Notes under the pieces: model-generated
Told to the model about the DNA's origin: nothing
What the model saw: the letters and a program-made list of their open reading frames with translations, nothing else
Database searches by the model: none
Program-made: the position numbers and the translations under genes
Shown: in pieces, positions 1 through 64,000 of the stretch
How positions within the stretch are numbered: the stretch's first letter is position 1
How the letters are laid out: every line of letters begins with the position of its first letter
Assembly: GCA_038884615.1 (NCBI GenBank)
Contig: JAWABL010000001.1
Location: forward strand, 57,837 to 121,836
From: Candidatus Woesearchaeota archaeon
GTDB taxonomy: Archaea > Nanobdellota > Nanobdellia > Woesearchaeales > DSVV01
Direction: 5' to 3'
Length of the DNA stretch: 64,000 nt

Positions 1-17
1 TCTTACTCAAAAGAATA

Positions 18-659
18 CTATTCAAAACCCATACTTTGTCCCCACGAAGAAGGCGCTCTGCTCCACTCTTTAGCAATGGTCACCTCCTCACCGGTGATAT
101 ACTTCTGTTTTTCTGCAACATCCAGAAGCGATGAAAAAGTTGTTAATGTAATAAGCTCGCACTCTGATTCTGCAAAAGTCTTTAATGCTGTATCCATCTC
201 ATATGAAAATATTGCCAAACAAGCAACAACCTCTCCGCCGGCGTCTCTTACGCCTCTAACAGCTACGATTGAACTTCCTCCTGTGCTTACAAGATCCTCG
301 ATGATAAGGACTTTCTGGCCTTTCTCAATCCTGCCTTCTATAAGGTTTTCCTTTCCATGCCCTTTTGCTGCAGAGCGCACATAAATCATAGGTTTTCCAT
401 ACTTTTCTGCAAGAAGCGCGGCCCACGCAATTGCTCCTGTAGCAACTCCTGCTATAACATCAAAACTCAGTTTTTTTCCATCAATAACCTCTGAGAACGC
501 GCCAACAATTTTCTTCCTCTCTGCTGGATAGCTCAAAAGAAGCCTATTATCTGTATATACTGGGCTGAGTATACCAGAGGCAAATCTATAAGGCCTTTTA
601 AGGTTTAGTGTGACTGCTCTTCTGTAAAGCAATATTTTCGCAACCTCTTCAGAAAGCAT
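18..659 (-). CDS. pyrE: orotate phosphoribosyltransferase
   Basis: 213-aa ORF with PRTase motif (VLIIEDLVSTGGS) and PyrE-like N-terminus; last gene of pyr operon, overlaps pyrC by 11 nt. Confidence 0.85.
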   Translation of the reverse strand: MLSEEVAKILLYRRAVTLNLKRPYRFASGILSPVYTDNRLLLSYPAERKKIVGAFSEVIDGKKLSFDVIAGVATGAIAWAALLAEKYGKPMIYVRSAAKGHGKENLIEGRIEKGQKVLIIEDLVSTGGSSIVAVRGVRDAGGEVVACLAIFSYEMDTALKTFAESECELITLTTFSSLLDVAEKQKYITGEEVTIAKEWSRAPSSWGQSMGFE

Positions 660-1830
660 AATAATTGACCTCCTTACCTTTTATAGAGTCATATATTTCG
701 CCGTCGTTAAAAACAAGGTTTCCGTTTACGATTGTCATAATAGGCCAGCCTTTTAGTTTTCTGCCGGCAAAAGGACTCCATTTGCACTTTGTAAACAACT
801 TCTCCTCATCTACTTCGCAAACGCGTTCCATGTCTATTATGGTGAGGTCTGCATCAAACCCTTCTCTTATGAATCCTTTATGCATTATTCCGAATGTTCT
901 CGCCGGGTTTTCACAACAGAGCTCAACAACCTTGCGAAGTGAAAATAAACCCTCGTTGACTGCGTTGAGCAGCAGTGGGAGAAGTGTCTCACAGCCTGGA
1001 ACACCATAAGGAAAATCTTTTGAGAGTTTTTCTCCTATTGTGTGCGGAGCGTGGTCTGAGCCTATTGTGTCAACAACACCTTCGTTTATTGCGTCATAAA
1101 GCACCAACTGATCAGCTATGGACTTTAAACCCGGCTTCATCTTGGTAAAGCCGTCCATGTCATCCTCCTCAGAAAGAAACAGATGATGCGGTGTCACTTC
1201 AACAAAGATGTTGCTTGACTTGTTTTCTCTAATAAAATCAATCTCATCAGCAGAACTTATATGGCATAGGTAGAGCCTTGCACCGCACTCTTGCGCTATA
1301 TGTATCGCCTTTTCAACCATGCTCCCTTCTGCGTGAACAGACACCATCTTTGAATCTGCAAACACCTGTTTTAACGCATCGTCGTCCTTGAACATTAGCA
1401 TTCCTGTAGAAGGATTCATAAACACCTTTGTTGATGCAATGTTTTTTGCTGCGCGTATTTGCTCTATGTTGTGTGGTGTTCCCGCGAAATGAAAACCATA
1501 GTTGACCACAGATTTCTCAGCAAGTTTTCTTTTCATTTCAAGCAACGCTGTCGTAGTTATCGGCGGCTCGTTGTTTGGCATATCAAGGACCGTGGTTATT
1601 CCACCCGCTGCTGCCGCAAAGCCTCCTGTCAAAAAATCTTCTTTTTGCTCACCGCCCGGCTCTCTAAAATGGACATGCGGATCAATTATACCAGGTATAA
1701 GATACCTACCTCCAGCATCTATGTAGTCATCATGCTGGTGCAGCATTCTTGCAATCTTTTTAATTCTACCACCCTCTATAAGAATATCTGCTTTTGTTCC
1801 ATCTGAAAGAACACAGTTTTTAATCAGCAT
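649..1830 (-). CDS. pyrC: dihydroorotase
   Basis: 393 aa; metal-binding DPHVHFREPG motif of the cyclic amidohydrolase/dihydroorotase family. Confidence 0.85.
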   Translation of the reverse strand: MLIKNCVLSDGTKADILIEGGRIKKIARMLHQHDDYIDAGGRYLIPGIIDPHVHFREPGGEQKEDFLTGGFAAAAGGITTVLDMPNNEPPITTTALLEMKRKLAEKSVVNYGFHFAGTPHNIEQIRAAKNIASTKVFMNPSTGMLMFKDDDALKQVFADSKMVSVHAEGSMVEKAIHIAQECGARLYLCHISSADEIDFIRENKSSNIFVEVTPHHLFLSEEDDMDGFTKMKPGLKSIADQLVLYDAINEGVVDTIGSDHAPHTIGEKLSKDFPYGVPGCETLLPLLLNAVNEGLFSLRKVVELCCENPARTFGIMHKGFIREGFDADLTIIDMERVCEVDEEKLFTKCKWSPFAGRKLKGWPIMTIVNGNLVFNDGEIYDSIKGKEVNYYAF

Positions 1831-2630
1831 CAGTACACCGTCCTATATGAATAATAGTCATTCAATGGCACCTTTTTTCCGGTCTTTAGCATTGCATATG
1901 CGCCGAAATCACTGAGCTTTGAAAGGTTCTCTGTACCAAGAACAGGCCCTTCTACGCAAATACGTATGTGGTTGCATGCACACTGTCCACAGATGCCTAT
2001 TGCGCAAACCATGAATCGCTCAAGCGACGCCTCACAGTAGATGTTGTGCAATTGGCACAAATCAAACACATTTTTCATCATTTGTTCTGGGCCGCATGTA
2101 TAAACCACTTCAAATTTTTTTGTTTTTAATATTTCTTTGAACCTTTCTGTAGCAAATCCCTTAAATCCAATGCTGCCGTCATCTGTACATATTTCTGTTT
2201 GTGGGAGAGAGTCGATTTTTTCGCTGAAAATAATTTTTTCTTTGCTTCTGAAACCGATTATTAAGGTCGGCTTATTAAGAGTGTCGATTAAAGGCATTAT
2301 AGCCGCAGCACCACATCCGCCTGCGACAACACATGCGCCATCCTTTATAATGGTAAAACCTTTTCCATAAGGTCCCCTGACGCCAAGTCTGTCGCCGGCT
2401 TTGAGCTTATGCAGCGCTTGTGTATAGCCCCCTCTGCGCTCTACGGTTATCCCAAAGACGCCCTTTTTATGATAGCTGAGCGAAAATGGCTTTTCGTCAA
2501 TATCAGGCAGCCAGAGCATCACAAACTGACCCGGTTTATAGTCAATGTCATGATTAAAATAAAAGGTCTTTGTCTCATTGTTTTCTTGCTTTATTTCTGC
2601 GATTTTAAGTACATATGGCATCTCAGCCAT
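1830..2630 (-). CDS. pyrK: dihydroorotate dehydrogenase electron-transfer subunit
   Basis: 266 aa; FAD/NAD-binding fold with C-terminal 2Fe-2S Cys cluster (CAIGICGQCAC); overlaps pyrD and pyrC ends. Confidence 0.8.
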   Translation of the reverse strand: MAEMPYVLKIAEIKQENNETKTFYFNHDIDYKPGQFVMLWLPDIDEKPFSLSYHKKGVFGITVERRGGYTQALHKLKAGDRLGVRGPYGKGFTIIKDGACVVAGGCGAAAIMPLIDTLNKPTLIIGFRSKEKIIFSEKIDSLPQTEICTDDGSIGFKGFATERFKEILKTKKFEVVYTCGPEQMMKNVFDLCQLHNIYCEASLERFMVCAIGICGQCACNHIRICVEGPVLGTENLSKLSDFGAYAMLKTGKKVPLNDYYSYRTVY

Positions 2631-3527
2631 GCGCTACACCTATTATATCAGTTAATGAACTATAACCGGAATTTTCAAGCCAATCATTTATCTCTTCTGA
2701 CACTTTTTGAAAAACATTGATACCCCTATAATATACTGCTGAGCCAATTCCAACTGCTGTTGCTCCGGCCATCATAAGTTCTATCGCGTCTCTGCCTGTC
2801 GTTACTCCACCAGTTCCAATAATAGGTATCTCCACTGACTCATATATTTCATACACACACCTTACTGCCACTGGGCGTATTGCAGGTCCGCTTAGCCCTC
2901 CGGTTTTGTATGAAAGCATGGGTTTTGCAACATCAATATTAATAAACATCCCTGGACCAAGCGTGTTTATCGCAGTTATTCCGTCTGCTCCGGCTTCCTC
3001 ACATGCCTTCGCCACTTCGGCTATATTCGGTGCTTGGGGAGTAAGCTTCGCAAAAACAGGCACTTTTGCTGCATTTTTTACTTCGCTTACAACATCATAG
3101 CATGCCTTTGTGCTTAATCCGAATATCATGCCATGTTCTTTCGTATTCGGGCAACTTAGATTAAGTTCTATTATAGAGGGATTACAAACCGACACTTTTT
3201 CTGCGAGCTGTACAAACTCATACCTGTCAGCTCCGAATATGCTTGCAATAATAGGCACATTCAAATCCTGCAAACTTCTTAGCTCTTCGAGCATTTCATC
3301 TATGCCAGGGTTTGTAAGTCCATAGCAGTTTGCGAGTCCATGTGCCCATTCAATAACTTTAGGGTTTCTGTGCCCCTCTCTTGGAAGCAGACCGGATGAT
3401 TTCAAGGTGAGCGCTCCTGCGCCGTTTCTTGCCACTTCGCGAAGCATAGATGAACCCATGCCAAGTATTCCTGAAGCAAGAATAGTGGGATTCTTCAGCC
3501 TATGCCCACATAATGTTACAGAGATGT

Positions 3528-3531
<4 letters not shown>
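2623..3531 (-). CDS. pyrD: dihydroorotate dehydrogenase catalytic subunit (class 1B)
   Basis: 302 aa TIM-barrel DHODH signature (GLTNPG, NLSCPN, GGV.TG). Confidence 0.85.
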
Positions 3532-4897
<1,366 letters not shown>

Positions 4898-4936
4898 CTA
4901 GTATAACAATTTAATTGTTTTTTAAATAACTTTTGG

Positions 4937-7900
4937 TTAATATTCATCCCATGCTTTAATCTCCAGGTCCTCCAGTCGTGTCTTTGAAATTGCATCAACA
5001 AAAAGCTTGGTCAAACTTGTATCTGTAAGAAGAGGGACTGCATGGTCCACTGCTTTCCGTCTTATAAGATACCCATCTGTCACCGCTTCTCTTTTTCCAT
5101 GGTCTGGTATCATTATAACAAAATCAAGCTGTTTTTTTTCTATCATTGTGAGTGCATTTTCTTTTTGTGTGTTGTGCGCTTTTAATACCATCTGGCACAC
5201 AAGCCCATTTTTTCTTAGAAACTCAAATGTATGCTCTGTAGCAAAAAGATTAAATCCCATCGCATAAAGCTTTTTTATAGAATCTAAAAGGCGAAATTTG
5301 TTCTCCTCGTCGCTTATGCTCAAAAGCACATTCTTCTTAGGAAGCTGCAATCCCGTCGCAAGTATGCTTTTTAAAAACGCACTATTAAGATTATCTCCAA
5401 GGCACGCCACTTCGCCTGTTGAGGCCATTTCAACTCCTATAATCGGATCTGCCATCTTAAGTCGCGTAAAGGAAAACTGTGGTGATTTAACTCCGACATA
5501 GTCCATGTCAAGAGTAGATATTCCATACCTTACCTTCTTGCTTAGCATTGCCCTCACGGCAAGATCTATAAAGTTTTGCTTTGAAACCTTTGAAACAAAC
5601 GGAAAGCTTCTAGACGCCCGAAGGTTACATTCTATAACTTTTATCTCATTTTCTTTTGCGAGGTATTGTATATTGAATGGTCCTGTAATGTTAAGCGATT
5701 GCGCGATCATCTGTGTTATTTTTTTAACTCGCCTTGCGGTTTCAAGATAGGTGTTGTTTGGCGGAAAGATTATTGTCGCGTCACCGCTATGTACCCCTGC
5801 TTTCTCAACATGCTCTGACAATGCCCAAATAACAATGCTGCCATTTTTTGCCACTGCATCGACCTCTATTTCCTTGGCATTCCTAATAAACTTGCTTATT
5901 ACAACAGGATGCTCCTTGTTGACCTCGGCTGCATTCGAGAGATATTCTTTAAGTTCAGAATCATTGGCTGCGACACGCATTGCCGCACCGCTCAAAACAT
6001 AACTAGGTCTAACAAGGACAGGATAGCCGACTTTTTGCGAAAATAGTTGTGCGTCGTCAAGATTCGTAAGCTCTTTCCATTCCGGCTGGTCTACGCCAAT
6101 TTCGTCAAGAAGTTTTGAAAACTTGTATCTGTCTTCCGACCTGTCTATATCTTTTGGATGAGTACCTATAATTTTTGCGCCTGCAAAATGAAGCTTTAAA
6201 GCAAGATTGTTTGGTATCTGTCCACCCATAGAAATTATTATCCCATCTGGCTGCTCCTTATCATAGATGTCCATCACAGATTCTATTGAAAGCTCGTCAA
6301 AATACAATCTATCGCATATATCATAGTCTGTGCTAACAGTTTCTGGATTGTAATTTATCATTATTGTTTCATAGCCCAGCTTCCTTAAGCTTATCACTGC
6401 GTTTACACAGCACCAGTCAAACTCTACAGAACTACCTATCCTGTATGCTCCGCTTCCAAGTACTATAACGCTTTTTCTGCGACTGAAAGTCACATCGTCT
6501 TCGCTCCCATTATATGTCAAATAAAGATAGTTTGTCTTTGCCGGATATTCTGCGGCAAGAGTATCAATTTGCTTTATGCATGGCAGAATACCAAAAGATT
6601 TTCTTTTTTCTTTCACTTCCTTCGCTTGACATCCAAGACATATCCCTATTTGTTTGTCTGAAAATCCGCGGCTTTTTGCTTTAAGAAAAACCTCCCTATG
6701 CACAGTCTCAAGAGTGTACTGCCTTAGCTCTTTCTCTGTATTTACAATATTAGATATTTTATGTAAGAACCATTTGTCAATTTTTGAAAGGGAGTATATT
6801 TGATCAGTGCTATAACCTTGTTTAAGCGCCTGGGCAATCGCAAAGACTCTTTCATCGGTAGGATTTGCAAGCTCTTCATCGATGTCCTTACATAGGATAT
6901 TATCATTACAGACAACTCCATTTGCTCCTATCTCAAGCATTCTAATTGCCTTTTGAAGCGCCTCTTCAAACTTTCTGCCTATCGCCATGACTTCTCCAAC
7001 AGACATCATACTGGAGCCTATTTTCTTGCTTACCCTAACAAACTTTTTTAAGTCCCATCTTGGAATTTTGACAACACAATAGTCAAGCGCAGGTTCAAAA
7101 CATGCCGTGGTTATTTGTGTGATTGAATTTCTCAGCTGAGTCAAAGTATAGCCAATAGATAGCTTTGCCGCAATGAAAGCAAGTGGATACCCAGTAGCTT
7201 TTGAGGCTAGTGCAGAGCTCCTGCTAAGCCGCGCGTTTACCTCTATAACTCTATACTCGCTGTTTTTTGGGTTTAATGCAAACTGGATATTGCATTCGCC
7301 GATTACTCCAAGATGACGAATTGCCTTTATCGAGACCTCTCTTAGCATATGATACTCGTAATTTGTTAGTGTCTGGCTTGGGGCAACAACTATACTTTCT
7401 CCGGTATGTATCCCCATAGGGTCCATGTTCTCCATGTTACAGACAGTTATGCAATTATCCATACGGTCCCTCACAACCTCATACTCTATTTCCTTCCATC
7501 CATGAAGGTACTCTTCAACAAGTAACTGTTGTGTGTATGAAAATGCTTTACTTAGCATATCCTTTAGTGATTGCTCATTGTATGCAACACCAGAACCAAG
7601 ACCGCCAAGCGCATATGCAATCCTTACCATTACTGGATAACCTATCCTTTGTGCAATTTCTATCGCCTGGTCTATATTTCTAGCTGCTTCGCTTCGTGGG
7701 GTTTTTACACCAATTTCATCAAGTTTTCTTACAAAAAGTTCCCTATCTTCTGTATCAATTATGGTTTTTACAGGTGTTCCCAGCACCTTCACATTGTTTT
7801 TTTGTAAAATACCTGAATTATAGAGCTCTACGCCACAGTTAAGCGCGGTTTGACCTCCAAAAGAAAGAAGTATCCCATCCGGCTTTTCCTTTTCGATTAC

Positions 7901-8161
7901 GCGCTCAACAAAATAAGCTGTTATCGGAAGAAAATACACCTTGTCTGCGAGGTGCTCTGAAGTTTGTATTGTAGCGATATTTGGATTAACAAGGACTACC
8001 TTTATGCCCTCTTCTTTTAATGCCTTTATCGCTTGGCTACCAGAATAGTCGAACTCACCAGCCTCGCCTATTTTAAGCGCGCCAGAGCCAAGAACAATCA
8101 CCTTTTTAGGTCTTTCTATGCTTCCCTTATCACACTTCGCACAAAACTCTTTTCTTTTCAT
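4937..8161 (-). CDS. carB: carbamoyl-phosphate synthase large subunit
   Basis: 1074 aa with duplicated ATP-grasp halves, typical CarB length and motifs. Confidence 0.95.
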   Translation of the reverse strand: MKRKEFCAKCDKGSIERPKKVIVLGSGALKIGEAGEFDYSGSQAIKALKEEGIKVVLVNPNIATIQTSEHLADKVYFLPITAYFVERVIEKEKPDGILLSFGGQTALNCGVELYNSGILQKNNVKVLGTPVKTIIDTEDRELFVRKLDEIGVKTPRSEAARNIDQAIEIAQRIGYPVMVRIAYALGGLGSGVAYNEQSLKDMLSKAFSYTQQLLVEEYLHGWKEIEYEVVRDRMDNCITVCNMENMDPMGIHTGESIVVAPSQTLTNYEYHMLREVSIKAIRHLGVIGECNIQFALNPKNSEYRVIEVNARLSRSSALASKATGYPLAFIAAKLSIGYTLTQLRNSITQITTACFEPALDYCVVKIPRWDLKKFVRVSKKIGSSMMSVGEVMAIGRKFEEALQKAIRMLEIGANGVVCNDNILCKDIDEELANPTDERVFAIAQALKQGYSTDQIYSLSKIDKWFLHKISNIVNTEKELRQYTLETVHREVFLKAKSRGFSDKQIGICLGCQAKEVKEKRKSFGILPCIKQIDTLAAEYPAKTNYLYLTYNGSEDDVTFSRRKSVIVLGSGAYRIGSSVEFDWCCVNAVISLRKLGYETIMINYNPETVSTDYDICDRLYFDELSIESVMDIYDKEQPDGIIISMGGQIPNNLALKLHFAGAKIIGTHPKDIDRSEDRYKFSKLLDEIGVDQPEWKELTNLDDAQLFSQKVGYPVLVRPSYVLSGAAMRVAANDSELKEYLSNAAEVNKEHPVVISKFIRNAKEIEVDAVAKNGSIVIWALSEHVEKAGVHSGDATIIFPPNNTYLETARRVKKITQMIAQSLNITGPFNIQYLAKENEIKVIECNLRASRSFPFVSKVSKQNFIDLAVRAMLSKKVRYGISTLDMDYVGVKSPQFSFTRLKMADPIIGVEMASTGEVACLGDNLNSAFLKSILATGLQLPKKNVLLSISDEENKFRLLDSIKKLYAMGFNLFATEHTFEFLRKNGLVCQMVLKAHNTQKENALTMIEKKQLDFVIMIPDHGKREAVTDGYLIRRKAVDHAVPLLTDTSLTKLFVDAISKTRLEDLEIKAWDEY

Positions 8162-9249
8162 ACATTAATCATCTCTCTAAATTTATCAAACAAAAATGCA
8201 GTGTCAACCGGACCTGGTGTAGCTTCAGGGTGAAACTGTACCCCGCAAAATGGAAGAGACGCATGCCTTATCCCTTCGTTTGTCCCGTCGTTTGCATTGA
8301 CAAACCATTCTTCCCATCCACTAGGCAGTGTTTCTTTGTCAACTGCATATCCATGATTCTGGCTTGTGATATAACATCTGCCTGTCTTGACATCAATACA
8401 CGGTTGGTTCTGGCTTCTATGTCCGTATTTAAGCTTGTAAGTGTTTGCGCCGGCAGCAAGGGCAAGAAGCTGATTTCCAAGGCATATACCCATTATAGGC
8501 ACCTTTTTCTTCATTGCTTGCCTAAGTGACTCTATTGTTGTGACGCACATTTTTGGGTCGCCCGGCCCATTTGATACAAAAACACCATCATAATCCAAAC
8601 TGGAGATATCATAGTTCCATGGCACTCGCATGACTTTTATTCCACGAAGAACTAGTGAGCGGATTATGTTGTATTTTGCTCCGCAATCAAGAAGAATCAC
8701 CTTTTTTTCTCCGCTGCCGTATGTTTCCACCCTTTTAACAGAGACTTCAGCAACAAGATTCATATTATTTGGATTTTCAAATGGCACATCATCTTCATGA
8801 ACATTTTCGTAAACAAGTTTACCCAGCATAACACCTCTCTCCCTGAGCCGTTTTGTAACCGCACGTGTATCAACACCGCATATTGCAGGGATATTGTGCT
8901 CGAGTAACCAATCTGAAAGAGATTTCTCAGACCTCCAATGACTAAATTCCTTTGAATAATCAGACACTACAAGTCCTTTTATATAGATTCTGTTGGACTC
9001 AAAATTTTTCAAAAATCCAAGCTCGTCATAATCATTGCCAGGAACACCATAATTGCCTATAAGCGGATAAGTCAGTACTAGGATTTGCCCTTCATAGCTT
9101 GGGTCTGTAAGAGACTCAGGATACCCTATCATCCCCGTATTAAAGACAACCTCTCCAGAAACATTCTTTTCTGCTGCAAATGAAAATCCCTCAAAAGAAG
9201 AACCATCCTCAAGGATTAATTTTGCTTTTTTAAAGATGTTAAAAGACAT
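8158..9249 (-). CDS. carA: carbamoyl-phosphate synthase small (glutaminase) subunit
   Basis: 363 aa; class-I glutamine amidotransferase catalytic Cys (GICLGNQ) and His/Glu; 4-nt overlap with carB. Confidence 0.9.
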   Translation of the reverse strand: MSFNIFKKAKLILEDGSSFEGFSFAAEKNVSGEVVFNTGMIGYPESLTDPSYEGQILVLTYPLIGNYGVPGNDYDELGFLKNFESNRIYIKGLVVSDYSKEFSHWRSEKSLSDWLLEHNIPAICGVDTRAVTKRLRERGVMLGKLVYENVHEDDVPFENPNNMNLVAEVSVKRVETYGSGEKKVILLDCGAKYNIIRSLVLRGIKVMRVPWNYDISSLDYDGVFVSNGPGDPKMCVTTIESLRQAMKKKVPIMGICLGNQLLALAAGANTYKLKYGHRSQNQPCIDVKTGRCYITSQNHGYAVDKETLPSGWEEWFVNANDGTNEGIRHASLPFCGVQFHPEATPGPVDTAFLFDKFREMINV

Positions 9250-9274
9250 ACTAAAAACAAAGCAGATTCAGGGG

Positions 9275-9290
9275 CTTTTTATAAAGATTG
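9275..9290 (-). promoter_or_regulatory. putative TATA box of the car-pyr operon promoter
   Basis: minus-strand CTTTATAAAAAG ~28-38 nt upstream of the carA ATG; same YTTATAAAAAG motif lies ~30 nt upstream of tRNA-His, tRNA-Cys and tRNA-Leu. Confidence 0.35.
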
Positions 9291-9450
9291 TTGTTTTAAA
9301 AAAATAGATTACAAAAAAAGGGAAGAGGTTAAAAAAATTAAAGAACATTAATTATTGATTTAGGAGGTTATAGATGCGGCATGAGAAGCGGTCTATCAAA
9401 TATTGCTTGATTTAATCATCTGATTTTTTAATATTTTTTATTATGCATAC

Positions 9451-9631
9451 CGGCTGCGTTCAAAATCTCGTTTTCGGTTGGCTTACCATCATGTTGGCAT
9501 TTTCCATTCAAATCAAAATATCCTGGTTCTCCGTATGGAACAACTCACCTCAGACCTATATACCTCAGACCTATATATTGTTCCTGAATGTGCATACGCG
9601 GTGGATGCTAACACACTTTTTGAACGGTGCC
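9451..9631. mobile_element. miniature inverted-repeat element copy A (~181 bp, non-autonomous)
   Basis: 14-bp terminal inverted repeats GGCTGCGTTCAAAA / TTTTGAACG(GTG)CC; flanked by direct repeat (T)ATGCATAC; internal 15-bp tandem duplication (CCTCAGACCTATATA x2); ~90% identical to copies at 60599..60763 and 62457..62621. Confidence 0.8.
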
Positions 9632-9738
9632 TATGCATACCACAAAATTATTTATTGAATTCTTTAATTTGCTATTCTAATTTGTCACTATTATTGAATA
9701 CTACACAAAGTTTTAATAATGACCCTCTTTCTATTTTT

Positions 9739-10653
9739 ATGGTGGGTAAGATGGGGATGTTTGATTTTATGAAGAGAAAAAAAGAGGAACCGAAGATTGA
9801 TTTTCCTCCTCTACCACAATCACAACAAATAAACATCCCAGAAATTAAAGAAATACCTACAATACCAGACATAAAGATTTCTGATGCTCAACGCATACCA
9901 CAGCAACCTGCTCAGCAAAAGGAGGAATTTAATTTTGGACTTCCACCACTGCCCGACAAAAATCCTATACCTGATGAACCCTTTCCACTTCCGCAAAACT
10001 TTGATTTTACAAACGAAGATTTGTTTAAGGACGATGCATTCTTTAAAAACAATATCCAAGAGCCTGCACAAGAGGCACCAAAAACAGAAGCAAAGCAGGA
10101 TTTTGTTGGCACTGCTCCGCCATGGATGCATGAGCCTGTGATGCCAGAGGTGCCTCCTGCATGGTCGCAAAAAACATCTTATACCGAAGAAAAAAGTTTG
10201 TGGGAACGCCAAAATATACAAGAGGACATCCCAAAACCTAAACAAACATGGAAAACACCCAACCAGATACCTAACCAGGCGAGTATAGAAACCTCGCAAA
10301 TACAACCATCAAATCGCTGGGAAAACAACCAAACTGAGTCCTGGCAAACATCAACACTGCCTGAACAAAAAATTGAAACCAAAAGGGATGCACTGCCAAG
10401 TGCCTCTGCTTATACTGCAAAACCTGGAGTTATTGAATCGGCAGGTCCTGCATTTATGAACTATTTAAGCTTTCAATCGGTTATGGAGGTTATAAACACA
10501 CTTGGCGAGGCAACAAAGATTGTGGAAGACACAACATACCGCCTGAAAGAGATAAATACTGACAAAGATAATCTGAACAATGCATGGCAAACTGTCTTGG
10601 AAGACCTTGAAAAAGAACTAGTGTCGCTTGACCAAAATCTTTATGGAGGCTGA
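9739..10653 (+). CDS. hypothetical Pro/Gln-rich low-complexity protein (start moved to first ATG outside the repeat element)
   Basis: ORF 9478..10653 begins inside the repeat element; first plausible ATG (MVGKMGMFDFMKRK) at 9739; PPLP/PxxP-rich disordered N-terminal region, helical C-terminal ~80 aa; no recognisable domain. Confidence 0.45.
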   Translation: MVGKMGMFDFMKRKKEEPKIDFPPLPQSQQINIPEIKEIPTIPDIKISDAQRIPQQPAQQKEEFNFGLPPLPDKNPIPDEPFPLPQNFDFTNEDLFKDDAFFKNNIQEPAQEAPKTEAKQDFVGTAPPWMHEPVMPEVPPAWSQKTSYTEEKSLWERQNIQEDIPKPKQTWKTPNQIPNQASIETSQIQPSNRWENNQTESWQTSTLPEQKIETKRDALPSASAYTAKPGVIESAGPAFMNYLSFQSVMEVINTLGEATKIVEDTTYRLKEINTDKDNLNNAWQTVLEDLEKELVSLDQNLYGG

Positions 10654-10894
10654 AAAAATGGGTTATGTGAATGAAAAATCGCTTTTTATCAAGCTTGACA
10701 GCTACAAAAAGACGCTTGAACAGATAAATGTTTTAAAAGCAAAAGTTGAAGAGGCAAAAGGTATTTTTTCCAAAATCAGCGACCTGAAAAGAGAAGAGGA
10801 TACTGAAATGAGCATTTGGCAGGGGAATCTTGCGCAGGTTGAAAGCAAGATGAAATTCATTGAAAAAACTTTGCTGGAGCCTGGAGTACAATGA
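10643..10894 (+). CDS. hypothetical small coiled-coil protein
   Basis: 83 aa from ATG 10643 (ORF track starts at a TTG at 10628); GGAGG Shine-Dalgarno motif overlaps the start region; overlaps upstream gene stop and downstream gene start by 4 nt (translational coupling). Confidence 0.4.
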   Translation: MEAEKMGYVNEKSLFIKLDSYKKTLEQINVLKAKVEEAKGIFSKISDLKREEDTEMSIWQGNLAQVESKMKFIEKTLLEPGVQ

Positions 10895-11241
10895 ATGAAG
10901 AGATGTTTTATGTCCAGTTACAGAACTCAAAGGAGCTTAGAAGAGCTGTTCTTGAGGCTACTAAGCTAACCATACAAGTTCTTCAGAGCTATGAAAAAGT
11001 AAAGAAGATCAGGCTGCAAAAGCTTGAAGAAATGCAGAAGCTCCTAGGTCTATTCAGCGAAATAAATAAGATATGTGAGGATATAAAGATTGAGCCGCCT
11101 TCGCTTGACCTTGACATTCAGGATTCAAAGCCCGCCAAAAAAAAGAAGACTGTAAGGGAAACAAAGGAACCGACTCCTGAAATCAAGCAGCTTGAGATGG
11201 CGATATCACAGATTGAGTCAAAACTTAGCAGGCTTGGTTAA
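10891..11241 (+). CDS. hypothetical coiled-coil protein
   Basis: 116 aa, heptad-rich, Lys-rich linker; third gene of a coupled three-gene module. Confidence 0.4.
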   Translation: MNEEMFYVQLQNSKELRRAVLEATKLTIQVLQSYEKVKKIRLQKLEEMQKLLGLFSEINKICEDIKIEPPSLDLDIQDSKPAKKKKTVRETKEPTPEIKQLEMAISQIESKLSRLG

Positions 11242-11274
11242 CTTTAAATAGTATTCACTGATTCTTGCAGGATT

Positions 11275-11432
11275 GAGGGAGTGCCGGAGTGGCCAAATGA
11301 AGTCTTTATGATTTCAGGCTATACGGGACAGACTCAAGATCTGTTGGCTCAGTGCCTACTAGGGTTCGAAAGAAGCATCGGCAAACAAACAGCGCAATTG
11401 CGCCGTGCTTGGCGAACATCCCTACTCCCTCA
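11275..11432 (+). tRNA. tRNA-Leu (anticodon CAA) with two probable non-canonical introns (D-loop and T-loop)
   Basis: 7-bp acceptor GAGGGAG/CTCCCTC + discriminator A; anticodon arm ACAGA-CUCAAGA-UCUGU (11327..11343); long variable arm; T-stem TAGGG...CCCTA with TTCGAA T-loop interrupted by ~50 nt; 158 nt total versus ~87 nt mature. Confidence 0.7.
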
Positions 11433-11435
11433 ATT

Positions 11436-12542
11436 TCAATTATTTTTTCTTTTTATCCTAAGAAAATCAAACTTCTGTTTTCCTTGCCAAACTGATTTTT
11501 CAGAAACAAGCAAAAAATTCTCAGACTCTAAAAGCATTTTTTTCAGGAGCATGCTGTTTTGTAGGCATACTGCGATTATGCCATCCTTTGTAAGCACAAA
11601 GTCTGCTTGATAGAAAAACTCGCGGTATAGGTTCTGCAACTCTTTCTCGCCGGTTGTTTTTGAAGGCGATGGTGGATGAGTCACTAGTTTATCAACACTT
11701 CCTTTAGAAATCTTTGTATCAAGCCATTCAACATCTACTTTTGAGAAGGTGATATATTTATCAACGCCGGCAATTGCCGCGTTTTTTCTTGAGGAGGTTA
11801 TAAACCTAAGCTGATTGTCATAGCCAATTATACTTTCTTTAGATATTGGTGTAATTCTTTTATCCTTAGGAATCTTACAGATAAATTTTTCTTTTTTAAA
11901 AAAATGAGGAGAAATTCCTGTTGCGAAGAGCGCGGCTTCAATAGGAATTGTCCCAGCCCCGCAAAAGGGATCTAGGAGAACCCCATTTTTTTTATAGCCA
12001 GAAAACCGCATGAGTGAGTATGCTGTTATCGCGCTTAGTGTTGAAGGATGGGAAAAAACTTTATAGTCTCTTTTAGAGAGATCAAAACCGGCAAAATCAA
12101 TCCCTGTTAAACAGCGTGAATTATTAATATAAACAAGCACAACACAATCTGGTTGTACAAGACTTACTTTTGAGCCAACCAACTGTGCGATTATCTCTCC
12201 AACGCCTGATGCAATGTCCTGACTTGAATAATCATGAGCGCCTTCTCTTATACAGTTTACTCTGAAGGTTTTTCCTTTAATAGCAGAAACCGCATTCGTG
12301 TTCAATATCTGCTTTATTGATACAATCGACTCTTCAAGGTTATTATTAACACTACACTCTCCAATAACTCCAATGACATTTAATGCTGAGTGGGCATTGT
12401 ATGCAAGAGTACATATCTCATTTGCATCAGCTTCAAAAAAAACAACTTTTTCTGTAATTATAGAGGGTTTTTTTAGGATTTCTTTTATTTCAAGCGCTGT
12501 AAACTCCTCAACTCCCTGTTCTGTAAATACTGCTGATTTCAT
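11436..12542 (-). CDS. THUMP-domain RNA methyltransferase (Trm14/RlmL-like tRNA m2G methyltransferase)
   Basis: 368 aa; N-terminal THUMP-like region followed by Rossmann methyltransferase with DPFCGAGT (motif I) and THPPSP (motif IV, DPPY-like) as in N2-guanine/N6-adenine methyltransferases. Confidence 0.6.
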   Translation of the reverse strand: MKSAVFTEQGVEEFTALEIKEILKKPSIITEKVVFFEADANEICTLAYNAHSALNVIGVIGECSVNNNLEESIVSIKQILNTNAVSAIKGKTFRVNCIREGAHDYSSQDIASGVGEIIAQLVGSKVSLVQPDCVVLVYINNSRCLTGIDFAGFDLSKRDYKVFSHPSTLSAITAYSLMRFSGYKKNGVLLDPFCGAGTIPIEAALFATGISPHFFKKEKFICKIPKDKRITPISKESIIGYDNQLRFITSSRKNAAIAGVDKYITFSKVDVEWLDTKISKGSVDKLVTHPPSPSKTTGEKELQNLYREFFYQADFVLTKDGIIAVCLQNSMLLKKMLLESENFLLVSEKSVWQGKQKFDFLRIKRKNN

Positions 12543-12628
12543 ACAAAGATAGAATCGCGGCGCCTTTTATAAACATAACTATAAAAAAGGGCATTAAAGC
12601 AAGCAATCTAGAACAATTTTTTAATTTG

Positions 12629-13855
12629 TTAGATGTAGTTTGTGATTTTTGTCTGACATTGCCGCTTTAAAAGGACGCTTGATTTTATAAGCCCGTTTAT
12701 GTCAAGTCCAAACTTTTTCTTAAATAGCGCAATAGCGTAATCAAGCATAAGCTGTTTTGTATCAAACAAAAGTGGTTTTGTTGCAAAGGTTTTTCTTGCG
12801 GCCTCTCGCGTCACCCATACCCCAAGAGGAACAAAGTATTCGCCGGTAATCACCCTTATAACTATTGCACCCGCCTGCTTTTGCAAGTCTCTGAGCTTTT
12901 CAAGCAACGCCAATCTTACAGAGTAGTATCCGCCAGCGCAGTTTTCTGCATAGCTTTTTCTTCCATCATATCCTTCATAATCGGTTGTGTATTCAAGGCT
13001 TTGGCTTTTGTTCCAACTTGCGTTTGGCATGTAGGTTTCAAACAGTTCGTAGCTCCATATTTCCGGAAAGAGCATAAAAAGGTAATAGTTTCCAAGATAA
13101 GAACCAAAAAAAGACATATTATCTTCAATTGGAGGATAGTCCTTAATTTCAGATAACATTTGCTTTGCAAGCATATCATCTGTGGCTGTAATGCTCCATC
13201 TTGTTGGAACAAGTTTTCTATTAGATTTTAAACCTAAGCTTCCTATAGAGAAGAGCTTTGCGATAAAATTTTCATCATAGCCAGACTCGAACAACTGCCA
13301 TGCCGCACCCATTGCTTTGAAATCAGTATCGTCAACAATCTGCTCAACTATCCTGTCAATTTTCGGGTTTGAAGTGATATCAGCAAAAACAAGCTTTGCG
13401 CTTGGACCATATGGCGGTGAAGAAGGGTCGGTAGTAAGCGAAAATTTAGGTTTTTCTTCAAGTTTTATTTCAACATCCACGGGCTTTGAAGCCATGGCGA
13501 CCTGCCTACCAATATCAACAAGCCTATTGTTTTTATGTATGTCTCCCTTTGAGAGCGAGTTAATAAGAGAGCTCCTTAGGTCAACAATTTGTTGTATTCC
13601 ATAGTCCGCCGACGCCCAATAAGAAGGCGAATCATACTGCCATGCATCTGCTTTTGGCTCATGCAAGCTAAGAAGCCCTATACTGACATTAGGATAGCCG
13701 ATTCTACCGACAAAGGGCGCAGGAGATTGTGTTGCAAACTCGCTTGAATTTAAAGAATGGCTTATCTTAAACAAAGAAGACGCTTTGATAAGATGTGGGC
13801 AGAATGCCCTTCCACAGTACCCCCTCCCCTTGCAACGGACGCAGATAATCCTCAT
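12629..13855 (-). CDS. Nre-family protein (archaeal putative DNA-repair protein with N-terminal C4 zinc finger)
   Basis: Start moved to internal ATG (MRIICVRCKGRGYCGRAFCPHL) matching the Nre N-terminal Cys4 signature; ~408 aa typical for NreA/NreB; family assignment from memory of Pfam Nre_N/Nre_C. Confidence 0.5.
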   Translation of the reverse strand: MRIICVRCKGRGYCGRAFCPHLIKASSLFKISHSLNSSEFATQSPAPFVGRIGYPNVSIGLLSLHEPKADAWQYDSPSYWASADYGIQQIVDLRSSLINSLSKGDIHKNNRLVDIGRQVAMASKPVDVEIKLEEKPKFSLTTDPSSPPYGPSAKLVFADITSNPKIDRIVEQIVDDTDFKAMGAAWQLFESGYDENFIAKLFSIGSLGLKSNRKLVPTRWSITATDDMLAKQMLSEIKDYPPIEDNMSFFGSYLGNYYLFMLFPEIWSYELFETYMPNASWNKSQSLEYTTDYEGYDGRKSYAENCAGGYYSVRLALLEKLRDLQKQAGAIVIRVITGEYFVPLGVWVTREAARKTFATKPLLFDTKQLMLDYAIALFKKKFGLDINGLIKSSVLLKRQCQTKITNYI

Positions 13856-13960
13856 ACTGCTGTAATGACATAGTAATATTTTAATTTTTGGGAGAATAAA
13901 AAAATATAAGAAAAGATATATAAAGGTGTTGAATATCAAAACACGCTGGAGGTGGGTCTT

Positions 13961-14023
13961 ATGAAAATGAGATACAGAGACGATGATGAAGACACTGATG
14001 ATGATGAAGAGGACGACTGGTAA
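13961..14023 (+). CDS. possible 20-aa acidic micro-protein (MKMRYRDDDEDTDDDEEDDW)
   Basis: ATG preceded by GGAGGTG Shine-Dalgarno motif at -13..-7; tiny ORF in an otherwise empty 260-bp intergenic gap; coding status unproven. Confidence 0.2.
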   Translation: MKMRYRDDDEDTDDDEEDDW

Positions 14024-14117
14024 TTAAGCATAGAATAAAAGCAATAGGAAAGATAACAAGGAGGTTATCTAAAAATAGTCATCTTATATTGTTTTATTAT
14101 AGATTATAACTATTTGA

Positions 14118-15179
14118 TTATACCCATTTCTTTTTTCTGAAATATCTAAGCATAAGAAAGGCCACTATAGCCATAAACAGCATTATAAGAGGGTAACCGG
14201 CTTTCCACTTAAGCTCTGGCATGTATTCAAAATTCATACCATATATCCCTACTATAAAAGTAAGAGGAATAAATATTGTGGCGATAATAGTTAGAACCTT
14301 CATTATTTCATTAAGTCGGTTGCTAATAATTGATAAGTACACTTCAAGCATCCCTCCAAGTATATCCCTATATGACTCTATCGCGTCTATTATTTGAATT
14401 ATGTGGTCGTAAACATCGCGAATGTAAATCTGAGTAGATTCTTTCAAAATTCTAGAGTCTGACCTCTGCAATGAAGAAAGCAACTCTCTTATTGGCCAGA
14501 TAGATTTACGCAGGAATATCATAAGGTGCTTAATATTGTTTATGGTCTGCATGGTTTTCTGGGTCGGATTGTTTGTAAGTTCTTCTTCCAAAGCCTCTAT
14601 TCTTTCCTCGCACTTTTCAAGAACAACAAAATAGTAGTCAACTATTGAATCAATAATTGAGTATGCAAGATAGTCTGCGCCGGATTTTCGTACCCTGCTT
14701 AAAGGGTTTCTAAGCCTTTGCAATAGCGGATCAAACAGATTAGTTTTTTGCTCGACAACAGAAACAACAAAATTTTTACCGAGAATAATGCTAATCTGAT
14801 CTGAAGAAACTTGATCATTTTGGTTGAACTCAAGCGCCTTTAGCACTATATAGATATAGTTCTCAAAAATTTCAACCTTTGGCCGCTGGTCTGTGTTAAG
14901 GATATCCTCAACAATGAGCTGGTGTAGCCCCATACTCTTGCCAAGCTTTGCAAGCGCATCAACATCGTACAACCCTTCTGCGTGTATCCATGTAATGCTC
15001 GGCGATTTTTTATATTTTATTACCTCTTCTGGTTTTAATATCTCCTTTTCAACAAGCTGTTTTTCATCAAAATCATAAAGAAAAAATTTTGTATGGGTGC
15101 TTTTTTTCTCTCCTATATGCACAAGGCTTCCTGGCGGAAGTCCTGCTTTATGTGATCTCTTTTTTATGATGCGTTGCAT
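14118..15179 (-). CDS. corA: magnesium/cobalt transporter CorA
   Basis: YGMNF signature (GMNFEYMPE) followed by two C-terminal transmembrane helices; start moved to internal ATG (MQRIIKK) so it no longer overlaps the upstream gene. Confidence 0.8.
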   Translation of the reverse strand: MQRIIKKRSHKAGLPPGSLVHIGEKKSTHTKFFLYDFDEKQLVEKEILKPEEVIKYKKSPSITWIHAEGLYDVDALAKLGKSMGLHQLIVEDILNTDQRPKVEIFENYIYIVLKALEFNQNDQVSSDQISIILGKNFVVSVVEQKTNLFDPLLQRLRNPLSRVRKSGADYLAYSIIDSIVDYYFVVLEKCEERIEALEEELTNNPTQKTMQTINNIKHLMIFLRKSIWPIRELLSSLQRSDSRILKESTQIYIRDVYDHIIQIIDAIESYRDILGGMLEVYLSIISNRLNEIMKVLTIIATIFIPLTFIVGIYGMNFEYMPELKWKAGYPLIMLFMAIVAFLMLRYFRKKKWV

Positions 15180-15204
15180 AGATACGATAATACTAAGAAA
15201 GTAT

Positions 15205-15723
15205 TTAAATTTTTGGTAATACATCCTTGTCTTTTGGGAGCGGCAGAAAAATCCGCTCAATTTCTGAAATTGTGACCTTTCCATCTATTTTATGCGGCAA
15301 AGTAAAGGGAGATGCGTAAGAAGCAAGCCAGGGAAAGTCGTCTGCTCTTAAAACCAGTAAAAAAAGCGAGTTGCGGTCTTCTAGATAATCGCGATAATTG
15401 CATTTCCCATCTTCGCCATGTGTCACACACTCGTCCCATTCTCGATGATCATACACGCTGCACCGAGATTTAAGAACAGGCAAGCCATCAATCTCAAAAG
15501 TCTGCTCAAGATTCTTGCAAGCAAAGGATTTTCTGACTATTTTATACTCCTTCAGATATGGCGAGTAGCGCAAAAGCCAAAGTTGTCTTTCTCTATCCCA
15601 TTTCAGTGGCCAAGGGTCAATTATGTCTTCTGGAAAAAAACAGCACTCTGCATCTCCACATACCCCGCCAATTTTTATATAATCCTTCTTAAGTATATAT
15701 GGCTTTATTCCTAGAGTTTCCAT
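15205..15723 (-). CDS. cysteine-rich hypothetical protein (possible YkgJ/UPF0153-like metal-cluster protein)
   Basis: 172 aa; C-x4-CC near N-terminus (VCGDAECC) and CSVYDHREWDEC resembling the C.IY..RP..C motif of the CxxCxxCC family; weak. Confidence 0.35.
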   Translation of the reverse strand: METLGIKPYILKKDYIKIGGVCGDAECCFFPEDIIDPWPLKWDRERQLWLLRYSPYLKEYKIVRKSFACKNLEQTFEIDGLPVLKSRCSVYDHREWDECVTHGEDGKCNYRDYLEDRNSLFLLVLRADDFPWLASYASPFTLPHKIDGKVTISEIERIFLPLPKDKDVLPKI

Positions 15724-16129
15724 TTTTAATCTTCAGCCAATAATCTCTTTTTATTTAAAAATCGTTTGTTTCTATTAAGTTCCTGTAAACTCATTAAACT
15801 AAATCATTCAATCAAGTAAAATAGACAAAGATAGATTTTTAATAAGTTTATTTTAGTAAGTTCATATTAAGTGATACGAGGTGATACTAAATTATACTAA
15901 ATAAAAAATAAAGAACCCGCTATGAATTCTTCTATAAATAATTACAAAAAAAGGTTAAATTTTGAAACCAACACCTTTCATACTTATATTTTTTAAGGTA
16001 TGCTAAAGAAACTAAAAACGCGGTTTAAAAAAAGGCTTTGGAAAAATATTAATAAGCTGCACGCCTAAATAGTGTTAAATATAGTGAAAATTGCGTAGAT
16101 ATTAGTGCCGCAATAAAAAGGATACAAAA

Positions 16130-17815
16130 ATGGAAGAAAAATCCTTCTTTGAAAATATAAGGATAGCATACTTCAGTATGGAGATTGGGATTGACGATAG
16201 AATTCCTACATATTCAGGCGGACTTGGTGTTCTTGCAGGCGACACTTTAAGAAGCGCGGCTGATCTTGGGATTCCGATGGTCGGAGTGAGCCTGCTCTAC
16301 AAAAAAGGCTACTTCAAACAAAGAATAACAAAAAAAGGAGAACAGATAGAAGAGGAAGTTGTATGGGAACCGAGCAAATTTCTTAAACAGCTAGATACAA
16401 AAGTTATGGTTAAAATAAGAGAAAGAGTGGTTTGGATAAAACCCTGGTTGTACACAATCAAAGGCACAACTGGAAAAGAGTTACCTATAATCTTTATGGA
16501 TACTGATATCGCAGAGAACACACCTTACGACAGAACATTAACTCATTATCTCTATGGTTACGATGAAGAGTACCGTCTGTGCCAAGAGGTTGTGCTTGGA
16601 ATTGGGGGAGTAAGGATGCTTGAAAAGATAGGCTGTAAGAACATAAAAAAATATCACATGAACGAAGGGCATTCAGGCTTGCTGGCCATTGAGCTTTGCA
16701 GAAGATACGGCAAGAGAGATGACTGCATAGAGAAAGTGAGAGAACAATGCGTGTTCACCACACACACGCCAGTGCCTGCGGGCCACGACCAGTTCAACAA
16801 AAATTTTGCAATAGATATCCTTGGAGAAAATCTGCCAGAATGGCTCTACAACAAGGTTTTTTTCGAAGACCGGCTTAACATGACATACTTAGGCCTTATT
16901 TTTTCAAAATATATAAATGGGGTTGCAAAAAAACATGGCGAGGTTGCACGGGGCATGTTTCCCGGCTACCATATAGAATCCATAACAAACGGCGTGCACA
17001 CTGCATTCTGGGCATCGCCTTATATGAAACAACTTTTTGAAAAGTATATCCCAGAATGCTTGTGCGACCCATTTAATTTGAGATATATAATGAGTGTGCC
17101 GAAAAAAGAGGTGTGGGATGCACATAAAAAAGCAAAAGCCGAGCTTATAAGGTTTGTAAATGAAAACTACAATGTCGGCATGGACGAAGAAGTGTTTACA
17201 ATAGGATTTGCAAGGCGTGCGGCCACATACAAGAGAGGTGACTTGCTGTTTAGCGACATCGGCAGATTAATTAGAATCGCAGAAAAAACAAAAGGCTTGC
17301 AAATTATTTATTCTGGCAAAGCGCATCCAAAAGATACTGGTGGAAAAGAAGTTATAAGACGCATAATAGAAGCCATGCAACAGCTGGAAAATAAAATAAA
17401 AGCGTGTTATATTGAGGATTACTCAATCAAAATCGCAAAGTTGCTTGTGGCAGGCGTTGACCTATGGGTTAATACTCCGCAACGCCCAATGGAAGCATCA
17501 GGAACATCTGGAATGAAAGCAGCGATAAACGGCGTACCGCAATTTTCCACCTTGGATGGATGGTGGCTTGAAGGACATATAGAAAATGTTACAGGGTGGA
17601 GCATTGGAATCCATCCAAACCAAAAAAAGGAAAGCGAACAAGCAGAAGATGTACTTGATTTTTACAGAAAGCTTGAACATGTTATTCTTCCAAAATATTA
17701 CAACGAAAGAGATAATTGGATTGAAATAATGAGACACGTAATCGCATTGAACGGCTCATTTTTCAACACTCACAGAATGCTGCAACAATATGTTCTTAAT
17801 GCTTATTTTAAGTAA
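16130..17815 (+). CDS. glgP: alpha-glucan (glycogen/maltodextrin) phosphorylase, short archaeal GT35 form
   Basis: 561 aa; N-terminal AYFSMEIG...YSGGLGVLAGD motif and pyridoxal-phosphate Lys motif EASGTSGMKAAINGV. Confidence 0.85.
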   Translation: MEEKSFFENIRIAYFSMEIGIDDRIPTYSGGLGVLAGDTLRSAADLGIPMVGVSLLYKKGYFKQRITKKGEQIEEEVVWEPSKFLKQLDTKVMVKIRERVVWIKPWLYTIKGTTGKELPIIFMDTDIAENTPYDRTLTHYLYGYDEEYRLCQEVVLGIGGVRMLEKIGCKNIKKYHMNEGHSGLLAIELCRRYGKRDDCIEKVREQCVFTTHTPVPAGHDQFNKNFAIDILGENLPEWLYNKVFFEDRLNMTYLGLIFSKYINGVAKKHGEVARGMFPGYHIESITNGVHTAFWASPYMKQLFEKYIPECLCDPFNLRYIMSVPKKEVWDAHKKAKAELIRFVNENYNVGMDEEVFTIGFARRAATYKRGDLLFSDIGRLIRIAEKTKGLQIIYSGKAHPKDTGGKEVIRRIIEAMQQLENKIKACYIEDYSIKIAKLLVAGVDLWVNTPQRPMEASGTSGMKAAINGVPQFSTLDGWWLEGHIENVTGWSIGIHPNQKKESEQAEDVLDFYRKLEHVILPKYYNERDNWIEIMRHVIALNGSFFNTHRMLQQYVLNAYFK

Positions 17816-18023
17816 TTTGAAAGCAAAAATTGTTCCTTAATTGTCCTAATAACCCTCTACAACCATTTATTCCTTGGATAAGTTATAACTTAAAGTAGTA
17901 AAAATAACTTGCAGAGACTGAATAGAAAGCTTAGGGAATGCAACACTAAATTTTTATAAGGGATATATTTTCAATATTTCTTTGTATTAATATTTAGGAT
18001 ATAATACAGCAAATGTAGATGCG

Positions 18024-18034
18024 AGCTTATAAAA
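18024..18034 (+). promoter_or_regulatory. putative TATA box for tRNA-His
   Basis: CTTATAAAAAG 28-38 nt upstream of the tRNA 5' end. Confidence 0.35.
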
Positions 18035-18061
18035 AGTATCTGTAAAGGGCATGATTTTTTT

Positions 18062-18211
18062 GGCGGCCATGGTGTAGCCCGGTAGCATAAGGGACTGTGG
18101 ATCCCTTGGGCCGAGTTCAAAAAGCATTTTGCAAAAGATACGTCGACATAGCAGGGCAATCTTTTTGTCTGGGTTAAGAGTGCAATGGCTTTGAAAGTCT
18201 CGGTGGCCGCC
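18062..18211 (+). tRNA. tRNA-His (anticodon GUG) with encoded G-1 and a ~75-nt intron in the T-loop
   Basis: G-1 pairs with C73 (His identity); acceptor GCGGCCA/TGGCCGC; D-arm GUGU-AGCCCGGUA-GCAU; anticodon arm AGGGA-CUGUGGA-UCCCU; T-stem CCGAG...CTCGG with GTTCAAAA then ~75 nt inserted before the 3' T-stem strand. Confidence 0.75.
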
Positions 18212-18301
18212 CTTTTAACTTTTTTGGCCTTGCATGCTTAAAAATGCGCAAGAGAACAGCCATATAATAAAACTATAAAAAGATTATAAGAGGAATTTAA
18301 A

Positions 18302-18481
18302 TGGACCTGGAGGGATTCGAACCCTCGACCCCCAGCTTGCTTCTGGTTTAGAAGGCTGGTGCCCTATGTTCCCAGTCAAAGCAGTGCTGAAGCTTCCCAG
18401 CTTACTTTCCTGCTACTTATTTAAATTTTAGACAATTCTTGTTGTCTAAAAAAAAAGACCGCCAGGCTAGGCTACAGGTCC
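18302..18481 (-). tRNA. tRNA with a ~95-nt D-loop intron and a short canonical intron (anticodon most parsimoniously UCU, Arg)
   Basis: minus strand: acceptor GGACCUG/CAGGUCC + A73; T-arm GAGGG-UUCGAAU-CCCUC; D-stem GCCU/GGGC; anticodon stem CCAGC/GCUGG enclosing CUUCUA + 11 nt; the large insert contains a perfect 9-bp hairpin (TTTAGACAA...TTGTCTAAA). Confidence 0.6.
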
Positions 18482-18710
18482 AAAAATTGCAAATATAAAA
18501 ACATTAACTCTGGTATTTGATTCAATATATAAAATTTTATAAAATAACTAACATTAATTTTGAATATTTAATATTAAGCGATTAATAAACAATAAAATTG
18601 CCAAGCAAAAAACAAGGGTATATAAATAACATGAATTTTTTGCTTGTTAAAGATTAAAAAGCATTAACAATAAAAGTTATAAAAATTAAGAAGATATAAA
18701 CAAAGAAAAT

Positions 18711-18833
18711 GCGGGGGTAGCCAAGCGGCTAAGGCGATCGGCTGCAGCAGGTGCTGTAAAAAGCGGTATTATGAGCGTTATGCGATGAAATGAAGATACC
18801 GATTATTCGAGGGTTCAAGTCCCTCTCCCCGCT
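18711..18833 (+). tRNA. tRNA (probably Cys, anticodon GCA) with ~50-nt intron at the canonical 37/38 position
   Basis: acceptor GCGGGGG/TCCCCGC; T-arm GAGGG-UUCAAGU-CCCUC; anticodon stem AUCGG...CCGAU enclosing CUGCAG + ~50 nt; TATA GTTATAAAAAT ~30 nt upstream. Confidence 0.65.
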
Positions 18834-19257
18834 CTTTTTATAATAAATAGTAAAAGAGAAAACTATACAAATAATCCAAGACAAGAATTCTTATCCTTTG
18901 TTTTTGTCTTTAGTTGTGAAGGAATATTCTTGACCACATTAGCAATAACATGTGGTTTTAACTCTGAAAAATCTGTTAGCCTTGAATTTTTTTTACCTGC
19001 ATTGTAGGAGACCGGCATTTTGATATTCCTTTTTATTATTCTTTTTAAATATTTTCGTAGTTTAAAATATATATTAATATATTATTTAATATACTAAAAC
19101 GAAAAATATTTAAATTTATTTTATTATAATTCTGAAAATCTGAAATTATAACAAAATTTTCATATAAAAAAATTGAAATTCATATATTTTTTATGAATAT
19201 CAGAAAAAGAGAGATAAGCTACAATTTTAGCAATTAAGTCTTTAAAAAGAGGAGCAC

Positions 19258-19548
19258 ATGAAAAAATATCCTAAAATAGTTCAATGCGACAGCAGAGGAC
19301 AGATTGTTATCCCAAAAGATATACGACGGGAATTGCAAATAGATGAATGGACTGGTTTTTTTATGTATTCTATCCAAGGAGAGGGCATACTTCTAAAAAA
19401 GATAGCTGCAGAAGAACTTGCTGTACATAAAGAGATGCTACAAGAAATTAAAGACAAAGCTGCAACATTGGGCATTAAAAACGAGAATATTGATATTGCT
19501 ATAAAGAACTATAAAAAAACAAAGGAGGGCAACTTGGAAGTGTTATGA
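19258..19548 (+). CDS. AbrB/SpoVT/MazE-family swapped-hairpin DNA-binding protein
   Basis: N-terminal VQCDSRGQIVIPKDIRRELQID matches the AbrB-type looped-hinge-helix motif; 96 aa; stop overlaps start of next gene (ATGA). Confidence 0.6.
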   Translation: MKKYPKIVQCDSRGQIVIPKDIRRELQIDEWTGFFMYSIQGEGILLKKIAAEELAVHKEMLQEIKDKAATLGIKNENIDIAIKNYKKTKEGNLEVL

Positions 19549-20594
19549 GGCTCGCTTATAATAACATAGTCGGCGTACTTGTAATTATGTTGTTGTTATT
19601 GTCTATCTTAGGCCCTTATGCGGTCTATAAAAGAGCCACTGAAGTATTAAGATATCCTACAGTCACCGGAAAGGCATCTTCAATAGGCTCTATAGGCATC
19701 CATATAGTACTTCCACCGCCTGACATGAACTCACTAAACCTGACCGCTGTTCTGGCAGAGGACAACAAAAGCATAATTTTGTTATGGAACTCTGTTTCTG
19801 CCAACAACTACAGTATCTATATCACAGATGATATTGTCTCTGGGTTTGACTATGCTAATCCGAACATCACAGGACTTACAGCAACAAACTGGACTGATGT
19901 AAACGCAAGTCAGGCGCAGCAAAGATACTACAAAGTTGGTGTGTGGAACAGCGGGCTAGAGTATGTGAGCAATGAAACCGCTGGAAAGTATGATATTGAG
20001 ATAAAATTTGCCAACGGAAACCCGGCAGGCTACGAACTTAACCAGATAAGTCTTCCGCTTATGCCAGCAAATCTGTCTTTTTCAAACATAGTGAGGGGTG
20101 GAAGTGACGGAGACATGGTGTTGCGGTTCAACAGAACGGATTTAGGGCCGAATTTTGTCGGCTGGGAAACAAACATAAAAATTGGAGGAACTTGGATGGG
20201 CGATTTTGATGTTTTTTCTTTGCTTGAGGGTTATGTGTTTATTAATGTCCAAACCCCCTACAATTTGACTATTGCAGGAAGGGTTCCAAGTGAAGAAGTA
20301 GCTATTTCAATGCCTGCGGTCACAGGCTCACCTGCAGGGCATGAGATGATTTTGCTTGGATGGAACTCTGCCTATCCAAACTGTAACCTCTCAAATGCCT
20401 TAAATACAACAACTCCGCCTGAAACAATTGTCTGGTTCAACACAACAAATATTGGTGGACAGTACGATGGCTGGCAAACATTTATGCTAATCGGTTCGCA
20501 ATGGTTTCCTACATCTGGTTGCATGCTTCCTGGAAAAGGATATAGGTTTGTCCAGATAGGAACCCCATACACTTGGCACTATGACAGAGGTTAA
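19545..20594 (+). CDS. N-terminally anchored surface glycoprotein-like hypothetical protein
   Basis: 349 aa; N-terminal transmembrane anchor then beta-rich region with >12 N-x-S/T sequons; overlaps flanking genes. Confidence 0.45.
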   Translation: MRLAYNNIVGVLVIMLLLLSILGPYAVYKRATEVLRYPTVTGKASSIGSIGIHIVLPPPDMNSLNLTAVLAEDNKSIILLWNSVSANNYSIYITDDIVSGFDYANPNITGLTATNWTDVNASQAQQRYYKVGVWNSGLEYVSNETAGKYDIEIKFANGNPAGYELNQISLPLMPANLSFSNIVRGGSDGDMVLRFNRTDLGPNFVGWETNIKIGGTWMGDFDVFSLLEGYVFINVQTPYNLTIAGRVPSEEVAISMPAVTGSPAGHEMILLGWNSAYPNCNLSNALNTTTPPETIVWFNTTNIGGQYDGWQTFMLIGSQWFPTSGCMLPGKGYRFVQIGTPYTWHYDRG

Positions 20595-21546
20595 GATAGA
20601 ATCGGCGATTGCAGTGCTGCTGTTTTTGTTAGTTGCAACTAGCTTTGTATCAGGCTCATCTGTATGCGTGCTTACTGGTTTTGTTACTGACATAAGCGGC
20701 GCAGCTGCCGAGGAAGGCACTTCTGTTGAGATAATAAACCTTGATTTAGGAACAGTTTCAAAGACACCAACAGGAACAAATTGGCCGTATGAAAATATGT
20801 TTGTGAAGGCGATAACATGCAACTTTAATGATACGATTGTTGTTCGGACAAAGTATAACAACACACTGGCTGCTGAAAAAAGAATAGTCTACGACCACCT
20901 ACCTTACGAGGTTAACATTACTTTTCCTGTTGAGGTTTTCAAGCCAAAAGAAAGCCAAACGCTAAATGATACTTCACAGAAAAGCAAAAAAACAACAGAA
21001 AGGGAGATAAGCAAAGATGGTGGTGGAGGCAGCGGAGGAAGTAACGGACCAATAAACACAAAAGAGGACGAATGCATGTTTGGGTGCCTTTCAGATTATG
21101 TATTTCCACGAATGCTTAACGAAAGCGTCACAAATATTGTTCCGATTGACTCACAAGTAAGGCTTTATTTGCTTGGCGAGGATGCAAGAGTCTGGATGGT
21201 CATTGCAGATATAAGAAAACACTCGCAAGACTCAATAGAGATAAATTTTAGCACGCTTGATGGCAAGCTAATGCTCAAAAAAGGCGTTCCTTCAAAGCTT
21301 GACCTTGACAATGATAGCAATGATGATATAGTAATCAGGCTTGAAGACCTAGATGAGAATGACGCCTATTTGCGGTTTGACAGAATAATAGGCGGTATGA
21401 ACAGCACACCGGAAATCTCTAAACCAAAAGTGATTAACCCTCTTGAAGAAGAAAAAAAAGGTAATCTCTTGCTAATAGGAATACTTGCTGTGCTAGTGAT
21501 TGTGTTTTTAGTACAGATATATTTTGAGAAGAGGAATGATAAGTGA
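20581..21546 (+). CDS. secreted/C-terminally anchored surface protein, hypothetical
   Basis: 321 aa; signal peptide, mature N-terminus SSVCVLTGFV similar to that of the next protein (DTCVVQGWIF), Gly-rich linker GGGGSGGSNG, C-terminal transmembrane helix + basic tail. Confidence 0.45.
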   Translation: MTEVKIESAIAVLLFLLVATSFVSGSSVCVLTGFVTDISGAAAEEGTSVEIINLDLGTVSKTPTGTNWPYENMFVKAITCNFNDTIVVRTKYNNTLAAEKRIVYDHLPYEVNITFPVEVFKPKESQTLNDTSQKSKKTTEREISKDGGGGSGGSNGPINTKEDECMFGCLSDYVFPRMLNESVTNIVPIDSQVRLYLLGEDARVWMVIADIRKHSQDSIEINFSTLDGKLMLKKGVPSKLDLDNDSNDDIVIRLEDLDENDAYLRFDRIIGGMNSTPEISKPKVINPLEEEKKGNLLLIGILAVLVIVFLVQIYFEKRNDK

Positions 21547-24443
21547 TGGAAAAGGCGAACTGTTTTTTGGTGGTTGTGCTTGCCTTTTTTGCGCTAGTTA
21601 GTCTTCCAACACTTGCAGATACCTGTGTTGTTCAAGGTTGGATATTTTTGCACAACGGCTCTGCCGCACCGTTTGGAACAAACGTGACCATAACCAACCA
21701 AGGAACCAGCGAGCAAAGAACCGTGCAGACAGGCGGATGGGGCGAACAGCACTATTATTTAAGATCATTTACATGCACTCAGGGAAGCGATTATTTTACA
21801 GTGTTTTCATCCTACCTTGTTTGGAATGGCTCAAACGGCGGGCTTGCAACAGGCCTAAATCTCTATCTTAACATAACCTACAACAACATCCCTCCGATAC
21901 AAAACGCAACACTCGCCCAGCAAACGATGAACGAAGACAACACAACAGGCATAAACAACGCAATAAATCTTGACGCTTACTTTTTTGACTATGACATGCA
22001 GTCGCTAAGCTACTCTATTTATTCACAAAGCAACAACCAGCTGGTTAATGCGACGATAGATGGAAACTATGTAGACATCTCCCCTCCTGCTGCAAATCAA
22101 TCCGGCTACTCTACGGTTTGTATTAGAGCATACGATTCTGAAAACTATTCACAGCCAGGATGCTTTAACATAACAGTAACTTCTGTGCCGGATGTCCCGT
22201 CTTTTAGCTCCGCGAGCGATAACTTTTCAGGCGTATACTTATCAAACCAGACGACATTAAGGATAACAACGACGGCATTTGATGGAGATGACGAACAGGT
22301 TATACTATATGTTTGCAATACCTCATCAGTAACCCCTGCCGGCTGTACTAATGGCCAATACTGCACAAGCCAGAGCGCAACAAATCCTTCATGTACTTTC
22401 GCGACGGAAAGCGATGAGAACACGCATAGATGGTACGCTTTTATATATGACACAGCTGGCGTTATAGCTGCTAATAATTTTTCAGATACGTATACAACAG
22501 ACTCGTTCGCCCCTCTTGCTGGAAGCGTTCTTATAAACAACGGCAACGCATACTCAAACAGCTCAACAATCACTGTAAACTGGTCCGGCTATAGCGACTC
22601 TATGTCTGGAATAAGATATTATTATTACAACACAACGAACAACCAATATACAAGGAATGGTGTTCAGACAAGCAACACCACTTATTCTGCATCTGTAGCT
22701 GTTGGCGAGGGAAACATATTAATTTATGTGTGGGCGGAGGATTTTGTCGGACACATCGGCGCTTCTGCAAGCGACAACATCATAGTGGACTCGCTCGCGC
22801 CCACAATAACATCTAGAAGCCAGAGTCCTGCAGACATAACAGAGGCAAGCAGCACGACAGTCTATGTAAACTATACAATCACAGACACAACACTTCAGGG
22901 AAATCCGATTTATAGATACAAGGTAGGAAGCGAAAACTACACAACCTGGCAGAACATGACCTCGCTAGGGGGAAACATATACAGATTCTCAATAACCGCT
23001 ACATGGGCATCGTATGTAAACCAAAATCTGACATACGAGGTTAGCGCAATTGACTATTTCAATAGGACCACAAATACATCTTATACAGAAGTAATAAACA
23101 TAAGTAATTATGCACCAATGTTTGTAAACCTCACTAACCTTTCAGGTTCTCAGGGCTCAAACATCTCATTTACTATTTTCGGTTCAGACTCAAATTCAAA
23201 CGACAACCTCACTTTCACGGCAAGTTGCTGTTTCACAATAACATCCCTAGACTCGCGTTCCGCCAGGGCATGGTGGGTGCCGCCCAATGAATATGTAGGG
23301 CAAAATACAATAACCCTCACAGTAAGTGATGGTATTGCCAACATCTCACAGGCGATAATCGTCACAGTGAACCCGGTAAATGACGCGCCGGTGTTATCAC
23401 CAATTGGAAATCTTTATGGCTATGTCGGCCAGCCGTTCTTTTATTATATATATGCAACCGACCCAGACAACGAAAATAGTTATCTGCTTGACGATAACAA
23501 TCTTCTCTTCGGAGCGAACGGAAACACAACATGGATAAGCGTAAGTACACTGTATAATTCAACGAACAGGTCATATTATGGTGTTTTAAACTTCACTCCT
23601 CTATCTTCTCAGATAGGTTATTTTTTCCTTAGGTTTTATGTCACAGATGGAGACCTTGTTGACGAAGAAAACTCCACACTTTATATAGGGTACTGTGGAG
23701 ATGTTGACGCCGCAAACCAGCCAAGGTGCGACTCTGATTATGAATCATGCTCAACATGCCCTGAAGACTGTGGTTCGTGTGGAACAACTTCGAGCGGCTT
23801 GCGCATGGTGATAATGGTCAAACCTAGGAACTGCCTCAATGAAAATTTTACTATGCGAACATACGAACTTTGGACAAGAGCAACTTGCGATGTGATGGGA
23901 ACCATTGTTGAGGGCTATGAAGTGTGTGGGAATCTAAGTGGCGTTTCAATTAAGGTTTACAGACTTGAGGCTGGTGAGTGGGAAGAGATTGAAGAGTATG
24001 AGACTGACGAGAATGGCGAAGCAACATTTATTCCGACGCTTGAGGGTGAGTATAAACTAATTGGAACAAAACGAAATTATCCGACAACGACTAGATACCT
24101 TGAGATATGGTCGTGCCTTAGCGACGAGGAAAAAAAGGCGCAGAATGCAACAGAAGAGTCGGTGCCGCAAAAGTTGCCTCAAAAAGAGCAGCCGAAACGC
24201 GAGGCTGAAGAAGAGCCCGTGGTATTGGAAGAAGAAAACAAGTACGGTGCGATTATGGCTTATGTCGTGGCTCCAGCAATTCTTATAATAGCTGTTGTGC
24301 TTGGCTACTACTATTATGATAGGGAAAAAGACAACAAAGTATGGATACTGAAGTGCAGGGTTTTTGCCCTACAAACCAGAAAAAAATTACAATCGTCGAT
24401 AAAAAGATACTGGAAAAAAATAAAGGATTATTTGGGTTATTAA
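21543..24443 (+). CDS. large cell-surface adhesin-like protein with cadherin-like repeat(s)
   Basis: 966 aa; signal peptide; dozens of N-glycosylation sequons; VNPVNDAPVLSP motif typical of bacterial/archaeal cadherin-like domains; acidic linker and C-terminal transmembrane anchor (YVVAPAILIIAVVLGYYYY). Confidence 0.5.
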   Translation: MMEKANCFLVVVLAFFALVSLPTLADTCVVQGWIFLHNGSAAPFGTNVTITNQGTSEQRTVQTGGWGEQHYYLRSFTCTQGSDYFTVFSSYLVWNGSNGGLATGLNLYLNITYNNIPPIQNATLAQQTMNEDNTTGINNAINLDAYFFDYDMQSLSYSIYSQSNNQLVNATIDGNYVDISPPAANQSGYSTVCIRAYDSENYSQPGCFNITVTSVPDVPSFSSASDNFSGVYLSNQTTLRITTTAFDGDDEQVILYVCNTSSVTPAGCTNGQYCTSQSATNPSCTFATESDENTHRWYAFIYDTAGVIAANNFSDTYTTDSFAPLAGSVLINNGNAYSNSSTITVNWSGYSDSMSGIRYYYYNTTNNQYTRNGVQTSNTTYSASVAVGEGNILIYVWAEDFVGHIGASASDNIIVDSLAPTITSRSQSPADITEASSTTVYVNYTITDTTLQGNPIYRYKVGSENYTTWQNMTSLGGNIYRFSITATWASYVNQNLTYEVSAIDYFNRTTNTSYTEVINISNYAPMFVNLTNLSGSQGSNISFTIFGSDSNSNDNLTFTASCCFTITSLDSRSARAWWVPPNEYVGQNTITLTVSDGIANISQAIIVTVNPVNDAPVLSPIGNLYGYVGQPFFYYIYATDPDNENSYLLDDNNLLFGANGNTTWISVSTLYNSTNRSYYGVLNFTPLSSQIGYFFLRFYVTDGDLVDEENSTLYIGYCGDVDAANQPRCDSDYESCSTCPEDCGSCGTTSSGLRMVIMVKPRNCLNENFTMRTYELWTRATCDVMGTIVEGYEVCGNLSGVSIKVYRLEAGEWEEIEEYETDENGEATFIPTLEGEYKLIGTKRNYPTTTRYLEIWSCLSDEEKKAQNATEESVPQKLPQKEQPKREAEEEPVVLEEENKYGAIMAYVVAPAILIIAVVLGYYYYDREKDNKVWILKCRVFALQTRKKLQSSIKRYWKKIKDYLGY

Positions 24444-24444
24444 G

Positions 24445-25170
24445 ATGAAGATGCTTGTTGGATGGGATGGAAGAAAATTTTTTTTTAGTGGCAAAGACAT
24501 CCACACAAAGAATGGTTTTATCAGGAAGGAAGAAATTGAGGCGGCGCGAGAAGGAAGCATTTTAAAGACTAACATTGGTCATGAGATGTTTGTTGTTGAA
24601 GCATCGTTTGTTGATGTATTCAAAAGGATAAAAAGGTCGCCACAGATAATTCCGCTGAAAGATATAGGGCTCATAGTTGCAGAGACGGGCATAGGCAAAA
24701 AAAGCGTTGTTCTTGATGCAGGTAGCGGAAGCGGAGCGACTGCGTGTTTTATAGCAAACATAGCAAAAAAAGTTTATACTTACGAAATAAGAGACGATTT
24801 TTATAAAATAGTCAAGGAAAACATCGCGCGATTAGAATTAAAAAATGTTGTTGCAAAAAAAGGGGATGTTTACAAAAAGATAAACGAAAAAAATATTGAT
24901 GTTATAATTCTTGATCTTCCATCTCCTTGGGAGGCAATTGAAACCTGCAAAAAATCACTTAAGATAGGTGGGTTTCTTGTTAGCTATTCTCCTACGGTTC
25001 CACAAGTGGCGGATTTTGTTTCGGCGATCAAAAGTAATAGCTCATTCATATTTCTAAGAACTATTGAGGTTATTGAAAGGGACTGGGAGTATGAAGGAAG
25101 AAAAATAAGACCGAAATCTCAGCAAATAGGACATAGCGGTTTTTTAACATTCTGCAGAAAGATACATTGA
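24445..25170 (+). CDS. trmI: tRNA (adenine57/58-N1)-methyltransferase TrmI
   Basis: 241 aa; SAM-binding LDAGSGSG and DLPSPW catalytic motif of the TrmI/Gcd14 family. Confidence 0.7.
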   Translation: MKMLVGWDGRKFFFSGKDIHTKNGFIRKEEIEAAREGSILKTNIGHEMFVVEASFVDVFKRIKRSPQIIPLKDIGLIVAETGIGKKSVVLDAGSGSGATACFIANIAKKVYTYEIRDDFYKIVKENIARLELKNVVAKKGDVYKKINEKNIDVIILDLPSPWEAIETCKKSLKIGGFLVSYSPTVPQVADFVSAIKSNSSFIFLRTIEVIERDWEYEGRKIRPKSQQIGHSGFLTFCRKIH

Positions 25171-25210
25171 AAAAATTTCGTGTTCTGCTTCATAAAGTTT
25201 ATTAAGCAAA

Positions 25211-25555
25211 TTGTCTTACCATACGAATATGCCATTTACAAAGTCATTCCCTAAAACTTCTGACAAAAGCTTCTATCCTAGATGGGAGGAGGTAACCCTT
25301 AGCGAACATGAAGAAAAACTAGTGGAGGAACAATCACGGCGTGAAAACCTTGAGCTTATGGAAGAGTGTCTTGAAGATGCAAAACATATACTGCATCATG
25401 CTAAACTTAAAGAGCAACAGTCGGATCTCGTTGGGATAGCTATCGCCCTATTTGAAAAGCGTGCGTCGCACACGATCTTCAAAAAAGAAGAGAAAGCAAA
25501 GGAAAAATTCAATTCTGCCAAAAATGAGCAGGCTAAAGAAACTAGTAAATCTTAA
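25211..25555 (+). CDS. hypothetical acidic coiled-coil protein
   Basis: 114 aa ORF, no recognisable domain. Confidence 0.3.
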   Translation: MSYHTNMPFTKSFPKTSDKSFYPRWEEVTLSEHEEKLVEEQSRRENLELMEECLEDAKHILHHAKLKEQQSDLVGIAIALFEKRASHTIFKKEEKAKEKFNSAKNEQAKETSKS

Positions 25556-26330
25556 GAAGTTTTCTTAGCCCCATGCTAAAAATAATAGATAATATGATGT
25601 ATGTTGCAAGCCAACCTGGCTGCCATCCAAATATAATAAGTCCGCCGAACGGATGTAGCTTTTCATTACCAATTGTTATGCTTTTTAGTTTTGAATCTTT
25701 ACTAAGCCCAAGCTCAATATTTGTAAGTGTCGGCTTTTCATAAAGCTTATCCTTATTATTACTGTTCACGCGAAGCGGCTGAGAAAGCTCTCTTCCTTCA
25801 AAGTTGTACTTAAGCTCATATGTCCCTGCCTGTGCCTTTGCGAGCCATTCTATCTTTCCATCTGTTGAGTTTTGCTTTGCAGGACTTTGTAGCAAGACAC
25901 CTTCCGATGCAATAAGTTCAATCTCACCGTTTTTGTCCTTTGCAAACTCAGCAGTTATTGTAAACTGCTTTTCGGCAGTTATTGGTTGATATGTAAAATG
26001 CGCATTCAGCCAACTGAAGATAAGCACAATTGGAATAAGAGTTATAAGAGTTGGCTTTATTGTGTGGCTCATATATTTTAAGTTTGCTTCCATCGCTTTT
26101 TTTTGTATCTTAAGAAGTTTTTCTGGATTATCTCTATTTTTTTTCATCTCTGTTTGATAACCCTTTATCTCTTCCTTAAGACTTTTTAGCATGGACTGAT
26201 CTGTAAACTTCATATAAACTAGCGTGATAATCAATGTTATTACAAAAGAGATGATAAGAATAGCGACAAAACTCGGCAGACTTAACAGGGGCATAAAAAG
26301 AGGATCAAATATAAAATCAAGAAAAGCCAT
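25542..26330 (-). CDS. DUF106/Oxa1-superfamily (archaeal YidC-like) membrane protein with extra C-terminal domain
   Basis: 262 aa; TM1 - Lys/Glu coiled-coil - TM2 architecture like MJ0480-type DUF106, at the conserved position downstream of secY; additional ~120-aa beta-rich domain and final transmembrane helix. Confidence 0.5.
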   Translation of the reverse strand: MAFLDFIFDPLFMPLLSLPSFVAILIISFVITLIITLVYMKFTDQSMLKSLKEEIKGYQTEMKKNRDNPEKLLKIQKKAMEANLKYMSHTIKPTLITLIPIVLIFSWLNAHFTYQPITAEKQFTITAEFAKDKNGEIELIASEGVLLQSPAKQNSTDGKIEWLAKAQAGTYELKYNFEGRELSQPLRVNSNNKDKLYEKPTLTNIELGLSKDSKLKSITIGNEKLHPFGGLIIFGWQPGWLATYIILSIIFSMGLRKLLKIY

Positions 26331-27745
26331 TACTCCATCATCCTCCTAAGCCCTGGATACATGTCCATCATGTGCTTTTGTGCAATTTCTTCATAAAGCC
26401 GGTATACAATCATAACTGAAAGAAGAATCCCTGTGCCATGGCTAAGCGCACCCGAAAGGTCTGCAACAGCTGCAAGAAATCCTATAACTATTGCACCCAT
26501 AATTGTCAAGGGTCCTATGTACCTGTCAAGCACGCGCTCAAGTATTCTTTCATCTTTTCTGAAGCCAGGAATTTGAAGGCCGCTGCTCATAATATTCCTA
26601 GCCTGTGTTTTTGCATCCATCCCTGCTGTTTGTACCCAAAAGTATGAAAATAAAACCGCCCCACCGATCATAAGAAGGACATACACTATAGCATGAAAAT
26701 AAGGCTTAAAACCAATAGCAAACCCCCCCTGCTGAATAATCATTTCAACAAGCCGTGGTGGAGTTATATAGCTTACAAGTCCGGATGCCGCACCGCTTGA
26801 GTCGTATGTTCCAAGTAGCGGATGCCCCCAATTCTGCAAAAGTCTTGCCCAGAGCTGCATGTTCGCGAAAAGTGCCGCGACAAGAATAACTGGTATGTTG
26901 CTTGTATAGATAAATTGAAGGGGCCATCTTACGCCATAACCCCTAATCCTGCCAAATGAAAGTGGTATCTCAACTTTCATAGACTGCGCATACACTGCAA
27001 TCACAAAAACTAGTATGGTGGAAACAATGGCTGCAAAAGCAAGCCCTGCGGTTGTAGGGTCGCCTGCTGCAAGCGATTGAAAAAGCTGAATAACTTTACC
27101 TGTTGAGTATGAAATTCCGCCGGCCTCACCACCAGGACCCTTAAGCCATGAAAATGCGCGAATGAATATCTCTTGGGAAACGCCCGCGACTATAAAAAGG
27201 CTAATGCCCGAGCCAAAACCCCATTTGCTTACAACCTCGTCCATAAATAAAATAAGTATTCCCCCCAAAACAAGCTGTAAAACGATGATAAGCTCTAGCT
27301 GAAAGAACAAAGATGTCCCGCGAAGTGTAGCATCTGGAGCAAGCCCGCCCATAAAAACATAAATTGCCGCTTCAAAAATAATGAAAAAAAATGCTAGAAG
27401 TTTTTGTGTCCCTTGAAAATATTTTTTTCCTTCTTGTGTTGTAAGATCAAACTTCACAAGTCCGCTACCGTTCAATAGTTGTAGAACAATTGATGCTGTG
27501 ACTATCGGACCGATACCAAGCGAAATCAGAGAACCAAACTTCGCACCTAATATAAGGGACAAATATTCAAACTGTTGAAGCGCGTTTTGCCCTAACCCAA
27601 ACAGCGGAATAAGGCCTAAAACAAAAAATAGGACAAGGGTAATTGCAGTCCACTTAAGCTTATCCTTAAATGAGAGTCGCTTCTGTGTTGGTCCTGCAAC
27701 TTCAGGCAGATTAAGCAGGATATCCTTAAATACTGCCATACTCAC
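26330..27745 (-). CDS. secY: preprotein translocase subunit SecY
   Basis: 471 aa, 10-TM SecY architecture, directly downstream of rpl15. Confidence 0.9.
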   Translation of the reverse strand: MSMAVFKDILLNLPEVAGPTQKRLSFKDKLKWTAITLVLFFVLGLIPLFGLGQNALQQFEYLSLILGAKFGSLISLGIGPIVTASIVLQLLNGSGLVKFDLTTQEGKKYFQGTQKLLAFFFIIFEAAIYVFMGGLAPDATLRGTSLFFQLELIIVLQLVLGGILILFMDEVVSKWGFGSGISLFIVAGVSQEIFIRAFSWLKGPGGEAGGISYSTGKVIQLFQSLAAGDPTTAGLAFAAIVSTILVFVIAVYAQSMKVEIPLSFGRIRGYGVRWPLQFIYTSNIPVILVAALFANMQLWARLLQNWGHPLLGTYDSSGAASGLVSYITPPRLVEMIIQQGGFAIGFKPYFHAIVYVLLMIGGAVLFSYFWVQTAGMDAKTQARNIMSSGLQIPGFRKDERILERVLDRYIGPLTIMGAIVIGFLAAVADLSGALSHGTGILLSVMIVYRLYEEIAQKHMMDMYPGLRRMME

Positions 27746-28173
27746 CCCTCTTTTACTTCCCCACCTAATGACCTAATTTTTTTGACTGCGTTTTCTGTTG
27801 CAGATGCTACAATTATATTATATTTTCTAGTGGCATTTCCTTTACTCAATAGTTTGTCATATCCCATTTTTGAAAGATTTATATGTATAGTACCTTCTTT
27901 TTCAACTGCGTCTCCGCTCGCGATAAAACCATTTAGCTGTGTCTCTAATGTCTGTAGATTTATGCAGACAGATTCCTGCCGTTTTAGTTTAAAACCTTTT
28001 TTACCAAAATAATCTGTGTTCCAGTATCTCGGCTTTTTTTGGTCTGCTCTTTTTCCAGAACCTGAAAAACCTCTTCCACCCCTATGCCCTGCGCCGCGAT
28101 GCTTTTTCTTCGCGCCCCAGCCGTGACTATTACTGCCTCGCATCCTTGATTTTTTCTTTCTTTTGAACTTCAT
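27742..28173 (-). CDS. rpl15: 50S ribosomal protein L15 (uL15)
   Basis: 143 aa Gly/Arg-rich N-terminus (GHRGGRG). Confidence 0.85.
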   Translation of the reverse strand: MKFKRKKKSRMRGSNSHGWGAKKKHRGAGHRGGRGFSGSGKRADQKKPRYWNTDYFGKKGFKLKRQESVCINLQTLETQLNGFIASGDAVEKEGTIHINLSKMGYDKLLSKGNATRKYNIIVASATENAVKKIRSLGGEVKEG

Positions 28174-28568
28174 CTTAGCATCCTTTTTATGAGCTGATTT
28201 ATTTTATCTCCTCTGTCGCCAAGCGCGCCGCCTGACTTAAATGGTTTTTTAATTCCCTTTCTTCCAAACCCCCCTCTCGGTGGATTAAGCCTGAAAAACC
28301 CTTTTGGCTTTCCATCTTTAAGCTCTGTTTTCTTAGAAAGCAAACCGTATGTTTCTGAATCAATAATTCCATATGTGGCATAATCCTTGACGGCCTCGGC
28401 CATACCTATTATTGACGGTGTATTTGGCCATACGCTACAATAATTCTTCCTGTAAAGTTTTAGCAACTCAAATGTTTTTCTGACTTTAGGACTTAAGCCA
28501 ATGCCTCCTCTAACTCTGATTATTGCTAATTTTTTATCCGTGTCATGATTTTCTGTTTTGTTGCTCAT
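28170..28568 (-). CDS. rpl30: 50S ribosomal protein L30 (uL30)
   Basis: 132 aa; LAIIRVRG... ferredoxin-like uL30 motif. Confidence 0.8.
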   Translation of the reverse strand: MSNKTENHDTDKKLAIIRVRGGIGLSPKVRKTFELLKLYRKNYCSVWPNTPSIIGMAEAVKDYATYGIIDSETYGLLSKKTELKDGKPKGFFRLNPPRGGFGRKGIKKPFKSGGALGDRGDKINQLIKRMLR

Positions 28569-29401
28569 TTTATCACGCCTTCAACAATAGACAAGGTCTC
28601 CCAGTCTTTTGCTTGAAGTTTAGTTATGGATAATTTTCTAAGCGCATCAAAGGTTGCATGAACTAAATTTATTTTTGTGCCGGTCTGCCCTTGTGTTTTT
28701 GTCCATACATCCTTTATTCCTGCCAGTCTAAGAATTTTTGCGCATTCTTTTTCAGCACAAAGCCCTGTACCTTTTGGAGCAGGAATTAATTTTATATGTA
28801 CTGAACCACACCTGCCTTCTACTGTAAAAGGCACAGAATGGGGCGTTTTGCAATTACATAACCAGCTTCCACAACCACGCCTAATCATCATAACATTTAG
28901 CTTTGACCGCCTAAATGCCTTTTCTCTGGCCGGCACGGTTTCTTTTGCTTTATCATACCCATATCCAATAAAACCGTCTTTGTTTCCTATGATGGCCATT
29001 GTCGCAAATTTAGGTTTATTCCCTTCTTTTGTCTTTTTTTGTGTCTGCCTAAAAACACGACGCTTCCCCCCACCAAACTTACCTTTTGACTGACCAATAT
29101 TAAGAAGGTCTGTTTCATAATTATGCAATAGAACATCTATTATTTCGCTTTCAAGTATACGGTCGCCCGACTCAAAAATAGTATGAATGTCTGTTACTGT
29201 ACCATCCTTAACTCTGCGGCCAAGGCTTGTTTTTGGCTTCCAGAGCGAGACATCAATCTTATGAATTGGTTTTTCAACTGCCTCCTCTGCAGCAACAATT
29301 TCCTCCGCCTTTACAATCTCCTCTTCCTGTTCAGCTGGAACTTCTTCTTTAGTTTTTTGCTCAGCTTCTTTTTTCTCTTCTTGTTTCTTTTTCCTTGCCA
29401 T
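28565..29401 (-). CDS. rps5: 30S ribosomal protein S5 (uS5) with acidic/Lys-rich N-terminal extension
   Basis: 278 aa; dsRBD + S5 C-terminal domain (GTGLCAEKE...); overlaps rpl18 by 41 nt. Confidence 0.8.
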   Translation of the reverse strand: MARKKKQEEKKEAEQKTKEEVPAEQEEEIVKAEEIVAAEEAVEKPIHKIDVSLWKPKTSLGRRVKDGTVTDIHTIFESGDRILESEIIDVLLHNYETDLLNIGQSKGKFGGGKRRVFRQTQKKTKEGNKPKFATMAIIGNKDGFIGYGYDKAKETVPAREKAFRRSKLNVMMIRRGCGSWLCNCKTPHSVPFTVEGRCGSVHIKLIPAPKGTGLCAEKECAKILRLAGIKDVWTKTQGQTGTKINLVHATFDALRKLSITKLQAKDWETLSIVEGVIK

Positions 29402-29957
29402 TTTTCACCATACCAAGTATTTTTTCTTTTGCATCCTCAAATGCCGAAACTATAGTTGTTGTCTCAAGCCCCTCTTTCCTATATTTTGTAAACTGGTTTT
29501 TGCCTGGATTTTTATAATTAGCAATATGCACTCCCTTTATTCTCTCATCTTTTGGAAATGCTTCCTGCGAGTATGAAACATCAAGACCTGCATCAACTGC
29601 GCCTTTGAGAATCGCAAAAATTCGTCCTCCATGTACACAACTATGAAGCCCTATATCAAAAACTGCGTCTGTAACCCCTTTCTCTTTTGCGCGCATACCA
29701 ATAAGCATACCGGTTAGATATGCGGCTGGTATGTTTTTCTTGCTATAACGCCAACCGAATTTTTCAAGTTCTTTTGAATGTGCATGGGCAATTATCTTGT
29801 CTCCATCAGGGTGGTACTCGATAATTTGAGAAACAAGATATTTTTGAGATCTTCTTGAAACAAGCCTTTTCTTTCCAGACTCTAAAAGTTTGAGCCGTTT
29901 TAGATAGTTGGTTCTGCCATCGCGTTTTCTCCTGTACTTAACTGTATAAACATTCAT
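29361..29957 (-). CDS. rpl18: 50S ribosomal protein L18 (uL18)
   Basis: 198 aa, L18/L5e family N-terminus (KYRRKRDGRTNY). Confidence 0.8.
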   Translation of the reverse strand: MNVYTVKYRRKRDGRTNYLKRLKLLESGKKRLVSRRSQKYLVSQIIEYHPDGDKIIAHAHSKELEKFGWRYSKKNIPAAYLTGMLIGMRAKEKGVTDAVFDIGLHSCVHGGRIFAILKGAVDAGLDVSYSQEAFPKDERIKGVHIANYKNPGKNQFTKYRKEGLETTTIVSAFEDAKEKILGMVKNGKEKETRREKRS

Positions 29958-30406
29958 TTTTTCTTCACCAGTCCACGCTCAGTTAGATACAGATTGATGT
30001 GGCGCATGCTTCTAAAAAATCCGCTTTTTGCCTTGAGATAAAGCTCTCGTGCCACCCTTCTTTCAATATAATTTTTATCGCGTAATAATCTTATAAAGGT
30101 GCGCTGGCTCCTTACTTTATTCATCCAAGCCAGTTTCTTGCTCAGCCTTGCTTTGCGAGTGCCTTTTCTTTTGCCAAATCCCCGTCTCTGCCCTTTTGAC
30201 TTTTTAAACCTTCTTTCTTTTGCTCTTACCCTGGAGACACCTTTTTTTGGCAAACAAATAACTGCTCTGTCGCTTATCAATCCTTTGATATCTGCTTTGG
30301 TGATTGCTTCTTTTATATCTCCAAGCCGTTCAGGGTCAAAAACTATGCGTTTTGGTGAACATTTAAGCACCTGCGCGGCAAGCCTTTTCTGTACTTTCAA
30401 ATCCAT
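29954..30406 (-). CDS. rpl19e: 50S ribosomal protein L19e
   Basis: 150 aa, eL19 motif KRLAAQVLKCS... Confidence 0.8.
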   Translation of the reverse strand: MDLKVQKRLAAQVLKCSPKRIVFDPERLGDIKEAITKADIKGLISDRAVICLPKKGVSRVRAKERRFKKSKGQRRGFGKRKGTRKARLSKKLAWMNKVRSQRTFIRLLRDKNYIERRVARELYLKAKSGFFRSMRHINLYLTERGLVKKK

Positions 30407-30409
30407 TTT

Positions 30410-31048
30410 TTACTCACGCTTTGTAAGTATTTTTTCTTGTTCTCTTCGTTCTTCTTCCTTTTTTTTATCAAACTCTGTCACTTCTGACTCTGTTTTCTGA
30501 CTATCTTTCTCGTTATTTGAAACCTGTTCCCTTTTTTCTTTTGGCTTTATTGTGGCCTTTTTTTCTGTTTTTGCCTTCTGTTTTTCTTCTCTTTCGGCCT
30601 TTATTTTATTTCTGTCTTCAAGAGTACGTTTTATAAATTCTTCCGGATTTTTAATATTGAGTATTGTGATTTTTCGTGCCATCGCTTCCTTCACGAGCTC
30701 AAGCCGCTTTTTTATTCCAAGTTTTGCAGACAGTATTGCTCCGTCTCTCTCTGGGTTAAGGTTTTTTAAATCTGAAAGATTGCATATTATGTTTCTTGTA
30801 AGCCCAGACCTATCAAGTCCCCTCACTTCTGCAGGAGACTTCCAGCCTACTGATACACAACGCCTGTAACCGCGGATATTTAGCCTCATTTTGCTGTCAA
30901 CTCCGCGTGGTCGCGCCCATTTCTTCTTTACTTCTGCACGCTTGTGCGCATCCTGCTTGATAAACAGAGGTTTTCTGGCCTTTAGCCTTTTTCTATGTTC
31001 TAGCAGGTGCTGCTCTTTCTTTGTCATTTTATTTAACCGCCTTCCCAT
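30410..31048 (-). CDS. rpl32e: 50S ribosomal protein L32e with Lys/Glu-rich C-terminal extension
   Basis: 212 aa; eL32 core (ARPRGVDSKMR...GYRRCVSVG). Confidence 0.75.
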   Translation of the reverse strand: MGRRLNKMTKKEQHLLEHRKRLKARKPLFIKQDAHKRAEVKKKWARPRGVDSKMRLNIRGYRRCVSVGWKSPAEVRGLDRSGLTRNIICNLSDLKNLNPERDGAILSAKLGIKKRLELVKEAMARKITILNIKNPEEFIKRTLEDRNKIKAEREEKQKAKTEKKATIKPKEKREQVSNNEKDSQKTESEVTEFDKKKEEERREQEKILTKRE

Positions 31049-31577
31049 CTTTGTCTATTATATAAATTCCATCCTGGAATATGCGCTTATCATAATCGGC
31101 ACGTTTCATTAACAGCTCTATGGCTGATGCTGTTTGACCGCACGCCTCTTTATCTATAGATTCAAGCGTTATAATGTCTCCTTCAATCTTAACATTTACC
31201 CCCTGCTTGATTTTAAGCACTCTTGGAACTTTTTCACCTAGAAAGTTTTTAACGCTTAACTGGTTGCCTGAAAATGTTACGTTCATTGGAAAATGCCCAC
31301 TGCATATTTTAAGTTTATAATGGTGTCCTTGTGTCACTCCTTTAAACATATTTTTTATATGCGCCTTTATTGTTCCAAGCCGAGTTTTTTGTTTTTTTGT
31401 AAGTTTTTTTACAATGAAGATTATTTTGTCAGGCTCTGTCTGGACTTTTATTGTAGGGTCGTTTATTTCTCTCTCAAGTTCGCCTTTCGGACCAGAGATC
31501 CTTATTTTTGTATTAGCCAAGGTGGCTTTAACACCATGTGGCAATGCTATTGTTTCCTGATAATTTAAGATCTTCAT
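31029..31577 (-). CDS. rpl6: 50S ribosomal protein L6 (uL6)
   Basis: 182 aa two-domain uL6. Confidence 0.85.
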   Translation of the reverse strand: MKILNYQETIALPHGVKATLANTKIRISGPKGELEREINDPTIKVQTEPDKIIFIVKKLTKKQKTRLGTIKAHIKNMFKGVTQGHHYKLKICSGHFPMNVTFSGNQLSVKNFLGEKVPRVLKIKQGVNVKIEGDIITLESIDKEACGQTASAIELLMKRADYDKRIFQDGIYIIDKDGKAVK

Positions 31578-31579
31578 TT

Positions 31580-31972
31580 TTAGTAGCAGTACGCAATTAA
31601 CCTCCCGCCTGTTTTGTTTTCCTTTGCTTCATTATGAGTCATCATACCCTTTGGTGTTGAAACAATAAGTATTCCAAATCCCTTTGCCGGCAGATATCTT
31701 CTTTCAAATTTTTCAAACTCGTTTTTTGCAACTGAGTATCTTGGCTTGACAACGCCGCATTTGTTTATCTTTCCAATAAGGCTTATCTTAAGTATATTGC
31801 CTTTATGGTCTTGAATCTCAGTGTACTTACCGATATAGAGATGCTCGTTCATTATATCAAGCACCTTTTTTATCATTTTAGATGCCGGTTTTACAAGCAC
31901 CTCATTTCGACCGAGCCGCTCGGATATGAGTATCTGACTAAGAGCACCCGCCAACGAATCGTTCATGGTCAT
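31580..31972 (-). CDS. rps8: 30S ribosomal protein S8 (uS8)
   Basis: 130 aa. Confidence 0.85.
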   Translation of the reverse strand: MTMNDSLAGALSQILISERLGRNEVLVKPASKMIKKVLDIMNEHLYIGKYTEIQDHKGNILKISLIGKINKCGVVKPRYSVAKNEFEKFERRYLPAKGFGILIVSTPKGMMTHNEAKENKTGGRLIAYCY

Positions 31973-32131
31973 TTTGTCACCTGAATACCTTATATTTTTT
32001 GATACGTTTTTTATTTTATGTTATAAATTTAGGTTTTATATACTATAATTATGCTGCTTTAGCTGCGTTCGTAATGCCTTGAAACATACATATTTTTGCC
32101 TGTGTTTTTATGTATTTTACATCAACTTTTA

Positions 32132-32305
32132 TTAGTAATATTTTTTGAACCCAATTTGGGTTGCAACCTCCCTAAAACATTGCCTGCAAAAATGCAATCC
32201 ATACTTGTTTATGTGCCCCCTTATCCTTCCACATCGTCTACATCTACGCAGACTCCTTCCAGTGGTCCTTTGCTTGGGAGCATTAAACCGGATAAATTTC
32301 TTCAT
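32132..32305 (-). CDS. rps14: 30S ribosomal protein S14 type Z (uS14, zinc-binding)
   Basis: C-x2-C...C-x2-C (CRRCGR...CRQC); start moved to internal ATG (MKKFIRF) giving ~57 aa. Confidence 0.75.
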
Positions 32306-32373
32306 CTTTGCAGGTTTTGCCTTGAGTTGTTTCAGTGCTTTATCCCAACTGCTATAGCTCATTTTTCGTTCCT

Positions 32374-32898
32374 CTATGCTTCTTCATCTATAACAACACC
32401 AAACTCTCTTTTCATATAGTCTCGTGCTTCTTCAGATGTGATTGCGTGCCTTTGAGATATAGGCCGACGCCTTAGTCTTCTGCGTTTTATACGGAATCCT
32501 GGTCGCTCTAGCGTTACACAAACCTCAAAACCCATTATTCCAACTTCGGGATTGTACGGTACTCCGGGCACATCTATATATTCTGCAACTCCAAAACTTA
32601 CACTTCCTGTATTGTCAAACTGACTTGCTTTCAGCTTGTTGCCCTTTGATTTTAAAAGCCGTTTCAAAAGTTCTATTTTCTGACTGTTTCTTATTGTAAG
32701 TTTACAGCCTATTGGAAGGCCGGGCCTTAGCCCCCAGTTAGGTATTCTTTTTTTTGTTATAGTTTTTACTGGCTCTATTCCAGCAATATGCTTAATGAGT
32801 TTTATGCCTCTTTCAAGCTTTGCTTGGTCTTTGCCTGAACCAATATTTAGTGTTATTTTTTCAACCCGTATTTGTCTCATTACAGTCATTTTAAACAA
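32374..32898 (-). CDS. rpl5: 50S ribosomal protein L5 (uL5)
   Basis: 174 aa. Confidence 0.85.
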
Positions 32899-32932
32899 CC
32901 TTAGTATTGTTGCTGAATAACAAATTGTAAAT

Positions 32933-33610
32933 TCACCCAGTATTTATGAGCGGTTCGTCAACGCCGATTGGAAAGGCAAACGATTTTTTTGTTTCAAAAA
33001 CCGCCCCGTCCTTTTTGAAAAGCATATTGTCTTCTATTATTTCATCTACTCTACCTATTTCTCCAACATGCTTACCTCCTATGAAGAAAACAAGCACACC
33101 CTTCTTAAGAGGGATGTGCTCGACAATTTTGTTGTTTTCTATAACAACTGCGTCTCCTGTTTTGTATTCATCTTTATCAACAAGTATATTTCGTCCATTG
33201 ATTAAATTTAACTGAGTTTTTCCGCCCCTCACAGACTTCTTATTCATTATTTTGCATATTAATGCATGTGTTTTATCTTTTATCTCAACCAAAATAAGTC
33301 TTCCTGATTTGTCTAGCAGAACACGGAATGATTTATTTAACTCCCTAAATGTTATTACATCCATAAGTCCAACCGCCTGTTTTATTTCTTTGCATTGTTT
33401 GCCATTTATTAGAACAGTCTTGTTGTTTAGGATATAACTTGCTTCTCTGGCTGTTTTTGCAAAGCCAAGAATGTCTCTTATGACAATACCTATTGGTAAT
33501 GAGTTTTCAAGCTTGCCCCCACCTGGATACGGACGAATAGCATATTTTAGTGCCTTGCGTTTTATGTCCCATGAAGCCGGCGCAGCAATGCGCTTTAGAT
33601 GCCTCTTCAT
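32933..33610 (-). CDS. rps4e: 30S ribosomal protein S4e
   Basis: 225 aa, eS4 N-terminus MKRHLKRIAAPASW. Confidence 0.85.
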   Translation of the reverse strand: MKRHLKRIAAPASWDIKRKALKYAIRPYPGGGKLENSLPIGIVIRDILGFAKTAREASYILNNKTVLINGKQCKEIKQAVGLMDVITFRELNKSFRVLLDKSGRLILVEIKDKTHALICKIMNKKSVRGGKTQLNLINGRNILVDKDEYKTGDAVVIENNKIVEHIPLKKGVLVFFIGGKHVGEIGRVDEIIEDNMLFKKDGAVFETKKSFAFPIGVDEPLINTG

Positions 33611-34020
33611 TTTGTAACCCTCATTTTGGTATTGTCTGCCTTTGCGAATTTATCGAGTTTTAGTACTCGCTTTTTATCATCTAGATTTAACTCGATGACC
33701 ATTAGATTTGATGGGTGAATAGGATAAAATGTTTTTGAGCCATCTTTTTTTACTTGATCTATGTTTTCTATATAAACGCGACAGTTTTTTATATCGACCC
33801 GCTGAACACGCCCTTCGCGTTTTCTGAACTGGCCGCGCATTACTCTCACTTTATCTCCTTTTCTTACCCTAATCGCGCGGGTACCATATTTCTTTCTAAG
33901 CTCCTTTGAAAGATGACTGTGCAAAAATTTGCCTTTTATGTGAAGCGGTGCATTGTACCTATATTTCCTCTGTTTCCTCGGCTTTTTGCTTTGCTTCCAC
34001 TTTGTTGAAAACTGTTTCAT
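33607..34020 (-). CDS. rpl24: 50S ribosomal protein L24 (uL24)
   Basis: KOW motif (KGDKVRVMRGQFRKREG); start moved to internal ATG (MKQFSTKW) to abut rpl14. Confidence 0.75.
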   Translation of the reverse strand: MKQFSTKWKQSKKPRKQRKYRYNAPLHIKGKFLHSHLSKELRKKYGTRAIRVRKGDKVRVMRGQFRKREGRVQRVDIKNCRVYIENIDQVKKDGSKTFYPIHPSNLMVIELNLDDKKRVLKLDKFAKADNTKMRVTK

Positions 34021-34025
34021 AGTAC

Positions 34026-34427
34026 TCACACAATTATGCTCGCGACCTTTGCTACTGCAGGCCATCTCTCACATACCTCTTTCGCGATCGCGCCCTTAAA
34101 GATAGTTCCCTGTGGGTTACCTTTTTCATCTTTTAGTATTATTGCTGCATTGTCTTCGAATTTTATCCTTGTTCCGTCTGGCCTGCGATACTCCTTCTTC
34201 TGCCTAACTATTAGAGCATAAACAACCTTTTTTCTCATGTCAGGTCTGCCCTTCTTTACAGACACCATGACAAGGTCTCCAACGCCGGCTGACGCCACTC
34301 TGCCTTTTCTGGTTTTCAGCCCAACAACAGTGAATAGCTTTACAATCTTCGCTCCGCTGTTGTCGCATGTTTCAATTTCTGCTCCAAGTGGGAGCGCCTT
34401 TGTTACCCTTGCCTTCACAGCCTGCAA
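34026..34427 (-). CDS. rpl14: 50S ribosomal protein L14 (uL14)
   Basis: 133 aa. Confidence 0.85.
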   Translation of the reverse strand: MQAVKARVTKALPLGAEIETCDNSGAKIVKLFTVVGLKTRKGRVASAGVGDLVMVSVKKGRPDMRKKVVYALIVRQKKEYRRPDGTRIKFEDNAAIILKDEKGNPQGTIFKGAIAKEVCERWPAVAKVASIIV

Positions 34428-34428
34428 A

Positions 34429-34770
34429 TTAAACCACCTGACTCTGTTGTATCACTTGAACTATCACAAAATTTTTGCATTTTGAAAGTTTTCTAGACTC
34501 CATTATTTTTACATAGTCACCTTCTTTTGCTCCGATACATGAAGGGTTATGTGCCATAACTCGTGTGCGTTTTTTCTCAAACCGCTCATATTTTGATACG
34601 TATCTTGGGAATACCCATTCCACTACTGCAGTTCTACCAAGCGTGCATCTAATTATCTTGCCAAATTGAGTACGCCCGCGGAGTTTTATTTCACCGTGAA
34701 ACGGACATTTTTTATCGTTCTGACACGCTTTTTCTGGAACAACCAGTTTTGTAATTGTGTTTAATGCCAT
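34429..34770 (-). CDS. rps17: 30S ribosomal protein S17 (uS17)
   Basis: 113 aa OB-fold. Confidence 0.8.
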   Translation of the reverse strand: MALNTITKLVVPEKACQNDKKCPFHGEIKLRGRTQFGKIIRCTLGRTAVVEWVFPRYVSKYERFEKKRTRVMAHNPSCIGAKEGDYVKIMESRKLSKCKNFVIVQVIQQSQVV

Positions 34771-34784
34771 TTCTAACCCCTAAT

Positions 34785-35054
34785 CTAAATTCTCATGTTT
34801 ATTCTGTCTTCCGGCCTTTTTGCGAGTTTATTTCCTTCGATGTTGTATTTTTTTCCGTTAACTTCCACCCTCATAACAACGGAGTTCTTAAGCAATCTTA
34901 GCACTCTGCCATTGACCTCAACCAAAAACGAGTTTTTTGTTTCGTCTATTATTTTGCCGCAGCTCCCAATCAACCTTTTGTTTGCAGAGTGAACAAACAC
35001 TACATTCATACCTATAAGCTGCTTTCTTTTTGCAGTGTTGGTGTCCATATTCAC
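34785..35054 (-). CDS. rnp1: RNase P protein component 1 (Rpp29/Pop4)
   Basis: 89 aa Sm-like fold; conserved position between SUI1 and rps17 in the archaeal ribosomal-protein cluster. Confidence 0.7.
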   Translation of the reverse strand: MNMDTNTAKRKQLIGMNVVFVHSANKRLIGSCGKIIDETKNSFLVEVNGRVLRLLKNSVVMRVEVNGKKYNIEGNKLAKRPEDRINMRI

Positions 35055-35359
35055 TCAACATCTATGGTCTCTGGAGCAAAGCCGGCTTTGACAAGAGCAT
35101 CCCTAACCGTCTGTTTGTGGTTTCCTTGAAGCTCTATTTTACCGTCTTTGTATGTACCACCGCACGCAAGCTTTGATTTGAGCTTCTTGGTAATCTCTTT
35201 GAGGTCGATATTTTTATCAACGACCCCCTCAACCACGGTGTAGACCTTGCCAAATTTCTTCTTCTCTACATAAACCCTGATTTTCTGCATTTCTTTGGCA
35301 ATAGTCTCACAAACGCAGAGCTCTTTTGGCAGCCCGCATTTTGAGCAAATCTCGCTCAT
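35051..35359 (-). CDS. translation initiation factor SUI1 (aSUI1/eIF1)
   Basis: 102 aa; SUI1 fold motifs (KIRVYVEKKKFGKVYT...ELQGNH). Confidence 0.8.
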   Translation of the reverse strand: MSEICSKCGLPKELCVCETIAKEMQKIRVYVEKKKFGKVYTVVEGVVDKNIDLKEITKKLKSKLACGGTYKDGKIELQGNHKQTVRDALVKAGFAPETIDVE

Positions 35360-35562
35360 GCTTTTTTTACATCCTCCTTCTTAGTTTTTGCAAGGGTTTT
35401 CAGCCTTGCTATGTTCCTTCTGGCACGACGGATCTGACCAGGATTTTTTATTTGAGTATGCATTGCGACTTGTGCATTAATCTTGATAAGCTCTTTTCTG
35501 AGCTCTGTTTCTCGCTCTATTATATCTGCTTGGCGCAGATTCCTAAGCTCTGTTTTCTTCAT
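35356..35562 (-). CDS. rpl29: 50S ribosomal protein L29 (uL29)
   Basis: start moved to internal ATG (MKKTELRNL) giving ~68 aa and a 20-nt overlap with rps3 rather than 149 nt. Confidence 0.7.
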   Translation of the reverse strand: MKKTELRNLRQADIIERETELRKELIKINAQVAMHTQIKNPGQIRRARRNIARLKTLAKTKKEDVKKA

Positions 35563-36283
35563 TTTGCTGCTCGGTCTCCTTATTTTCCTTCTGTTGTGCT
35601 GGTGGTTGCGACTTTTTTCTTTGGCGCTTCTTCTTTGCCGGTTCTTCCTCCTTTTCTTCTGTTTGCTCAACAACCATAGGTGGTATTTCATCTGTAACTT
35701 TCATATCGTCCGGAAGCTTAACATCCCCTGTCATTATCCGCACTTGGATACCGATTGTTCCAGTCTTGAGCAGTGCTTGTGCATACGCAGTTTTTACTTG
35801 AGTTACCGCAACATCTCCGCATTTTTTTAGATATCCCTGATAAAACCTCCATCTTTTTGCTCTTGAACTTGGAACCTTTCCTGATATTATTATTTCAACA
35901 CCGCGCGCCCCTGCACCCATCACATCCTCCATTGTTTTATGGCCAATACCTTTAAACCTGTTAACGCCAAACCGTTCAAGTGTGTTTGCAATACGCTCTG
36001 CAACTATTTTAGGATCAAGGTTGGGATTACTTACCTCCCCAATTTCTATTTGTGGATTTTCAAGATTGAATTTTTTCTTTAGTGTATTTGTAAGTTTTCT
36101 TATGTACTGTCCTTTCTTTCCTACGACAAGACCTGGCCTTGAAGCATAAACAACTATTTTTTCGCCGAGCGGTGTCATTTGAAGCTTTACGCTACTAAGT
36201 CCGACACCTTTAAGGTTTTGCGATACAAACTCCTCTACCTCAAACTGCTTTATTTTTTGGTCTAGTATTTTTTGTTGTATCAT
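35543..36283 (-). CDS. rps3: 30S ribosomal protein S3 (uS3) with Lys/Glu-rich C-terminal tail
   Basis: 246 aa KH domain + uS3 C-terminal domain. Confidence 0.85.
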   Translation of the reverse strand: MIQQKILDQKIKQFEVEEFVSQNLKGVGLSSVKLQMTPLGEKIVVYASRPGLVVGKKGQYIRKLTNTLKKKFNLENPQIEIGEVSNPNLDPKIVAERIANTLERFGVNRFKGIGHKTMEDVMGAGARGVEIIISGKVPSSRAKRWRFYQGYLKKCGDVAVTQVKTAYAQALLKTGTIGIQVRIMTGDVKLPDDMKVTDEIPPMVVEQTEEKEEEPAKKKRQRKKSQPPAQQKENKETEQQNEENRA

Positions 36284-36315
36284 TTGTGTTCACTTATTGA
36301 TTTTTGATTTTGTTT

Positions 36316-36810
36316 TCAACCTGTTGAGAGGGGTTTCCTGTTTTTTGATCTTTCTTTTTTTCGTTGCTCTGATTTTACTGCAGACTCCTCGACAACAATT
36401 TGTATGTGTGTTCTTTTCATCCTGCGTCGCCTCTGCCGCCCATAATGCCATGGACGCGTGGCTTTGTTTGCGCTTATATGTTTTATAACCAGGTTCTCTA
36501 TGCTAAGCCCTTTCATTTGCGCATTTGCCTCACAGGAAGATATAATTTTTAATATTTCCCTACACGCCTTTACGGGGTATCTGCCAGGCCCCATCCCAGT
36601 CCTGTGACCGATATTGTGTTTATAGCGCTTGAACGGCACAGCCTCTTTCATTTCAATAACATTTCGCAAGATGGTTTTTGCCTTTCCAAGCTGCAAGTTT
36701 CTTATGCGCCTGCATATCTCGACCGCTTGTTTTGTTGATATCGGCAACGACACTCCGCATGCACGCGCCATGGTTTCTTTTTTGTAGCTTGAAAATGAGT
36801 ATCCCACCAC
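36316..36810 (-). CDS. rpl22: 50S ribosomal protein L22 (uL22)
   Basis: 164 aa. Confidence 0.85.
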   Translation of the reverse strand: MVGYSFSSYKKETMARACGVSLPISTKQAVEICRRIRNLQLGKAKTILRNVIEMKEAVPFKRYKHNIGHRTGMGPGRYPVKACREILKIISSCEANAQMKGLSIENLVIKHISANKATRPWHYGRQRRRRMKRTHIQIVVEESAVKSEQRKKERSKNRKPLSTG

Positions 36811-37191
36811 TTATCTCACCGATACACTTGCGCTAGATTTTGTGGCTCCAACGCCTGGTGCATTGTGCGCAACCTTTTTTCTTGTCAGTACAAACTCTCC
36901 AAGATAATGCCCTATCATCTCTTCTGTTATTGTCACCGGAACGAACTCTTTTCCATTATGCACCCGTATAATTTTTCCAACGAAAGATGGCAAAATGACC
37001 ATGTCTCTACAATGCGTCTTGACATTGTTTTTTGATAATATATTTGTTAAAAATCTTTTTTCCATTTCTGTAAACCCTCTTTTTATGCTTCTCCTTTGTC
37101 TTGCTGGAAGAAGCCTCGCAAAATCATCTATGCTCATCTGTTGCAACTCGCTAAGCGTTCTGCCCCTGTACAAAAATTCTTTTTTGCTCAT
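36811..37191 (-). CDS. rps19: 30S ribosomal protein S19 (uS19)
   Basis: 126 aa. Confidence 0.85.
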
Positions 37192-37201
37192 TACGCATCA
37201 A

Positions 37202-37945
37202 CTACTCCTTTAAAAATTGGATTCTTGCCCCCTTTCTCCTTCCTGTCCTTCTAGGACGCAGCAAGCCGACCTTTGCTCCGGACGGGGCGTTGCGCCTTGC
37301 TATTGTTGGTTTTCCCTTTTTGCTGCTTCTTGAGCCGCCATGTGGATGGTCAACCGCGTTCATTGATTGCCCCGAGACGCGCGGATAGAGCTTGTTTTTT
37401 GATCTCATTTTATGATACTTTTTTCCGGCTTTGACAAATGGTTTTTCCGTTCTTCCGCTCCCTGCTACAACACCAATCATCGCTCTGCACAACGGATTGA
37501 ATACTCTTTCTTTTTTTGAAGGTAAAAGTACAATTACCCTATCATTAAAATGTGCAACGACTTTAGCGGCAGTTCCGCCTGCACGCACAAACTTGCCTCC
37601 ATCACCCGGCTGGCTCTCAATATTATATATACTGGTCCCTTCAGGGATGTCTCTAAGCATTAAGATGTTACCTTTTGCTATCTCATTTGTCCCAAAAAAT
37701 AACACATCGTTTACTTTCATTCCTTCACCGGCTATTAAATGCCCAGTTTCTCTATCTTCATATTCTACAAACATAAGAGGGCTTGTGTGTGCAGGACAAT
37801 GAACAATGTCCTTTACAACACCTTTTTTTGGTGAGTTTTTTAAATCAAAGCTTGGAAACTTTGCCGCACCTTTGAACCTAAAACTTGGTGAGCGATATGT
37901 TGTGCTTCCTTTCCCTCTCCGTTGTGAAATCAGGTTTTTACCCAT
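37202..37945 (-). CDS. rpl2: 50S ribosomal protein L2 (uL2)
   Basis: 247 aa, conserved GGG..K and His motifs. Confidence 0.9.
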   Translation of the reverse strand: MGKNLISQRRGKGSTTYRSPSFRFKGAAKFPSFDLKNSPKKGVVKDIVHCPAHTSPLMFVEYEDRETGHLIAGEGMKVNDVLFFGTNEIAKGNILMLRDIPEGTSIYNIESQPGDGGKFVRAGGTAAKVVAHFNDRVIVLLPSKKERVFNPLCRAMIGVVAGSGRTEKPFVKAGKKYHKMRSKNKLYPRVSGQSMNAVDHPHGGSRSSKKGKPTIARRNAPSGAKVGLLRPRRTGRRKGARIQFLKE

Positions 37946-37957
37946 TTTATATCAAAG

Positions 37958-38218
37958 TTATATCAAACCAAGCTTTGTCGCTAAGTCTATTGCAGGGGTT
38001 TCTGCTGAAAACTTTAAAACCGCCCGCTTCTTTCCGTCGCTTGTATTTTGCAGATTGACTTTTATTATTTTCACTCCAAAAGCTTTTTCAAACGAATCTA
38101 CTACATCCTTCTTTGTAGACTTTTTATCTACGACAAAAACAAGCTTGTTTTCTGATTCCATCATTCGTATTGCTTTTTCTGTCGAGCACGGATATTTTAT
38201 AACCCTGAATGGTTCCAT
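37958..38218 (-). CDS. rpl23: 50S ribosomal protein L23 (uL23)
   Basis: 86 aa. Confidence 0.85.
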   Translation of the reverse strand: MEPFRVIKYPCSTEKAIRMMESENKLVFVVDKKSTKKDVVDSFEKAFGVKIIKVNLQNTSDGKKRAVLKFSAETPAIDLATKLGLI

Positions 38219-38223
38219 GATAA

Positions 38224-39153
38224 CTACTCTCCCTTTCTTTTTGTTTTTTGACTTACATTTCTTTTTGGAGTTTCTTTATTGACCGTGATATCTTGGTTTT
38301 TGTGTCTGTTTTTTTCTGGGTTTGCAACGCCTTCTTTTTTTTGTCGTTCAAAGTAAAGATTTTCTTTTTTGAGACGTTCTATGGCCTTGTCTGTGAATAT
38401 TGTAAGCCTTCCGGGGTTTATATCGTGCGAAAGCCTATACGCATTAAGGTTGTCAACTGTTACAACTTCAACGCCCGGCAGATTTTTTGCTGCCGATATC
38501 ATACTGCATTTTTCTGATACAACAAAAAGCGGCCCTTTTTTCATTTTGTATTTTCTGCCGCGCATTGTGCCTTTCCCTGCTCGAATCTTTATATTCTCTG
38601 TCCGTAAAAGCTCGTTCTTGAGCCCAATCTTAATGCAAAAACTCTTAAACTCTTTAGTGGCGCCTATCGTTTCTGCTTTATAGTCTATTGCAAAAGGATA
38701 GTTTTCCGGGACATGGTGGCCGTTCTTTGCCACAAGCCCGCGGTCTAGTGTTGCGTTTAAGGCAGAGCGTATTGCTTTTCTTCGCTCCTTTGCATTTATC
38801 TTTCTGGTCCATATTTTTTCTGCTTTCGGCGGATGTGCTTGACGCCCCTTAACCGTGCCTGGAGCAAACGCTCCCTGCCAGTTCATCCTTGTGCCTCTCC
38901 GCGACATTATTTTTCTTGGGACTCTTGAAATTCCGTACCCATATGCACCCTTATAGTCGCGCCGCCTTCTTGAGAGTTTTGCAGACGCTCTTTTGCCTGC
39001 TAAAGGATCTGCTCCATATGGCTGGCGAAGATTTGATTTTATTGTCAGGACCGCGCGCCTTATAAGGTCTGGTCTAAAAGGTTCATTAAACTGCGCCGGT
39101 AATTCTATTTCGGCGATTTTTTTCGTTTCTTCGTTTATTAGTGGAATCTTCAT
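38224..39153 (-). CDS. rpl4: 50S ribosomal protein L4 (uL4) with basic C-terminal extension
   Basis: 309 aa. Confidence 0.85.
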   Translation of the reverse strand: MKIPLINEETKKIAEIELPAQFNEPFRPDLIRRAVLTIKSNLRQPYGADPLAGKRASAKLSRRRRDYKGAYGYGISRVPRKIMSRRGTRMNWQGAFAPGTVKGRQAHPPKAEKIWTRKINAKERRKAIRSALNATLDRGLVAKNGHHVPENYPFAIDYKAETIGATKEFKSFCIKIGLKNELLRTENIKIRAGKGTMRGRKYKMKKGPLFVVSEKCSMISAAKNLPGVEVVTVDNLNAYRLSHDINPGRLTIFTDKAIERLKKENLYFERQKKEGVANPEKNRHKNQDITVNKETPKRNVSQKTKRKGE

Positions 39154-39161
39154 TTTCTATA

Positions 39162-40136
39162 TTATTTTTTTATATTGTAGACATATTCTATTGTTGGTGA
39201 AACATCTGTGCCGGCCGCTTTTTGTGGTCTTATTGAGTAGCATAGCCTTACAAGTCTTTTTGCCGGACCCTGAACAGAACCTTTTACGAATAAATAAGGA
39301 TTTCTAATTTTGCCATAATGCAAAAAACCACCTTCTCTGTTAATTTCGTCTGGTTTGTCTCCAATTTTAAGCAACTGCTTGTTATATTCTGTTCGTGTGT
39401 GATATCCCATCTGTCCGGCATGGGCAACACGATACATTATATGTCCTTGAGCATTCCACGCACCAAGTGAGCCTGGTCCGCGCTTTGTTTTTTCAGCTTT
39501 GTGCGAACGAATTTGAACACCAAATCGCTTCACCGGACCCTGAAAACCTTTCCCTTTGGTGACGGCATGCACATCGACCAACATCCCTTCCTTAAAAATA
39601 TCCTTCACATGAATTTCCTTGCCCAAATTTTCCTGCGCATATTTAAGTTTTGTATCAAGCTTTCCGCCAATTTGAAGTTCAAACATATCGGGTTTCTTTT
39701 TCCCAACCCCCGTAAGCCTTGGTTGTGTATAGACATTAATTCGGATGTCATCATAATCTTCTGGCACAAACTTCACATCATGTTGTTTTTTTGGTAAAAC
39801 AACCTTCCTTGAAAGCTCCTTATCTGGCTTTGCAACGACCTCTTTTAATAGTTTAAAACCGTCCGCCGTTTTTTTGTAAAACCTTATTGAAAATATCTTT
39901 AAAGGAGGACATTCAATAATTGTCACAGGTATGCTTATTTCCTCGCCTTTAGTTTTTGAAAATTTTCTATTATCAATACACATAACATGCGTCATGCCTA
40001 CTTTGTAGCCTGCAAATCCAAGAGGAATGGCCTTGTCAACTGTTGCATAGTGTCTTACCTTTGGGTATTCTCGTTTGGCGCGTTTTCTTGGCCAATATTG
40101 CATGCTTCCATGTCTTGGTCTTTTTACATTCGGCAT
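39162..40136 (-). CDS. rpl3: 50S ribosomal protein L3 (uL3)
   Basis: 324 aa; first gene of the ribosomal-protein super-operon. Confidence 0.9.
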   Translation of the reverse strand: MPNVKRPRHGSMQYWPRKRAKREYPKVRHYATVDKAIPLGFAGYKVGMTHVMCIDNRKFSKTKGEEISIPVTIIECPPLKIFSIRFYKKTADGFKLLKEVVAKPDKELSRKVVLPKKQHDVKFVPEDYDDIRINVYTQPRLTGVGKKKPDMFELQIGGKLDTKLKYAQENLGKEIHVKDIFKEGMLVDVHAVTKGKGFQGPVKRFGVQIRSHKAEKTKRGPGSLGAWNAQGHIMYRVAHAGQMGYHTRTEYNKQLLKIGDKPDEINREGGFLHYGKIRNPYLFVKGSVQGPAKRLVRLCYSIRPQKAAGTDVSPTIEYVYNIKK

Positions 40137-40744
40137 TTTTTATAACATCTCTCTTTGGGTTGTTTTCTTAAGCACGTTTGCAGTGCGTTAGTTCTGCACT
40201 CATGTTTTTATACACTCTATAAGCTTTTTATATATACACACTTTACTTTTTGTGGCCATTATTATAGCCATTATAATATGAAGGTCAATATGAAATTTTA
40301 TTATTGCTATTTGTTATTGCCATCATTGCCAGAAACCAACCAATACCGCCTGCCCAGTATCAAAGAATTCCTAAACTTTGTACTGAAAATATTTATTTTC
40401 AGGCGCAGTTTAGTTTTTGGCTATTGTACAGAACCATTAGCTAGTATCAACTTAAATGTAATGGTTCATTGGCACATAAGACTACACTTTTTTGTGCCTT
40501 TCATTGCAAGATTTAAAGGGGATTTATAAATCTTGCTGTTTTTTATGAATATTGTGAAAGTTATATTTCATTTTAGATTTTTTTGAATTTTTTATTTTCC
40601 TTTTATTTTCCATATAATCTAGTAATTTAGTATAATTTATTAGTATAAACAAAACAAAAAAAGGTTTCATCCAAAAAAACAATAAATCGATAGATTTAAA
40701 TATATGTTATATGTTTTTTGATTAAAATTTAGGGGGTGAAATAA

Positions 40745-41122
40745 ATGAGTGATACTTTAGCAAAAGTTGGTGCATACGCATTCATAGTTGGTGTTGTCAT
40801 TGCAGTAATAACTGCGTTTATACCACCAAATTGGTTACCGATGGCTTTTGTTGCACTAGCACTTATCGGTTTGGTTGTAGGATTTTTAAATGTTACAGAA
40901 AAGGAAACAAAAGAATTTTTAATGGCTTCTGTAGCAATGTTAATTGCATTGTTTACTGCGAGAAGCGCGGTTGACATGATGGCTGAAAGCTTTACAGCCA
41001 TTGGTTTTGGCGCGGTGAGCAATTATATGATATCTCTTCTCGCAAGTATCAATATGTTTATCTTCCCAGCTACATTAGTTGTTGCGCTGAAAGCAATTTA
41101 TGCGCTTGCTAAAGAAGAGTAA
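40745..41122 (+). CDS. small hypothetical membrane protein (3-4 transmembrane helices)
   Basis: 125 aa, GGGGGTGA Shine-Dalgarno motif 5 nt upstream of ATG; 33 nt upstream of flippase-like gene. Confidence 0.4.
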   Translation: MSDTLAKVGAYAFIVGVVIAVITAFIPPNWLPMAFVALALIGLVVGFLNVTEKETKEFLMASVAMLIALFTARSAVDMMAESFTAIGFGAVSNYMISLLASINMFIFPATLVVALKAIYALAKEE

Positions 41123-41155
41123 AGGTTTTATATTATCTTTTTTCTTGTTTATTTT

Positions 41156-42520
41156 ATGATTAAGTTTTTTAACTGGATAGCACAAACCATAAAAAAAGAT
41201 GATTTCCAAAACATAGTTATTATTATTTTTGGAATTTTTTCTGCAATTCTTACGCTTGCATTTTTTAGTATGTCTGGTAGGTCCCTTTCACCTGAAGAAT
41301 ATAGTAGATTTGGCATACTTTTAAGCATATATTTTGTTGTTTTAGTGATTTCTAGCACGATTTATAATGTTGTCTTAAGATATGTCTCCTACTTCAAAGC
41401 AAAAAGCCAAGAAGGTAAGATTTCTGAGTTCTCTTTTGATGTAATAGTAATTTCTTTCCTGGCCGGGATTATATTAATGGCACTAATACTTGTATGTGGA
41501 GAATTATTACATACGCGGTTTTTCATATCCTATTCAGATATAGTGATGTTGGGGCTAATTATTCTTGCACAAATGCTGTTGAATGTGGTATATGCTATAC
41601 TTAATGGACTACAGAAGCTTTTCTTGCTGGCTTTTTACAGACTTGCTTCTGCGGTGGTACTTCTGGTGTGCGGAATTTTGCTGATTGAGAAAGGCACTTT
41701 CGGTGTCCTTACTGCCATATTTATTTCTTTGCTGGTTTTACTACCAATTGGCTTTTTTGGTCTGCGAAAATTTTTATTTTACCGCAGCATAAAGATAGGG
41801 GAGATGGGTATTTTTGGTTATATTGTACGCGCCGCTATTTTAAGCATTTTTTTTGCAGTTATTCTGAATATTGATGTGTTCATAGCAAAGTTATTTCTGA
41901 CTTCTGAAGAATCTGGTAACTATGCAGCAGCCGCGCTTCTCGGCAAACTGCCATTCTTTATCGCTTCGTCGTTTGTAACAATTATTTTTCCAAAAGCAGC
42001 AGAGCTTGAAAGCGATGGAAAAGACAGCAGTTTTCTTTTGAAGTATGGGATTATATCCACTTCGGTCCTGTCTTTTGGCTTGACTCTGCTTTATTTCGCC
42101 TTCCCGTCATTTTTCGTGGGGCTATTTTTCAGCCATAATTTTAAAATAGGGTTCTTGTTCGCCAAGATTGCGATCGCCTCTAGTCTTCTTGCTATTACAA
42201 ATATAATTCTGATGTATCACCTTGCAATTAAAAAATATGCTCCGCTTTATGCAGTCCCATTGTTCGGCGTAGCTATTATGCTCGCTTTTTTACTGGATTA
42301 TAAAACTTCAGGACAAATTGCCGCTCTGCTTTTGGCAGCGTCTATTCTTATTACAATCACAACGCTATTTATCACTAAGGATGCGTTAAGAGAGGCCTTC
42401 TTTGTAAGGGGCGGCTACAGAGGTTATGATTTTATAAGGATGTGGCTTAAATTTGAAAGAAGCACCTTAAACTCTGATGCGTCAAAGCCTCTGGAGAATA
42501 TTGTCAACAACAATAAATGA
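41156..42520 (+). CDS. MOP-superfamily (Wzx/MurJ-like) polysaccharide/oligosaccharide flippase
   Basis: 454 aa, ~12 predicted transmembrane helices, length and hydropathy pattern of Wzx/polysaccharide biosynthesis proteins. Confidence 0.5.
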   Translation: MIKFFNWIAQTIKKDDFQNIVIIIFGIFSAILTLAFFSMSGRSLSPEEYSRFGILLSIYFVVLVISSTIYNVVLRYVSYFKAKSQEGKISEFSFDVIVISFLAGIILMALILVCGELLHTRFFISYSDIVMLGLIILAQMLLNVVYAILNGLQKLFLLAFYRLASAVVLLVCGILLIEKGTFGVLTAIFISLLVLLPIGFFGLRKFLFYRSIKIGEMGIFGYIVRAAILSIFFAVILNIDVFIAKLFLTSEESGNYAAAALLGKLPFFIASSFVTIIFPKAAELESDGKDSSFLLKYGIISTSVLSFGLTLLYFAFPSFFVGLFFSHNFKIGFLFAKIAIASSLLAITNIILMYHLAIKKYAPLYAVPLFGVAIMLAFLLDYKTSGQIAALLLAASILITITTLFITKDALREAFFVRGGYRGYDFIRMWLKFERSTLNSDASKPLENIVNNNK

Positions 42521-42742
42521 CTTACCGCAATAGACACACCGTTTTATATTTGTTCTGTCAATGCGCTTCTTAGGTTGGTACTTCATATGATTCCTGCATT
42601 TTGGACATGTTAATAGGAACATTATGCTAAAAAAATATAGATAATATTTAAGATTTAGGATTTTAAGTGAAGACATACTTCTTAAAATTTATTACTGCAT
42701 GCACCAAAACATTTTTAAAAAAGTCATCTATTAAATAGGGGC

Positions 42743-43534
42743 ATGACAAAAAAGATAGGTCTTGCGCTTAGTTCTGGTGGGGCGCGTGGACTAGCACATA
42801 TCGGCGTATTAAAGGTCCTTGAAGAGAATAAAGTACCAATACATGAAATCGCCGGAGCCAGCATTGGTGCGCTTGTCGGTGCCATATATGCTGGAAACCC
42901 TCAAATAAGACCACTGCAAGAATTCGCAGAAAGTTTTGATAAGAAGAAGTCGCGCCAGATATTTGATTGGGAGATCCCAAGACGCGGACTTATAAAAGGC
43001 GATAGAATAAGGGGGCTTTTAAAACCTTTACTAAAAAAAGACTTCTCCGAATTTAAGCTGCCGCTTTCTGTGGTGGTGACAGACCTTACAAATGGAACTG
43101 AGATTATTGTGGAGAAAGGAAATCCAATTGATGCTATAATGGCAAGCATTTCAATACCTGTTCTTTTTGAACCTGTCATTGAAAATGACAGAATTTTTGT
43201 GGACGGCGGCGTCTTGAACCCGTTACCAATTAATGTCCTTGAAAAAAAAGGATGTGATGTGATAATAGCTGTTGATGTAGAATATCGCACCCTCTGGAAG
43301 ACATATAGACCAACAATAGTTAGGATCGCTGTCAACAGCATTCTTCTTATGAAACAGCAGATTGTGGAAAACATAAAGCAAGATGCTAAGAAAAAACCAA
43401 ATATAATTATTATAGAACCTGATATTGAAGAAGGACTTTACCTTGATTTCAGCGCAGGCAAAACACTCATTTCTATTGGAGAAGAGGCCACAAAAAAGTG
43501 TCTGCCAAAAATACTGCAACTTGTAAAAGAATAA
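42743..43534 (+). CDS. patatin-like phospholipase
   Basis: oxyanion GGARG, nucleophile GASIG (GxSxG) and catalytic DGG (VDGGV) motifs. Confidence 0.8.
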   Translation: MTKKIGLALSSGGARGLAHIGVLKVLEENKVPIHEIAGASIGALVGAIYAGNPQIRPLQEFAESFDKKKSRQIFDWEIPRRGLIKGDRIRGLLKPLLKKDFSEFKLPLSVVVTDLTNGTEIIVEKGNPIDAIMASISIPVLFEPVIENDRIFVDGGVLNPLPINVLEKKGCDVIIAVDVEYRTLWKTYRPTIVRIAVNSILLMKQQIVENIKQDAKKKPNIIIIEPDIEEGLYLDFSAGKTLISIGEEATKKCLPKILQLVKE

Positions 43535-43646
43535 TGTTTTGATAAATTCGCTTTTTATGAAAATAAAGCGTTGTATTGATACAAACTATAACCACCCGTA
43601 AAACATCAAAAAAAGAATGTGAAAAATCAAAGAAGATTGTTTTAAA

Positions 43647-43859
43647 TTATTGATTTTCACATAACGGATCTATAGGATTATTTTCTGTCTTTTGTTTTTC
43701 ATCAATAAGCCTTTTAAGCTTTGCAGCCTGTTCCTCCACCTTTATTAGCATATCTACGCTTCCAAACTGCTCTTCTGCGCACATTGCGCAATAGAAATCG
43801 CTTGTATCTTTGATGACATATTTAGCCTCAAGACCACAAATAATACATTTTTTAGGCAT
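43647..43859 (-). CDS. small zinc-finger protein, hypothetical
   Basis: 70 aa, CIICG...CAMC Cys4 plus C-terminal coiled coil. Confidence 0.35.
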   Translation of the reverse strand: MPKKCIICGLEAKYVIKDTSDFYCAMCAEEQFGSVDMLIKVEEQAAKLKRLIDEKQKTENNPIDPLCENQ

Positions 43860-43931
43860 TTACAAAACATTATCGGCGAACTGTATTTAAATTTTTTCAT
43901 TCTATGATAGATACATAACAATCATCAATTC

Positions 43932-44255
43932 GTGCATATAGAAAAGTTTAAATATGACAAGCACAAACTTTCATCAAACGAGGTAATGACCATGGCTGAT
44001 GATGATAAGAAATTTTCAAAACAGCTTATTGGAAAGACTGTTGTAAGCAAGACCGGAAAGAGGTTTGGCGAAGTTGGGGATATTGTATTTGAAACGCGTT
44101 CTGGCGAACTTATACATCTTGTCTTAAGGAATCCTACAAGTTATACTGAAAAGCTTGAGCTTGAGAAGGATAAATCTGGAAATATTCTTATACCCTTTAG
44201 TTCGGTTATTGCAATCGGCGACTTTATGGTTATTGCTGAAGAGGACATAATTTAA
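43932..44255 (+). CDS. PRC-barrel domain protein
   Basis: 107 aa; LIGKTVVSKTGKRFGEVGDIVFE...IPFSSVIAIGD pattern of archaeal PRC-barrel proteins. Confidence 0.55.
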   Translation: MHIEKFKYDKHKLSSNEVMTMADDDKKFSKQLIGKTVVSKTGKRFGEVGDIVFETRSGELIHLVLRNPTSYTEKLELEKDKSGNILIPFSSVIAIGDFMVIAEEDII

Positions 44256-44402
44256 ATCGTTTTTGTTTTCTGCTTATTTTTTGCTACCTTCGCTCTATAA
44301 TATTGATGATTTTGATAAGAATTAAAAAATAGATACAAAAATAAGTTAACAGAAAAAATAAGACTGCCTAGTCCAGTACAAAATAAGAGGTATAGTGCTA
44401 AA

Positions 44403-44597
44403 ATGAAGGTTTATATACAAAAAGATAGAAAAAAGCTAAATATAAGTTATTCGGGCACAGTTATAGGCTTGCTACAAAAACTAAATATCAATTCTGAGAC
44501 GGTGATTGTAGTAAAAAACGGGGGACTTGTTAACGAAGATGAGATTATTAAGGATTCTGATGAAATTGAGATTCTGCAAGTTGTGTCAGGCGGATAA
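44403..44597 (+). CDS. ttuB: ThiS/MoaD-like ubiquitin-fold sulfur-carrier protein (TtuB/SAMP-like), C-terminal Gly-Gly
   Basis: 64 aa beta-grasp-sized protein ending ...LQVVSGG; immediately upstream of a TtuA-type PP-loop thiolase. Confidence 0.65.
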   Translation: MKVYIQKDRKKLNISYSGTVIGLLQKLNINSETVIVVKNGGLVNEDEIIKDSDEIEILQVVSGG

Positions 44598-44698
44598 TTA
44601 GGTGACCCTGCATCAGCACGGGCCAGGCGAGCGTTTATAAGTTGTGTAATTTAAACAAACAACAAGGTATATATAAGGATCATCTGTTCTTTTGTTTT

Positions 44699-45610
44699 AT
44701 GAAATGCGTAAAATGTAATAGAAAAGCGGTGTTTCTAAGACCAAGCTATTGCAAAACACATTTTCTCGCGTATATAGAAAAAAAGGTTATGGACACCATA
44801 AAAAGATACAGGCTACTAGAGAAAACAGGAAAGGTTATAGTTGCCGCATCGGGCGGGAAGGACAGCATCAGCTGTGCATACATACTAAAAAAACTGGGGT
44901 ATAATATTGAGGTGCTAGCTATTGACGAGGGCATTGCCGGTTACAGAAACCACACGATTTCTGACCTGAGACGATTCTGCAAAGAAAAGAAAATAAAACT
45001 TAATATTATAGATATTGGTAAAACAATGGGAAGGGGGTTAGATTCGCTAGTTAAAGAAAGTGGGCTTGGTGCGTGTACATTATGCGGTGCGATACGAAGG
45101 TATGCAATAAATAGGTGGGCAAAAAAGTTAGGAGCATGTGTTGTGGCAACAGGACATAATCTTGATGATGAGGTACAAGCAATTATGATGAATTTTTTAA
45201 GAAATAATCTCGCGTTCTCAGCACGCATAGGGCCTGTCACTGGACTAAAAAACAATCAAGGGTTTATAAGAAGAGTTAAACCTCTTTATCTTTGCACAGA
45301 GAAAGAAATTGCTGCGTATGCGTTTTTGCGTTCTTTCAGAATTGGGTATAACATCTGCCCATACACAAATACTTCTTATAGATATCACATACAAGAGCTA
45401 TTAAATGATATTGAAAAAAAAATTCCAAACACCAAAAAAAACATCATAAATAATTTTTTAAGCATACTCCCAATACTAAAGAAGAGATATGAAACAAAGG
45501 AAGGCGCTAATATCTGCAAGAGTTGCGGTGAACCTTGTAGCAAGAGCGTATGTAGAGTGTGCAGTATTCTCGCAAAAAATTTAAATAAACCGTCGGTATC
45601 TGCTTACTAA
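44699..45610 (+). CDS. ttuA: tRNA 2-thiolation protein TtuA/NcsA family (PP-loop ATPase with N- and C-terminal zinc fingers)
   Basis: SGGKDS PP-loop; CxxC N-terminal finger; Fe-S-ligand Cys (CTLCGAIRR ... GHNLDDE); C-terminal CKSCG...CRVC; start moved to ATG at 44699. Confidence 0.75.
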   Translation: MKCVKCNRKAVFLRPSYCKTHFLAYIEKKVMDTIKRYRLLEKTGKVIVAASGGKDSISCAYILKKLGYNIEVLAIDEGIAGYRNHTISDLRRFCKEKKIKLNIIDIGKTMGRGLDSLVKESGLGACTLCGAIRRYAINRWAKKLGACVVATGHNLDDEVQAIMMNFLRNNLAFSARIGPVTGLKNNQGFIRRVKPLYLCTEKEIAAYAFLRSFRIGYNICPYTNTSYRYHIQELLNDIEKKIPNTKKNIINNFLSILPILKKRYETKEGANICKSCGEPCSKSVCRVCSILAKNLNKPSVSAY

Positions 45611-46185
45611 TGTATTGCGATATTGTGTTTCCAAAAAATAATGAACGCGAGTTTCTGCAAGTTGCGAGGTTTTTAGGTTATGAAAAACTAGTCTTTGTAT
45701 ACGAAACTGCGCCAATCAATATTCCAAAAGAGAATGGTGCCGTGGTGGTTTTTGGTGCATCTACAAAGCAAAAGCCAAAATGGGCGGAATACCTAATTCT
45801 GGAATCTACTGGAGACGACAGAAAAACGATTGAAACTCTGCGTCCGGAGATAATATATGGTTTTGAAACAAAAAATACCAAGGACGGCCTGCATTATAGA
45901 AATTCTGGCTTAAACCATGTTCTTTGCGCCCTTATGAGAGAGAATAATGTGGCTTGCGGGTTTTCACTTAGCGCATTGATAAACCACAAAAATAGGCAGG
46001 TTTTGCTTGGAAGGATGAAACAAAATATAAGACTCTGCAGAAAGTTCGGAGTGAAGCAGGTAATAGCAAGTTTTAGCGACGAGCCTATGGCAATGCGTGC
46101 GCCACGCGACATTATTAGCCTTTTTGTGTGTTTAGGTATGGAAAGCGGCGAAATAAAAAATGCGTTAAGATGCTTTCAAAAATGA
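45610..46185 (+). CDS. rnp3: RNase P protein component 3 (Rpp30)
   Basis: 191 aa; GLNHVLCALM..NVACGFSL and APRDIISL...LGME motifs match archaeal Rpp30 (e.g. Pyrococcus PH1877); TAATG overlap with ttuA. Confidence 0.65.
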   Translation: MYCDIVFPKNNEREFLQVARFLGYEKLVFVYETAPINIPKENGAVVVFGASTKQKPKWAEYLILESTGDDRKTIETLRPEIIYGFETKNTKDGLHYRNSGLNHVLCALMRENNVACGFSLSALINHKNRQVLLGRMKQNIRLCRKFGVKQVIASFSDEPMAMRAPRDIISLFVCLGMESGEIKNALRCFQK

Positions 46186-47924
46186 TAGATGTCGGATTTT
46201 CTTTTATCAACACCGGAAAAGAGTGTAACAATAGATGCTGGTCGTGCGCCCCGTTGCAAACCAAAAAAACTAAAGGTCATAATATTATAATAGGCGGTGG
46301 AGAGCCACTGCTAAAAAAGAAGGTTTGTGACACTTCAAAGCTAATAGATTTTTTTTTGCCTAAAAACAGAAAAAAACAGGTGATAGATAAACAAAGAAGA
46401 ATTTGGGTGCTTACAAACGGTCGTCTTATTACAAAAATAAAATCCGGTGCTTTAAAGGACCCCTATTTAGGTTTTATTGTAAAGCTTTTAGCGCATAAAC
46501 CAGAACTTCATGACCTACTTTCCTGCGTTGAGGGTAGCTTTGAGGAAACAGTAAAGGGGATAATACACCTAAAAAAGAAAAAGGTACCTTTTGGCATTTT
46601 ATTTACAATTGTTGACCAGAACTATGTACACTTAAGCAGAATGGTTGCGTTTGCCGAAAAACTTGGCCCTGCATTTATAATACTAAAGTATGCCGAGACC
46701 GGTCGCGTTTTTGAAAAAACTGCTCCTAAATATTCTCACGCCATAGAAGAGATAAGGAAGGCGCTTGCAAGCAAGACTTATGTGCTGGTAGCAGGCGTGC
46801 CTCCTTGCATGCTCAAAGAAGATAAGGACCACTGGCTCTGGTGGCCGGAACAAAGAACAAAACTATCTTATTGTAAACTATGCAGTGAATCAGATGGCGC
46901 GTGCGATGGAGTGTCTAGAGACTACCTTAAGGTCTATGGCGAAGAAGAGTTTAAAACCACGCTGGCAAGCGAACTGAAGTTTGAAGTTACTGGCGCCTGC
47001 AACATGTCCTGTGAGTTCTGTTTTAGAAAACAGCTTAATAGAATCGGGGCAAACACAAAGGAGCTATCATTTGTAGAAAAATGCCGAATAATTGACTCTG
47101 CGGCAGAGTATGTAAAAAGTATTAGGTTCACTGGCGGCGAGCCTCTTCTTTACAATCGCCTTTTTGAGCTTGCAAGATATGCAAAAGACAAAAACCCAAA
47201 TTTATACTTGAAATTAAATACCAATGGAATTCTTTTGGGTGATTTTACTGATGAAATTAAAAAACATTTTGACGAAGTAATTATTTCATTTCATGAACTT
47301 ATACCAAAAAAAGACCCCGCACTTTTTGAAACCCGGCTAAACGGAATTAAGATTCTAAAAGAGCTTGGAGTGACAGTAAGAATAAATACACTTGCGACTA
47401 AAGAGAATATCGCGAGATTTGATAAATTCTCTCTTCTAACAAACGAATGCATGAGCGACGAATGGCAATGGATTATTCCTGAGCCGTGCGATGAAAAAAG
47501 AAGAATAGATAAGCGGGATCTTATTAAGCTTGTTAATAGAATAACAAAATATGATGGTGCGGTTCCTGTCTGCTTGACACAAGCAATAGAATTCTGTTAC
47601 TATGGCAAGCCCGCAGAAGTAAAGAAAGCGTATATAAACGGGAAAAATCATTGCGGACCGCAAAGTTCGCTTTTTGTTGATTCGTGTGGCAATTACCGTT
47701 TATGCTATGCAGGCCCAGTGTTTGGAAACGCCCTTCAAATGAAGTTTAAGGACGCTTGGAACCACGATATGCTAAAAGCACTGCGCACGGGTGTGTTTTA
47801 CCCAAAAAAGTGTATAGGGTGTGCGTATATATATGATTGTCGCGGTGGTTGTAGCTTATTACTAATGAAAAAGGTGGGTGTGTGGAAAGAAAAAATAACC
47901 AGAAAAAAGAGAAGATTTTGCTGA
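46182..47924 (+). CDS. tandem double radical-SAM protein with C-terminal SPASM-like Cys-rich domain
   Basis: two CxxxCxxC cores (CNNRCWSC and CNMSCEFC), each followed by GGEPLL; C-terminal Cys cluster (CGPQ...CGNYRLC...CIGC...C); ATGA overlap with rnp3. Confidence 0.7.
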   Translation: MIDVGFSFINTGKECNNRCWSCAPLQTKKTKGHNIIIGGGEPLLKKKVCDTSKLIDFFLPKNRKKQVIDKQRRIWVLTNGRLITKIKSGALKDPYLGFIVKLLAHKPELHDLLSCVEGSFEETVKGIIHLKKKKVPFGILFTIVDQNYVHLSRMVAFAEKLGPAFIILKYAETGRVFEKTAPKYSHAIEEIRKALASKTYVLVAGVPPCMLKEDKDHWLWWPEQRTKLSYCKLCSESDGACDGVSRDYLKVYGEEEFKTTLASELKFEVTGACNMSCEFCFRKQLNRIGANTKELSFVEKCRIIDSAAEYVKSIRFTGGEPLLYNRLFELARYAKDKNPNLYLKLNTNGILLGDFTDEIKKHFDEVIISFHELIPKKDPALFETRLNGIKILKELGVTVRINTLATKENIARFDKFSLLTNECMSDEWQWIIPEPCDEKRRIDKRDLIKLVNRITKYDGAVPVCLTQAIEFCYYGKPAEVKKAYINGKNHCGPQSSLFVDSCGNYRLCYAGPVFGNALQMKFKDAWNHDMLKALRTGVFYPKKCIGCAYIYDCRGGCSLLLMKKVGVWKEKITRKKRRFC

Positions 47925-49750
47925 TTAGGCCTCCGATAATTGAAGTTTACAGCAAACATTTTTGTTGTAGAACATATAGTAAATTTGACAGGTTTTACTC
48001 CTACGCTGCACAGCCTGCTGGGCTACTTCGTGTGGCAAGCTACCTAAAAAAACAGGGGCATGAGGTTATACTTATAGACTGTCTTGCTGAAGTAGAAAAG
48101 TGCCATCCAAATTCTGTGCTTAACCGCAGGTTTTTTGATGTGCGGCGTTCTCCCGCAGGCCTTACTTTAAGAAGATACTATCACGGAATGTCTTACCAAG
48201 ATATTGAGAGGAGAATCAACGACGAAAAACCAGATAGGATAATGATAGGCACCAGCATGACATACTACTATGAAACGGTACATGAAATAGTAAAGATAGC
48301 AAAAAGGGTCTGCCCTCATACGCCGGTTGTTCTCGGCGGACTTTATGCAACACTTTGTTCTGAGCATGCAAAGAAAAGCGGTGCAGATATTGTATACTCC
48401 GGTGAGTTGCCAGAAGCAAACAACATCTGGACAGATTTGACACTTCTATCCTACAAACCAAAATATGCAATAATAAAATCAACGCGCGGCTGTCCTAACA
48501 ACTGTACATATTGTGTGGTTCCAAAACTTGAAGGCCACACGATGCGTTTCCGTTGCCCCTCAGATGTGGTTGAGGAGATTAAGGATAAGATTAAAAAGCA
48601 CAAGATTAGAAAATTTATATTTTGGGAGTCTAATCTGCTTATGAAAAGCAGGGAACATTTTGAAAAAATCCTGGATATTATAATATCTGAAAAAATAAAA
48701 GTGGAACTACATACACCAGAAGGTCTCCAACCGAACCTTCTTAATGAACCGCTTGCAAGAAAGATGAGGCTTGCTGGCTTTAAATATGTTTCCTTGCCTC
48801 TTGAAACAAGCGATGACAGATATAACAAAACGCTCAATAGAAGAACAAAAACTAAAGATTTTGATAATGCGGTGAGTGTGCTTCTAAGATCTGGGTTTTC
48901 GCCTAAAGACATTACTGTTTTTGTCCTTGCTGGACTACCTGAACAGGACATAGAAAATGTTGTAGACTCGGTTCTGAAGGCGTTTGAACATGGTTGCCGA
49001 CTTAGCATTATGCCCTTTACTCCGATTCCTGGCTCAGAGGAGTTCTCTAAACATAGAGATGTCTTTGAGACAATACGCCTTGAGGACATGCATCCATTGA
49101 TGTTTTCTGCAGTAAAAGACAAGGAAAAAGCAAGAGACTTGCTTGCAATATGCGAGCTGCATCATAGTTCATACTCGTTTTTACATGTTTTGTCGTGTTT
49201 GAAACATCGCCCCCACGTTCTACGGCTATTTATAAAGAAAATAAAAGAAAATAAAATCTTGCTTGAAAAAACATGCAGAGAGCTTGGACACAAGAGGAGT
49301 GCAAGGGCTTTGCTTGAGATAGACTGGATAGACTGGTTTCCAAAAAAAGACGAAGTAAGTACGGGGCATTCGCAAACAAATCTATATTATGAAAATAATC
49401 AAAAAAATCGCGGACTAAAGAGACTCTTGTTTGATTGGGGCACCCTTCTTTTTTTATCTACAAAAATGCACCGCCGTTTTTTTAGGCAGGTTTATAAAAT
49501 GCTTGACAGAAATGATGTTTTTGTTTTTCGTGTCTTTACAAAGTATGCTATCTATTGCGAAAAATATTTCGATGATAACCCTCTTTGTGTACTCATTGAG
49601 ACAAACAACATAAAAAAAATCAAAGATGCCGTTCAAGGGCTATTTAAAATTAAAAAAAGATACTATAAAGATTTTGTACCTGTGAAAATAGGAAACCAAA
49701 CAAAACTTGCTCCTTCTATGATTGTTTTTGTTGTTGGAAAGAGTTATTGA
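47882..49750 (+). CDS. B12-binding-domain radical-SAM protein (class B rSAM)
   Basis: N-terminal Rossmann-like B12-binding region then CPNNCTYC radical-SAM motif; 622 aa; 43-nt overlap with upstream rSAM gene. Confidence 0.7.
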   Translation: MERKNNQKKEKILLIRPPIIEVYSKHFCCRTYSKFDRFYSYAAQPAGLLRVASYLKKQGHEVILIDCLAEVEKCHPNSVLNRRFFDVRRSPAGLTLRRYYHGMSYQDIERRINDEKPDRIMIGTSMTYYYETVHEIVKIAKRVCPHTPVVLGGLYATLCSEHAKKSGADIVYSGELPEANNIWTDLTLLSYKPKYAIIKSTRGCPNNCTYCVVPKLEGHTMRFRCPSDVVEEIKDKIKKHKIRKFIFWESNLLMKSREHFEKILDIIISEKIKVELHTPEGLQPNLLNEPLARKMRLAGFKYVSLPLETSDDRYNKTLNRRTKTKDFDNAVSVLLRSGFSPKDITVFVLAGLPEQDIENVVDSVLKAFEHGCRLSIMPFTPIPGSEEFSKHRDVFETIRLEDMHPLMFSAVKDKEKARDLLAICELHHSSYSFLHVLSCLKHRPHVLRLFIKKIKENKILLEKTCRELGHKRSARALLEIDWIDWFPKKDEVSTGHSQTNLYYENNQKNRGLKRLLFDWGTLLFLSTKMHRRFFRQVYKMLDRNDVFVFRVFTKYAIYCEKYFDDNPLCVLIETNNIKKIKDAVQGLFKIKKRYYKDFVPVKIGNQTKLAPSMIVFVVGKSY

Positions 49751-49793
49751 ATTTTTGAAGAACTAAAGTTTATTAATGAAGTTTATTTCAAAA

Positions 49794-50159
49794 TTATGTG
49801 CCGCCGCCGCCGCTTGCATGGCTACTATGACTTGAATGGCTTGCATGACTGCCGTGGTTGTAATGGTGTTTGTGGCCTGCAATTGGTGCGCCGCTTCCAG
49901 AAAGGCTGTTTGAATGATCCCAACACTGTGAATGGCTTGTATCTGTTCCTTTTGCAGGACAGCATCCCGCACGCGTGTCTTTCGCAGATAGTGATACAAG
50001 AGCTGCGCCAGACAAAACACTGCCGATAGTAACTACTGCTTGCTTTGATATTTTTCCATCTTCTTCAAGCAAAAATGCCTCAACATTTTTTTTAATTTTT
50101 GGTAGCGATATGTTAGTTTTTGTTCTGCTTTTTGTATTGTGTTTTAAATTACGCCTCAT
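49794..50159 (-). CDS. small membrane-anchored Cys/His-rich protein (possible metal-binding protein or modified-peptide precursor)
   Basis: Lys-rich N-terminus, one transmembrane helix (AVVTIGSVLSGAALVSLSA), tail GCCPAKG...CWDH...GHKHHYNHGSHASHSSHSSHASGGGG; locally GC-rich; two overlapping alternative-frame ORFs exist, this frame chosen for its membrane topology and biased composition. Confidence 0.4.
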   Translation of the reverse strand: MRRNLKHNTKSRTKTNISLPKIKKNVEAFLLEEDGKISKQAVVTIGSVLSGAALVSLSAKDTRAGCCPAKGTDTSHSQCWDHSNSLSGSGAPIAGHKHHYNHGSHASHSSHSSHASGGGGT

Positions 50160-50657
50160 AATATAACAATTGTGTTCATTGTTTAAAAATTTTTTTATTA
50201 ATTTTTAGGTATAATTAAAAGAAGTAGCATTAAAAAAAACAGTATTAAAAGAATAGTAGTGGTTTGCAATTTTTAGTAGTATCACACCTCTATTTCCTGT
50301 AGAAATTTATTTCTTATGAATTTTTTATGTATATGTTTTGTGTGATCTGATTAATTTATATTTAAATGAAACAATAAAACAATGGAATTAACGAATTATT
50401 TTGTTCTGTATATTTAATTGCAAGATGCTTATATTTTGTTTCAATATTGAAAAATATTATTACATAATTATAAATTAATCAAAGATGATTATAAATAATT
50501 ATTAACTTTTATTACATTCATATAAAAAATAGTATAAAACACAGAAAACAAGAACTGATTTTAAAAACAATTTTTAAATTTTCCATGAGAAACAATGGGG
50601 TGTTGGTTGTTTTTATTTTAGTAATATTTTTAAAGCATTATTTCTTGTGGAAACTTA
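50160..50657. promoter_or_regulatory. putative chromosomal replication origin (oriC) with ORB-like repeats and AT-rich unwinding element
   Basis: ~500-bp >80% AT intergenic region directly upstream of orc1/cdc6-polD; ORB-like TTCCATGAGAAACAATGGGG (50581..50600) and mini-ORBs TTTCCTGTAGAAA (50293..50305), TTTCTTGTGGAAAC (50641..50654) resemble the archaeal TTCCAGTGGAAAC(G)...GGGG origin recognition box. Confidence 0.55.
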
Positions 50658-51863
50658 ATGGTTCAGCAAGGATTAACGCATTTTTTTGAGTCTTTTCTAA
50701 AGCAAGAACCAATTTTTAGGGAAAAGAAGGTCTTGCAGCTTAGCTACACCCCAACAGAGGTTTTTCACAGAGATGATGAGATAAAACAGCTTGCAAATAT
50801 TCTTGCGCCAGCACTTCGGCTTGAAAGACCTTCAAATATCTTTCTTTATGGTAAAACAGGAACTGGGAAAACGCTATGTGCCATTTATACAACCAATAAT
50901 ATAATCCAAGTTGCAGAAGATAAAGGCATTCCATTGCGTGTTATTTATATCAACTGCAAATTAAAGCGCGTTGCTGATACAGAATATCGACTTTTTGCAT
51001 ATATTCTTGGCGAGCTTGGGATATCTGTTCCGACGACCGGTTTGCCAACACAAGAGATTTATAGCGCATTTGAAAGTTATATTGATCAGAAAAAGCAGGT
51101 ATTTATAATTATACTTGATGAAATAGACCAACTTGTAAAGAAAGTCGGGGATAATATTATCTATAATCTTACCCGGCTCAATACACGGCTTAAAAACTGC
51201 CAGATTTCCATAGTAGGAATTTCAAACGATATACTTTTTATAGACAACATAGACCCACGGGCAAGGTCTTCTTTGAGCGAAGAAGAAATAATATTTCCAC
51301 CTTATAACGCACTCCAACTCCAGGACATTCTACGGAAAAGAGCCGAACGGGCGTTTAAGGAAAATGTGATTGAAGAGGGCGTTATAGAAAAATGTGCGGC
51401 ATATGCAGCAAGAGAACATGGAGATGCGAGACGAGCGCTCGAGCTTTTGCGTGTTGCAGGCGAGATAGCAGAGCGTTCACAGTCACAGAAAGTAAAGATT
51501 GAACATATTGATATGGCCGAGGAGAAAATTGAGAAGGACAGGGTTCTTGACATAGTTGCGCAACAACCGAAACAGCAGCAAGCGGCGCTTTACGCCATAA
51601 TCACCCTTGCACAGGGCACCCAGTCTATAATATACACTGGCGAAGTTTATGAAATATACCAAAAAATATGTAAAGATGCTGGACTTAGACCGCTCACACA
51701 ACGTAGACTTTCAGATATCTTAGGCGAGCTTGATATGCTTGGCATAATAAACGCCAAGGTCATATCAAAAGGCAGGTTTGGCAGAACACGCGAAATAAGC
51801 CTTGCAATTTCCTCAATCACAACACAAAAAATTAAAAAAATACTTGAGCAGGGCTTTGGCTGA
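50658..51863 (+). CDS. cdc6: Orc1/Cdc6 replication initiator (AAA+ ATPase + winged helix)
   Basis: Walker A YGKTGTGKT, Walker B ILDEID, sensor motifs, C-terminal winged helix. Confidence 0.9.
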   Translation: MVQQGLTHFFESFLKQEPIFREKKVLQLSYTPTEVFHRDDEIKQLANILAPALRLERPSNIFLYGKTGTGKTLCAIYTTNNIIQVAEDKGIPLRVIYINCKLKRVADTEYRLFAYILGELGISVPTTGLPTQEIYSAFESYIDQKKQVFIIILDEIDQLVKKVGDNIIYNLTRLNTRLKNCQISIVGISNDILFIDNIDPRARSSLSEEEIIFPPYNALQLQDILRKRAERAFKENVIEEGVIEKCAAYAAREHGDARRALELLRVAGEIAERSQSQKVKIEHIDMAEEKIEKDRVLDIVAQQPKQQQAALYAIITLAQGTQSIIYTGEVYEIYQKICKDAGLRPLTQRRLSDILGELDMLGIINAKVISKGRFGRTREISLAISSITTQKIKKILEQGFG

Positions 51864-53464
51864 TGCAAACAAACAACAAGAAGGAAATTGTAAAATATTT
51901 TCTCGAACAAAATATACTTATAAGCCATGACCTACTTGAACGGCTTGATGAACAGATGTTTGCGGTGATAAAAGAACGATTAGGGAAGCTGAAAGGCGAA
52001 CGACTCTTCTTAGCAAAAGGCGAGCTAGATGCGCTGCTAAGCAAGGACAAAGAAGAACCCTGGCGCAAAGATATATTCGAAGGCAAAAACCCTCCACACA
52101 TCACTGCAGCACAAAAAAAAACAAACGAAAAAGATGCGTTTGAACACAAACACACAGAGCCAGCGTATTTTGAAGACATAGACCAGAAAAATAGCGATTC
52201 AATTGACAGATGCAATCGAGTTAGCATTATCGCATCGTACAATGAGCCCCCAAAAAAACAGGACATACAAAACTTTATCAAACACTACAATTCACGATTT
52301 AAAGCGCTAGAATCAATGCTAAGAAACCGGCCAGAGTTACAAAACCTAAACTCTATTGGAAGAGTCTTGCAAAAAAAGGAGCGCGAAACTACAAGCATAA
52401 TAGGCATTGTGAAAGAAAAAATCGTAAGCGGAGGAAAAATCAAGATAGTATTTGAAGACCTGTCAGGCGAAATTCCAGTTATTGTCGACAAAAGCAAAAG
52501 CGAGCTTTTTAGTCAGGCACAAAATATAACTGAAGATGAGGTTCTTGGAGTTTTAGGAATCTCTTCAGGAAGAGTGTTATATGCAAATAGTTTCTATTGG
52601 CCAGATGTTCCACTAAATAAAGAGATACGCAAATCTCCCGACAAGGCGTATGCAATGTTTCTTTCGGATTTACATATAGGCTCAAAAAAATTTTTGCGTC
52701 CTGAATTTGAGAAGTTTCTTCGCTGGCTTAACAATCCAGGAGACAATGAAAGGCACAGGGATATTGTAGAAAACTTAAAGTATTTATTTATCATAGGAGA
52801 CCTTGTTGACGGTGTTGGGATTTATCCAGGACAAGAAGCAGAGCTTGAGCTTACGGACATATATAAACAATATGACGAATGCGCCCGGCTTCTTAGGCAA
52901 ATTCCTGAATACGTGTCTATAATAATCTGTCCAGGCAATCATGATGCTTTAAGACTTTCTGAACCTCAACCACCAATATATAAGGAGTTTGCTCCTGGAA
53001 TCTATAATCTTAAGAATGTTACAATTGTAAGTAATCCAGCACTAGTTAACATTCACGCGTCTAAAATTTTTTCAGGATTTGATGTTCTTATGTATCATGG
53101 ATACAGCTTTGATTATTTTCTCCAAAATATTGAGCATATCAGAGCGAACGGCGGCTACGACAGAGCCGATTTAGTTATGAAATTTCTTCTTCAAAGAAGA
53201 CACCTCTCACCTACCCACACAGCAACATTATATGTGCCCGATCCGTTGCGTGACCCTCTAATAATAAATAAAGTACCTGACTTTTTCGTGACGGGCCACA
53301 TACATAAAACAGCGGTCTCAAACTATAGAAATGTTTCGCTTATCTGTGGCTCATGTTGGCAGGCAAAGACCGCATTTCAGGAGCGAGTTGGTCACCACCC
53401 AGAGCCAGCGAGAGTGCCGGTTGTGAATTTACAAACCCGCGAAACAAGAATACTCAGGTTTTGA
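51863..53464 (+). CDS. DNA polymerase II (PolD) small subunit DP1, 3'-5' exonuclease
   Basis: calcineurin-like phosphoesterase motifs (LSDLHIG, GDLVDG, GNHD); 1-nt overlap with cdc6 stop. Confidence 0.9.
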   Translation: MQTNNKKEIVKYFLEQNILISHDLLERLDEQMFAVIKERLGKLKGERLFLAKGELDALLSKDKEEPWRKDIFEGKNPPHITAAQKKTNEKDAFEHKHTEPAYFEDIDQKNSDSIDRCNRVSIIASYNEPPKKQDIQNFIKHYNSRFKALESMLRNRPELQNLNSIGRVLQKKERETTSIIGIVKEKIVSGGKIKIVFEDLSGEIPVIVDKSKSELFSQAQNITEDEVLGVLGISSGRVLYANSFYWPDVPLNKEIRKSPDKAYAMFLSDLHIGSKKFLRPEFEKFLRWLNNPGDNERHRDIVENLKYLFIIGDLVDGVGIYPGQEAELELTDIYKQYDECARLLRQIPEYVSIIICPGNHDALRLSEPQPPIYKEFAPGIYNLKNVTIVSNPALVNIHASKIFSGFDVLMYHGYSFDYFLQNIEHIRANGGYDRADLVMKFLLQRRHLSPTHTATLYVPDPLRDPLIINKVPDFFVTGHIHKTAVSNYRNVSLICGSCWQAKTAFQERVGHHPEPARVPVVNLQTRETRILRF

Positions 53465-53466
53465 AA

Positions 53467-56400
53467 ATGGACGAATATTTCAAGGCTATACAAAACCAAG
53501 TTTCAGGGTGTTATGAAATAGCGTCAGCAGCGAGGAAACAAGGCAAGGACCCAGAAGATATGGTCGATGTAAAACTTGCGAGAAACATGGCCGAGCGTGT
53601 TGAGGGGCTGATTAGTGCAGTTGCGCCTCAACTGGTAGGTACAGGATTTACAAAACGAATAATTGAGCTTGAAAACGAATTCGGTGCACTTGACTGGCGA
53701 GTTGCACTTGTTATTGCAGATGAAGTTGCGCATGAAAAATTTGCTTCTTTCAAAGATAAACGAGAAGCTATGGAGGTGGGTATCCGGGCAGGATTTGCCT
53801 ATCAGACGGGTGGAATTGTGGCCGCTCCCCTAGAAGGATTTATTGAGCTTAAAATAAAGAGGCGTCGTGACGGCAAGGAGTATGTTGCGCCCTGCTATGC
53901 AGGACCCATACGTGGCGCAGGTGGAACAGCGGCTGCGTTTTCGCTTATTCTAACAGATTATGTTCGCATGCGGATGGGTTTTGAAATATTTGACCCTGAA
54001 GAAACAGAAATAGCCAGATACAAAACTGAAATATCAGACTATCATGAAAGAGTAACCAACCTTCAGTATTTTCCTTCACAAGAGGAGATAGATTTTCTTG
54101 CGAGAAAACTTCCAGTGCAGATAGATGGTGACCCAACAGAACAAATTGAGGTCTCAAACTATAAAGATATAGACCGAATTGAAACAAACCGAATACGCGG
54201 AGGAGTTTGTCTTGTTTTTGCTGAAGGGCTTGCCCAAAAAGCGCCGAAGCTATGGAAACGCCTTCAAAAATGGGGTAAAGATTTTGGTATTGATTGGTCT
54301 TTTTTAGATGAGTTTATATCATTACAGAAGAAGATAAAAGCAAAAGCTAAAGTTGAAAACCACAAAGAGAAGATAACACCCAACTATACATATATTAATG
54401 ATATTGTCGCCGGCAGGCCGGTTCTTTCACATCCTCTTGCGATAGGCGGTTTTAGGCTGAGGTATGGTAGGTCAAGGGCAAGCGGGTTTTCGTGCGCAGC
54501 GATTAATCCTGCGCTGATGATTCTTCTGAAGAATTATATCGCAACAGGTACGCAATTAAAAGTTGAGCGCCCGGGAAAGGCAGTGTCAATAACACCATGT
54601 GATACAATTATGGGCCCTATTGTTAGGCTTTATGATGGTACAGTACTGGAAATCTCAACTGCCCAAGAGGCAAAGATGTATAATACTAAAGTGGAGAAAA
54701 TACTCTATCTTGGAGATTTGCTAGTGAGCCATGGAGATTTTTCTGAGAACAACCACCCTCTTGTTCCGTGTGGGTTTAATGAAGATTGGTGGGCAAGAGA
54801 ACTTGAAAAAGCAATAATAGATTTGTTTGGCTCGCTAGATGCAGAAAAAGTTTCAGAGCACACAGATATCCCCACAAATATTATTGCCTCTTTATTGAAA
54901 AATCCTGCAACAAGTAAGATTTCGGTAGAGCACGCAATCCAGTTTTCAGAAACACTTGATGTTCCTCTTCATCCAAAATTCACATATTTTTGGGATATTA
55001 TAACAATCGAGGACCTAAAGGCCCTTATTATACACCTTTCTAAACCCAACACAAAAATCATAGAAGAGTCCATAGAACAGAAATCTAAGCATGTAAAAAT
55101 AGTTCTACCAGAAGAACAAAATGTGAAACACACACTAGAGCGTCTTGGAGTGCCTCACCTGTTTGTAAATAAAGAGTTTATTATTCTTGAAGGAGAACAC
55201 GCAAGAGCAATTCTTTACTCTCTTGGTTATTACAAAAAATATGATTTTGCCGACCTTATTGACAGGATAGAAAAGGCCCATTCACCCCAATCATGCATTG
55301 AAGTTTTGAACATCGGGGGCGTTCGGCTGATGCCGAAAGGCGGCACATTTATTGGTGCTCGCATGGGAAGGCCAGAAAAAGCAAAGATGAGAAAAATGGT
55401 CGGTGGTCCACAGGTGTTGTTTCCTGTAGGTGAAGAAGGCGGCAGGCTAAGAAGTTTTCAGTCTGCCTTAGAACAAGGAAAAATAAAGGCCGATCTGCCT
55501 ATAATGTATTGTAAAGCATGTAACAAAGAAACAATTTATCCAACATGTGAAGTTTGTCAAAGAAAAACACTACAGAGATATTACTGCAAAAAGTGCGGTG
55601 TCATCCTAGAACCAATATGTAAACTACATGGCGTGGCTAGCACATATTCTCTTCAGGATATTGATGTCAAGCACTATTTTGAGGCAGCACTCGCGACCCT
55701 TAAAATGAACATCTATCCAGATTTGATAAAAGGAGTTAGGGGCACAAGCAACAAAAACCATCAACCTGAAAATCTAGTTAAAGGAATCCTGCGTGCAAAG
55801 TATGATCTCTATGTGAACAAAGACGGAACCGTGAGGTTTGATATGACTGAGTTGCCAATCACACATTTTCGGCCTGAAGAAATAGGTACTTCGCTAGAGA
55901 AACTTCACGAGCTTGGGTATACTACAGACATAAAAAATCAACCACTTGTTAAGTCTGATCAAGTTGTAGAGATTAAACCACAGGACATTATACTCCCTTC
56001 GGCGCCAGAGGCACTTGATGAGCAAGCAGACAAGGTACTCTTAAGAGTTGCAAAATTCGTTGATGAATTATTAGTATATTTTTACGGGATGAAGCCTTTT
56101 TATAACGCAGAGAAAAGGGAAGACCTTGTAGGACATTTGGTTGTTGGTCTCGCACCACACATCTCTGCAGGGATGGTCGGTAGAATAATTGGCTTTTCAA
56201 ACACGCAGGGAATGTTTGCACATCCACTCTTCCACGCGGCGCTTAGGAGAGATTGTGATGGGGACGAGGCATGCGTAATACTTCTCCTGGACGCATTGCT
56301 TAACTTTTCAAGACAATTTTTGCCAGATTCAAGAGGTGCAAAAACAATGGATGCACCGCTTGTCTTGACATCAAAAATATGTGCTGCAGAGGTAGACGAT

Positions 56401-57006
56401 ATGGCGCACGGACTTGATATTGTCTGGAACTATCCTCTTGCCTTGTATAAGGCAGCTCAAGAATATAAGAACACCTCAGAAATAAGGGTTGAGCAGATTA
56501 AACATGTTCTAGGCACGGAGAGACAGTATCAAGGCATGGGGTTTACGCATGATGTCTCAAGCATAAATATGGGAGTAAATTGTTCAGCTTACAAAGCGCT
56601 TCCTTCAATGGAAGACAAACTCCTTGGACAGATGGAACTCGCTGAGAAGATTAACGCGGTAGACGAGAAGGATGTTGCAAGGCTGGTGCTTGAAAAGCAT
56701 TTGCTTAAGGACACACGCGGCAATTTAAGGAAGTTCTCAACACAGCAGTTTCGCTGCGTAAAGTGCAATGAAAAGTTCAGAAGACCGCCCCTTACTGGAT
56801 CCTGTACCAGGTGTGGCGGGAGGCTTATCTTCACAGTTTCAGAGGGGTCTGTTACAAAATACCTTGAACCTTCAATTAGCCTTGCAAAAAAGTATTCTGT
56901 CCCGGCATATTTAACCCAGTCAATAGAACTTTTGAAAATGCGTGTAGAGGGGGTGTTTGGGAAAGAACGCGAGGTGCAACACGGGCTTGGAAAATGGTTT
57001 GGTTGA
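53467..57006 (+). CDS. DNA polymerase II (PolD) large catalytic subunit DP2
   Basis: ~1179 aa from ATG at 53467 (ORF track extends upstream over DP1); two Cys clusters (CKACN..C..C and CVKCN...CTRCGG); no intein apparent. Confidence 0.9.
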   Translation: MDEYFKAIQNQVSGCYEIASAARKQGKDPEDMVDVKLARNMAERVEGLISAVAPQLVGTGFTKRIIELENEFGALDWRVALVIADEVAHEKFASFKDKREAMEVGIRAGFAYQTGGIVAAPLEGFIELKIKRRRDGKEYVAPCYAGPIRGAGGTAAAFSLILTDYVRMRMGFEIFDPEETEIARYKTEISDYHERVTNLQYFPSQEEIDFLARKLPVQIDGDPTEQIEVSNYKDIDRIETNRIRGGVCLVFAEGLAQKAPKLWKRLQKWGKDFGIDWSFLDEFISLQKKIKAKAKVENHKEKITPNYTYINDIVAGRPVLSHPLAIGGFRLRYGRSRASGFSCAAINPALMILLKNYIATGTQLKVERPGKAVSITPCDTIMGPIVRLYDGTVLEISTAQEAKMYNTKVEKILYLGDLLVSHGDFSENNHPLVPCGFNEDWWARELEKAIIDLFGSLDAEKVSEHTDIPTNIIASLLKNPATSKISVEHAIQFSETLDVPLHPKFTYFWDIITIEDLKALIIHLSKPNTKIIEESIEQKSKHVKIVLPEEQNVKHTLERLGVPHLFVNKEFIILEGEHARAILYSLGYYKKYDFADLIDRIEKAHSPQSCIEVLNIGGVRLMPKGGTFIGARMGRPEKAKMRKMVGGPQVLFPVGEEGGRLRSFQSALEQGKIKADLPIMYCKACNKETIYPTCEVCQRKTLQRYYCKKCGVILEPICKLHGVASTYSLQDIDVKHYFEAALATLKMNIYPDLIKGVRGTSNKNHQPENLVKGILRAKYDLYVNKDGTVRFDMTELPITHFRPEEIGTSLEKLHELGYTTDIKNQPLVKSDQVVEIKPQDIILPSAPEALDEQADKVLLRVAKFVDELLVYFYGMKPFYNAEKREDLVGHLVVGLAPHISAGMVGRIIGFSNTQGMFAHPLFHAALRRDCDGDEACVILLLDALLNFSRQFLPDSRGAKTMDAPLVLTSKICAAEVDDMAHGLDIVWNYPLALYKAAQEYKNTSEIRVEQIKHVLGTERQYQGMGFTHDVSSINMGVNCSAYKALPSMEDKLLGQMELAEKINAVDEKDVARLVLEKHLLKDTRGNLRKFSTQQFRCVKCNEKFRRPPLTGSCTRCGGRLIFTVSEGSVTKYLEPSISLAKKYSVPAYLTQSIELLKMRVEGVFGKEREVQHGLGKWFG

Positions 57007-57066
57007 AAAAACTAGTGAACAAAATATCGAAGGTTCATTATTTATATTGATAGATGGTGGTGTCTT

Positions 57067-57681
57067 TTGATATTTGAGGCATTAAGTGAATTTTTCACAG
57101 ACATTATTTCTTCTATGGGTTATTTTGGCGTTTTTTTATTGATGACGCTTGAAAGTATGATTGCACCAGTTCCAAGCGAGGCAGTAATGCCTTTTGCAGG
57201 GTTTCTTGTAGCACAGGGAAGGTTTAATATTTATTTGGTTATTTTAGCCAGTTCCTTTGGTTCTATTGTAGGGAGTCTGCTGTCTTACTTTATAGGGTAC
57301 AAAGGGAGAGTGCTGCTTATGAAATATGGTCATCTCTTACTTCTTCGTGCCAAAGACCTTAAAATTGCTGAAAAATGGTTCTCAAAACACGGAGAAAAAA
57401 CTATTTTTGTATGTAGATTTATCCCTGTGATAAGACATCTCATCTCTGTTCCGGCAGGCACTGCCAAAATGAACCTTCTTAGATTCAGTATTTATACTCT
57501 TTTAGGCGCAACAATTTGGAATGTTTTCCTTCTTTTTCTGGGAATCAAGCTTCAAGAAAATTGGACATTTGTTCACGAGCACTCAGTTATAATAGACTTT
57601 TTTGTTATTCTTATTGGTGTTGTAGCTATTTTTTGGTTCCTTAAAACACATATCAAAGAATTAAAAAACCGCTTACATTAG
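57067..57681 (+). CDS. DedA/TVP38-family membrane protein
   Basis: 204 aa; FGVFLLMTLESMIAPVPSE motif characteristic of DedA proteins. Confidence 0.7.
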   Translation: MIFEALSEFFTDIISSMGYFGVFLLMTLESMIAPVPSEAVMPFAGFLVAQGRFNIYLVILASSFGSIVGSLLSYFIGYKGRVLLMKYGHLLLLRAKDLKIAEKWFSKHGEKTIFVCRFIPVIRHLISVPAGTAKMNLLRFSIYTLLGATIWNVFLLFLGIKLQENWTFVHEHSVIIDFFVILIGVVAIFWFLKTHIKELKNRLH

Positions 57682-57955
57682 CGCTAGTTTGAGATATCTT
57701 TATACTCTCCACATGGGCAGCCGGAGGGCCATCTTTACATTTCTCAACAAGCTGTCTTACTTGCATCTTAGGACCAATAGCAACAACCTCTACACAACCA
57801 TCTGGTAGGTTTTTTGCCCACCCAGAGATGCCAAGTTGTTCAGCTTCCTGTTTGACAGAATACCTAAATGAAACGCCTTGCACATGTCCACATACAGTTA
57901 TTTTAATTGCATTACTCAATATACCAACCTTATTCGTCAAAGAGGACAAAGGCAT
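57653..57955 (-). CDS. acyP: acylphosphatase
   Basis: VCGHVQGVSFRY and GWAKNLPDG acylphosphatase signatures; start moved to internal ATG (MPLSS). Confidence 0.7.
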   Translation of the reverse strand: MPLSSLTNKVGILSNAIKITVCGHVQGVSFRYSVKQEAEQLGISGWAKNLPDGCVEVVAIGPKMQVRQLVEKCKDGPPAAHVESIKISQTSANVSGFLIL

Positions 57956-58226
57956 ACGGTATTCCTTGAACAGTTTTGGTGTTTTTTTTGTCCGCAAACC
58001 CCTCTCTTATTAAAAGCGCAACACACTCTTGACCAACCGCAGTTATCATTTTTGCTGACTTGCAAAGCCTGATAATCTCCTCTTCAACCATCCTTTCGCC
58101 GTTAAAATATTCACCGGCGCAGTCAATTTGCACATCGTCCTCAAGAAACACTTTTCCCTTGACTGAATCATCGCAAATTGCAAGAAGGACTTTGTTGTTT
58201 TCTGTTATGTTTTTTTTTGCGTACAT
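57930..58226 (-). CDS. DUF424-family archaeal protein
   Basis: 98 aa; LLAICDDSVKGKVF...EYFNGE...GIPYA pattern recalled for DUF424. Confidence 0.45.
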   Translation of the reverse strand: MYAKKNITENNKVLLAICDDSVKGKVFLEDDVQIDCAGEYFNGERMVEEEIIRLCKSAKMITAVGQECVALLIREGFADKKNTKTVQGIPYAFVLFDE

Positions 58227-58348
58227 TCTTAGATAATATTCCTTTGTTTTTTAGGAACTCGCCATTTTATATTCCTTTTATTTAATCTGTTTATGTTATT
58301 TAATATTTTTTATATTAATTATTTTAATATATGAACTATCTGCAATGT

Positions 58349-58759
58349 TCAAATCCTTGATTTCACATTATGCTTTGCTCCGCATGCCATGCACTTCATG
58401 AAAAGATAATCGCCTTCTTTTATAAGTTTTGTGTCAGGTTTACCGCATTCTTTGCAGATAACATACTCTTCAGCATACTGCGCGAGCTTTTCGTTTATTT
58501 TTGTTGCAGATATCTTTGTACCAAATATCACAAAATTCCTTTTTATTTCACCAGGTGTTGCTAACTCTTTCAAAACATATTTAAGTACATGTTCCGGTGG
58601 TCTATTGAACAATGCCGCGATTTGGAAGAAATTGCTTATTATTGTTCTGTTGCCTTGTATCCTTCCAGTTACTTTTGGAATCTCAAACCTTTCTTTTTCA
58701 ATGCCCTTTTCAGGCAGAACCGAATACGCACTCTCAAGCAGCTTTTCATAACTGTCCAT
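58349..58759 (-). CDS. eif2b: translation initiation factor 2 beta subunit (aIF2-beta)
   Basis: 136 aa; C-terminal zinc ribbon CKECGKPDT...CMACG of eIF2beta/eIF5 family. Confidence 0.8.
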   Translation of the reverse strand: MDSYEKLLESAYSVLPEKGIEKERFEIPKVTGRIQGNRTIISNFFQIAALFNRPPEHVLKYVLKELATPGEIKRNFVIFGTKISATKINEKLAQYAEEYVICKECGKPDTKLIKEGDYLFMKCMACGAKHNVKSRI

Positions 58760-58874
58760 ATAGCGCAGAACTCACAGGCAGTTTATAAATCTTTTTAGGT
58801 CGCCTAATGTGTCTATTGTAGCGGTTTAAATAAGTATATAAACTTATATCCACATATATCCTCTCTACACTAAC

Positions 58875-59849
58875 TTACAAAAATTCGAGTTCGCTCTTTA
58901 GAGACTCTATCTCTTTTTTCAACTCTTCTGCTTCATTTTTTGTTGTTATGTAATTTTCAAGTTCCTTTATTATTTCAGTGCGTGTTTTTAAATCATATAT
59001 CCTAAGTGCAATTTTCGGCTCGTTTATAACTTCATCAAGCCAAATAGACACATCGTTCTTATTTTCATTGACAAGCTGGTTGAAGGTGGTGTCATCAATA
59101 TTCTGCAAAAAATAGCAGAGCTCCCGTAGACTTGTTATTTGTTTTCCTTCGGCAAAAGCTAGTCTGTTATGTAGTAGCGAAGGGGCGATGTTATGCATAG
59201 CAGATTGAACTGCCTGTTGTTCCACAGAAGACTCGTGTGCGTTCTGCACAACAACCCCTCCTTCCATGCTTTGTATATCATTTACTGGTGAGCTTCGTAC
59301 CGCAAATGTAAAGTAAACTGCGTTCCCTATAACCAGAACAAACAAGACTATTGAAGCAAGGAGAAGCCATGGTCTTTCCTTCCTCTGTTCAATAGCAGAC
59401 ACAGAAGCCACTTTCTTTTCATCAGCGGCAAATCCTGTCGGTGCAGCGAGATTTAGTTTTGCTCCAAGCCCCTGCTCTGGAACACCTTCATGCATGACGC
59501 TTATAGTAAGCGTTTCTTTTCCTTCAATTTTTTCTGGCATTTTAAGTGTAAGCGTGAAACTTTTCACAGCATCGTCTTTGCTGAACACAATCTTTTGAGG
59601 CTCAGCAACTATATATTTTGCAAGGTTGCCTGTTATATTTACTGTTACCGTAAAATCCTTCTTTTCTGTATTATAAATCCTGTAGACTACGGTTTTTTCT
59701 GTACCAGGCTCAAAGACAATATCTTTTGTAGCCGGAGTTATTCCTAGTGCATATGCGTCAATCGAGTTCAGGACAAGGGCCATTAATGCATAACAGCACA
59801 CATACACAGAATACGCCGCGCCTTGCATACATACTACTTTCTTTCGCAT
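58875..59849 (-). CDS. hypothetical bitopic membrane protein (signal peptide, beta-rich ectodomain, TM, cytoplasmic coiled coil)
   Basis: 324 aa ORF, no recognisable domain. Confidence 0.35.
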   Translation of the reverse strand: MRKKVVCMQGAAYSVYVCCYALMALVLNSIDAYALGITPATKDIVFEPGTEKTVVYRIYNTEKKDFTVTVNITGNLAKYIVAEPQKIVFSKDDAVKSFTLTLKMPEKIEGKETLTISVMHEGVPEQGLGAKLNLAAPTGFAADEKKVASVSAIEQRKERPWLLLASIVLFVLVIGNAVYFTFAVRSSPVNDIQSMEGGVVVQNAHESSVEQQAVQSAMHNIAPSLLHNRLAFAEGKQITSLRELCYFLQNIDDTTFNQLVNENKNDVSIWLDEVINEPKIALRIYDLKTRTEIIKELENYITTKNEAEELKKEIESLKSELEFL

Positions 59850-59887
59850 TGTTGTTTTTATTATAGAAAGAAAATATAAAAAATTTG

Positions 59888-60493
59888 CTATTTTATATTT
59901 TTAAACACATCCTTCGGCTCTTCTCCACCAATGGGTTCATAAAACTGCTTTCTTTGCTCGTCTTTGTCATACTCATATATCTTTGGGTCGGGCGTCACCC
60001 AGTCAATGAATTCTATCAAGAAATAGAAAAAAGGAAAGAGCACAAAAATGCCAATTATTGCTTTCATTGTTAATAGTTCCGGTTTATAGAATATTGGTGT
60101 GAAAACCAGTAGGATATAGCTAACCTCTCTTATTCTTGCTATGTACCTCACGCTTTTTTTCCCTTTTATGCCAAGATACAGAATTAAAACGCCATAGCTA
60201 AACACAAGAAACGCGATGAATAGTTTTGCATAAAGCAGCATATCAACAGAGATGGCTTTTTCTTTAAGTAGCCGAATAGTGGTTCTTGTCCAGTCAATTC
60301 CAACCCAGAAGACGATCACACCATTTGATACGGCATTTCCATAAGAAGTGTCTCGCTTTTCTTGATATATCTCTGTTATTATCCAGCCAAGATAAATCGG
60401 AATTATCACCCAAAGCATCTCTGGCTCGGAAAACGGCGCATAGAATAAATATAGCCAAGAATAAAATAGTTGCCAGAACTGTTCAAGCACCAT
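59888..60493 (-). CDS. hypothetical polytopic membrane protein
   Basis: ~6 transmembrane helices; ORF track start (TTG at 60610) lies inside the adjacent repeat element, internal ATG at 60493 proposed; start uncertain. Confidence 0.35.
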   Translation of the reverse strand: MVLEQFWQLFYSWLYLFYAPFSEPEMLWVIIPIYLGWIITEIYQEKRDTSYGNAVSNGVIVFWVGIDWTRTTIRLLKEKAISVDMLLYAKLFIAFLVFSYGVLILYLGIKGKKSVRYIARIREVSYILLVFTPIFYKPELLTMKAIIGIFVLFPFFYFLIEFIDWVTPDPKIYEYDKDEQRKQFYEPIGGEEPKDVFKNIK

Positions 60494-60598
60494 AAAAACT
60501 ATAAAATAAAACAAGATATTAATTAATTTTTGGTTTGATTTAGTAGGCGAGAAAACCAAATTTATATTGGATGATATAAATAGATTTCTTTCAAATTG

Positions 60599-60763
60599 GG
60601 CTGCGTTCAAAATCTCGTTTTCAGTCGGCTTACCATCATGTTAGCACTTTTCCGTTTAAATGAAAATATCTGGTTCTCCGTATGGAACAACTCACTTCAA
60701 ACCCATATGTGATTCCTGAATGTGCATACGCGGTGGATGCTAACACACTTTTTGAACGCAGCC
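60599..60763. mobile_element. miniature inverted-repeat element copy B (165 bp)
   Basis: perfect 14-bp terminal inverted repeats GGCTGCGTTCAAAA...TTTTGAACGCAGCC; imperfect flanking direct repeat TTCAAAT(T)G; sub-terminal inverted repeats TGTTAGCA/TGCTAACA. Confidence 0.8.
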
Positions 60764-60829
60764 TTTCAAATGGTTGTTCTTTATTTTATATTGGCTTTAT
60801 AGACAGGCTTACAGTAAAAATCGTAAAAA

Positions 60830-61106
60830 TATGCGGGCACACTCCAGAATGGACTTTGCTAGGCTGCATCAGTTTAACCTCGGTACCTTCTCAGTTCCGC
60901 TACCCTGTAAGCACCTGACGACTTAGTTAGTACTGCTCCATTCCTGGCCTGATACCTTTCCCAAGACGCCGATCCTACAGGACAGAACTTCACAGTTGGA
61001 ACCAAGACTGGTGAAACACAGCAATGCCTCTTCTGGAGTTTCGGTCCCATCATATAGCCCATCTATGGTGACAGGAGAGGGCTAACCTCCCGACCTAGCC
61101 CGCAGT
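60830..61106 (-). ncRNA. ffs: signal recognition particle RNA (7S/SRP RNA)
   Basis: minus-strand 5' end UGCGGGCUAGGUCGGGAGGUUAGCCCUCUCCUGU closely matches archaeal SRP RNA Alu-domain start (GGGCUAGGCCGGGGGGUU...UCCCCUGU as recalled); terminal helix UGCGGGC/GCCCGCA; domain-IV-like GUCAGGUG...GGAA...GAUGCAGCC; ~277 nt; TTTTTAAAA TATA ~25 nt upstream; T-run after 3' end. Confidence 0.7.
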
Positions 61107-61243
61107 CCAAAAGAAATGATGGATGTTTTAAAAATTTTCTGGCAGAATCTTAACTTATTAAATTTAACTTATAAAATAATCTACTTAGCCGCCGATTTAA
61201 TTGTTTATTTTATGGAATAAACATAGAATAATAGCAGGTCTAA

Positions 61244-62209
61244 TTATCCTGTTCCAAATCTTATCATTTCCATCAGCCATTCAAGTGAAAATCCCTCTAA
61301 ACCCCAAACAACAAAAAAACCAAAAAGGCAGCCGGCAGTTATAAATGGCATTGCAGGGTAAAATGTGTCGCTTTTTCCTTTAATCATAAGGGTGGCAAGC
61401 GCAAGAGTCGTGATAATTGCAATTAGTATAGGAAACAAAAAAGATGCTGTTAGCTTGAACACAACACCAGAAAAAAGAAGCGGAAACGCTATGTCCCCAC
61501 CCCCTAAAATAGCGCTTTTTTTTGTTGTTTTTTCTGTGTTTTCGTTTAGACTGGTTGTTACTGGCTTTTCATAAGGCACAAAAAAGCCGGCGAACATTTT
61601 TGATTCTGTTTGAAATTGGGCCATCTTTACCATATGCTTACTTTTCCAGACTGCCCAGATGTCATATATTGAAACTGCTATAAGAATAACAGCCACAGAA
61701 ATAAGATTAAGTATTGGAACCAACAATGCAGCAAGACCACCATATACAAATATCTCAGTTATATTATGTATATAGACATTTGGTTTAAGAATTTTGAATA
61801 TGCTCAATGCACAGGCAATAGCGAAAGTAAAAAAAAACGAGTATTCCTCAAGCCCTGTGAGCGCAGCGACCTTTCTTACAAAAGGTGCAAGAGCCATAAC
61901 TAAAGCTATCCCTACACCTATTGCAAACCAAGTTTTCCAAAGCCCTCTTTTCTTAAACTTCATAAGCAGCAGAACCAACACCGTGCCCACCACCACGGCG
62001 AAGAGAACATAAACCCATGAGCCAGACTCGCTTTTTACAGGAGGGGGAGTAAAGCCGGTGATATTGTATGTTTTTTCGTTAATAATAGTTTTTCCTTCTT
62101 CCGATGAACCTCTGGCGTCAATATACTCATTGAGGATAAGTATGCCCATCAATTGCGATGATAGAAATATCGCGAGCAACATTATTGTTACAGGAAATGT
62201 GTGTTTCAT
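61244..62209 (-). CDS. polytopic membrane protein, possible presenilin/SPP-type GxGD intramembrane aspartyl protease
   Basis: 321 aa, ~9 transmembrane helices; YD within a TM (SIYDIW), LGGGD (GxGD) motif and PAMP resembling the PAL motif, in the order expected for presenilin homologues. Confidence 0.4.
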   Translation of the reverse strand: MKHTFPVTIMLLAIFLSSQLMGILILNEYIDARGSSEEGKTIINEKTYNITGFTPPPVKSESGSWVYVLFAVVVGTVLVLLLMKFKKRGLWKTWFAIGVGIALVMALAPFVRKVAALTGLEEYSFFFTFAIACALSIFKILKPNVYIHNITEIFVYGGLAALLVPILNLISVAVILIAVSIYDIWAVWKSKHMVKMAQFQTESKMFAGFFVPYEKPVTTSLNENTEKTTKKSAILGGGDIAFPLLFSGVVFKLTASFLFPILIAIITTLALATLMIKGKSDTFYPAMPFITAGCLFGFFVVWGLEGFSLEWLMEMIRFGTG

Positions 62210-62456
62210 GCTTCACTTAATTTTGCTTTTGGTATTTAATTATTTTGGAATGTTTATCTTAAAAACTTATTATCTTATATTATTGTACCCTATATCCCTA
62301 TATTATTAATTATTCTATAAGATGAATAAGATTACATTTCATGCCTTTTGTATCATCGCACCAAATGCCCTAAAATAAAATAACACATAAAACCACCACT
62401 TTATTCAGTTTTCTTTTTTCAAATAAAAAAAGAAACTGACTGTTTGCGGAAGTTTC

Positions 62457-62621
62457 GGCTGCGTTCAAAATCTCGTTTTTGGTCGGTTTACCATCATATT
62501 GACACTTTTCCATTCAAATCAAAATATCTGGTTCTCCGTATGGAACAACTCACTTCAAACCCATATATGATTCCTGAATGTGCATACGCGGTGGATGCTA
62601 ACACACTTTTTGAACGCAGCC
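62457..62621. mobile_element. miniature inverted-repeat element copy C (165 bp)
   Basis: perfect 14-bp terminal inverted repeats and perfect 9-bp target-site duplication GGAAGTTTC on both flanks; 47 bp upstream of trpS. Confidence 0.85.
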
Positions 62622-62667
62622 GGAAGTTTCAAAAATTATATATACCCCATATGGTGTTCATTTTTGC

Positions 62668-63759
62668 ATGAAATACCTTGATCCATATAGCGGCGAGCTT
62701 GTAAAAGACTACCAAAAACTCATATCTGATTTTGGAATAGAGCCGTTCAGACCTGGGACCTTCCCAAACCCTAACCGATTGATGCGCCGCGGTATAATTT
62801 TCGGTGGTAGAGACCTTAAAGTAATCCAAGACTGCATCTCGAAAAAAAAGCCTTTTTATGTACTTTCAGGCATAATGCCCTCTGCAAAAAAGATTCATTT
62901 TGGCAATAAGATGGTGGTAGAGCAGATAAGATATTTTCAGGACCAGGGCGCACAGGCGTTTATTCTTGTTGCTGACATGGAGGCTTGTGCAGCAAGAGGC
63001 ATAGACTTAAATCTCGCACGGAAAAATGCGCTTGAACACCACATTCCAGCTTACATCGCGCTTGGACTTGATCCAAAAAAAACAACCTTCTATTTTCAAT
63101 CGGATAATAGGAGCGTCCTTTTGCTTGCTTATGAGTTCTCGCAAAAAATAACACTCAACGAGTTCAAAGCAATTTATGGCAATGCAGAGCCAGGCAGGGT
63201 GTTATCGGCGCTGACACAGGCAGGAGACATCCTTTATCCTCAGTTGTCACATAAGCGTCCCGGAATAATACCTGTTGGTGTAGACCAGGATCCGCATATA
63301 AGGCTCACACGGGATATAATCAACCGGACCAAGTCAAAATATGGCTTTGCGCCGGTTTGTTCTATCTACCACAAGTATATGCCCTCGCTTGATGGTAGTA
63401 TTAAAATGTCAAAATCAAACTCTTCATCGGTTATTGAGCTTCCTGAGGACATCCCTTCTGTTAGAAAAAAAATAAGCCGCGCGCTCACTGGCGGAAGGGC
63501 AACTCTGGAGGAACACCGCAGGCTTGGTGCAGAAATTGAAAAAGATATGGTTTTTGAGCTTCTTAAATTTCACCTTGTGGAGGATGATTTAGAGCTTGAA
63601 AGAATATATAATGACTACTCTTCCGGCAGGATGACATCTGGCGAAATAAAAGAAGTGGCGTGCGAAAAAATGGAGTTGTTCATGAAAGACTTTATATACA
63701 AGCTTGAAAAGGCAAGGCATCTTGTTTGTAATCTGGACTTTGTGAAGTTTGGCAAATGA
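62668..63759 (+). CDS. trpS: tryptophanyl-tRNA synthetase (archaeal/eukaryotic type)
   Basis: class-I HIGH-like (KIHFGN) and KMSKS motifs; C-terminal region closely resembles eukaryotic/archaeal TrpRS (TGGRATLEEHRRLG..., EDDLELERIYNDYSSGRMTSGEIK). Confidence 0.8.
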   Translation: MKYLDPYSGELVKDYQKLISDFGIEPFRPGTFPNPNRLMRRGIIFGGRDLKVIQDCISKKKPFYVLSGIMPSAKKIHFGNKMVVEQIRYFQDQGAQAFILVADMEACAARGIDLNLARKNALEHHIPAYIALGLDPKKTTFYFQSDNRSVLLLAYEFSQKITLNEFKAIYGNAEPGRVLSALTQAGDILYPQLSHKRPGIIPVGVDQDPHIRLTRDIINRTKSKYGFAPVCSIYHKYMPSLDGSIKMSKSNSSSVIELPEDIPSVRKKISRALTGGRATLEEHRRLGAEIEKDMVFELLKFHLVEDDLELERIYNDYSSGRMTSGEIKEVACEKMELFMKDFIYKLEKARHLVCNLDFVKFGK

Positions 63760-64000
63760 AGTTTGCAATAATTATTATATTCACTTAAATTAAAGTTTCA
63801 TATCAAAATCTCATCTCAAAAAACAAAAGGCAAACCGCCTTTCAAGACCAAAATGAATATTTTTTTGTCCAATAAATCTAATTAAGTTTAATTAAATTTA
63901 AATATTGCAACATTACTTTTTAAAAAGTGGTGATACGAATGGATGCAAATTTAATATGGCAAAAGTTTTATGAGTGGGATGTTGCCGGCGCGTTTATTAT

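Follow-up and report, generated by a model that had tools for sequence, protein, structure and literature searches.

The minimal functional archaeal origin is an inverted pair of origin recognition boxes (ORBs) around a DNA unwinding element (DUE), with the winged-helix domain (wH) of the initiator on the dyad of each box and its initiator-specific motif (ISM) on the G-rich motif (bioRxiv 10.64898/2026.08.15.744077). Among the closest described cases is oriC1 of Sulfolobus/Saccharolobus, where, as in the locus described here, three ORBs lie beside the initiator gene. Two inverted ORBs flank the AT-rich DUE in both; in Sulfolobus, Orc1-1 binds each of them as a monomer of defined polarity, and neither ORB2 nor ORB3 can be spared in vivo, both of which direct MCM to the unwinding element (PMC12141716). 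Mutation of R341, R365, G120 and L121 of the Sso Orc1-1 initiator weakens origin binding (PMC3089459). For euryarchaea, the published ORB consensus is GTTCCAGTGGAAAC-AAA----GGGGG (PMC1868953).

The window analysed here is a stretch of 64,000 nucleotides (64 kb) from an uncultivated Woesearchaeota (DPANN) archaeon. In it, the intergenic gap directly 5' of the orc1/cdc6 gene (50160..50657) contains the three best ORB matches. On comparative sequence grounds, it is very probably a chromosomal origin of the oriC1 type, which appears to be fused to the promoter of the initiator gene. A first-pass annotation of this DNA had placed an oriC here, beside orc1/cdc6 and the polymerase D (PolD) genes, with ORBs and an AT-rich unwinding region, and the motifs of relatives, with their order and orientation, lend that proposal strong support. 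The locus offers a sequence-level origin definition for uncultivated Woesearchaeota, composed of an ORB consensus, a three-box architecture and DUE boundaries. With it, genomes could be anchored at the real origin instead of the orc1 start codon and read-depth growth-rate estimates would be supported. An origin at this position would also explain why contigs of metagenome-assembled genomes frequently end just 5' of cdc6.

The gap and its neighbouring genes

The gap is bounded exactly by a minus-strand ORF of 121 aa (49794..50159) and by the ATG at 50658 of a 401-aa ORF. Its GC content is 0.191, versus 0.390 across the window. The description as the lowest GC in the window holds at the 498-nt and 300-nt scales but not at 200 nt, where 19018-19217 is lower (GC 0.12, adjoining a tRNA gene). 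Two other very AT-rich gaps, at 18.4-19.3 kb and 40.1-41.2 kb, were considered as origins and rejected, as their ORB matches do not rise above noise. The former gap flanks a tRNA gene.

The 401-aa ORF (50658..51863, plus strand) is the orc1/cdc6 initiator gene. Pfam finds Cdc6_C (1.6e-27), Cdc6_lid (8.6e-26) and AAA domains in its product, and the protein is 100% identical to the NCBI entry 'ORC1-type DNA replication protein [Candidatus Woesearchaeota archaeon]'. Among solved structures it is nearest to Sso Orc1-1 (2qby_A, E 2.6e-108), a further likeness to Sulfolobus oriC1, and then to Ape ORC1 (2v1u_A, E 9.7e-99); both structures are ORB-bound. Read off the alignment, R349, R373, G128 and L129 align with R341, R365, G120 and L121 of the Sso protein, and the initiator belongs to the Orc1-1 class with winged-helix and ISM contact residues in place. 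Orc1 orthologues that are 55-80% identical occur across hundreds of Woesearchaeota contigs. In complete Nanobdellota genomes, ORC1/Cdc6 is a single-copy core gene (bioRxiv 10.64898/2026.05.13.725050).

Downstream on the plus strand lie the genes for the small PolD subunit DP1 (51863..53464; Pfam DNA_pol_E_B and Metallophos) and the large subunit DP2 (53467..57006; Pfam PolC_DP2_N, central and catalytic domains, E down to 4e-121). Overlapping start and stop codons had been claimed for the whole series. This applies to cdc6 and DP1, which share one base (TGATG, 51861-51865), but not to DP1 and DP2 unless an upstream ATG at 53353 is used. The likely DP2 start is the ATG at 53467, 2 nt past the DP1 stop codon (53462-53464), and the DP2 N domain starts at residue 41 of the longer ORF beginning at 53353. 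The gene order is kept in relatives, with DP1 directly 3' of cdc6 in 145 of 146 and DP2 downstream in 68 of 74.

The 121-aa ORF at the left boundary matches no Pfam family, and none of 162 related loci carries a homologue of it beside cdc6. Most relatives (80 of 85) have a minus-strand ORF as the first one upstream; the upstream neighbours of relatives include a TrmB-like regulator (38 loci), a SpoIIM-like protein (20) and ribosomal protein L3 (3). Housekeeping genes of the window include a ribosomal protein operon, the SRP RNA and a class I tRNA synthetase of the Trp/Tyr family.

ORB motif and inverted box pair

A 23-nt ORB matrix (consensus tTTCCAtAnGAAATaAAGGgGT) was built from about 150 Woesearchaeota relatives only, with the window left out. 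Relatives were compared by motif rather than by nucleotide alignment, and 9 kb were read per relative contig. The closest Cdc6 relatives, P0002 and P0003, have 80% identical proteins; the best hit of a metagenome scan for closer Cdc6 relatives was only 64% identical.

When both strands of the window (128 kb) were scanned, the top three matches, with 28.4, 26.4 and 19.0 bits, all fell in the gap, within 371 nt. They are the three ORB-like boxes of the first-pass annotation, present at its positions and recovered here with an independent matrix. The fourth-best match of the window has 14.5 bits, and the maximum score in block-shuffled windows averages 11.5 and peaks at 19.3 bits. The pattern TTCYNNNRGAAA has both-strand matches at only three sites in 64 kb, every one in the gap. 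Unbiased 9-mer discovery in 67 upstream regions returned TTCCATAGG, CCATAAGAA, GAAACAAAG and AAGGGGTGG as the most shared words, and almost all of the top shared 9-mers have zero occurrences in size-matched coding controls. Matches of at least 17 bits occur in relatives at 2.65 per kb upstream of cdc6 versus 0.006 per kb elsewhere (about 440-fold); outside the upstream zone there are only 5 of them in 828 kb.

The proximal box, ORB-R (TTTCCATGAGAAACAATGGGGTG; TTCCATGAGAAACAATGGGGTG; 50580..50602, plus strand), is the window's best match with 28.4 bits. Its core covers 50581-50592, and its G-string GGGGTG at 50597-50602 points toward cdc6. The distal box, ORB-L (minus-strand TTTCTACAGGAAATAGAGGTGTG; TTCTACAGGAAATAGAGGTGTG; 50283..50305), reaches 26.4 bits, with its dyad core at 50293-50304 and its G-string GGTGTG at 50283-50288, pointing away from the DUE. 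Two boxes thus combine a dyad core with an asymmetric G-rich element, and both fit the euryarchaeal consensus of PMC1868953. In the clade matrix as well as in the ORBs of the window, 4 nt separate the core from the G-string. This compact form (dyad core, about 4 nt, GGGGT) we take to be the 22-bp Aeropyrum/Sulfolobus type.

The boxes had previously been read in one orientation, which would have been atypical. The 12-nt core is a near-palindrome, similar on both strands, and therefore both strands read alike; polarity is set by the G-string and by asymmetric positions (TTCCA, A at 99%). By the matrix, ORB-R is a plus-strand box and the third box, ORB3, a minus-strand box (core 19.4 bits versus less than 8 on plus). 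ORB-L is also on the minus strand, where its core scores 15.3 versus 9.0 bits on plus and where the GGTGTG is found. Therefore, the two full ORBs stand in opposite orientation on either side of the AT-rich core, and the arrangement is canonical.

Between the inverted ORBs lie 274 bp with a GC content of 0.157 (50306..50579), the putative DUE. With a dG of -96.5 kcal/mol, the 100 bp at 50439-50538 are the second least stable in the window (window mean -129.5, sd 7.8). The AT skew changes sign within the DUE, being -0.225 for the left half and +0.200 for the right. This symmetric A/T asymmetry toward each ORB may reflect a strand preference of Orc1 or MCM. A repeat finder reported inverted repeats inside the AT-rich DNA, which carry little weight because such matches are expected in 16%-GC DNA.

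The arrangement ORB(-)/AT-rich/ORB(+) occurs in 80 of 88 relatives. The minus ORB is located at -250 to -900 in 80/88 and the plus ORB at -15 to -340, so position and orientation are conserved in related genomes. The spacer between the relatives' ORBs has a median length of 306 nt and a GC content of 17.2%, versus 35.5% for the whole loci. The box orders among the 88 loci include '-+-' (38), '-+' (28) and '-++' (11), and the window has '-+-'.

Presumably, monomers of the Orc1/Cdc6 protein encoded beside the gap would bind ORB-L (minus) and ORB-R (plus) in opposite polarity. The winged-helix domain would sit on the dyad core TTCCA-N3-GAAA and the initiator-specific motif of the AAA+ domain on the G-string four bases on. 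Since both G-strings point away from the DUE, the two Orc1 molecules would bracket the 15.7%-GC stretch, and their winged-helix sides would face inward. The analogy with Sulfolobus oriC1 suggests that Orc1 in its ATP-bound form may recruit MCM hexamers to the unwinding element, and bidirectional replication would follow.

The third box and the cdc6 promoter

ORB3 (minus-strand TTTCCACAAGAAATAATGCTTTA; 50631..50653) scores 19.0 bits over 23 nt, and its core (50641-50652, 19.4 bits) is the best core in the window. By itself, a score of 19.0 bits just equals the best shuffle; the support for this box comes from its conserved position and orientation. ORB3 has no G-string because a TATA box occupies that position. 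This predicted cdc6 TATA box (TTTTTAAA; 50627..50634, plus strand) aligns with TTTAtAaA, a conserved motif directly beside ORB3 in relatives, and is a putative promoter element. ORB3 had been thought to overlap the cdc6 start; in fact it ends 4 nt before the ATG. A minus ORB is found at -75 to -5 in 65 of 131 relatives, mostly with the ATG 2-5 nt past the core, which gives the consensus TTTAtAaACCTttgTTTCtTcTGGAAA-N(2-5)-ATG, and 48 of these 65 have a TATA-like octamer at a fixed offset. In a sister sub-clade, an ORB is located at the same promoter spot in opposite orientation.

ORB3 would thus be flanked by the cdc6 TATA box on one side and, on the other, by the ATG of an apparently leaderless mRNA. 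Orc1 bound at ORB3 would block recruitment of TFB/RNA polymerase, with repression of cdc6 as the presumed result. Co-transcribed DP1 and DP2 would be repressed as well, because the genes abut or overlap. The proposed autoregulation via the cdc6-proximal box gains support from the conserved TATA-ORB-ATG arrangement, and the placement of ORB3 supports a putative autorepression of the leaderless cdc6-PolD operon. We propose, at slightly less than an even chance, that the cdc6 promoter of Woesearchaeales is placed inside an ORB: TATA replaces the G-string, the core fills the approximately 20 nt to the leaderless ATG, and Orc1 represses orc1-DP1-DP2. The promoter-embedded ORB suggests the hypothesis that initiator occupancy controls initiator and PolD jointly. 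If true, the supply of initiator and polymerase D would be coupled to the state of the adjacent origin.

Alternative explanations and comparison with known origins

The position of ORB3 within the promoter also agrees with a different, unlikely explanation, namely that the boxes are genuine Orc1 sites that serve to control the cdc6-PolD operon, and possibly the divergent gene as well, at a locus that does not fire in vivo. Either another site would fire or replication would be recombination-driven. Thermococcus kodakarensis is described as replicating without its canonical origin and Cdc6, both being dispensable (PMC5663688), and Haloferax mediterranei as having dormant origins that bear ORBs (PMC4595724). 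The skew data fit a silent locus, too. Within the 64-kb window, the sign of the GC skew does not change across the gap, there is no inflection at 50.4 kb, and the cumulative minimum for this window is near 40 kb, at a switch in gene orientation. The plus strand carries the genes at 41-50 kb, and a leftward fork would therefore meet them head-on. The coding strand dominates the GC skew of the window; the skew is uninformative rather than contradictory. A pooled test, in which the direction of replication was approximated locally from the sense-strand skew that upstream genes show in 85 relatives, gave no support for an origin either. In GC3 skew, upstream genes of the two strands are alike (p = 0.26). 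All-site skew differs (0.177 versus 0.137, p = 0.002) in the direction opposite to a G-rich leading strand and is confounded by amino-acid composition. What speaks against a pure operator is the second inverted full ORB, 60-930 nt off across a 17%-GC spacer, which an operator does not need, yet 80/88 relatives keep it. Furthermore, ORC1 is single-copy in complete Nanobdellota genomes, therefore no obvious alternative pair of initiator and origin is at hand. Other ORB clusters are absent from the 64 kb.

It is very improbable that the origin belongs to an integrated plasmid or virus-like element and not to the chromosome. The extra origins of Sulfolobus have been proposed to stem from captured extrachromosomal replicons (PMC4010727), and the left flank is unconserved here, as the 121-aa ORF and the plus-strand block at 41-50 kb are unlike the neighbours in relatives. 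However, this Orc1 is a conserved orthologue of the clade, in 145/146 relatives its gene shares an operon with PolD, the core replicative polymerase, the ORB architecture is clade-wide, and the window holds core housekeeping genes. An ordinary AT-rich divergent promoter with fortuitous ORB-like palindromes is the least probable reading by far: AT-rich intergenic DNA is common in the window (as at 19018-19217) and the loose form of TTCYNNNRGAAA gives 11 window matches versus 5.1 expected, but the 9-mer discovery, the clustering of the three best matrix matches and the local enrichment of motif, order and orientation in about 150 independent relatives have effectively refuted it.

The preferred reading, a chromosomal oriC1-type origin, can be placed among several known systems. 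Sulfolobus differs from the locus described here in having two additional origins that use other initiators; Nanobdellota have a single ORC1. A conserved ucm-like motif was also not found in the DUE of Woesearchaeota loci, whose anchored DUE profiles show A-richness only.

The first-pass annotation had called the arrangement Pyrococcus-type. This is correct for the gene order oriC-cdc6-dp1-dp2, and Pyrococcus, too, has an inverted repeat of two ORBs together with AT-rich regions (PMC1904270). The core is also shared, since the Woesearchaeota core matrix gives 15.6-16.8 bits for ORB1 and ORB2 of P. furiosus. The label does not extend to the boxes themselves. The Pyrococcus ORB has 34 bp and a 9-nt spacer from core to G-string (TTCCAGTGGAAATGAAACTCTGGGGGG, oligonucleotides of PMC1904270), which is why the full matrix, with its 4-nt spacer, gives the P. 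furiosus ORBs only 13-14.5 bits. Moreover, 13-bp mini-ORBs are numerous in Pyrococcus, where dp1 also harbours a second ORB cluster; here, a single box lacks the G-string, and the three core matches are confined to the gap, with none in dp1 (51863-53464).

Haloarchaeal oriC1 (Haloferax volcanii, Haloarcula hispanica) likewise occupies a gap that adjoins orc1 and separates divergent genes; its ORBs surround AT-rich DUEs, DP1 is nearby, and the G-string contributes to binding there (PMC1868953). The proposed role of ORB3 resembles the autoregulation of bacterial dnaA, where DnaA boxes are found in the dnaA promoter and an initiator site lies beside the origin (PMC3936714). As proteins and promoter machinery are unrelated, this likeness is functional, not homologous. 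The ORB(-)/DUE/ORB(+) design and the presumed Orc1-1 recognition mode reach DPANN archaea essentially unchanged, and current views are not overturned. The locus is well supported but ordinary: it has the textbook layout of an archaeal origin, and a specialist would have predicted an origin at this position.

Origin recognition boxes upstream of orc1/cdc6

The AT-rich gap at 50160-50657 is a well-supported candidate for a canonical orc1-adjacent replication origin, as predicted from its sequence. It is bounded by a 121-aa ORF (49794-50159, minus strand) and the ATG of a 401-aa ORF (plus strand). With a GC content of 0.191 vs 0.390 for the window, it is the minimum of the window at the 498- and 300-nt scales; at the 200-nt scale a tRNA-flanking segment (19018-19217, GC 0.12) lies below it. 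The 401-aa ORF encodes Orc1/Cdc6 (Pfam Cdc6_C, 1.6e-27; Cdc6_lid, 8.6e-26; AAA domains) and is followed by the PolD small subunit DP1 (DNA_pol_E_B and Metallophos) and large subunit DP2 (three PolC_DP2 domains, E down to 4e-121). The stop codon of cdc6 overlaps the start codon of DP1 by one base (TGATG, 51861-51865). DP2 most likely starts at ATG 53467, two bases past the DP1 stop. Its frame is open from an in-frame ATG at 53353 (53353-53466), with a 112-nt overlap with DP1. In this longer ORF the Pfam N-terminal domain starts at residue 41, and the domain boundaries together with ATG 53467 argue that the shorter form is real.

For comparison, genome and metagenome contigs yielded 160 related Woesearchaeota cdc6 loci with Cdc6 identities of 55-65% and two more with 69%, which gave 149 distinct loci. 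In an unbiased count over the 700 nt upstream of cdc6, the commonest non-AT 9-mers were TTCCATAGG, CCATAAGAA, GAAACAAAG and AAGGGGTGG, present in as many as 20 of 67 loci; nearly all of the top 9-mers were absent from size-matched coding controls. A 23-nt matrix refined from these relatives alone, leaving out the window, has the consensus tTTCCAtAnGAAATaAAGGgGT, in which a 4-nt spacer separates a dyad core from a G-string. The motif is the classical origin recognition box (ORB), for which the published euryarchaeal consensus is GTTCCAGTGGAAAC-AAA----GGGGG (PMC1868953). When both strands of the whole window were scanned, the three highest matches all fell within the gap: ORB-R (50580-50602, plus, 28.4 bits), ORB-L (50283-50305, minus, 26.4 bits) and ORB3, the box nearest cdc6 (50631-50653, minus, 19.0 bits). 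The next best match (13229-13251, minus) reaches 14.5 bits, and maxima in block-shuffled windows averaged 11.5 with a top value of 19.3. Among the relatives, the density of matches scoring 17 bits or more is 2.65 per kb upstream of cdc6 vs 0.006 per kb elsewhere.

Inverted box pair and unwinding element

The first-pass annotation had described the boxes as co-oriented and hence atypical. This is a misreading, an artefact of the near-palindromic core. Polarity is set by the G-string together with those positions of the core that are asymmetric (TTCCA, in which A reaches 99%). Scored on the core only, the box at 50293-50305 gives 15.3 bits on the minus vs 9.0 on the plus strand, and that at 50640-50653 gives 19.4 bits on the minus strand and below 8 on the plus. 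The G-string of ORB-L (GGTGTG, 50283-50288) points left and that of ORB-R (GGGGTG, 50597-50602) points right. Therefore, the gap has the order ORB-L (-), AT-rich stretch (50306-50579; 274 bp, 15.7% GC), ORB-R (+), ORB3 (-), cdc6 ATG, with the ORB pair inverted around the AT-rich core. Among the 88 relatives whose upstream sequence extends over 1.2 kb or more, this '-+-' type is the commonest (38), followed by '-+' (28) and '-++' (11). The spacer between the paired ORBs has a median of 306 nt (62-933) and 17.2% GC vs 35.5% for the loci. Since the top three matrix matches lie in the gap and the ORB(-)/AT-rich/ORB(+) pair is kept in 80 of the 88 relatives, the main proposal of the first-pass annotation, an oriC with ORB boxes beside orc1/cdc6-polD, was right. 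According to a recent preprint, the minimal functional archaeal origin has the same inverted-ORB/DUE pattern as the window (bioRxiv 10.64898/2026.08.15.744077); there the dyad is read by the winged helix and the G-rich element by the AAA+ ISM (bioRxiv 10.64898/2026.08.15.744077).

Within the predicted unwinding element (DUE, 50306-50579), the segment 50439-50538 has a nearest-neighbour stability of -96.5 kcal/mol per 100 bp, compared with a window mean of -129.5 (sd 7.8), and ranks as the second least stable 100 bp of the window. Where the ORBs of the relatives face the DUE, a conserved ucm-like motif was sought and not found. The compositional bias is symmetric, the strand reading toward each ORB being A-rich: on the plus strand of the window, AT skew changes from -0.225 (left half, T-rich, distal ORB side) to +0.200 (right half, A-rich, proximal). 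Across 71 relatives the two halves average -0.133 and +0.067, and the left one is the lower in 51 (paired Wilcoxon p = 2.7e-5). We regard this A/T asymmetry as a modestly new element. Archaeal Orc1 is reported to bind T-rich single-stranded DNA (PMC8287685).

The third box in the predicted cdc6 promoter

A minus ORB lies at -75 to -5 in 65 of 131 distinct loci. Anchoring the relatives on the minus ORB closest to cdc6 yielded the composite consensus aAaAA..TTTAtAaACCTttgTTTCtTcTGGAAA, then 2-5 nt, then ATG, and in 48 of the 65 a TATA-like octamer, constant in its offset, abuts the would-be G-string position. In the window the order is TTTTTAAA (50627-50634), GCATTA, TTTCTTGTGGAAA, CTTA, ATG; ORB3 thus stops 4 nt short of the ATG and does not overlap the cdc6 start as first described. 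In archaea the transcription start can be placed from its distance to the TATA box. The ~23-24 nt between TATA box and ATG fit a start at or beside the ATG, i.e. a leaderless cdc6 mRNA, which would place the ORB3 core at about -17 to -6. Orc1 bound to this core would obstruct TFB/RNA polymerase, and repression would reach PolD because cdc6, DP1 and DP2 abut or overlap. The position of ORB3 between TATA and ATG therefore supports the earlier suggestion of autoregulation through the box nearest cdc6, as a predicted mechanism. The three-ORB architecture shared across the clade, in which one ORB is fused to the TATA box of cdc6, is a modestly new element; in the searchable literature neither a Woesearchaeota ORB consensus nor a promoter-embedded ORB was found described.

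In another 33 of the 131 loci a plus ORB occupies the same promoter-proximal place. Such ORBs (-60 to 0 of cdc6; e.g. relatives L051, L055, L058, L063, L072 and L075) have a full G-string (…GAAAtaagggggtg…), which runs into the estimated start codon. This looks, by sequence, like a sub-clade variant.

Genomic surroundings and comparison with known origins

GC skew in the window tracks gene orientation, with a cumulative minimum near 40 kb, and no sign change was seen at 50.4 kb within the 64 kb. The plus strand carries the genes at 41-50 kb. Of 85 relatives, 80 have a divergent (minus) ORF as the first one upstream, and pooled upstream genes number 165 minus vs 94 plus; their sense-strand GC3 skew did not differ between minus and plus genes (p = 0.26). 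Since canonical archaeal origins can be dispensable, as reported for T. kodakarensis (PMC5663688), or dormant (PMC4595724), we can only infer that the window origin is used in vivo.

The cumulative skew minimum coincides with a 1-kb AT-rich gap (40137-41155) after the gene for ribosomal protein L3 (39162-40136, minus), which heads a run of small minus-strand genes resembling the ribosomal protein operon. In three relatives, L034, L101 and L110, L3 is the immediate neighbour on the far side of the origin from cdc6 (55% identity, E 1e-134); therefore, the ~10 kb of plus-strand genes (41-50 kb) may have been inserted between operon and oriC in the window genome. Elsewhere the far-side gene is a TrmB-family regulator (38 loci; PF01978, 3.7e-20) or a SpoIIM-like membrane protein (20 loci; PF01944, 8.3e-16), neither of which occupies this position in the window. 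Here it is the 121-aa ORF, whose N-terminus is basic and which has a single hydrophobic segment and a tail rich in Cys/His/Ser/Gly (…CCPAKGTDTSHSQCWDHS…HKHHYNHGSHASHSSHSSHASGGGGT); neither a Pfam family nor a homologue at the equivalent position in relatives was found. Two radical SAM genes (46128-47924 and 47882-49750, plus), one SPASM-type and one B12-binding, are convergent with it, and any link to peptide modification would be purely speculative. Among 148 distinct loci of relatives, the contig breaks off within 1 kb on the upstream side of cdc6 in 59 and within 1 kb on the downstream side in 13 (binomial p = 4e-8). Assemblies of Woesearchaeota MAGs break preferentially at the AT-rich origin. 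The window's most AT-rich 200 nt (19018-19217) belong to a 1.4-kb gap (17816-19257) free of ORB matches. This gap houses a 123-nt tRNA gene (18711-18833, plus; Rfam RF00005, 47.9 bits), which presumably carries an intron; ARAGORN found no tRNA anywhere in the window. An archaeal SRP RNA is located at 60831-61105 (minus; RF01857, 159.9 bits).

ORC1 has served as the rotation point for complete Nanobdellota genomes and is listed with their single-copy core genes (bioRxiv 10.64898/2026.05.13.725050); the term ORB is absent from that text (bioRxiv 10.64898/2026.05.13.725050). Ori-Finder-Arch provides automated oriC annotation over phyla including Nanobdellota. The window Orc1 is 100% identical to the NCBI entry 'ORC1-type DNA replication protein [Candidatus Woesearchaeota archaeon]' of a 122-kb MAG contig, which assigns the window to a DPANN archaeon. 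Its best solved-structure matches are S. solfataricus Orc1-1 (2qby_A, E 2.6e-108) and A. pernix ORC1 (2v1u_A, E 9.7e-99), the two Orc1 proteins crystallised on ORB DNA, with Orc1-3 far behind (E 1.5e-44). Sso Orc1-1 mutants at R341 (HTH), R365 (wing) and G120/L121 (ISM) weaken origin binding or specificity (PMC3089459). By our reading of the alignment, with the 11-residue offset of the crystallised chain applied, R341, R365, G120 and L121 correspond to R349, R373, G128 and L129; all four are conserved.

With Pyrococcus the window origin has gene order and ORB core in common, and the relatives' core matrix gives P. furiosus ORB1 and ORB2 scores of 15.6-16.8 bits. However, the spacer from core to G-string is 4 nt in the window vs 9 nt in Pyrococcus, and the mini-ORB array and the ORB cluster inside dp1 of Pyrococcus are both missing. 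Sulfolobus/Aeropyrum oriC1 is closest in initiator class and, we presume, also in compactness. In Sulfolobus oriC1, ORB2 and ORB3 are inverted around the DUE like the inverted pair of the window (PMC12141716); each is required in vivo, and jointly they direct MCM to the DUE (PMC12141716).
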